A stretch of DNA of 32,000 bases from Thermofilum pendens Hrk 5 (GTDB lineage Archaea > Thermoproteota > Thermoprotei > Thermofilales > Thermofilaceae): the NCBI RefSeq assembly GCF_000015225.1, contig NC_008698.1:360001-392000 (forward strand), written 5' to 3'. The position numbers and the translations under genes were made by a program. The notes under the pieces are model-generated. The model was not told the DNA's origin. It made no database searches and saw only the letters and a program-made list of their open reading frames with translations. Every line of letters begins with the position of its first letter. Position 1 is the stretch's first letter. Below, piece by piece: positions 1 to 32,000 of the stretch.

Positions 1-91
1 CCTGGAGAAAAAGCGAGCACGGTAGAAGACACCGGCTACTTCACCTTAAATAGCTTTTTAACGTAGGAGGTGCTACGTCCACGGGATCGTA

Positions 92-607
92 ATGGGGGAG
101 GGGAGGGAGGGATACGAGATCCTCTTGGACTGTTTCCTGAAGGCTTTACCCTCCGAGGTCGTAGCCGGAGCGGTGAAGAGGGGTAGCGTCGTCTACTTCA
201 GGGTGGTTCACGGAAAGGCTGTGCTCATGTCCAGGAAGATCGCCGTTGTCGGGCGCGTCCAGGGGGTTGTCCACGGCGATAAGTTTACAGACATTGTTCT
301 CGGAGACGGTAGCGGCACAGTGACTGTGAGGTTCTGGTCCGAGAAGAAAGGCTTGCTTGAAGATAAGGGGCTAGCGGAGGGTTCCACAGCGAAGGTGCTC
401 GGAGTACTGAGAGAAAGCAGGGAGGGCACCGTGTACGTAACTCCCATAGCTGTCCAATCCGTGCCCGACGGTTACCTTGAAGAGTTCACCGCGAGGATAA
501 GAGAGGACCGAGACTTCCTCGCCACGTTCATTGAAAAACAACGAAGCACGGTAGACGCGGAAGAGGCAACGCCTCCGATAGGACGCGACTTCTCAGAAAA
601 ACGTTAA
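92..607 (+). CDS. OB-fold nucleic-acid-binding protein (RPA2/Stn1-like OB), function unknown
   Basis: 171-aa ORF. A TATA-like CCTTAAATAGC lies at 44-54. The segment KIAVVGRVQGVVHGDKFTDIVLGDGSGTVTVRFWSEKK has the strand/Gly pattern typical of RPA2/Stn1-type OB folds. No other domain was recognised by eye. Confidence 0.5.
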   Translation: MGEGREGYEILLDCFLKALPSEVVAGAVKRGSVVYFRVVHGKAVLMSRKIAVVGRVQGVVHGDKFTDIVLGDGSGTVTVRFWSEKKGLLEDKGLAEGSTAKVLGVLRESREGTVYVTPIAVQSVPDGYLEEFTARIREDRDFLATFIEKQRSTVDAEEATPPIGRDFSEKR

Positions 608-725
608 AGTAACGGCGCATAGATGGGAAGCAGGAAAACGGCGGAGATTTCTCAGAATGTTTCCCTAGTCTTTGCACGCGGGAAAAGCTTTTAAGCATGC
701 CTTTTTACTTCCTTCTAGAGGCTCA

Positions 726-820
726 GCGGCCGTAGTCTAGCCTGGTAGGATGGCGGCCTCCCAAGCCGCAGAGCCTTAAAGGCGCGGAAAACCCGGGTTC
801 AAATCCCGGCGGCCGCACCA
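726..820 (+). tRNA. tRNA-Gly (anticodon CCC) with an ~18-nt insertion (putative intron) between anticodon arm and T-arm; CCA encoded
   Basis: Cloverleaf read directly. Acceptor GCGGCCG (726-732) pairs with CGGCCGC (810-816). Anticodon arm is GCGGC-CTCCCAA-GCCGC and T-arm is CCGGG-TTCAAAT-CCCGG. Discriminator A is followed by CCA (818-820). There are 23 nt where a 4-5 nt variable loop is expected. Confidence 0.8.
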
Positions 821-922
821 CTTCCCATCTTCTTAGAAGAAGGCTACTCGTGCATAGTTCTCTCGCGTGCGGTTCGCTAACTTTTTATATGTGTAAGGGT
901 CGGCGCTTATCGGTGTTCCGAG

Positions 923-1243
923 ATGAGTTTAAGCGGTGTTGAAAAGTTCCTGCTCTCCTACGTCTACTACGAGTACGGCGGAAAACTGTACTTCCAGAGT
1001 CCGGGCGGCGATGCTGAAAGCTTCCTAGCAGAGTTCATCGCAGAAGAGTTCCTTCCGAGAAAGAACCCTAACTTCTCGAGGGTAGTCGAGGGCTTCGCTT
1101 CTGCTCTACGCGGACTCCGAGAAAAAGGCTACGTGGAGCTACGCGGATACGAGCTCATACTAACAGACTCCGGTAAAGCCGTAGCTACCCAGATAAGCCA
1201 AGAGGAATACCGAGACCTAAAGAAGCGTTTCTCAAAAGTATAG
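923..1243 (+). CDS. hypothetical small protein, possible winged-helix domain
   Basis: 106-aa ORF with TATA-like CTTTTTATAT about 30 nt upstream of the ATG. The C-terminal LRGLREKGYVELRGYELILTDSGKAVA resembles the recognition helix plus wing of MarR/PadR-like wHTH proteins. This is inference only. Confidence 0.45.
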   Translation: MSLSGVEKFLLSYVYYEYGGKLYFQSPGGDAESFLAEFIAEEFLPRKNPNFSRVVEGFASALRGLREKGYVELRGYELILTDSGKAVATQISQEEYRDLKKRFSKV

Positions 1244-1258
1244 CCCCCGAGCACGCGT

Positions 1259-1588
1259 TTATGCCTTGTAAATCACGTACTCCTCGAGCTCGGGGCTAAA
1301 CCTTCTCTTAAGGACACCTTTCCCGAGAAGATTCGTCAAAGCCCTGTAGAACTCTACGGGCTTCACTCCTCTCCCCGTAACCCGCTTGTAGAGCTCCGAC
1401 CTGGTGACCCCTCCGCTCGAACGCGTAACCTCTTCTACGATCATTCTCTCCACGTCCTCCGTGAAGAACGCTTGCACGCGCGGAGCCGCCCTCTCCTCGG
1501 ACTGAGGAGAGAGAAAAGACGTCAGATCGACCGCCGGGGGCTTTTCCTCCTCGCCTTTCTTCTTTCTACGAGATTTCTCAGCCATCAC
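1259..1588 (-). CDS. hypothetical small basic protein, possible winged-helix domain
   Basis: 109-aa ORF with a Lys/Glu-rich N-terminus (SRRKKKGEEEK). The C-terminal SELYKRVTGRGVKPVEFYRALTNLLGKGVLKRR is wHTH-like. No family was recognised. Confidence 0.45.
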   Translation of the reverse strand: MMAEKSRRKKKGEEEKPPAVDLTSFLSPQSEERAAPRVQAFFTEDVERMIVEEVTRSSGGVTRSELYKRVTGRGVKPVEFYRALTNLLGKGVLKRRFSPELEEYVIYKA

Positions 1589-1738
1589 GCTTCCACACTA
1601 ATCATTCTTCAACGCTTTTAAGGATTTTCACGTATTTCACAGAGCTTTTTCCACTTTAAAGCACGCGAACCTCAATAACCCCAAGCGTTGTTCCACGAGA
1701 GTCCCACCAAGGCTTTTGCCCGTTTAGAACTAATACCG

Positions 1739-1817
1739 TGGTGCCGGGGCCGGGATTCGAACCCGGGAAGACCGGATTATGAGTCCGGCGCCCTTGACCA
1801 GGCTAGGCGACCCCGGC
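1739..1817 (-). tRNA. tRNA-Met (CAT), elongator type; an agmatidine-modified tRNA-Ile2 cannot be excluded; CCA encoded
   Basis: The reverse complement folds as GCCGGGG / D-arm GCCT-AGCCTGGTCAA-GGGC / CCGGA-CTCATAA-TCCGG / TCTTC / CCGGG-TTCGAAT-CCCGG / CCCCGGC-A-CCA. A TATA-like AAAGGTTTATTA lies about 30 nt upstream on the minus strand (about 1846-1858). Confidence 0.9.
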
Positions 1818-1997
1818 TTCGTAACCCCTATGACCGGAATACTTCCTGGGTAATAAACCTTTAGCATCGCGTTCCCCGGCGGAAAGAGAAGAAAAAACTG
1901 TGTCTCGCAGTGTCAGCGGTTCGTCCACGCTAGTCACCGGCTACGGGGGTTCGCGTTGAGGAGTAGAAAGGCTCCCCGGGAAAAATACGTACGAGTA

Positions 1998-2906
1998 TCA
2001 GAAGGTGACCCTACCCCCGAAGATCGTCTTCGTAGCCTCGTCGAGGAATATCTCCACCCCTTTAACGCGCGGCAGACGCGTCAATACATCCCTCTCGGTG
2101 ACAATACCTCTAGGCTTCCCGTCGTGCGTCACAACGAGCGCGCCGATGCCGTGCTTCTTCATCAAGCTTACCGCCAAGCCCACGTCCACATCGTCTTCGA
2201 CTGCTAGCACGGGCTTCGAGGAGATGTACACGAGAGGCGTGTCGTAGACCGCGCTCCTCGACCCCTCCTTTAGCCTCGCCAGCACGTCCTCCCTCGACAC
2301 GTAGGAAAGGACATCCTTGATCGTAACTATCCCGCGTAACTCTTCACCACTGACCAGAGGGAGTCTGCGTATACGCCTCTCCGACATAACGCGCATCCCT
2401 TCGAAGAGAGAGTCCATGGGCGACAGGTAGACAACCTCGGAAGTCATGATCTCCTTGACCTTCACGTGGGTCTCAACGTTCGCTAGAAGGGAAATCACGT
2501 GCCTCTCCGAAACTATGCCAACAACGCGTAGATCCTCGTCAACCACCGCTAAAGCCCCTATACCGCGTTCAACCATCAACTCTATGACTTCCCTCAGATC
2601 CGAGCGAGTATAAACGTAAGGAGGATCGTACTTGAGAAACTCGACGCCCGTTTGCTCCAGCGCCTTGTAAACATCGCCGTTAAACCTAGCTTCGACAACG
2701 TCCCTGAATCTCCTCCCACCCAGGAAGTCCACCAGATCCCTCGCGGAAACCATCCCCTTCAACACCCCACGCTCGTCAACCAGCGGTACGTGCCGAACCC
2801 TGTTACGCCCCATGGCAACTAGAACGTCAAGAACCCTGGAAGAGCTGGGAACGACGGCGAGCGGTGGGAAACGCCCAACAGGTAGCTCACTGACTCTCAT
2901 AACCAC
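1998..2906 (-). CDS. CBS-domain protein (four tandem CBS motifs)
   Basis: 302-aa ORF with four repeats of the CBS pattern: HVPLVDERGVLKGMVSARDLVDFL, GIGALAVVDEDLRVVGIVSERHVISLL, IRRLPLVSGEELRGIVTIKDVLSYV and GIGALVVTHDGKPRGIVTERDVLTRL. Confidence 0.85.
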   Translation of the reverse strand: MVMRVSELPVGRFPPLAVVPSSSRVLDVLVAMGRNRVRHVPLVDERGVLKGMVSARDLVDFLGGRRFRDVVEARFNGDVYKALEQTGVEFLKYDPPYVYTRSDLREVIELMVERGIGALAVVDEDLRVVGIVSERHVISLLANVETHVKVKEIMTSEVVYLSPMDSLFEGMRVMSERRIRRLPLVSGEELRGIVTIKDVLSYVSREDVLARLKEGSRSAVYDTPLVYISSKPVLAVEDDVDVGLAVSLMKKHGIGALVVTHDGKPRGIVTERDVLTRLPRVKGVEIFLDEATKTIFGGRVTF

Positions 2907-2954
2907 CTCTATACTCCTCGAACGAGGTTAAAATATTTGTCGAATGCCGATACA

Positions 2955-2971
2955 GCAAAAGTCGAAAAATT
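2955..2971 (-). terminator. T-rich tract downstream of the rRNA operon
   Basis: The minus strand reads CAATTTTTCGACTTTTGC immediately after the 23S processing stem. Archaeal termination commonly uses oligo-T tracts. Confidence 0.4.
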
Positions 2972-3016
2972 GAGCGCCGCACAGAGAGATTTGTGCCCGA
3001 GTCCACGCCGGTAGAC
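2972..3016 (-). other. 3' half of the 23S rRNA processing stem (pairs with 6079-6123)
   Basis: 2972-2988 is the exact reverse complement of 6107-6123, and 2997-3016 is the exact reverse complement of 6079-6098. An unpaired interruption (2989-2996 / 6099-6106) sits where a bulge-helix-bulge site is expected. Confidence 0.85.
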
Positions 3017-6078
<3,062 letters not shown>

Positions 6079-6123
6079 GTCTACCGGCGTGGACTCGGTC
6101 TGCACACTCTCTGTGCGGCGCTC
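6079..6123 (-). other. 5' half of the 23S rRNA processing stem (pairs with 2972-3016)
   Basis: Exact complementarity as described for 2972-3016. Confidence 0.85.
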
Positions 6124-6208
6124 ATCGATCCCCACCGGTTCCCCGGTAGGGATTCACGCCCTTCACCCGGAAACGCGCTGGTTTCCGGGTTGCATCTAAT
6201 TAGCGCGA

Positions 6209-6229
6209 GAAGTGAGGCGCGGTGCGCTC
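6209..6229 (-). other. 3' half of the 16S rRNA processing stem (pairs with 7776-7796)
   Basis: GAAGTGAGGCGCGGTGCGCTC (6209-6229) is the exact reverse complement of 7776-7796. Confidence 0.85.
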
Positions 6230-6244
6230 CTCGACCGGATCGAA

Positions 6245-7745
<1,501 letters not shown>

Positions 7746-7775
7746 CTGGCCGCACGGCGGAGGAGTATACACAGT

Positions 7776-7796
7776 GAGCGCACCGCGCCTCACTTC
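7776..7796 (-). other. 5' half of the 16S rRNA processing stem (pairs with 6209-6229)
   Basis: Exact 21-nt complementarity across the 16S gene. Confidence 0.85.
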
Positions 7797-7949
7797 CTTA
7801 TCCCCGAGAGTTCCGGGCTGGCGCCCGGTTTTCTCGGGGACGCACTGTGTTGCCATGGGCGGAGGCCGCCTTTTCACTGGGAGGGGTTGCCCCTCCCCTT
7901 ATCTAGGCGAGCCGCCGGTGCCCATGGCGGCAATCTAGTTAGTAAACGG

Positions 7950-7980
7950 GGGGTTATATGAATATTATGCTTGTAAAAGT
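7950..7980 (-). promoter_or_regulatory. candidate rRNA operon promoter (A/T-rich TATA-like block)
   Basis: The minus strand reads TTTTACAAGCATAATATTCATATAA. This is the only A/T-rich block upstream of the ~200-nt 5' leader. The exact TATA box and TSS were not determined. Confidence 0.35.
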
Positions 7981-7981
7981 C

Positions 7982-8566
7982 CTATCTGGGTCTCGCGTAG
8001 TTTTCTACGTAAAACTTTGCAGCAGCGCGGGGGTCTACGCTTTTTTCAAGTATTGACAGCAAATTGCTTGAAGCTATGCATTGCGGCCTCAAGGAGGACG
8101 GTCCCGCAACTCTCCTTATTTCTTCGAGCGTAGTGGTTGCCAGGGGGTAGGCCGTCCTGTTGGAGGCTTCGAGTGATAACCCTGCGAGGTTACCTCTCAG
8201 CACTTCTTCCAGGAAGTACGCGGCTACCTCTTCGGCTACCATGGGGAGAACGACTACTTGGCCCGGTTTCGCGAGTCTCGCAACGAGAACCTTTAACTCT
8301 GTGTACGTTGAAGGAGCCCTCTCCGCGAAAGTTTCCGAGCCGACGGTTTTCCGCGCCAGGAGGCCTATCTCCCCGGGTAGCTCTGCGCCCACGTGAAGGT
8401 GGCGAATAACGACGGGGAACTCTTCCTCGACGCTTAAGAGCAACTCGAGCGCTACCTTCGATTGAAGGTTTGGAAGGGTGACTGCCAGTATCTCGTCTTC
8501 CCTGTTCAACCCAGCGAGCCTAAGGTTCCTCAGGAACCTTTTCCTCAACGTAGCCTTGTCAACCAC
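7982..8566 (-). CDS. hypothetical protein, possibly a degenerate PP-loop (adenine nucleotide alpha-hydrolase-like) fold
   Basis: 194-aa ORF. Its layout resembles TilS/PP-loop ATPases: an N-terminal helix, then EILAVTLPNLQSKVALELL where SGGxDS is expected, and later VVVLPMVAEEVAAYFLEEVLRGN. The SGGxDS signature itself is absent. This is inference only. Confidence 0.4.
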   Translation of the reverse strand: MVDKATLRKRFLRNLRLAGLNREDEILAVTLPNLQSKVALELLLSVEEEFPVVIRHLHVGAELPGEIGLLARKTVGSETFAERAPSTYTELKVLVARLAKPGQVVVLPMVAEEVAAYFLEEVLRGNLAGLSLEASNRTAYPLATTTLEEIRRVAGPSSLRPQCIASSNLLSILEKSVDPRAAAKFYVENYARPR

Positions 8567-8754
8567 GCCTACCGACCTGCTTACCCCGAAAAGCGTTCAC
8601 CTCTGTCCTCCCATGCATACTTCTTAAGGTTTACGGAAAGAGGGGGCCGGGCGCCTTTCCCTGTTGGTTTTACCCTTTTATTCTTGTGCCCCCAGCTCGC
8701 GCGTGACGAAAGGGTAAAGATTCACGTGTGTTGTAGATCTAGCAGGGGGTTGAG

Positions 8755-9135
8755 TTGCCGAAGACTGCGCTGTACGTCCTCAGCGGCGTAAGCGTGGACG
8801 ACCTGCGGAGTAGCATAGCACGCCTTAACGCTACGACCAGGAACTTCTCCCTAGAAAGCGTTTCCGGAGGCGAGTGGGTAACCGCCCGGCTTACTACGGC
8901 TCCACTCCGCGATAACTGCTACTCTATCAGAATACGTTTAAGCAAGAAGAGGGGGTGGCTTTGGGGCGAGGAGTTCGTCGCGTGCATCGAGGAATACGGG
9001 GAAAGCGTCAGGCTCACCGTTCGAAGGGTTAAGGGCGTTGGTCGCGTGGGGTCTGACCTTATCGGCGCCTGGATAATCGAAGACACATCCAGGGAACTCC
9101 CCTGGCTAGAGGTCCGACACGCCGAGCTCTTCTAG
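8755..9135 (+). CDS. hypothetical protein
   Basis: 126-aa ORF starting at TTG, preceded by GGGGGT. No recognisable motif. Coding status rests only on ORF length and the lack of a competing feature. Confidence 0.4.
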   Translation: MPKTALYVLSGVSVDDLRSSIARLNATTRNFSLESVSGGEWVTARLTTAPLRDNCYSIRIRLSKKRGWLWGEEFVACIEEYGESVRLTVRRVKGVGRVGSDLIGAWIIEDTSRELPWLEVRHAELF

Positions 9136-9206
9136 GTCGTTGCCTGCACGCCCTTCACCGCGACTCCTTCTATCCCCGGGCTCGCGCAAGGCGCTCCGCA
9201 AGAGTC

Positions 9207-10559
9207 TTAGTGTTCGGTGAAGGGTATCCGCGCCTTCTCGAAGAGGCTTTTGTCCTTCGAGAGTGGTCGGGTAGCGTCTATCCCAAGCTTAGACGTCTGA
9301 AGAGTTACCTGGTCGGCGGAGGGGTCAAGGCTACTACCCCTGGCTCCCTTTATGATCACGATGTCTTCGTCTGGTTGCATGCGTGTTGCAAGCGCCCATT
9401 CAACGTCTAGGGGGTCGTCGGGGTCTACGTCGGCATCAACGACTACGACCGTTTTAAGCGAGGGGTGAGCGGCGAAAGCGGCCAGTATAACATTCTTGGG
9501 GTCGCCTTCCGTGGTTTTCTCCATAGATATCACCGCGTGAAGCCACCCCCCTCCCCCAGGCGTTAGCCTAACCTTCCTTACACCCGTAGCCGTTCTCGAC
9601 GCAACGCTCCATATCGCGGCCTCCCTTGGAAAGCCCATCAACAGTATGTGTTCGAGGCCCGAGGGCAGGATCGAGTAGAAGAGCGGGTCCTGGCGCGTAA
9701 GGATCGACTCCACGCGGAAAACCGGCTCCTCCCTGACGATGTCGTAGGTTCCCAGGATGTCCACGAAGGGGCCCTCCTTGGCCCTCCTCCCGGCTATGAA
9801 CTCCCCTAGAAGAACCACCTCCACCGGTAGCGGTAGAACAACTCCGTCGAGCAGCGAGTCCGTACCCGTAAGCCTGCCCCCCGCCAGCGCGTTAGCCACC
9901 TCCACCTCGTACACGCCGAAGGGTGGGCTCGACGCCGCGCAGAGGTAGACCAGCGGGGGCGCGCCTATCAGTATGGCGGCGGGGAGGTTCCTCCCAGCTT
10001 TCTCCGCGTTCCTGTGTATCTGGTACAGGTGCCTCGGTACAAGCCTCACGGCGAGGCTCTCCTCGTCAAGGATCATCGCTCTGTGAATGCTCGCGTTGAC
10101 AGCGCCCGTAAGAGGATCCTTCGCGATGAATACCCCCGCGGTTATGTACCTACCTCCGTCGCGCTCAAAAAACTTGGGAACAGGCAGTCTGAAGAGGTCC
10201 ACAGCCACCTCCTTTAAACCAGTGCTACTCTCTATCCTTGAGAGGGGCTGGGGGTTCTCCATAGCCCTTAGGAACTTGGCGTAGACCTCCGAGTCGCTTT
10301 TCCCCCCTACAACCTCGTATACCGTTTCGCGTCTTGCAAGAACGTTGGAGATCAGCCTTCCATAACGCGTATTCATCAGCACGGGATCGGGCTGGTACTT
10401 TTTCATGTAGTAAGCCGCTTCAAACTCCAACTCCACCATTTTCTGAAGCTGCTTCAACCTCCCCAGCTTCTGGTGGTATCCGACTAGTTCCCGGAAATCC
10501 AGCCCGAGCGCTGGCACAACCTCCGATGCTCCAGGCTCCACGAATACGGTAAACCGCAC
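9207..10559 (-). CDS. UbiD-family (prFMN-dependent) decarboxylase
   Basis: 450-aa ORF. RYITAGVFIAKDPLTGAVNASIHRAMILDEESLAVRLVPRHLYQIHR and the overall length match the UbiD family. The start is uncertain: GTG at 10559, or an in-frame GTG at 10541 given that a TATA-like CTTTTTAAG abuts 10561-10572. Confidence 0.85.
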   Translation of the reverse strand: MRFTVFVEPGASEVVPALGLDFRELVGYHQKLGRLKQLQKMVELEFEAAYYMKKYQPDPVLMNTRYGRLISNVLARRETVYEVVGGKSDSEVYAKFLRAMENPQPLSRIESSTGLKEVAVDLFRLPVPKFFERDGGRYITAGVFIAKDPLTGAVNASIHRAMILDEESLAVRLVPRHLYQIHRNAEKAGRNLPAAILIGAPPLVYLCAASSPPFGVYEVEVANALAGGRLTGTDSLLDGVVLPLPVEVVLLGEFIAGRRAKEGPFVDILGTYDIVREEPVFRVESILTRQDPLFYSILPSGLEHILLMGFPREAAIWSVASRTATGVRKVRLTPGGGGWLHAVISMEKTTEGDPKNVILAAFAAHPSLKTVVVVDADVDPDDPLDVEWALATRMQPDEDIVIIKGARGSSLDPSADQVTLQTSKLGIDATRPLSKDKSLFEKARIPFTEH

Positions 10560-10640
10560 ATGCTTAAAAAGTTAGAGCACAAAAGGAAAGAGCCGGGGAG
10601 CCCGTTCCCCTTCCAACCCTCGTGTTTATGCAACGTTGCG

Positions 10641-11114
10641 TTACGCTTCTCCTCCACGCTTTATGACCTTGATATCGTCGGCGTTGATTGTGACCGGTAG
10701 CACGAAGACCGCCTCCGCGAGCTCTACCTTCACCTCGTTCCTGGACTTGTCTATACCGACTATCCTGCCGCGCATACCGGTAAACGGTCCTCGAATGATC
10801 TCGACGAAGTCTCCTACGTTTAACTGGTCTACGAGAGGCTTAGGCTTCAGCAAACCCTCCATCTCCTGCAGGCTAACAGCACCCCTTACAACTCCTCTGA
10901 CATGCTTAAGCCCGTAGGCTAGCCTCTGAGCCTCGTAGAGAGCATCGCTCTCTACGAAGACCATGCCCTTCAAGCCCGGTACCACGAGGATCGAGTAAAC
11001 CTTGTACTTCCCGCTGGCAGCCCTTCTGTAGAGCAGTTGCGCCACGTTGTACTCCTGGCCGGACGTGACCCTTAGGGCGTAGAATCTAAGAGGAGAGGGG
11101 GGTTTCTCAGCCAA
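10641..11114 (-). CDS. spt5: transcription elongation factor Spt5 (NusG homologue)
   Basis: 157 aa with an NGN-like N-terminus (FYALRVTSGQEYNVAQLL) and a KOW motif (GDFVEIIRGPFTGMRGRIVGIDKSRNEVKVEL). It lies directly downstream of secE, as in the conserved archaeal secE-spt5 pair. Confidence 0.9.
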   Translation of the reverse strand: MAEKPPSPLRFYALRVTSGQEYNVAQLLYRRAASGKYKVYSILVVPGLKGMVFVESDALYEAQRLAYGLKHVRGVVRGAVSLQEMEGLLKPKPLVDQLNVGDFVEIIRGPFTGMRGRIVGIDKSRNEVKVELAEAVFVLPVTINADDIKVIKRGGEA

Positions 11115-11127
11115 GCGTTCTTCACCC

Positions 11128-11397
11128 TTACAACTTCTCCCTGCTTCGCAGGTAGAGGGCTAGTGCCAGCGTGGCTGCAATGACTATTATCCCTCCGAAG
11201 AGCGTGTACTCCTTCGGGAGAGCTCCTATCCTCGCGAACTCCAGGAAGGATCCAAGCAACTGGAAGAAGAAGCCCACCGTTCCGAGTAGCCCGAGCCCTA
11301 GCAGAACCACGCGTAGCATCAGCTTGTACTCCTCGATTGTAGGTTTATCGACCATTCTCAACAGCCTAGCGATCGTGCTGAGAGTTTCGCCGCCCAT
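11128..11397 (-). CDS. secE: protein translocase subunit SecE/Sec61-gamma, with an extra C-terminal hydrophobic helix
   Basis: DKPTIEEYKLMLRVVLLGLGLLGTVGFFFQLL matches the SecE KP..E(Y/F) plus TM signature. The gene sits immediately upstream of spt5. A second TM-like segment is LFGGIIVIAATLALALYL. Confidence 0.75.
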   Translation of the reverse strand: MGGETLSTIARLLRMVDKPTIEEYKLMLRVVLLGLGLLGTVGFFFQLLGSFLEFARIGALPKEYTLFGGIIVIAATLALALYLRSREKL

Positions 11398-11467
11398 GCT
11401 ACCTCAACCCTCTAAGTTCAAGCTCCTATAAAAAGCTCGCGACTATAAAAGCGCAAGAAAAGCGCGC

Positions 11468-12439
11468 TTATCTTATGTCGGGCTGTAGGGGTTCTTCTCG
11501 CATATACTTACGCCACTCGGGTACTAGTAGATGAAGGAGCACGGACTTAGAGGTGTGTAGCCTGTTCTCCGCCTGGTCGAACACGACGCTCTGCGGGCTT
11601 TCAATTACGTCGTCCGTGACCTCCTCGCCCCGGTGAGCCGGCAGGCAGTGCATGAAGATGAAGTCCTCCCTTCCAACGCTCCTGAGTAGCTGAGAGTTTA
11701 CCTGGTACTTCGGGAGGAACACCTTCAACCTGTATTCGCGCTCCTTCTCCTGCCCCATGCTAACGAAGACATCAGTGTATACGACGTCCGCGTCCCTCAC
11801 AGCCTCCTCGGGGTCCTCGTACACCTCTATCCTGGACAGCACGTCTCTTCCCAGTAGCTCCTCGCTGGGCATGTACTCTCTGGGCGCCGCCACCCTTATC
11901 CTCACGCCGAGCTTGACGCCAGCGATTGCCAGCGAGTTGAAAACGTTGTCCGTTCCATCCCCGATGAACGCAAGCGTTACCCCGCTAAGCCTCCCCTTCT
12001 TCTCGAAAATCGTCATGTAGTCGGCGAGCGCCTGTAGAGGGTGGTACTTGTCGCTAAGCAAGTTCACCACCGGGACGCCGGAGTAGCGGGCGAGCTCCTC
12101 CAGGTCTTCGTGCCTGTACACACGCGCCGCTATCAGGTCGTGGTACCTCGCGAGCACCCTAGCCACGTCCTTTACGGGCTCTCCCCTCGCTAGCTGAAGC
12201 TCGCTCGAAGAGTAGCTTACAGGGAACGCTCCAAGCTCGTACGCCGCTACGGTGAACGAAGCCCTGGTACGCGTAGACGGCTTCTCGAAAATCATCGCCA
12301 CGCTTCTACCGTTCAACAGGTTGAGCCTCTTCAGACCCAGCTTCCTCAGCTTCTTGAGCAAAACGGCGTCACGGATAAGGGATTCTATCTCGTCAGCCGC
12401 GTAGTCCCGAAGCGTCAACAGGTGGAGCACACCGCTCAT
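11468..12439 (-). CDS. argF: ornithine carbamoyltransferase
   Basis: Motifs seen: FEKPSTRTRASF, HPLQALAD, DVFVSMGQE and HCLPAHRGEEV. The last is the OTCase-type HCLP rather than the ATCase-type HPLPR. The ATG at 12439 is preferred over the TTG at 12448 used by the ORF track. Confidence 0.9.
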   Translation of the reverse strand: MSGVLHLLTLRDYAADEIESLIRDAVLLKKLRKLGLKRLNLLNGRSVAMIFEKPSTRTRASFTVAAYELGAFPVSYSSSELQLARGEPVKDVARVLARYHDLIAARVYRHEDLEELARYSGVPVVNLLSDKYHPLQALADYMTIFEKKGRLSGVTLAFIGDGTDNVFNSLAIAGVKLGVRIRVAAPREYMPSEELLGRDVLSRIEVYEDPEEAVRDADVVYTDVFVSMGQEKEREYRLKVFLPKYQVNSQLLRSVGREDFIFMHCLPAHRGEEVTDDVIESPQSVVFDQAENRLHTSKSVLLHLLVPEWRKYMREEPLQPDIR

Positions 12440-12540
12440 GCCGACCAAGCATCTTTACGCACGCACCCTTTAAACTTTTTACAACTCCTTGCGAGGAAAT
12501 CTATAATATCGGGCCCGAAGACCGAAAACCCTGACCAGGC

Positions 12541-13899
12541 ATGTGGTCCATGCTCTACCTGCTCAGAAACAACCCGGAGAAGCTCATAGAAAACATGAAA
12601 GCGCGCTTCATGGATCCCTCCCTAGTTGAAAACGCGATAAAACTCGACGTCGAGTGGAGGGCGAAGAAAAAGGAGTACGACGAGCTAAAGCACAGGCTGA
12701 ACGAAGTATCCGCCAAGGTGAGAAGCTCTACTGGGCAGGAAAGAGAGAAGCTCATCCTCGAAGCCAGGGAGCTCAGCTCCAAGGTAAGCCTGCTCGAGAA
12801 GGAGCTCGCAGAGCTGGAGGCTAAGCGCGAGCTAGCTCTAAGGCGGCTACCGAACGTCATACACGAGAGCGTGCCGATAGGCCCCGACGAGACATTTAAC
12901 AAGCCCGTGCGGTACTGGGGTAGACCCAAGGTTTTCCGCGAGCACCTGGAGGGCTTCCTCAAGGAGACGAAGGAGAAGGGCTTCGTGGTAGACTACGAAG
13001 TCCTGGACTGGAAGCCGCTCGGGCACGCGGAGTTCCTCGAGAGTAAAGGTCTAACCAATACCTTGAAGGCTGCGGAAGTAGCCGGTGCCCGGTTCTACTA
13101 CATGTTCAACGACTTGGTCTGGCTCGCCATAGCCTTGGAGCTCTACGCCCTAGAATACCTGGCAGGCAAAGGCTTCACCATACTCCTGCCACCCCTCATG
13201 CTGAGACGCGAGATCCTGGAGGGCGTAGTAAGCTTCGACGACTTCAAGGACATGATATACAAGATCGACGGAGAGGACCTCTACCTAATAGGAACCGCCG
13301 AGCACCCCATAGCAGCGCTACACGCCGGCGAGGTTTTAGCCGAGAAGGAGTTACCGCTCCTCTACGCCGGTGTAAGCGAGTCTTTCAGGAAGGAGGCGGG
13401 CGCTCACGGAAAAGACACTAAGGGAATTTTCCGTGTCCACCACTTTGAGAAGGTGGAGCAGTTCGTCTTCTCCCACCCGGACGAGTCCTGGGAGTGGCAC
13501 GAGAAGCTCATCAGGAACGCCGAAGAGCTCTGGCAGGGTCTCGAGATACCGTACAGAATCGTCAACATAGCGTCCGGCGACCTGGGCGTCGTAGCAGCTA
13601 AGAAGTACGACCTAGAGGCTTGGATGCCTGCCCAGGGGAAATACCGGGAAATGGTCTCCTGTAGCAACTGCACGGATTGGCAAAGCTACAGGCTTAACAT
13701 AAGGTACGCCGAGGTTAGGGGCGGCCCCTCCAAGGGCTACGTACACACGCTCAACAGCACAGCTCTAGCGATTCAAAGAACCATCACGGCGATAGTCGAG
13801 AACCACCAGACCCCCGACGGCTACGTAAAAGTGCCTAAAGCCCTCCACAAGTACCTCGAACCCTTCGAGAACCACTTCAGGGTCCTGGTGCTCAAGTAA
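12541..13899 (+). CDS. serS: seryl-tRNA synthetase
   Basis: 452 aa. It has an N-terminal coiled-coil arm (LRNNPEKLIENMKAR ... LEKELAELEAKRE) and class II motifs (FRKEAGAHGKDTKGIFRVHHFEKVEQF, TLNSTALAIQRTITAIVENHQ). An alternative start is the ATG at 12550. Confidence 0.95.
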   Translation: MWSMLYLLRNNPEKLIENMKARFMDPSLVENAIKLDVEWRAKKKEYDELKHRLNEVSAKVRSSTGQEREKLILEARELSSKVSLLEKELAELEAKRELALRRLPNVIHESVPIGPDETFNKPVRYWGRPKVFREHLEGFLKETKEKGFVVDYEVLDWKPLGHAEFLESKGLTNTLKAAEVAGARFYYMFNDLVWLAIALELYALEYLAGKGFTILLPPLMLRREILEGVVSFDDFKDMIYKIDGEDLYLIGTAEHPIAALHAGEVLAEKELPLLYAGVSESFRKEAGAHGKDTKGIFRVHHFEKVEQFVFSHPDESWEWHEKLIRNAEELWQGLEIPYRIVNIASGDLGVVAAKKYDLEAWMPAQGKYREMVSCSNCTDWQSYRLNIRYAEVRGGPSKGYVHTLNSTALAIQRTITAIVENHQTPDGYVKVPKALHKYLEPFENHFRVLVLK

Positions 13900-13982
13900 C
13901 GCGTAGAGCAGAGATATCCTCAAGCCCTGTTGAAAAGAGAAAGATTAATAGATACGAAAACGCTGTAGCACATTGATGCTGT

Positions 13983-14381
13983 ATGAGCACGCGCCCTGAG
14001 GAGGCAGGAAACATCAAAGTAGGCTCCTTCATAGTAATAGACGGCGAGCCGTGCAAAGTAGTCGAAGTAGAGAAAAGCAAGACAGGCAAGCACGGATCGG
14101 CAAAGGCCAGGATTGTCGGGATAGGGTTCTTCGACGGCGGCAAGAGAAGCATAGTCGTGCCCACAGACGCGAGGGTAGAGGTACCCATAATCAAGAAATT
14201 CACCGCGCAGGTAGTGGCTTTCGTTGGCGACAACGTACAGCTAATGAACCTAGAGGACTACTCAACATTTGAAATTCCGATGCCCCAAGAGGAGGAGATA
14301 AAGTCCAAGCTAAGCGAAGGCGTAGAGGTAGAAGTCTGGGAGGTCATGGGTAGACACAAGATCATGAGGGTACGTGCCTAG
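13983..14381 (+). CDS. eif5a: translation initiation factor 5A (aIF5A)
   Basis: 132 aa with the hypusination loop [15 protein letters not shown] and a TATA-like AAGATTAATAGA about 35 nt upstream. Confidence 0.95.
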
Positions 14382-14427
14382 GCACGGTAGAGCACGTGAT
14401 GAGCCAGGCAGAGGAGAGCCTCCTGCG

Positions 14428-14934
14428 ATGACCGAGATCTTGAGTGCTGATGGCACCCAGAAGGAGTGTTTGTGCACGAGAGGCGTAGTGGGAGGGACTT
14501 TTTCTCTTCTTCACAGGGGTCATCGTAGGCTTCTGCGTTTCGCGCTTCTCTGTTCGCAGGAGCTCCTGGTCGGCGTTACCAGCGACGAGTACGTCAAGGA
14601 ACGTGGAAAAAGCCACCCGGTGGAGCCTTACGAGGTTAGAGCCCTCTCCGTGCTGACCTTCCTTAAGACCGTGGACCCTTCGCGCCCAGTAGCCATAGTG
14701 CCTATAGACGACGAATACGGGCCCGCTACTAGCGATCCTTGCGCTGATTGCATCTTTGTAAGCGAGGAAACGTTTCCCGGGGCTGTTAAAGTAAACATGC
14801 TGAGAAGGCTCCGCGGCCTCCCGCCTTTAAAGATATTCGCGGTAGAGCTCGTAACTGTGGAAGGCGTGCGGTTATCGAGCACGTACCTATGGGAGCGGTT
14901 GCAGAGGAAGAGAGGCTCCGCGCGCACCGAGTAG
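14428..14934 (+). CDS. coaD: phosphopantetheine adenylyltransferase, archaeal type (cytidylyltransferase-like)
   Basis: The GGTFSLLHRGHRRLL nucleotidyltransferase (H/T)xGH motif lies near the N-terminus. The ATG at 14428 is preferred. The ORF track's start at 14374 would overlap the end of aIF5A. Confidence 0.75.
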   Translation: MTEILSADGTQKECLCTRGVVGGTFSLLHRGHRRLLRFALLCSQELLVGVTSDEYVKERGKSHPVEPYEVRALSVLTFLKTVDPSRPVAIVPIDDEYGPATSDPCADCIFVSEETFPGAVKVNMLRRLRGLPPLKIFAVELVTVEGVRLSSTYLWERLQRKRGSARTE

Positions 14935-14953
14935 TCGCCCCGGAGGGCACTCC

Positions 14954-15196
14954 CTATCGTTGTCTCGCGCGTGCAAGCTTTCTGCGCAAAGCCTCTGCCG
15001 CTACAGCCATCAGTAACACCCACGTGAACAGGAGGAGGACTCCGAGGAGCCCTCTCACGAGGCTGTTCGCCACCTTTAGGGCTACGTTCTCGACTATCAG
15101 CAGGAAAGCGATGAGCTCTAGCCATGCCAGTAGCACTAGAGAGGACAACACTACGACGGCTCTAACTTTTCCTGAAATGACACCCACGCGCATCAC
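14954..15196 (-). CDS. small hypothetical membrane protein (two predicted TM helices)
   Basis: 80-aa ORF whose start overlaps the stop of the upstream GT4 gene by 4 nt (15193-15196), suggesting translational coupling. Hydrophobic stretches are VVVLSSLVLLAWLELIAFLLIV and LLGVLLLFTWVLLMAVAA. Confidence 0.5.
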   Translation of the reverse strand: MMRVGVISGKVRAVVVLSSLVLLAWLELIAFLLIVENVALKVANSLVRGLLGVLLLFTWVLLMAVAAEALRRKLARARQR

Positions 15197-16218
15197 CTTG
15201 GCGTCAATACGTACGACGCGACTGCGAGCACAGCGGCGACGACCTCGACCGCGATGTACACCTTCGCGACTTCTTTTTCCGTCATGGGTCCGCCTACGCT
15301 CAGGATCAGGCGTGTAAGGGTTAGCGGGGCTTTGGGGTCGTCGCTTGCCTTTAAGATACCGTTCTCCACCCGTATAGGCCTAGCCTTGACCTCTCTGTGC
15401 TCGCGTAGCCCCCTAAAGCTTACGACGACGAAGAAGCCGTTGAGTATGTGGGGCAGTAGTAGCGTTAGCACGACGAATTCTAGGTGGAAGACCACCGCTA
15501 TGGCTCCCAGGAGCCCACCGATGAACAGGCTTCCGCTGTCCCCGTTGAACACCCTGGCTGGGTACGCGTTGAAGGGGTAGTAGGCCAGGAGTATTGCCAC
15601 CGCTACGAGTGCTATCACTAGGAGAAGGCCGTCACCCGACAGGGCGCCGATGACTGCTAGCGCAGCAAAGGCTACGAGGGCGGTTCCGGGCACTATGCCG
15701 TTGAGTACGTCGAGCATGTTTACGACGTTGGCGGAGCCTGCTATGGAGATCGGGAAGAGAACCCAGTATATCACGGTCATCCTCATCCTACCGATTATGG
15801 GGACTACCGGCCTTCCCCAGTCTATAGCCGCGGGGTACGTCAGGGCGACTACGAGTATGGGTATTATCGAGAGGGCAGTGAGAAAGGTCTTGAGCACCCC
15901 CTTTAAAACCAGCTTGTCGTCCAGTAGGCCTACCGCGAAGCAGAGAGCCGACGTTGCCAGTACGGCTAGAAGCTTCACCTTCTCGGAGAAACCCAGCCCT
16001 CCGAAGGCTATCAGCAGAGAAAAGGAGAGTAGAAAGCCCAGGAAGAGGATAACCCCTCCGCTGTGCGCCACGAGGGGGTTACCGGGTTTATGCGCGTCCG
16101 GTCTTCTAAGCCCCGCCTTGAAAAGTGCCCGGATAAGGCTCGGCGCCGATAACCTTACGACCAGGTATCCGAGAATGGAGGAAGCAACGCCGTACACGAG
16201 GTAGTCTGGATACGCCAC
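15193..16218 (-). CDS. UDP-GlcNAc:dolichyl-phosphate GlcNAc-1-phosphate transferase-like (MraY/WecA/AglH GT4 family)
   Basis: 341-aa polytopic membrane protein with NVVNMLDVLNGIVPG and FNGDSGSLFIGGLLG, both characteristic of polyprenyl-phosphate N-acetylhexosamine-1-P transferases. Confidence 0.8.
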   Translation of the reverse strand: MAYPDYLVYGVASSILGYLVVRLSAPSLIRALFKAGLRRPDAHKPGNPLVAHSGGVILFLGFLLSFSLLIAFGGLGFSEKVKLLAVLATSALCFAVGLLDDKLVLKGVLKTFLTALSIIPILVVALTYPAAIDWGRPVVPIIGRMRMTVIYWVLFPISIAGSANVVNMLDVLNGIVPGTALVAFAALAVIGALSGDGLLLVIALVAVAILLAYYPFNAYPARVFNGDSGSLFIGGLLGAIAVVFHLEFVVLTLLLPHILNGFFVVVSFRGLREHREVKARPIRVENGILKASDDPKAPLTLTRLILSVGGPMTEKEVAKVYIAVEVVAAVLAVASYVLTPR

Positions 16219-16231
16219 CCCGAGCCACCCC

Positions 16232-17218
16232 TCACGCGATACCGGCCTCGTGCGCCAAGTAGCCTAAGATCAAAGGCAGTATCACCGTTACGTCTCCTGG
16301 AACCGTTACGTGCCTAGCCTCGGGCTTGATCTTCCCCCACGATACCGCCTCCCTGGTCCTAGCGCCGCTGAGGCTCCCGTCCCACTCGGGGGTAGACGTT
16401 ATCTGTACGGCGTAGTCGAGCCCTCCCCTGAACTGCGCCCACCATATCAAGTGGTGCTTGGATATCCCGCCGCCGAGCATCAACCCTGCGAGCTTCTCGG
16501 CCTCGTACATGTAGTCGGCTATCCTCCTCTCATCGGAGATGAGATCCAGCTCCACGAACCTAGCCGTGCTCGACGCCCTAGCCTTATCGTTAAACGTGAC
16601 TATCGCCGTGCCGAAGGCCGAGTCGAGAACCCCCGGCGAGACCAGAAGCCTGCCCTTCTCGTACACCGCCCTGAGTATCGACAGCTCGTCGCGAAGCCTT
16701 TTCCCGCTTTCCACTGCTAGCTCGGAGGGGCTCCAGCTAGACTTTAAGGCTGAGAGTTCCTCGAGCATCTCGTGGGTAAACCGCTCTATCGGGGGCCCGT
16801 AGTTCTCAACCGGTATCAGTATGTTCCCGAGCCTGTGGATGCCCAGCTCCTTCAGGAAAACGTCGTCGATCTCGAAGCGCCCCACGTAGTACTTGTGCCC
16901 AGTGCCCCTGGCGATATCGTGGTCGAAAGTACCCCCCGTAGTAACCACTAGGTCCAGCAGACCCCTTCGGATAGAGTCCGCTATGAGCCCTCTAAGCCCC
17001 GTAGCTACGAGGTTCGCGGGGAAAGCCACGGCTATCCTACCGCCGCCAGAGTATGCCTCCCAGAGTAGCTCGGCGGCCTCGACGATGTACCGCGCCGAGA
17101 AGCCCCCGAGCCTCCTATACGACTTCAACACCTTAACGGAGCACTCCGAGACGTCGGCGAGCCTTAAATCCTCCACAGCCTCCCCTAGAAGCGAGGCGCG
17201 GATCTTCTCCTTCTCCAT
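16232..17218 (-). CDS. dys: deoxyhypusine synthase
   Basis: 328 aa. FPANLVATGLRGLIADSIRRGLLDLVVTTGGTFDHDI and GGGISKHH are typical of the DHS family. Confidence 0.93.
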   Translation of the reverse strand: MEKEKIRASLLGEAVEDLRLADVSECSVKVLKSYRRLGGFSARYIVEAAELLWEAYSGGGRIAVAFPANLVATGLRGLIADSIRRGLLDLVVTTGGTFDHDIARGTGHKYYVGRFEIDDVFLKELGIHRLGNILIPVENYGPPIERFTHEMLEELSALKSSWSPSELAVESGKRLRDELSILRAVYEKGRLLVSPGVLDSAFGTAIVTFNDKARASSTARFVELDLISDERRIADYMYEAEKLAGLMLGGGISKHHLIWWAQFRGGLDYAVQITSTPEWDGSLSGARTREAVSWGKIKPEARHVTVPGDVTVILPLILGYLAHEAGIA

Positions 17219-17239
17219 GGCTCAAGCCCCTCTCGCACC

Positions 17240-17458
17240 CTACCTGACCTTTACGCTGTACGCTCCTTTTTGCTTTAACGAGAGCAGTTTAGCGGCCTCC
17301 GACTTTTCCGGGTCAATGACCGCTACGAACCCATCCCAGTCGTCGGTAAACTCCCTGGAACCGCACACAGGGCAAACATCCACAGAGTCTTCTACCAGGG
17401 CTTTACACTTTACACAAGCCTTTAACGGTAGTCTACGCTTTGCCGGCACCCTGGCCAC
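17240..17458 (-). CDS. spt4: transcription elongation factor Spt4 / RNA polymerase subunit E''
   Basis: Zinc ribbon ACVKCKALV...CPVCGS followed by DDWDGFVAVIDPEKSEAAKLL. The gene sits directly downstream of rpoE' (overlap at 17433-17458), the conserved archaeal arrangement. Confidence 0.85.
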   Translation of the reverse strand: MARVPAKRRLPLKACVKCKALVEDSVDVCPVCGSREFTDDWDGFVAVIDPEKSEAAKLLSLKQKGAYSVKVR

Positions 17459-18020
17459 CCGCCTTACTCTTCTCTATCATTTCCATGATGAACTCTCTTT
17501 TGCCCAGGTAGGGTTGCCGCATGGTCAGCCTGATCTTCAACTGACCCCTCTGCTCATCGTAGCTTACACCGACAACCCTCCCCCTCACCACGTCGCCCTT
17601 CCTAATCGTCCGGGTACCTTTCTCGTCCTGGATGATGACTACGCCGTTCTCCCTATCGTAGGTTATGTTCCTGGAGGGGTATATCTGCGACTTGTGCACA
17701 AAGCCCTCCACGGGGCCTAGCCGGACCGTCAGCCCGATATTCTCCACCAAGTCAACCTCGCCTTCGACAACCTCGTTGTTTACAGGGCTAAAAACGAGCG
17801 CCGTAAACCTTGCCTCGTGGTAGCTCGCCCCGTCGCCCCACGTCAGAAAACCTTCCTCCGAGACCTCAGCATCGAGTATGGAGATAACGAGCCCGACGCC
17901 TTGTACTACGCGTCCCTCGAAGCTTTCCTTTAGAATTTCCAGTGAAGCCTCTTTCAACGGCTGTCCAAACAGCCTGGGCGGTATCCTTATCACATCGGCA
18001 AACTCTACTAACTTATACAC
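17433..18020 (-). CDS. rpoE: DNA-directed RNA polymerase subunit E' (Rpo7)
   Basis: A GTG at 18020 gives (M)YKLVEFADVIRIPPRLFG..., the canonical Rpo7 N-terminus, followed by a C-terminal S1-like domain. The extra 27 codons up to 18101 in the ORF track do not look like Rpo7. Confidence 0.88.
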   Translation of the reverse strand: MYKLVEFADVIRIPPRLFGQPLKEASLEILKESFEGRVVQGVGLVISILDAEVSEEGFLTWGDGASYHEARFTALVFSPVNNEVVEGEVDLVENIGLTVRLGPVEGFVHKSQIYPSRNITYDRENGVVIIQDEKGTRTIRKGDVVRGRVVGVSYDEQRGQLKIRLTMRQPYLGKREFIMEMIEKSKAGGQGAGKA

Positions 18021-18274
18021 AAGCCAATTCGAAGAACGCGCAGTAAAAAAGATTACGCATCGCGCGGAGGAGGCCGGGACGCCTTTCCCTGGTGGTCTCA
18101 TGCTTTAGCGCCTTGGTCCCCCAGCTTTCTGAGCGCCTCCTCTCTCGCCTTCTTTAGGCGTTCCAGGAGGCGCTCTACGCTCGGGCCTTACTGAATGATC
18201 GAGAGGTATAGCTTCGCGCGCTGGAAGAGCCTGTGTGCACGTGAGGCGCGCGCCGCTGGAGTCTAGGATAGGAT

Positions 18275-18286
18275 AGAAAAACATAA
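18275..18286 (+). promoter_or_regulatory. TATA-like element for the SRP RNA gene
   Basis: AGAAAAACATAA is centred about 27 nt upstream of the first paired nucleotide of the SRP RNA (18309). Confidence 0.4.
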
Positions 18287-18308
18287 TTCACTCCTGGTGT
18301 TATTAGTT

Positions 18309-18635
18309 ATGCCCGGCGGGAAAGCCCCGGGGGGCTAGCCCTCCCCTGTAACCACAAACGGGCTTAGGGTGGGGGGCGTCAACCTCCGGGGGCGCCCGGC
18401 CTTCCCTATGGGTGCCCGGGTCGCCAGATGATGCCCGTGCCCACGGGACGCCTCGTCCGTGCACGGCTCCTCGTAGGAGGAGGCCGAGCACGGTAGAGGC
18501 CGAACCGGGTTAGGCCCGGGAGGGAGCGGCCCTAAGGCCTCCGAGGCGTGTTCGTGGATTCGCGGGCGGATGTAGCGGCCCGGGAGAGCCCATGGGGTGC
18601 GGGCCGGGCCACCCTGGAGGGATGCCGCCGGGCAT
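18309..18635 (+). ncRNA. signal recognition particle RNA (7S RNA)
   Basis: The termini pair (ATGCCCGGCGG at 18309-18319 with CCGCCGGGCAT at 18625-18635). The Alu-domain loop motif CCCCUGUAACC is at 18343-18353. The helix-8-like AGGCCCGGGAGGGAGCGGCC at 18512-18531 resembles the conserved AGGUCCGGAAGGAAGCAGCC of 4.5S/7S RNAs. The region is very GC-rich and has no credible CDS. Confidence 0.85.
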
Positions 18636-18661
18636 TACTACCCGTTCTCTCGTGGATCGAA

Positions 18662-18675
18662 CCTCTTTTTAGAGG
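18662..18675 (+). terminator. hairpin plus T5 tract downstream of SRP RNA
   Basis: CCTCT-TTTT-AGAGG stem-loop containing an oligo-T run, about 30 nt after the SRP RNA terminal helix. Confidence 0.4.
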
Positions 18676-18682
18676 GTTTCGT

Positions 18683-18692
18683 CAAAAATATG
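18683..18692 (+). promoter_or_regulatory. TATA-like element for the RNase P RNA gene
   Basis: CAAAAATATG is centred about 27 nt upstream of 18715. Confidence 0.45.
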
Positions 18693-18714
18693 AGCTTGTG
18701 TAACGTAGCATAGT

Positions 18715-19028
18715 GGGGGCCGAGTGGTCCGGCGGGCGGCCGCCGGCCTACCCCGGCGACGGGGTAGGCTGAGGAACCCCCTCCCACCGCGGCCCCGCAA
18801 CCGCGTAAGCGGGTCGGCGAGACGCCGAGGACCGGCGAAAGCCTCCACCGTGCATGGGTATGACCCTCCACGGGTGGAGGCGACGACGCGGTGGATGTGC
18901 GTGGAAAGCCGGTCCTGCGGGGGTTAGGGTCAAGCAGGGCCTGTGAGGCGCCGCGGCGAGGTCCGGGTGGACCCCTAGACGGATGCCGCCTAAACAGAAG
19001 AGGGGGTACGACTGGCCACTCGGCTCCC
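18715..19028 (+). ncRNA. rnpB: RNase P RNA (type A-like)
   Basis: P1 forms between GGGGGCCGAGUGG (18715-18727) and CCACUCGGCUCCC (19016-19028). A P4/CR-I-like GAGGAACCCCCUCC is at 18771-18784, and the 3' strand ACAGAAGAGGGGGUAC is at 18994-19009 (compare the conserved ACAGAA...GGCUUA). The region is GC-rich and highly self-complementary. Confidence 0.8.
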
Positions 19029-19073
19029 TTGACGTGACGTTTATCTACGCACGGCGTAGGAGGGATTGAAGCT

Positions 19074-20036
19074 ATGTCCTCGGAGTTAACGGTGCTCGAC
19101 CTATTCGCGGGTGCTGGGGGGTTTAGCAGGGGCTTCGCCGAGGAAGGCTTCAGCATTGTGGGCGCGGTCGAGGTAGACCCTCTCGCCGCTGAAGCCTTTA
19201 GGCTCAACTTTCCGGGAGCGAGGGTCTTCGAGGAGGACGTGAGGGAGGTGCATTCGAGGGACATCCTCCTAGGCCTCGGCTTTAGGCCCAGGGTGATCAT
19301 AGGTGGACCGCCCTGCGAGGCCTACTCGCGCGCGAACCCGAGGCGCGAGCGGGAGCCGCTGGACAGGCTGTACAAGGACCCTGTGGGGAGCCTCGTGCTC
19401 CACTATATACGCATCGTGGGGGACCTCGAGCCGGAGGTCTTCGTGATGGAGAACGTCCCCGGGATACTCGACGAGGGGCTCGGGGAGGTGCTACGGGAGG
19501 AGTTCTCCAGGGTCGGCTACCACGACGTTTACTTCAATGTGCTCGTCGCCGAGCATTACGGCACGCCCTCCCACAGGGTCAGGGTGTTTATTTCAAACAA
19601 GAGGATAAGCCCCCCTAAGACCGGGAAGACTATAACCGTGTGGGACGCGATAGGGGACCTCCCCCCGCCCGACCCCTACTACGAGATACCCAACCACGAG
19701 CCCGTCACGCTGAGCGCCGGGAAGGCGAAGAGGGTGGCTAAGCTCAGGTGGGGGGAGGCGCTCGTACACTACAGGGGTTACGGCGGGCGCGTACTGCGAA
19801 ACCTGGTACGCCTGCACCCGTACAGGGTTGCACCCACGGTGATGGGTTCTTCGAGGTTCGTGCACCCATTCGAGAACCGGTTACTGACTGTTCGCGAACA
19901 GGCTAGGCTTATGGGGTTCCCGGATACGCACGTGTTCGTAGGTAGCAAGGAGGCGCAGTTCAACCAGGTGGGCGAAGCTGTCCCAGTCCCCCTCGCTAGA
20001 GCCATTGCACGCGAAGTCAAAAAGACGCTCTTATAG
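19074..20036 (+). CDS. DNA (cytosine-5)-methyltransferase
   Basis: 320 aa with C5-MTase motifs in canonical order: I LDLFAGAGGFSRGF, IV GGPPCEAYSRAN, VI ENVPGIL, VIII RVRVFISN, IX LTVREQARLMGFPDTHVF and X NQVGEAVPVPLARAIA. Confidence 0.9.
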   Translation: MSSELTVLDLFAGAGGFSRGFAEEGFSIVGAVEVDPLAAEAFRLNFPGARVFEEDVREVHSRDILLGLGFRPRVIIGGPPCEAYSRANPRREREPLDRLYKDPVGSLVLHYIRIVGDLEPEVFVMENVPGILDEGLGEVLREEFSRVGYHDVYFNVLVAEHYGTPSHRVRVFISNKRISPPKTGKTITVWDAIGDLPPPDPYYEIPNHEPVTLSAGKAKRVAKLRWGEALVHYRGYGGRVLRNLVRLHPYRVAPTVMGSSRFVHPFENRLLTVREQARLMGFPDTHVFVGSKEAQFNQVGEAVPVPLARAIAREVKKTLL

Positions 20037-20067
20037 CGCGCGCTAGGTTCCGAAAAAGGTTTTCTCG

Positions 20068-20140
20068 CTCCTCGGTTTACAAACATGGAAGAAAGCTGAA
20101 AACGAGGGCCTCCCCGGTTTACAAATTCAGGGAAAAAGAA
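20068..20140 (+). repeat. tandem ~42-bp repeat carrying two GGTTTACAAA motifs (left border of unit A)
   Basis: GGTTTACAAAC is at 20074-20084 and GGTTTACAAAT at 20116-20126. Each is preceded by CCTC and followed by a purine-rich GGRAGAAAG-like tract. Confidence 0.85.
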
Positions 20141-20147
20141 TGAGTTT

Positions 20148-20357
20148 TTACGCGAGCTCTAGCTCTCTCAGCTCCTCGACGCCCTCCTCAAGCTCCCTCG
20201 CCAGCTCTTCGTCCTCTTCGACCTGCGGAGTCGCGCCGTGCACTGAGGCTAGGAACTCCTCTATCGCGTCTAATGCTTCGACGAGGCGCGCCTCGTAGAG
20301 CCCGTCCCCCTTAAGAGTGCTCGCCAGTAGCCTCGACAACGCGCTTATCGTCTGCAC
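20148..20357 (-). CDS. small acidic helical protein of unknown function (cassette unit A)
   Basis: 69-aa ORF with a GTG start, a predicted helical N-half (TISALSRLLASTL ... LYEARLVEALDAIEEFLASV) and a strongly acidic tail (QVEEDEELARELEEGVEELRELELA). It is conserved in unit B, which supports it being a real gene. Confidence 0.6.
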   Translation of the reverse strand: MQTISALSRLLASTLKGDGLYEARLVEALDAIEEFLASVHGATPQVEEDEELARELEEGVEELRELELA

Positions 20358-20397
20358 GATAACCCTCGAGCACGCCCTCGCAGAGCGCCTCTTTCCA

Positions 20398-20407
20398 CTA
20401 TTTAAGG
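20398..20407 (+). promoter_or_regulatory. conserved TATA box (CTATTTAAGG) for the large cassette gene, unit A
   Basis: An identical 10-mer occupies the same position in unit B (24320-24329), about 30-36 nt upstream of the ATG. Confidence 0.55.
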
Positions 20408-20438
20408 GAGGGGTTAATTATGGTTTGGAGAGAAGACA

Positions 20439-21863
20439 ATGGGGTGTGAAGAGAGGCTTGAAGAAGAGGTTAGGGAGGAGACGTGGAGGAGGGCGGCGCT
20501 AAGCCTCTACTCGACCGAGGTCGAGGATAGGAGGAGGTCTAGGGGCGGGAAGAAGGGCAGGGTACACTATCGCGGCCTCTACGACGCAGTGTCTAGGATT
20601 AACTGGGACTTTACGCGCTTCGCGGCGCACGCGCTGAGCGTCGTGCCGGACGAGGCATACTCCAGGTTCGGCAGGCTGTTTGACATCGACGCGAGGAAGT
20701 ACCTCCTGCTGAACGACGACGAGAAGCCGAGGGAGGGAGGCGCAGTTGTGGAGCTACGCGATAGGCTACAGGCAATCGTCGACGCTACCGAAGACGGCCT
20801 CAAAGTTGAGAGACACGGAAAGCACTGGCAAGTATACATACCTGGAGAAAACTGGCACGTCATCGCTTACAAGCCTACACATAACTGGATCATACTCATC
20901 CCGTTGAAAGGCTTCTGGGTTGAGTCAGAGTTTCCCAGGGTTCTAGTGAATACTCCGATCAGCGTTTTGCAGAGCCTGCAGAAAGGGTGGGTCTTAACGG
21001 ATGTGACACCCCCTCATGGGCGCTACAGCTACGTACAATTCAGCACCACTCAACCGTGGCAGTTGCCAGCCACGCTCGCGGCCTTTCCTAGTGACAATAT
21101 CTGCTTGGGCGTTACGGCGGGCGCACTCGGCAGTACCAAGCTAAGCATCGAGTGGAAGGTGCACGTCTATAGCTACGAGGAGGAGCTGGGCTGGGCCTCC
21201 GAACTCATCGGCGAGGTTAAACGTGCAGAGTTCCGCCAGCTTATCGATGCTTGCAGGGTGCTACAGGGAGACCCGGTCGCTCTACACACAGCCTTCCTGG
21301 GGGACGGCTACCTCGCCTTCTTCCTGAGGCTTCGGATGCTCTTCTTCAGTATTGGACACGAGATTTTCTACCTCCCAGCTGAGAGCGCTATAGTCAACGC
21401 TAGACTCGCCGTCGAGCTAGCACCAGAGTACACAAAGTTCGTCTCATTAGTGACGAAGTGTCCAAAGATTAAACACTTCTTGTTCGTCGGCTTCGGATTG
21501 CCGCAAAAGAGAGGTATGAGAGACGGTCAGAGAAAGACCCCGTTCTACGCCGAGATAGCGGGGGCTAGGCTACACCTAGTCTACATTTCTACGAGGAATC
21601 ATGTCTACGCGAGGATCGCGGTCGACGATGCGCCTCAAGGCTGGGTGGAGGAGGCGCGCGCTCAGGGCTGGGACGTCCGGGTGGTTAACATGGGAAGCGA
21701 GGAGTACTACCAGGTTACACATGTCTCTTTGATGGAGCACGCGCGCTACGACGAAGCACTGCGGGAAACACTCCTCGCCTTCGCGAAGGCGAAAGCCGAG
21801 CAGTACCCCAAAGCCTGGGAACTCGTAGAGCGCCTCGAAAAGCTGGGGACAGGGCAGGAATAG
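20439..21863 (+). CDS. 474-aa protein of unknown function (cassette unit A); weak LAGLIDADG-like signature; possibly PaREP2-like
   Basis: Long uninterrupted ORF with a paralogue at 24355-25791 (roughly two-thirds to three-quarters aa identity by eye). Conserved blocks include INWDFTRFAAHAL, DIDARKYLLL, LTDVTPPHG, STTQPWQLPATLA, TAFLGDG(Y/M)LAFFLRLRMLFF and FLFVGFGLPQKRG. No catalytic family could be assigned by eye. Confidence 0.8.
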   Translation: MGCEERLEEEVREETWRRAALSLYSTEVEDRRRSRGGKKGRVHYRGLYDAVSRINWDFTRFAAHALSVVPDEAYSRFGRLFDIDARKYLLLNDDEKPREGGAVVELRDRLQAIVDATEDGLKVERHGKHWQVYIPGENWHVIAYKPTHNWIILIPLKGFWVESEFPRVLVNTPISVLQSLQKGWVLTDVTPPHGRYSYVQFSTTQPWQLPATLAAFPSDNICLGVTAGALGSTKLSIEWKVHVYSYEEELGWASELIGEVKRAEFRQLIDACRVLQGDPVALHTAFLGDGYLAFFLRLRMLFFSIGHEIFYLPAESAIVNARLAVELAPEYTKFVSLVTKCPKIKHFLFVGFGLPQKRGMRDGQRKTPFYAEIAGARLHLVYISTRNHVYARIAVDDAPQGWVEEARAQGWDVRVVNMGSEEYYQVTHVSLMEHARYDEALRETLLAFAKAKAEQYPKAWELVERLEKLGTGQE

Positions 21864-22008
21864 GGTAAACCACCAGGGAAGCGGCGTCCGGCCCCCTTCT
21901 CCCGTTCTGCGTCGAAGGGTGTGCTAGTCCTAGGGTGTAGCGCGCGTGCTGTGCGCCCTTCGCGCGCTAAAGTTTATAGCGCGCGGCGCTACAGAGAGGG
22001 CGGGAGGT

Positions 22009-22533
22009 ATGGCCACGTATACCGTGATCCCTGTGCTCCACAATACGAATAGCTCTCAGAGAGTAGCTGAGGTTGCCCGTATAGCATACGGGCTCGGATA
22101 CAACACGCTCGTTCTCTCCAGGGTTTACGGCCCCGCGGCCCAGGTAGGCATCCCGGAGGCTCAGAAGCTAGCTCTTCGGCATAACTGCAACCTCATAGTC
22201 CTCTCAGACCTTCCCGAGGTCGTCGAGCTTCTCCGCCCCAACGTGATCCTAGTAGCCGTGCCGGGAAAGTACGGCGGGCGGGAGCTAAGCGAGGTTCTAA
22301 AGGAACTAGAAGGAAAGACCAGTGGAGGAGAGGCTTCCCGGATAGCTGTTGTGTTTGGAGGAGCAGAGCCGGGGCTAAGCCAGAAGGAGATGAAAACCGG
22401 CGAACTCGTACACCCGGACGGAGTAGAAGAAGATATAGGCTCAACGGGCGTCGCTGCCGTAACGCTTTACCTCGTTGCCCGCTGGCTTTCCCTTCTTCGC
22501 ACGCGCGGGGCGACAACTAGGGAAGGCGTCTAG
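22009..22533 (+). CDS. uncharacterised alpha/beta protein, possibly a SPOUT (SpoU-like) methyltransferase fold
   Basis: The ATG at 22009 is preceded by GGGAGGT and a TATA-like AAAGTTTATAGC. VIPVLHNTNSSQRVAEVARIAYGLGYNTLVLSRVYGPAAQVGIPEAQKLA and VVFGGAEPGLS resemble small archaeal SpoU-like proteins. The functional call is tentative. Confidence 0.45.
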   Translation: MATYTVIPVLHNTNSSQRVAEVARIAYGLGYNTLVLSRVYGPAAQVGIPEAQKLALRHNCNLIVLSDLPEVVELLRPNVILVAVPGKYGGRELSEVLKELEGKTSGGEASRIAVVFGGAEPGLSQKEMKTGELVHPDGVEEDIGSTGVAAVTLYLVARWLSLLRTRGATTREGV

Positions 22534-22596
22534 GAAGGGCTAACCGGTATTCAGGCAGTTTTTCGCCCGGCGGAACTTAGCGCGCAAGAAGGCAAA

Positions 22597-22788
22597 CTAG
22601 ACAAGCCTGATCCTAGTCACGGCTTTCTTGTTCTGCCAACTGTACCGGCGGATTCTCTTAGACCTCCCGAAACCGCAGTGGGCGCAGTAGCCTTTCCTCA
22701 CGTTAAAGCTGTGGTGCCCGCATCGCCTGCAACGTATGTGGGTAATGTTCCTGCCGCGTTTACCGAAGGATGTGGTTCCCTTGACCAT
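22597..22788 (-). CDS. rpl37e: 50S ribosomal protein L37e
   Basis: [48 protein letters not shown] includes the L37e zinc ribbon. Confidence 0.95.
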
Positions 22789-22799
22789 ACCGGTTCACC

Positions 22800-23021
22800 T
22801 CACGGTGCCGGAGAGACCAGGATGACGTTGTCCCCCCTGACTATTATAGTTCCAAGCTGTCTTGTCCGCGTACCCCTTATTTCCTCTGCATTTTCGAGGA
22901 CGAGGTTCAGGTGGTAATCGTAGCTCTTTAACTGTCCTCGGATCTCCCTCCCGCCTTTGAGCTTCACTAGGACGTTCTTTTCGAGTGACTCTGCGAGCAC
23001 GGAGATCGTTCCCTCCTCCAT
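22800..23021 (-). CDS. Sm-like archaeal protein (SmAP/LSm)
   Basis: Sm1 and Sm2 motifs are present: VLVKLKGGREIRGQLKSYDYHLNLVLENAEE ... IIVRGDNVILVSP. The gene is upstream of L37e, as in the conserved archaeal pair. Confidence 0.95.
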   Translation of the reverse strand: MEEGTISVLAESLEKNVLVKLKGGREIRGQLKSYDYHLNLVLENAEEIRGTRTRQLGTIIVRGDNVILVSPAP

Positions 23022-23139
23022 TAGCTCTCACCAGTGCCTCATACTCTCTGCACCCCTACTTAAAAAGATTTTTCCGCGCGCGAAGAACGCGTAACCCGAG
23101 CGCGCGAGATTTATTAGTAAAGCCGGTGAAGTATGGGTT

Positions 23140-23331
23140 GTGGTTCAAGGAAGAGGAGGCACTTACGACTTGGTAAAGGTAAATTTCAGGGTTAGCATCG
23201 AGGACTATAATAAAATGCTTGAGCTCGTTAAGTCGGGGGAATACTCGTCGGTAAGCGAGCTTGTTAGACATGCCGTTGAACTACTAGTATCGGAGTACAA
23301 GAGCCTCGACGCTATGAAGGGATCTCGCTAG
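23140..23331 (+). CDS. ribbon-helix-helix (CopG/Arc/MetJ-like) DNA-binding protein
   Basis: 63-aa ORF (GTG start). VKVNFRVSIEDYNKMLELVKSGEYSSVSELVRHAVELLVSEY fits the beta-strand, helix, helix pattern of RHH proteins. Confidence 0.6.
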   Translation: MVQGRGGTYDLVKVNFRVSIEDYNKMLELVKSGEYSSVSELVRHAVELLVSEYKSLDAMKGSR

Positions 23332-23513
23332 TCAGAGATTCGCGGGTATGCATCGACGCTGGAAGCTCCCGTAATTGGCGTGTAGCTCGTTGAACCTTTA
23401 GTGGACACGTGGCAACAAGTAGCTAAGAAGAGGCGGGTGTCTGTTCCTCTACTGTGCGGCGCGCGAGAGAGAAAATTTAAATACGAACAAACTTATCGCT
23501 CTGGGTTTGGGCG

Positions 23514-23909
23514 ATGTCTTCGAAGGTATCCTTCAAAGTGGTGATCTCCGACCCTAAGACCGGGAAAGCCGAGCAAGTAGAGGTGAGCGGCGAGCAGGCT
23601 CTCAGACTCATCGGGCTGAAGATAGGCGATATAATCGACGGAGGGCTAGTAGGTAAGCCGGGGGTAAAGCTTCAGATACGCGGAGGCTCTGGGAGGGCCG
23701 GGGAGCCTATGCGCCCAGACATAGAGGGGGCGCGCAAGGGGTACTTCCTTCTCTCAGGACCTCCGGGTTATTGGCCTCGCGAGAAAGGCGAGAGGCGGAG
23801 AAGGTTCGTGAGGGGGAACGTTATCTCCGACGATATAGTTCAGATAAACACTGTGATAGTCTACGACGAGGAAAAAGCCCAGCAGGCTACCCCTCACGCG
23901 CGGGGCTAA
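23514..23909 (+). CDS. rps6e: 30S ribosomal protein S6e
   Basis: FKVVISDPKTGKAEQVEV ... KLQIRGGSGRAGEPMRPDIEGARKGYFLLSGPPGY ... GERRRRFVRGN matches S6e. A TATA-like AAAATTTAAATA lies about 33 nt upstream. Confidence 0.95.
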   Translation: MSSKVSFKVVISDPKTGKAEQVEVSGEQALRLIGLKIGDIIDGGLVGKPGVKLQIRGGSGRAGEPMRPDIEGARKGYFLLSGPPGYWPREKGERRRRFVRGNVISDDIVQINTVIVYDEEKAQQATPHARG

Positions 23910-23995
23910 AGACCATCGGAAAGTGAGGAGTAAGGATACGTAAACTTTTCGTCGAGCTTCTCTGACTTGCTTGTGCGCGTGGAAACTCAGGGAAT

Positions 23996-24064
23996 TCCCT
24001 GGTTTACAAACACGGGAGAAATCTGAGACCGCGGTCCTCCCACGTTTACAAACCAAAGAAAAGG
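23996..24064 (+). repeat. tandem ~42-bp repeat carrying GGTTTACAAAC / CGTTTACAAAC (left border of unit B)
   Basis: The motifs are at 24001-24011 and 24043-24053, with the same 42-nt spacing as in unit A. The perfect palindrome CAGGGAATTCCCTG lies at about 23988-24001, overlapping the first base of the first motif. Confidence 0.85.
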
Positions 24065-24069
24065 AGTTT

Positions 24070-24277
24070 TTACGCCAGCCCTAGCCCCCTGAGCTCCTCG
24101 ATGCCCTCTTCCAGCTCTCTTGCTAGCTCTTCGTCTTCCTCGACTTGCGGGGTCGCGCTTCCCACGGATGCTAGAAACTCCTCTACTGCGTCTAATGCTT
24201 CGACGAGGCGCGCCTCGTAGAGGCGCGCGCCTAAGAGTGCTCGCCAAGAGCCGCGAAAGCGCGCCGATGGTTCGCAC
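24070..24277 (-). pseudogene. frameshifted copy of the small acidic helical gene (cassette unit B)
   Basis: The N-terminus (M)RTIGALSRLLASTL is in the frame of ORF 23987-24277. The homologous C-terminus LYEARLVEALDAVEEFLASVGSATPQVEEDEELARELEEGIEELRGLGLA is in the frame of ORF 24070-24549. The locus is 208 nt versus 210 nt in unit A, with the 2-nt difference at the (GC)4 tract 24223-24230. Confidence 0.65.
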
Positions 24278-24319
24278 GATAATCCTCGAGCACGCCCTCG
24301 CAGGGGCGGCCCCCGTCCA

Positions 24320-24329
24320 CTATTTAAGG
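24320..24329 (+). promoter_or_regulatory. conserved TATA box (CTATTTAAGG) for the large cassette gene, unit B
   Basis: Identical to 20398-20407 and embedded in the conserved block CCACTATTTAAGG. Confidence 0.55.
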
Positions 24330-24354
24330 ACGGGTGATAGGTATGGGTAGAGGC

Positions 24355-25791
24355 ATGACGGGGGGTGAAGAGGGCGAGGAGGTTGTTAGGGAGCTTGTCT
24401 ACGAGAGGGCGGCTCAAAGCTTGTATGCCACCAGAACAGAGGATAAGAGGAGGTCCAGAGGTAAGAAGAAGAGGGGCGAGATACACTACGTGGGCCTCTT
24501 CGACGCGGTGACCGGGATTAACTGGGACTTTACCAGGTTTGCGGCGCACGCGCTGACCGTCGTGCCGGACGAAGTCTACCCGAGGTTTTACCGCTTCATA
24601 GACATCGACGCGAGGAAGTACCTCCTACTGGGAGACGACGAGAAGCCACGCGAAGGAAGCGCGGCGATGGAGCTACGCAATAGGCTACAAGCAATTGTCG
24701 ATGCAACAGAAGACGGGCTTAGAGCTGAGAAGAAGGGTAAAGTCTGGCGCGTGTACGTGCCGCACGAGAACTGGTACGTAACTGTCTCGAGGCCCAGTAC
24801 TCATAGCTGGTCCATACACGTCCCATTGGAGGGCTTCTGGACCGAGGCTAGTTTCCCGGAGGTTCTCGCGAGGACATCGCCAGACGTGCTTAGAAGCCTG
24901 CAGAGAGGGTGGCTTCTCACAGATGTCACTCCGCCACACGGACGCAACAGCGACGTAAATTTCAGTACCACTCAGCCATGGCAGTTGCCGGCAACGCTCG
25001 CCAACTTCCCGGGAGAAGTCAGGCTCGGCGTCACAGCAGGAGTCCTCGGCTCCACGAGGGCGAGCATTAAGTGGAAGGCCTACGTTCACGGTTACGCGGA
25101 GGAGCTGGGTTGGGCTTCCGAACTCATCGGCGAGGCGAAGCGCGCTGAGTACCGCAGGCTGGTCGACGAGTGCAGGGCGCTACGGGGAGACAGCGTAGCT
25201 CTTTTGACCGCCTTTTTGGGAGATGGTATGCTTGCTTTCTTTCTAAGGCTTCGGATGCTCTTCTTCAGGATAGGCAACGAGACTCTCTACCTCCCAGCTA
25301 AGAGCGCCATTGTCAACGTTCGCTTGGCTGTGGAAAGGGCTAGCGAGTACGTACGCTTTGTCTCGCTGGTCACGAAGAACCCGAAGATCCGGCACTTCCT
25401 GTTCGTCGGCTTCGGATTGCCGCAGAAGAGGGGTAAGAAGGGCGGGCAGAGAAACAGCCCATTCTACGCAAACATTGCAGGGGCTAGGCTACTTCTGGCC
25501 TACGTATCCAGTACTAACAACATCTACGCTAGGATCGTGGTTGATGCTGTGCCTCAAGGCTGGTACGAGCACGCGCTGGAGGAAGGCTGGGACGTGAGGA
25601 TAGTTGCTTCGGGTACCTCTTCGGGTGGCAAGGAATACTACCAAGTGACGCAAAGCTCTCTCTTCGAGCACGCCCGCTACGACGCGGCTCTGCGGGAAAC
25701 ACTCCTCGCCTTCGCGAAAGCGAAAGCCGAGCAGTACCCCAAAGCCTGGGAACTCGTAGAGCGCCTCGAAAAGCTGGGGACAGAAGACTAA
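24355..25791 (+). CDS. paralogue of the 474-aa cassette protein (unit B), function unknown
   Basis: Uninterrupted ORF. The ORF track starts it at GTG 24334 (485 aa). The in-frame ATG at 24355 sits about 31 nt from the TATA box, matching the geometry of unit A. The last ~30 aa are identical to unit A. Confidence 0.8.
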   Translation: MTGGEEGEEVVRELVYERAAQSLYATRTEDKRRSRGKKKRGEIHYVGLFDAVTGINWDFTRFAAHALTVVPDEVYPRFYRFIDIDARKYLLLGDDEKPREGSAAMELRNRLQAIVDATEDGLRAEKKGKVWRVYVPHENWYVTVSRPSTHSWSIHVPLEGFWTEASFPEVLARTSPDVLRSLQRGWLLTDVTPPHGRNSDVNFSTTQPWQLPATLANFPGEVRLGVTAGVLGSTRASIKWKAYVHGYAEELGWASELIGEAKRAEYRRLVDECRALRGDSVALLTAFLGDGMLAFFLRLRMLFFRIGNETLYLPAKSAIVNVRLAVERASEYVRFVSLVTKNPKIRHFLFVGFGLPQKRGKKGGQRNSPFYANIAGARLLLAYVSSTNNIYARIVVDAVPQGWYEHALEEGWDVRIVASGTSSGGKEYYQVTQSSLFEHARYDAALRETLLAFAKAKAEQYPKAWELVERLEKLGTED

Positions 25792-25879
25792 AGAGTAAGA
25801 CCAGCAGGGAAAGGCGCCCGGCCCCCTTCTCCCACAAACATGCGTGAAGCTTAAATGCTTGTAAAACGTGGATTGCATT

Positions 25880-26197
25880 ATGTCGAGTCCCAACGACGAG
25901 TCTGAAGCGCTGGAGTTTCCCCTACCAGACGGGCAGACAACCCTACTCTGCGTTATACAGCAACTTCTAGGCTTCGATAGGGCCAGAGTATTCTGTAGCG
26001 ATGGAAAAGTTAGGCTCTGCAGAATACCCGGGAAGTTTAAGAAGAGGATGTGGATGAAAGTTGGCGACGTGGTTTTGGTTGCTCCTTGGGATTTCCAGCC
26101 CGAGAGAGGAGACATTATCTATAGGTACACGTCCAACGAGCTACAAAAGCTGGAGAAGAAAGGGCTTCTCAAGGAGCTCAAGGAGCTACTAGGGTAG
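25880..26197 (+). CDS. eif1a: translation initiation factor 1A (aIF1A)
   Basis: S1-like OB core: RARVFCSDGKVRLCRIPGKFKKRMWMKVGDVVLVAPWDFQPERGDIIYRY. The ATG at 25880 lies about 30 nt from a TATA-like GCTTAAATGC. The ORF track's GTG at 25868 is an alternative start. Confidence 0.9.
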   Translation: MSSPNDESEALEFPLPDGQTTLLCVIQQLLGFDRARVFCSDGKVRLCRIPGKFKKRMWMKVGDVVLVAPWDFQPERGDIIYRYTSNELQKLEKKGLLKELKELLG

Positions 26198-26201
26198 CTC
26201 G

Positions 26202-26540
26202 TCATAGGAGGCTTTTCACCGTTGCAGCGAGGTCGGAGATAAGGCTCCTGGGAACGCCGGTATACCTTTTCACCTCTTTCCCCGCGGCGAACACTATGAC
26301 TGTCGGTAGCCCGAGGACGTCGTACTCGGCGGCAACCTCCTTTTCGGTGTCAACGTTTACCTTCACGAAGCATACGGAGTCGTATCTTTCGAAGAGCTTT
26401 TCGACTCGAAGAAGCATGTCGTCAACAACTTTGCATGGTATGCACCAGTCTGCGTAGAAGTCCACGACTACCACCTTTTTCTCGGAAAGCAGGCCTTTTA
26501 GCTCCACGTGGCTAACGCTTGGCAAGCCGCGGCAGCTCAT
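26202..26540 (-). CDS. trx: thioredoxin
   Basis: 112 aa with VVVDFYADWCIPCK (WCxPC active site) and GLPTVIVFAAGKEV. Confidence 0.9.
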   Translation of the reverse strand: MSCRGLPSVSHVELKGLLSEKKVVVVDFYADWCIPCKVVDDMLLRVEKLFERYDSVCFVKVNVDTEKEVAAEYDVLGLPTVIVFAAGKEVKRYTGVPRSLISDLAATVKSLL

Positions 26541-26638
26541 CTTATCATGCTAACGCGTTTAAACTGGCTTAAAAAGCTCGACGTCACGCACGCATAGGGG
26601 AGAGTTTTAGTACACGTAAACCTCTTGTTCAAAGTAGG

Positions 26639-27664
26639 ATGGGCGTAAACCTTACTCCTCTGGTAAAGCCAAAGAAGATAGGTCTTCAAGGGGTACGCGG
26701 GAGGGTGCTCGCGGTAGACGCTTTGAACTCGGTGTACCAGTTCCTGGCTCTAGTAAGGGATGAACGCGGAATGTTGTTTACGAATTCGAGAGGCGAGGTA
26801 ACGTCGCACCTCATCGGGTTGCTGTCCCGTTACTCGAGGCTCGCCTACGAGTACGACGCGAGCTTTATCTTCGTCTTCGATGGATCCCCTCACCCCCTAA
26901 AGGCAAGGGAGCTAGAAAAGAGGAAAAAACAAAGAGAGAAGGCTAAGCAGGAGTACGCGGAGCTTCTCTCGAAGGGTGACCTCAGGAAGGCCTTCTCGAA
27001 GGCTGTGGTCTCTGCCGAGGTCGACGACCGCATAGTTGAGAGCACAAAGAGGCTAGTTAGGCTCATGGGGTTCCCCGTTGTTGACGCGGTGCACGACGCT
27101 GAAGCTCAAGCCGCCTACCTCGTGAAAAGGGGGGAGGCCTGGGCTGTAAGCTCCATGGACTGGGACTCGTTGCTGTACGGTTCGCCGAGGCTCGTAAGGT
27201 ACCTCACACTCACGGGGTTCGAGTGGCTTCCCAGCAAGCAAAAAGCGAGGAAACTCATTCCGGAACTAGTAACGTTAGAGGAGCTCCTAAGCGGGCACGG
27301 GATTACTCTGAGGCAACTCGTAGACATAGCCATACTCGTGGGGACAGACTACAACGAGGGCGTAAAAGGAGTTGGGCCTCTCCGGGCATTAAAGATGATT
27401 AAACGCTACGGATCGCTGGAAAACTTACCCGTTAGCGTACGGAGGCATCTCCCAGAGAACTACGAGGCCGTGAGGCAAATCTTTCTAAATCCTCCCTTAA
27501 ACGAGAAATACTCCCTGAGTTTCTCGCCACCAGATAAAGAGGGTTTAATGAAGTTCCTGGTGGACGAGAACGACTTCTCGCCTAAGAGAGTAGAAGTGTA
27601 CTTGAGGAGGCTCGAGGCCGCGTATGAGAGAAGGAAAGGCGGACTCACGAGGTTCCTCGCGTAG
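26639..27664 (+). CDS. fen: flap endonuclease 1 (FEN-1)
   Basis: 341 aa. It has MGVNLTPLV... and XPG-N/XPG-I motifs (AVDALNSVYQFL, FVFDGSPHPLK, EAEAQAAYL, SMDWDSLLYGSP, GTDYNEGVKGVGP) and a C-terminal PIP-like GGLTRFLA. Confidence 0.95.
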   Translation: MGVNLTPLVKPKKIGLQGVRGRVLAVDALNSVYQFLALVRDERGMLFTNSRGEVTSHLIGLLSRYSRLAYEYDASFIFVFDGSPHPLKARELEKRKKQREKAKQEYAELLSKGDLRKAFSKAVVSAEVDDRIVESTKRLVRLMGFPVVDAVHDAEAQAAYLVKRGEAWAVSSMDWDSLLYGSPRLVRYLTLTGFEWLPSKQKARKLIPELVTLEELLSGHGITLRQLVDIAILVGTDYNEGVKGVGPLRALKMIKRYGSLENLPVSVRRHLPENYEAVRQIFLNPPLNEKYSLSFSPPDKEGLMKFLVDENDFSPKRVEVYLRRLEAAYERRKGGLTRFLA

Positions 27665-27735
27665 CGCGGGCTACACGCGAACCCAGCGCGTTGTCGCTTT
27701 AAAGAAAACGTTGCTTTTAATTGCTAAAATGTTAG

Positions 27736-29349
27736 GTGTCTACGGGGTTCGTTGTGGCGCTCTTCCGAGAGCTCGTCGAAGCCGCCGAAGCCGCTGGGAG
27801 GGTTTCCGGCAGAAAGGAGAAAGTACGCATTCTCTCAGAGTTCCTTGGGAGGCTTTCCCCGGAGGAGGCTTCCATTGCGGCTAGGTTCCTCGCGGGGCAC
27901 GTCTTCCCTGAATACGATAACCGAGAACTGGGCGTCGGCTACTCACTTGTAAGAGAAGCGCTAAAGGTTCTCGATCAAAAGCCTCTTTTTCTCGTAGAAC
28001 CTCAACCACCCGCGATCACCGAGGTTTACCGGCTACTCGAGCGGATTGCCGGCGTGAGCGGTGAGGGTAGCAGGGAAAAGAAGCTGAAGCTTCTTGAGGG
28101 GCTATTCTCGAGGTTAAGCAGGAAAGAGGTTGAGTACTTGCTTCGCATACTGTTCGGGGAGGTTAGGATAGGTGCCAGCACAGGGCTACTCCTAGAAGCC
28201 ATATCTAGGCTATCGGGTGTGCCGTACGGAGACGTGCTTCACGCATACATGGTGCTGAGCGACGTGGGGGACGTCGCCTTCAAAGCACTGGAATCGCCTG
28301 CCGCGCTTGGAAAGGTGGACGTATCGCTGTTCCACCCTGTCAAGCCGATGCTTGCAGACATGGCTTACAATGTCGACGAGCTCTTCCAGGAGCATGGTAG
28401 CCCTCTCCACCTCGAGTACAAGTATGACGGGCTACGCGTACAGATTCACATGGGGAGGGGGAAGGTCAGAGTCTTTTCGAGGCGGCTCAGCGACATAACT
28501 GAGTACGTCCCAGACGTCGTGGAGCGCGCGGTGGAGGGGCTACACGTAGAGGAGGCGGTTGTTGACGGAGAAGCTGTAGCCGTAATTGGCGGTGCCCCAG
28601 TCCCTTTCCAGGAGTTGTTGCGAAGGGTTAGGCGGAAGAACGAGAGGGAAGACTTCCTCAAAAGCCTCCCCTTCGAGCTCCACCTCTTCGACGTGATATA
28701 CCTTAACGGAAAGTCGCTAGTCAGAGAGCCTTACTCTACTAGGAGCCGGCTACTCCGCGAGATCGTCGTGTCAGAGGAAATCCTGGCGAAGAAGACCGTG
28801 GCGTATACACGCCAGGAAGCCTTGGAGTTCTACGAGTCCGCTGTAAGGAGCGGTAACGAGGGGGTGATGTCTAAGCGGCACTCCTCGGTGTATAAACCCG
28901 GGATACGTGGGAGCGACTGGCTGAAGTTGAAGTCCTTCGACACCATCGACTGCGTCATTATAGCCGCGGAGTGGGGGCACGGCAGGAGGAGCGGGTGGCT
29001 AAGCGACTACCACCTTGGAGTGTACGACGAGGAGAGCGGGAGGTTCCTCTCTGTAGGCAAAACGTTCAAAGGGCTGAGTGATGCGGAGTTCGAAGAGATG
29101 ACGAAGCGGCTCTTACAGCTGAAGGTTAGGGAGGAGGGTTACGTCGTCTACGTGAAGCCCGAGATAGTGGTGGAGGTGGATTACAGCGAGATTCAGAGGA
29201 GTAAGCGGTACCCCTCGGGGTTCGCATTGAGATTCGCGCGCATTAGGCGTATACGCTTCGATAAGAGCCCCTACGAGGTTACAACCTTAAGGGAGCTCAG
29301 GGAAAGGTACTTGCGCTCCATACGCGCGAAGCGGTGGTCTCCGCAGTGA
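27736..29349 (+). CDS. lig: ATP-dependent DNA ligase
   Basis: 537 aa with adenylation motif [14 protein letters not shown] and later motifs EGVMSK, DWLKLK and the OB domain. GTG start. Confidence 0.93.
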
Positions 29350-30317
29350 GGCTCGGAGTACGCCCTATAGCGGACGAAAGCCTAGGAGTAAGATCCATGA
29401 GTATCCTCGTAGAGACACCCGATGTGAAGATACTCTTCGATGCATCGAGCTCCCTCGCCCCGCGCAGGTACGGGCTTCCCCCTCACCCCGAGGAGTTCAA
29501 GGCGCAACTGAGGGTTAGGGAGGAGATCTTGAAGGCTGCGTCGAGGGCCGACGTGGTCACAGTGTCTCATTACCACAGGGACCACTACAGCCCGCCCTAC
29601 GCCTCGCTCTACGAATGTCTACGCGAAAATGAGTACGAAGAAATCTACTCTGGGAAGGTGGTTGTCGCCAAGCACCCGGAGGAGCTCATCAATTACTCGC
29701 AGCGAAGGAGAGCTGAGGCTTTCCTGGAGGCTGTGAGGGGGAAGGCTAAAGAGATACACTTGCTGAACCAAGGCGTACTCCGGTTCGGCGGCACAGAGAT
29801 CGAAGCGTTCACGGCGCGCCACGGGGAAAGCCTTGGCTACGTGCTTTGCTTCGTGGTTAGGGTCGACGGAAGCCCGTTTCTCGCGTTTCTGCCCGACGTG
29901 CAGGGACCGGTAGACGACGAGGTCGTCGAGAAGATACTGGCGTACGCGCCAGAATACGTGGTGGTCGGCGGTCCTCCTCTATACCTCTCCGAGCAGAAAG
30001 TATCCGGGGAGGCTGTGGAGAAGGGGTTAAGGAACCTGGTGAGGCTCTTCACCTTAACCCAGCGCGGCACTAGGGTGATAGTATCGCACCACATGCTACG
30101 GGACCCGGAGTGGAGGGACGCGTTGATTCAGAGAGGGGTGCACGAGGACGAAATAGAGACGTATAGCTCGCTTCTAGGCTTGCCCTTCACGGGCCTTGAA
30201 GCTTACAGGAAGCTGCTTTTCTCTTCGAATCCTCCGCCCAGCGACTACGAGAATCTCCTCGAGAAGTTCAAGGGTAAGAGGTGCGACCTTTTACTAGAAT
30301 CGCTGGGCTTGCAGTAG
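29346..30317 (+). CDS. metallo-beta-lactamase-fold protein (UPF0282-like)
   Basis: [24 protein letters not shown] ... [12 protein letters not shown] fits the MBL HxHxDH region. The start is taken as GTG 29346, overlapping the ligase stop (GTGA). The ORF track's start is 29334. Confidence 0.65.
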
Positions 30318-30338
30318 TCATGCGTAGGCAACGGCCAA

Positions 30339-31247
30339 CTATTCGAAGAGCATTCCCAGGTACTCCTCGACGTTGAACTCCTTAAGGTCCTCGATGCCCT
30401 GACCCGTCCCAACGTAGAGCAACGGCTTCTTCGTCACGTACACTACTGACAGCGCAGCACCACCCCTGATGTCCGCGTCGAACTTTGTCAGTATGCTTCC
30501 ATCGAACCCGACCTCGCTGAAGAACGTTTTAGCTTGCTCTACGGCGTCGTTTCCCACAAGGGCGTCTCCAACAAACACCTTGAAGTCTGGAGAGGCCACT
30601 CTAGCTATCTTCTTCATTTCGTCCATAAGGTTCTTCTTTGTGTGCATTCTCCCCGCAGTATCTATGAGTACGACCTGGAAGTCGCCCTTCTCTCCTTTCT
30701 TCACAGCTTCGTAGGCCACAGCGGCGGGGTCAGCGTTGTAGCCCAGCGAGACAACTTCGGCGCCAGCCCTCGAAGCCCACTGGGAGACTTGCTCTATCGA
30801 GCCCGCCCTAAATGTATCGGCGGCAGCGATCGCTACTCTGTAGCCCTGCTTCCTAAACCTGTACGCAAGCTTAGCCACGGTGGTTGTTTTTCCGTGGCCG
30901 TTCGGCCCTAGGAAAAGTATTGAGAAGAAGCCCTTACCGGCTACCCCGCGTTTTACCAAGCCGTCGAGGTCCACGCTACCCGCCGAGAGAAAGACGTCCC
31001 TGATCAGTGCTCTGAGCTCGTCTAGCAAGGCCTTCCTCTTATCCGCGAACCTCCCAAGCTTCTTCCCGGAGATCCGCCCGGAGAGATCCGCTACAAGTGC
31101 CTCTGCAACCTCAAGCGCGACTCCTGCCTCGACGAGCCTCAACACGAATGCATCGGCGTGTCTTTTCAGTGTTTTCTCGTCTAGCTCAGTATACGCTACC
31201 TCCTCAATAATGGCGCTGAATACCTTACCAAGGCTAAGCTTAGGCAT
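30339..31247 (-). CDS. ftsY: signal recognition particle receptor FtsY
   Basis: SRP-GTPase NG domain with LFLGPNGHGKTTTVAKLA (G1), IDTAGR (G3) and TKFDAD (G4). Confidence 0.95.
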   Translation of the reverse strand: MPKLSLGKVFSAIIEEVAYTELDEKTLKRHADAFVLRLVEAGVALEVAEALVADLSGRISGKKLGRFADKRKALLDELRALIRDVFLSAGSVDLDGLVKRGVAGKGFFSILFLGPNGHGKTTTVAKLAYRFRKQGYRVAIAAADTFRAGSIEQVSQWASRAGAEVVSLGYNADPAAVAYEAVKKGEKGDFQVVLIDTAGRMHTKKNLMDEMKKIARVASPDFKVFVGDALVGNDAVEQAKTFFSEVGFDGSILTKFDADIRGGAALSVVYVTKKPLLYVGTGQGIEDLKEFNVEEYLGMLFE

Positions 31248-31252
31248 GACTG

Positions 31253-31651
31253 CTACCTAATGGAACTTTCAATCTCCCTTATCCTCGCTACTACCTTGTT
31301 CAAGTCGTTCATTCTCCTTTCGACAAGCTGGCTTAGCTCCTCCTTTCTCTTGTTCAGGAACTCTACGGCCTCGTCCAAGCTTTTCTCAACGAGTATATTC
31401 GAGCCTATCGCCACGAGGAATTTCTCCTGCCTCTTTATCGAAGCCCTCACATACACGCCGGCGGATACGGGAACCAGTATCTCCTTGCCATCCTCCAGCG
31501 AGCTTATATTCTTCAAGGCGAGGATCGCGGAGTCAACCTCCGCTATGAGAGTCTGCGCCAGCTGTATTTCGCGTTGAAGCTCCTCAGCAACCTGCGCCAG
31601 TACACTGTACTCCTCCGCTAACCTTTCCCGGGACTGCGCCAAGCCTTGCAC
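31253..31651 (-). CDS. pfdA: prefoldin alpha subunit
   Basis: 132 aa with two coiled-coil arms flanking the beta-hairpin region EILVPVSAGVYVRASI..EKFLVAIGSNILVEKSLDEA. It lies in the conserved LX-pfdA-ftsY order. Confidence 0.88.
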   Translation of the reverse strand: MQGLAQSRERLAEEYSVLAQVAEELQREIQLAQTLIAEVDSAILALKNISSLEDGKEILVPVSAGVYVRASIKRQEKFLVAIGSNILVEKSLDEAVEFLNKRKEELSQLVERRMNDLNKVVARIREIESSIR

Positions 31652-31653
31652 CC

Positions 31654-31911
31654 CTACGCGTATACCACAATTTTATCGGTTCTCGAAAGCTCTTTAACGT
31701 AGTTATCCTTCACGTTCTCCGGCGGTACCTCGGTTACACTCTCCACTTTTATGTGGTTCCTTGTAACCTTGTGGCGCGATCCAAGCAAGCTGTAAGCACT
31801 TTCGAGAACCTCCCTCTCGCTCAGCCCTCTAAGGTAAAGCGTGAACTTTCTCCGCTCGCCGTACCGAAGCACCATGTATCCCTTAACCTCGAACGTCTTG
31901 ACCTGAGCCAT
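31654..31911 (-). CDS. rplX: 50S ribosomal protein LX (L18Ae/L20A family)
   Basis: VKTFEVKGYMVLRYGERRKFTLYLRGLSEREVLESAYSLLGSRHKVTRNHIKVESV matches archaeal LX. The gene is immediately upstream of pfdA. Confidence 0.85.
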   Translation of the reverse strand: MAQVKTFEVKGYMVLRYGERRKFTLYLRGLSEREVLESAYSLLGSRHKVTRNHIKVESVTEVPPENVKDNYVKELSRTDKIVVYA

Positions 31912-32000
31912 ACCCTTTCGACCCCACGTATCGATGAGACCTTCCGCTCTTTTCTACGCTACTTACTTTTAAAGCTTTATGCGAGCGAGAAGCCTGAACT

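What the first reader, a model, noticed from the sequence alone, without database searches (positions are those of the whole stretch)
20068..25833. Two diverged direct copies of a ~1.83-kb divergent two-gene cassette of unknown function
Seen in sequence:
- Units 20074-21903 and 24001-25833 share the same architecture.
- At the left border each has a tandem GGTTTACAAA motif.
- Next comes a 69-codon acidic helical ORF on the minus strand.
- An ~80-bp divergent control region follows, with the conserved blocks CGATAAYCCTCGAGCACGCCCTCGCAG and CCACTATTTAAGG.
- Then comes a 474/485-codon ORF on the plus strand.
- The right border is conserved (CCGGCCCCCTTCTCCC).

Neither ORF matches any family I can name with confidence. 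The rest of the window is core housekeeping DNA, so this is the clear accessory element and the best candidate for an undescribed system. The architecture is a small acidic partner plus a large protein, present in more than one copy, with one partner decayed and patchy identity between copies. That pattern suggests a selfish or mobile module, or a proliferating two-component system, rather than an ordinary paralogue pair.
Basis: partly seen in the sequence, partly recalled or inferred. Interest (0 to 1): 0.8.

Follow-up and report, generated by a model that had tools for sequence, protein, structure and literature searches.

The report
Multi-copy LAGLIDADG-like nuclease gene cassette
The two repeats are old, diverged copies of a gene family found about 24 times in the Thermofilum pendens genome. 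The large protein has the fold of a LAGLIDADG homing endonuclease, and in this subfamily it is paired with a tiny, very acidic partner protein. It looks like a selfish nuclease-gene family, but there is no evidence that it is an active transposon.

Summary
**Observation: confirmed.**
- Units 20069-21904 and 23996-25833 align at 75% nucleotide identity over about 1.86 kb.
- They share the same architecture. The small ORF of unit 2 is broken by a 2-nt deletion.

**What it is.**
- The window is Thermofilum pendens.
- The large ORF belongs to a family with 14 paralogues of this type (62-81% identical to one another) and about 10 more distant paralogues in the same genome. At least 497 further relatives occur in metagenome contigs.
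- No curated family (Pfam, NCBIfam, PHROGs, PADLOC) reaches threshold.
- An AlphaFold model (pLDDT 87.6) hits LAGLIDADG/DOD homing endonucleases in two structure libraries.
- Two helices about 101 residues apart end in family-invariant Asp (..GWVLTD188, ..FLGD289G).
- One distant paralogue is labelled 'PaREP2b' in UniProt.

**Evolutionary signals.**
- Both ORFs are under purifying selection (omega about 0.2 for the large ORF, about 0.1 for the small one) with dS about 1. These are ancient, maintained copies.
- There are no terminal inverted repeats, target-site duplications or near-identical copies.

**New finding.** A ~45-nt motif directly after the stop codon occurs four times in the window:
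- twice at the unit ends;
- twice on short 3' gene remnants (8634-8697 and 18061-18184). The second remnant derives from the distant subfamily.
- Each copy lies just upstream of the promoter of a co-oriented housekeeping gene.

**Verdict.** A LAGLIDADG-like, probably selfish nuclease-gene family with an acidic partner. The mechanism of spread is unproven.

The parts
20069..20147 (.). Left border of unit 1. It holds two GGTTTACAAA copies (20074-20083, 20116-20125) 42 bp apart. On the minus strand it is the T-rich 3' flank of the small ORF.
   Evidence: (D9)
20148..20357 (-). Small acidic ORF: 69 aa, GTG start, pI 4.1, net charge -13. Annotated in strain Hrk5 as ABL77826.1.
   Evidence: dN/dS about 0.12 against unit 2 over 53 codons.
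20358..20438 (.). Divergent control region. The conserved 27-nt block at 20357-20383 overlaps the GTG start and the 5' leader of the small ORF. A palindromic TATA-like element CCACTATTTAAGG lies at 20395-20407.
   Evidence: The promoter role is inferred from the archaeal TATA consensus, not tested.
20439..21863 (+). Large ORF 1: 474 aa, identical to ABL77827.1 / WP_011752092.1. It has an N-terminal helical and beta region, then two LAGLIDADG-like cores (helix 174-185 ending in D188; helix 279-289 ending in D289-G290), then a C-terminal alpha/beta and helical tail.
21860..21904 (+). Post-stop motif, copy 1 (TAGGGTAAACCACCAGGGAAGCGGCGTCCGGCCCCCTTCTCCC). It ends about 65 nt upstream of the TATA-like AAAGTTTATAG of the DUF2122/SPOUT gene (ATG at 22009).
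23996..24069 (.). Left border of unit 2 (GGTTTACAAA at 24001, CGTTTACAAA at 24043).
24070..24277 (-). Pseudogene of the small acidic ORF. The GTG start at 24277 and the first ~15 codons are conserved. A 2-nt deletion then shifts the frame. The C-terminal 53 codons are still recognisable in the other frame (24070-24231).
24278..24333 (.). Divergent control region of unit 2 (27-nt block at 24277-24303; CCACTATTTAAGG at 24317-24329).
24334..25791 (+). Large ORF 2: 485 aa from GTG 24334. The database protein P0006 starts at ATG 24343, and the start homologous to unit 1 is probably ATG 24355. It is 71% identical to ORF 1.
25789..25833 (+). Post-stop motif, copy 2. It ends about 17 nt upstream of the TATA-like CTTAAATG of the aIF-1A gene (ATG at 25880).
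8634..8697 (-). 3' remnant of a family member. Only the last codons (..ELGAQE*) and the post-stop motif remain. It lies about 70 nt upstream of ORF 7982-8566(-).
   Evidence: (87.7% over 57 nt, E = 2e-13)
18061..18184 (-). 3' remnant of a subfamily-B member. The last 27 codons (GPSVERLLERLKKAREEALRKLGDQGAKA*) are 93% identical to the C-terminus of P0026. The same post-stop motif follows. It ends about 11 nt upstream of the TATA-like TTTTTTA of the Rpo7/RpoE' gene (GTG at 18020).
   Evidence: (E = 1e-8)

Best explanation
**What it is.** Each unit is one copy of a lineage-specific, multi-copy family of free-standing genes. These genes encode a LAGLIDADG-type (homing-endonuclease-like) DNA-binding or DNA-cleaving protein, distantly similar to the PaREP2b repeat proteins of Thermoproteales.

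**How it got there (inferred).**
- The family spread long ago into intergenic spacers immediately upstream of the promoters of co-oriented housekeeping genes.
- Copies have since diverged under purifying selection, with occasional gene conversion and decay. The decay is visible as one frameshifted small ORF and two 3' remnants.

**Proposed mechanism (inferred).**
- The two invariant Asp residues at the ends of the two LAGLIDADG-like helices form a metal-dependent nuclease site.
- The nuclease cuts a specific DNA site, and recombinational repair copies the gene.
- The ~45-nt post-stop motif is conserved even between subfamilies whose proteins are only about 25% identical. It is therefore the cis element the family depends on, either as a recognition or recombination site or as a 3'-end or insulator signal.
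- In this T. pendens subfamily a divergently transcribed 69-aa, strongly acidic helical protein is a partner. It most plausibly moderates the nuclease as a DNA-mimic or immunity-like inhibitor, or as a regulator.

**What is shown and what is inferred.**
- Shown: copy number, fold class, selection, remnants and the shared motif.
- Inferred: nuclease activity, homing, and the roles of the motif and the small protein.
For: **Family size.**
- 13 hits, all T. pendens, at 62-81% identity.
- An exhaustive HMM search finds only this cluster plus distant relatives.
- Subfamily B has 8 members, one of them named PaREP2b.
- All paralogues are distinct.
- At least 497 relatives occur in metagenome contigs.

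**Fold.**
- The AlphaFold2 model has pLDDT 87.6 and pTM 0.71.
- About 38 of the top 50 Foldseek hits in the PDB are LAGLIDADG enzymes: E-DreI, I-OnuI, I-WcaI (probability 0.95), I-Tsp061I, I-SceI and WhiA.
- The top hit in the viral structure library BFVD is an I-SceI-type endonuclease (E = 1.6e-3, probability 1.00), followed by DOD and intein endonuclease hits.
- Family-wide invariant residues are G183, W184, D188, T203, Q208, W239, D289, G290 and K343.
- hhalign places the LGDG motif on motif 1 of I-DmoI.
- Sub-threshold Pfam LAGLIDADG_3 hits fall on the C-terminal alpha-beta-beta-alpha segment in 3 of 37 relatives.

**Selection.**
- Large ORF: dN 0.21, dS 1.02.
- Small ORF: dN 0.089, dS 0.77.

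**Dynamics.**
- Two 3' remnants are present, one of them of subfamily-B type and carrying the same motif.
- The last 100 nt of the two ORFs match at 96 of 100 positions, against a gene-wide pS of 0.56.

**Position.** All four motifs abut the promoters of co-oriented genes.
Against: - No sequence-profile match to any LAGLIDADG family reaches significance.
- Foldseek E-values are weak (0.0016-0.5), and I could not inspect the model coordinates.
- The first LAGLIDADG-like motif is degenerate: ..LTD188-V instead of D/E-G. The protein could therefore be catalytically inactive, like WhiA.
- No empty-site comparison was possible, so homing or any other mobility is unshown.
- Copies are old (81% identity or less), which fits a maintained paralogous host family equally well.
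- The intact large ORF of unit 2 sits next to a dead small ORF, so a strict cis partnership is not required.
- The small ORF is absent from the metagenomic relatives.
Confidence: 0.5

Rival explanations
1. A domesticated paralogous host family. The large proteins would be LAGLIDADG-fold, sequence-specific DNA-binding regulators (WhiA-like, no longer nucleases). Each would sit upstream of, and act on, a neighbouring housekeeping promoter. The post-stop motif would be their shared operator or insulator, and the small acidic protein a co-regulator.
For: - Selection has been purifying for a long time (omega about 0.2, dS about 1).
- There are no recent copies.
- The position just upstream of co-oriented promoters is consistent across all four motifs.
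- The first motif is degenerate.
- WhiA is among the fold hits.
Against: - Two acidic residues, plus Q and K, are invariant across very divergent members. This is the pattern of an active LAGLIDADG site.
- The distribution is species-specific, and remnants and pseudogenes point to turnover rather than a fixed regulon.
- Metagenomic contigs carrying relatives are often only 1-2 kb long, as expected for repeats that break assemblies.
Confidence: 0.22
2. A transposon or insertion sequence, as was suggested for PaREP2b in the Pyrobaculum oguniense genome paper. The large protein would be the transposase, and the conserved borders its ends.
For: - The element is multi-copy with defined conserved borders.
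- The literature calls PaREP2b 'putative transposons' (PMC3558965).
- 3'-end remnants are present.
Against: - The ends are not inverted repeats and no target-site duplication is present (inspection of the borders).
- No transposase, integrase or HUH family matches in Pfam or NCBIfam.
- The fold hits are homing endonucleases, not transposases.
- No two copies exceed 81% amino-acid identity, and dS is about 1.
Confidence: 0.08
3. A toxin-antitoxin-like or defence module. The large nuclease would be the toxin or effector, and the small acidic protein its cognate antitoxin or immunity protein. The module would have proliferated as an addiction cassette.
For: - The architecture is a small, strongly acidic helical protein next to a nuclease-fold protein.
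- Both are under purifying selection.
- Other paREP families are toxin-antitoxin-related (HEPN, HTH antitoxin).
Against: - The genes are divergent, not co-transcribed.
- PADLOC and Pfam give no hit.
- Unit 2 keeps an intact large ORF beside a frameshifted small ORF.
- Subfamily relatives in metagenomes lack the small ORF.
Confidence: 0.12
4. An ordinary local segmental duplication of a two-gene locus, with no special biology.
For: The two units lie only 3.9 kb apart in the same orientation.
Against: - 14 + 8 + 2 paralogues are scattered across the genome. Locus tags Tpen_0468, 0646, 0804 and 0892, and accessions ABL77827 to ABL77971, show this spread.
- Remnants lie at two further sites in the window.
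- Each unit sits in a different intergenic spacer.
Confidence: 0.03

Closest known systems
LAGLIDADG (DOD) homing endonucleases, e.g. I-DmoI, I-SceI, I-OnuI, I-Tsp061I
   Same: - The predicted fold class matches.
- Two motif helices lie about 100 residues apart, each ending in a conserved acidic residue (FLGD-G resembles LIIGDG of I-DmoI).
- Invariant Q and K residues are present.
- The genomic behaviour looks selfish: lineage-specific, multi-copy, with decaying copies.
   Different: - The protein is about 470 aa rather than about 200-300 aa. It has a ~165-aa N-terminal helical and beta extension and a C-terminal tail.
- It is not located in an intron or intein.
- There are about 24 diverged intergenic copies per genome, not one copy per target.
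- Motif 1 is degenerate.
- No significant sequence-profile match was obtained.
- It has an acidic divergent partner gene and a conserved post-stop motif.
PaREP2b repeat family of Pyrobaculum/Thermoproteales (Pfam PF07775)
   Same: - Both are multi-copy families of unknown function in Thermoproteales genomes.
- A T. pendens subfamily-B paralogue (P0024, A1RXP1) is named PaREP2b in UniProt.
- Weak local Pfam matches occur in 2 of 37 relatives.
   Different: - No member reaches the Pfam gathering score. The best is 17.6 bits against a cut-off of 20.4, and it matches only profile positions 115-169 of 512.
- The window proteins give no hit at all.
- No PaREP2a-like partner was found.
Free-standing homing endonuclease genes of phages (e.g. 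T4 seg/mob genes)
   Same: Both are free-standing nuclease genes inserted in intergenic spacers between essential genes and co-oriented with their neighbours.
   Different: - The phage genes belong to other nuclease families (GIY-YIG, HNH).
- They are single-copy per site.
- They spread between co-infecting genomes and are not present as dozens of paralogues within one chromosome.
Nuclease-immunity pairs (e.g. colicin DNase-Im) and DNA-mimic inhibitors
   Same: A small, helical, strongly acidic protein is encoded beside a nuclease-fold protein.
   Different: - The genes are divergent rather than in an operon.
- No homology was detected.
- The interaction is untested.
- The partner is dispensable in unit 2.

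Membership tests
LAGLIDADG homing endonucleases | Two alpha-beta-beta-alpha-beta-beta-alpha core domains (or a homodimer of one) | tested here: met
   - AlphaFold2 model with pLDDT 87.6.
- LAGLIDADG enzymes dominate the Foldseek hits in the PDB (best probability 0.95) and in BFVD (top hit E = 1.6e-3, probability 1.00).
- The order of secondary-structure elements fits two cores.
- Caveat: E-values are weak and I did not inspect the coordinates.
LAGLIDADG homing endonucleases | LAGLIDADG motif helices ending in a catalytic Asp/Glu followed by Gly | tested here: inconclusive
   - Motif 2, AFLGD289-G290, is canonical and invariant.
- Motif 1 is GWVLTD188-V in T. pendens and GWRASDE-G in the metagenomic relatives.
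- D188 is invariant, but the register is uncertain.
LAGLIDADG homing endonucleases | Significant match to the Pfam LAGLIDADG_1/2/3 profiles or to solved LAGLIDADG sequences | tested here: not met
   - The window proteins give no hit.
- LAGLIDADG_3 matches only below threshold (13-15 bits against a cut-off of 22.5) in 3 of 37 relatives.
- PDB profile searches find nothing.
- hhalign against I-DmoI gives E = 0.06-0.23.
LAGLIDADG homing endonucleases | Site-specific double-strand cleavage and homing into an empty allele | not testable with these tools
   - This needs biochemistry and empty-site alleles.
- The T. pendens genome and other Thermofilum genomes could not be retrieved.
PaREP2b (Pfam PF07775) | Score at or above the Pfam gathering threshold | tested here: not met
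   - The window proteins and subfamily B give no hit even at E <= 10.
- The best relative scores 17.6 bits against a cut-off of 20.4.
PaREP2b (Pfam PF07775) | Repeated, multi-copy family in a Thermoproteales genome | tested here: met
   - About 24 paralogues occur in T. pendens.
- UniProt names P0024 as PaREP2b.
Insertion sequence / transposon | Terminal inverted repeats and target-site duplications | tested here: not met
   - The left end (..GGTTTACAAAC..) and the right end (..CCGGCCCCCTTCTCCC) are unrelated.
- The flanks show no duplication.
Insertion sequence / transposon | Recognisable transposase and near-identical copies | tested here: not met
   - No transposase family matches.
- The maximum pairwise identity is 81%, and dS is about 1.
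Type II toxin-antitoxin module | Co-transcribed adjacent toxin and antitoxin genes from known families | tested here: not met
   - The orientation is divergent.
- Pfam and PADLOC give no hit.
- In unit 2 the small ORF is a pseudogene while the large ORF is intact.

The most novel reading that the evidence does not exclude
This could be a previously unrecognised kind of archaeal selfish element. It would be a free-standing LAGLIDADG nuclease gene that multiplies within one chromosome. Multiplication would work by targeting or recombining at a conserved ~45-nt sequence that it carries directly after its stop codon. Copies would land just upstream of housekeeping promoters and leave 3' 'footprints' when they decay. 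A co-evolved acidic DNA-mimic protein would keep the element in check. If true, this would also give the long-unexplained PaREP2b-type repeats of Thermoproteales a mechanism.
Probability: 0.15. Interest if true: 0.75.

Novelty: new variant of a known kind. Interest (0 to 1): 0.5.

Why it matters
- PaREP2-type repeats have been annotated in Thermoproteales genomes without a known function. In the literature I could search, they are described only as 'putative transposons'.
- A LAGLIDADG-like fold with invariant acidic residues gives a concrete, testable biochemical hypothesis: site-specific DNA binding or cleavage.
- The ~45-nt post-stop motif is shared by deeply diverged subfamilies and retained in remnants. 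It is a candidate cis site to test.
- If the proteins are active, about 24 diverged thermostable LAGLIDADG scaffolds in one genome would also be a natural library of specificities.
- If they are inactive, this would be a large expansion of WhiA-like regulators in an archaeon.

Tried and rejected
**Sequence searches that found nothing.**
- Pfam, NCBIfam, PHROGs and PADLOC on both ORFs gave nothing.
- phmmer and hmmsearch against PDB sequences gave only noise: jack-bean mannosidase, designed PPR proteins and helical bundles.
- The phage, plasmid and viral-contig collections gave no relative.

**Attempts to retrieve T. pendens DNA.**
- The genome contigs protein scan found no T. pendens locus.
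- The DNA-motif scan of genome contigs returned only chance single matches in unrelated bacteria. It was a wasted scan.
- The look-up of encoding contigs had no record for P0002, P0004 or P0014. I therefore could not obtain the other T. pendens copies or any empty sites.

**Structure.**
- The first AlphaFold2 run, with only the 14 close paralogues, was useless (pLDDT 45.5).

**The post-stop motif as an RNA.**
- As a structured RNA: folding z-scores were -0.2 to +1.4 and there was no covariation. Rfam gave nothing there. Rejected.
- As a C/D-box sRNA: by inspection, neither strand has C or D boxes.

**Other.**
- The small ORF has no homologue in the window beyond the two units, and none in 82 metagenome loci.
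- The genome papers for P. aerophilum and T. pendens are not held in the library.

Full report
**Observation**

The two units are real.
- blastn aligns 20074-21903 with 24001-25833 at 74.7% identity over 1860 columns.
- The repeat finder and MAFFT give the same picture. Similarity starts at 20069/23996 (TCCyyGGTTTACAAAC) and stops at 21903/25833 (..CCGGCCCCCTTCTCCC).
- GGTTTACAAA, allowing one mismatch, occurs only at the four predicted places.

Both units have the same layout:
- a minus-strand small ORF (20148-20357, 69 aa);
- a spacer of about 80 bp holding a nearly invariant 27-nt block and the palindromic TATA-like CCACTATTTAAGG;
- a plus-strand ORF of 474 or 485 codons.

In unit 2 a 2-nt deletion after about codon 16 destroys the small ORF. 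Its C-terminal 53 codons remain readable in the other frame.

**Organism and copy number**

- The first large protein is 100% identical to ABL77827.1 / WP_011752092.1 of Thermofilum pendens Hrk5. The small one is ABL77826.1.
- The word-indexed search returned 13 proteins, all from T. pendens, at 62-81% identity.
- An exhaustive HMM search of 1.84 billion cluster representatives found this cluster plus only nine weaker hits.
- Those weaker hits include a second T. pendens subfamily ('B': P0014 and P0024-P0030, about 25% identical to the window type, E = 1e-15), and also P0015 and P0021.
- All-against-all BLASTP shows that all of these are distinct paralogues. None is more than 81% identical to another.
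- The genome therefore holds roughly 24 members, with none in other named organisms.
- A pattern scan of JGI metagenome contigs confirmed at least 497 more distant relatives. tblastn of the window protein reaches them directly, with E down to 5e-14.
- Many of these sit on 1-2-kb contigs, as repeats that break assemblies do.

**The large protein**

- No curated family reaches threshold.
- With only the close paralogues, AlphaFold2 failed (pLDDT 45.5).
- With a 28-sequence alignment spanning the subfamilies, it gave pLDDT 87.6 and pTM 0.71.
- Foldseek against the PDB returned LAGLIDADG enzymes for about 38 of the top 50 places: E-DreI, I-OnuI variants, I-WcaI (probability 0.95, TM 0.41 on the target), I-SmaMI, I-Tsp061I, I-SceI and WhiA.
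- Foldseek against the viral structure library BFVD put a phage I-SceI-type endonuclease first (E = 1.6e-3, probability 1.00). DOD endonucleases and intein-bearing proteins followed.
- The E-values are weak, but two independent libraries agree.

The sequence fits this assignment.
- Helix 174-185 ends in ..LQKGWVLTD188. Helix 279-289 ends in ..AFLGD289G290. They lie 101 residues apart, and each is followed by beta hairpins and helices.
- Across 28 very divergent members the invariant residues are L110, G127, G183, W184, D188, T203, Q208, W239, D289, G290 and K343.
- The metagenomic group conserves GWRASDE..TTQ..WQ and LGDG.
- Two acidic residues plus a Gln and a Lys is the residue pattern of I-CreI-type active sites. 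This comparison rests on my own knowledge and no superposition was done.
- hhalign against the PDB-verified I-DmoI sequence aligns LGDG with motif 1 of I-DmoI, but without significance.
- Sub-threshold Pfam LAGLIDADG_3 hits fall on the C-terminal helix-hairpin-helix segment of three relatives. Sub-threshold PaRep2b hits fall on the same segment of two others.

I conclude that the protein has a LAGLIDADG-like double core with a ~165-aa N-terminal extension and a C-terminal tail. Catalytic activity is inferred, not shown. Motif 1 is degenerate in T. pendens.

**Relation to PaREP2b**

- UniProt names the subfamily-B paralogue P0024 'PaREP2b'.
- The only mechanistic remark I found in the library is that paREP elements include 'putative transposons (PaREP2b, for example)' in the Pyrobaculum oguniense genome paper (PMC3558965).
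- Other paREP families have been assigned to HEPN and HTH toxin-antitoxin components (PMC3632139 and PMC2701414).
- No member here reaches the Pfam PaRep2b threshold. I therefore treat this as a related family, not a member.

**Age and selection**

- Between the two units the large ORF has dN = 0.21 and dS = 1.02 (omega about 0.2).
- The shared 53 codons of the small ORF have dN = 0.089 and dS = 0.77 (omega about 0.12).
- Both are therefore real coding genes that were maintained for a long time. The frameshift in unit 2 must be recent.
- The last 100 nt of the two large ORFs are identical at 96 of 100 positions, against a gene-wide synonymous difference of 0.56. This indicates local gene conversion or a nucleotide-level constraint.
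- There are no inverted terminal repeats, no target-site duplications and no recent copies. An active insertion sequence is unlikely.

**The post-stop motif and the remnants**

- A ~45-nt sequence directly after the stop codon (TAAAG.GTAAGACCA.CAGGGAAAGGCGyCCGGCCCCCTyyTCC) occurs exactly four times in the window (nhmmer).
- Two copies are at the two unit ends. Two are inverted, at 8634-8678 and 18064-18107.
- Upstream of the copy at 18064 the minus strand still encodes GPSVERLLERLKKAREEALRKLGDQGAKA*. This is 93% identical to the C-terminus of subfamily-B protein P0026 (E = 1e-8).
- The copy at 8634 keeps only ..ELGAQE*.
- Both are therefore 3' remnants of lost family members.
- The motif is shared by subfamilies whose proteins are only about 25% identical. 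It is the most conserved feature of the family in this genome.
- It shows no RNA-structure signal and no Rfam match.
- All four copies lie about 6-70 nt upstream of a TATA-like element of a co-oriented host gene: DUF2122/SPOUT, aIF-1A, ORF 7982-8566 and Rpo7. The promoter assignments are by inspection only.
- I cannot decide whether the motif is a recognition or recombination site, a 3'-end signal, or is merely retained because deletions cannot extend into the neighbouring promoter.

**The small protein**

- It has 69 aa, pI 4.1 and net charge -13. By composition and by inspection of the sequence it looks helical, but no structure was predicted for it. It has no homologue in any library.
- It is absent from the 82 metagenome loci.
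- The over-called N-terminus of Tpen_0892 (P0002) reads antisense through a homologous region, with 'IASNASTRRAS' identical to the window's plus frame. At least a third copy therefore carries it.
- Its divergent arrangement around one palindromic TATA-like element, together with its charge, suggests an inhibitor (DNA mimic or immunity-like) or a co-regulator of the large protein. This is inference only.
- The intact large ORF beside the dead small ORF in unit 2 argues against a strict cognate toxin-antitoxin dependence.

**Verdict**

This is an accessory, species-specific, multi-copy family with turnover, but the copies are ancient and selected, and the large protein is not orphan in fold.
- The best reading (about 0.5) is a free-standing LAGLIDADG-like nuclease-gene family with an acidic partner.
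- The main rival (about 0.2) is a domesticated family of LAGLIDADG-fold regulators.
- The key limitations are that T. pendens DNA outside the window and related Thermofilum genomes could not be retrieved, and that the model coordinates could not be inspected.

Noticed in passing
L168:5221-5784 (+), also conserved upstream in L188, L191 and L201: In one metagenomic subgroup, the ~680 bp upstream of the LAGLIDADG-like gene is conserved between copies. It encodes a 187-aa ORF with a GIY-YIG-like N-terminus (Pfam GIY-YIG, E = 4.8e-4, 20.8 bits against a cut-off of 22.6). This is a second nuclease type next to the family gene.
   Followed up: partly
L145:5927-5958 and L162:5980-6011 (same 170-kb contig): Two family copies lie 40 kb apart on one metagenome contig. 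They share only the gene (69% identity) and a 32-nt block at 97% identity about 50 bp upstream of the start. This is a conserved upstream cis element, analogous to the 27-nt block in T. pendens. The copy in L145 sits next to a ribosomal-protein operon.
   Followed up: partly
L154:4194-5117: A second, partial and diverged copy of the family gene, including a 76-79-nt 3' end, lies in tandem about 900 bp upstream of the full gene.
   Followed up: no
window 20275-20300 and 24197-24222: A 26-nt stretch inside the small ORF (GCTTCGACGAGGCGCGCCTCGTAGAG, containing the palindrome GAGGCGCGCCTC) is 100% identical in both units, and is partly repeated at 24212-24237. It may be a gene-conversion tract or a binding site.
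   Followed up: no
window 19074-20036 (+): A complete C-5 cytosine DNA methyltransferase gene (Pfam DNA_methylase, E = 6e-51) lies directly upstream of unit 1. No obvious restriction partner is present, and unit 2 has no such neighbour.
   Followed up: no
window 18314-18630 and 18722-19021 (+): The SRP RNA and RNase P RNA genes are adjacent, only about 90 nt apart, between the subfamily-B remnant and the methyltransferase gene.
   Followed up: no
window 23140-23331 (+): A 63-aa ORF lies between the two units, upstream of S6e. It has weak ribbon-helix-helix / ParD-like matches (E = 0.02-0.06). Its relation to the cassette is unknown.
   Followed up: no
window 726-820 (+): ARAGORN reports tRNA-Gly(CCC) spanning 95 nt, which is longer than a standard tRNA. 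It probably contains an intron.
   Followed up: no
window 7982-8566 (-) and 8755-9135 (+): The two ORFs flanking the remnant at 8634-8697 (194 and 126 aa) have no Pfam match.
   Followed up: partly
metagenome relatives P0016, P0018, P0019, P0020 (alignment A7): The metagenomic subgroup ends in an invariant C-terminal peptide, ..LAESPP(L)P, which is absent from the T. pendens proteins. Members of the P0019 cluster lack about 90 residues of the C-terminal alpha/beta region.
   Followed up: no
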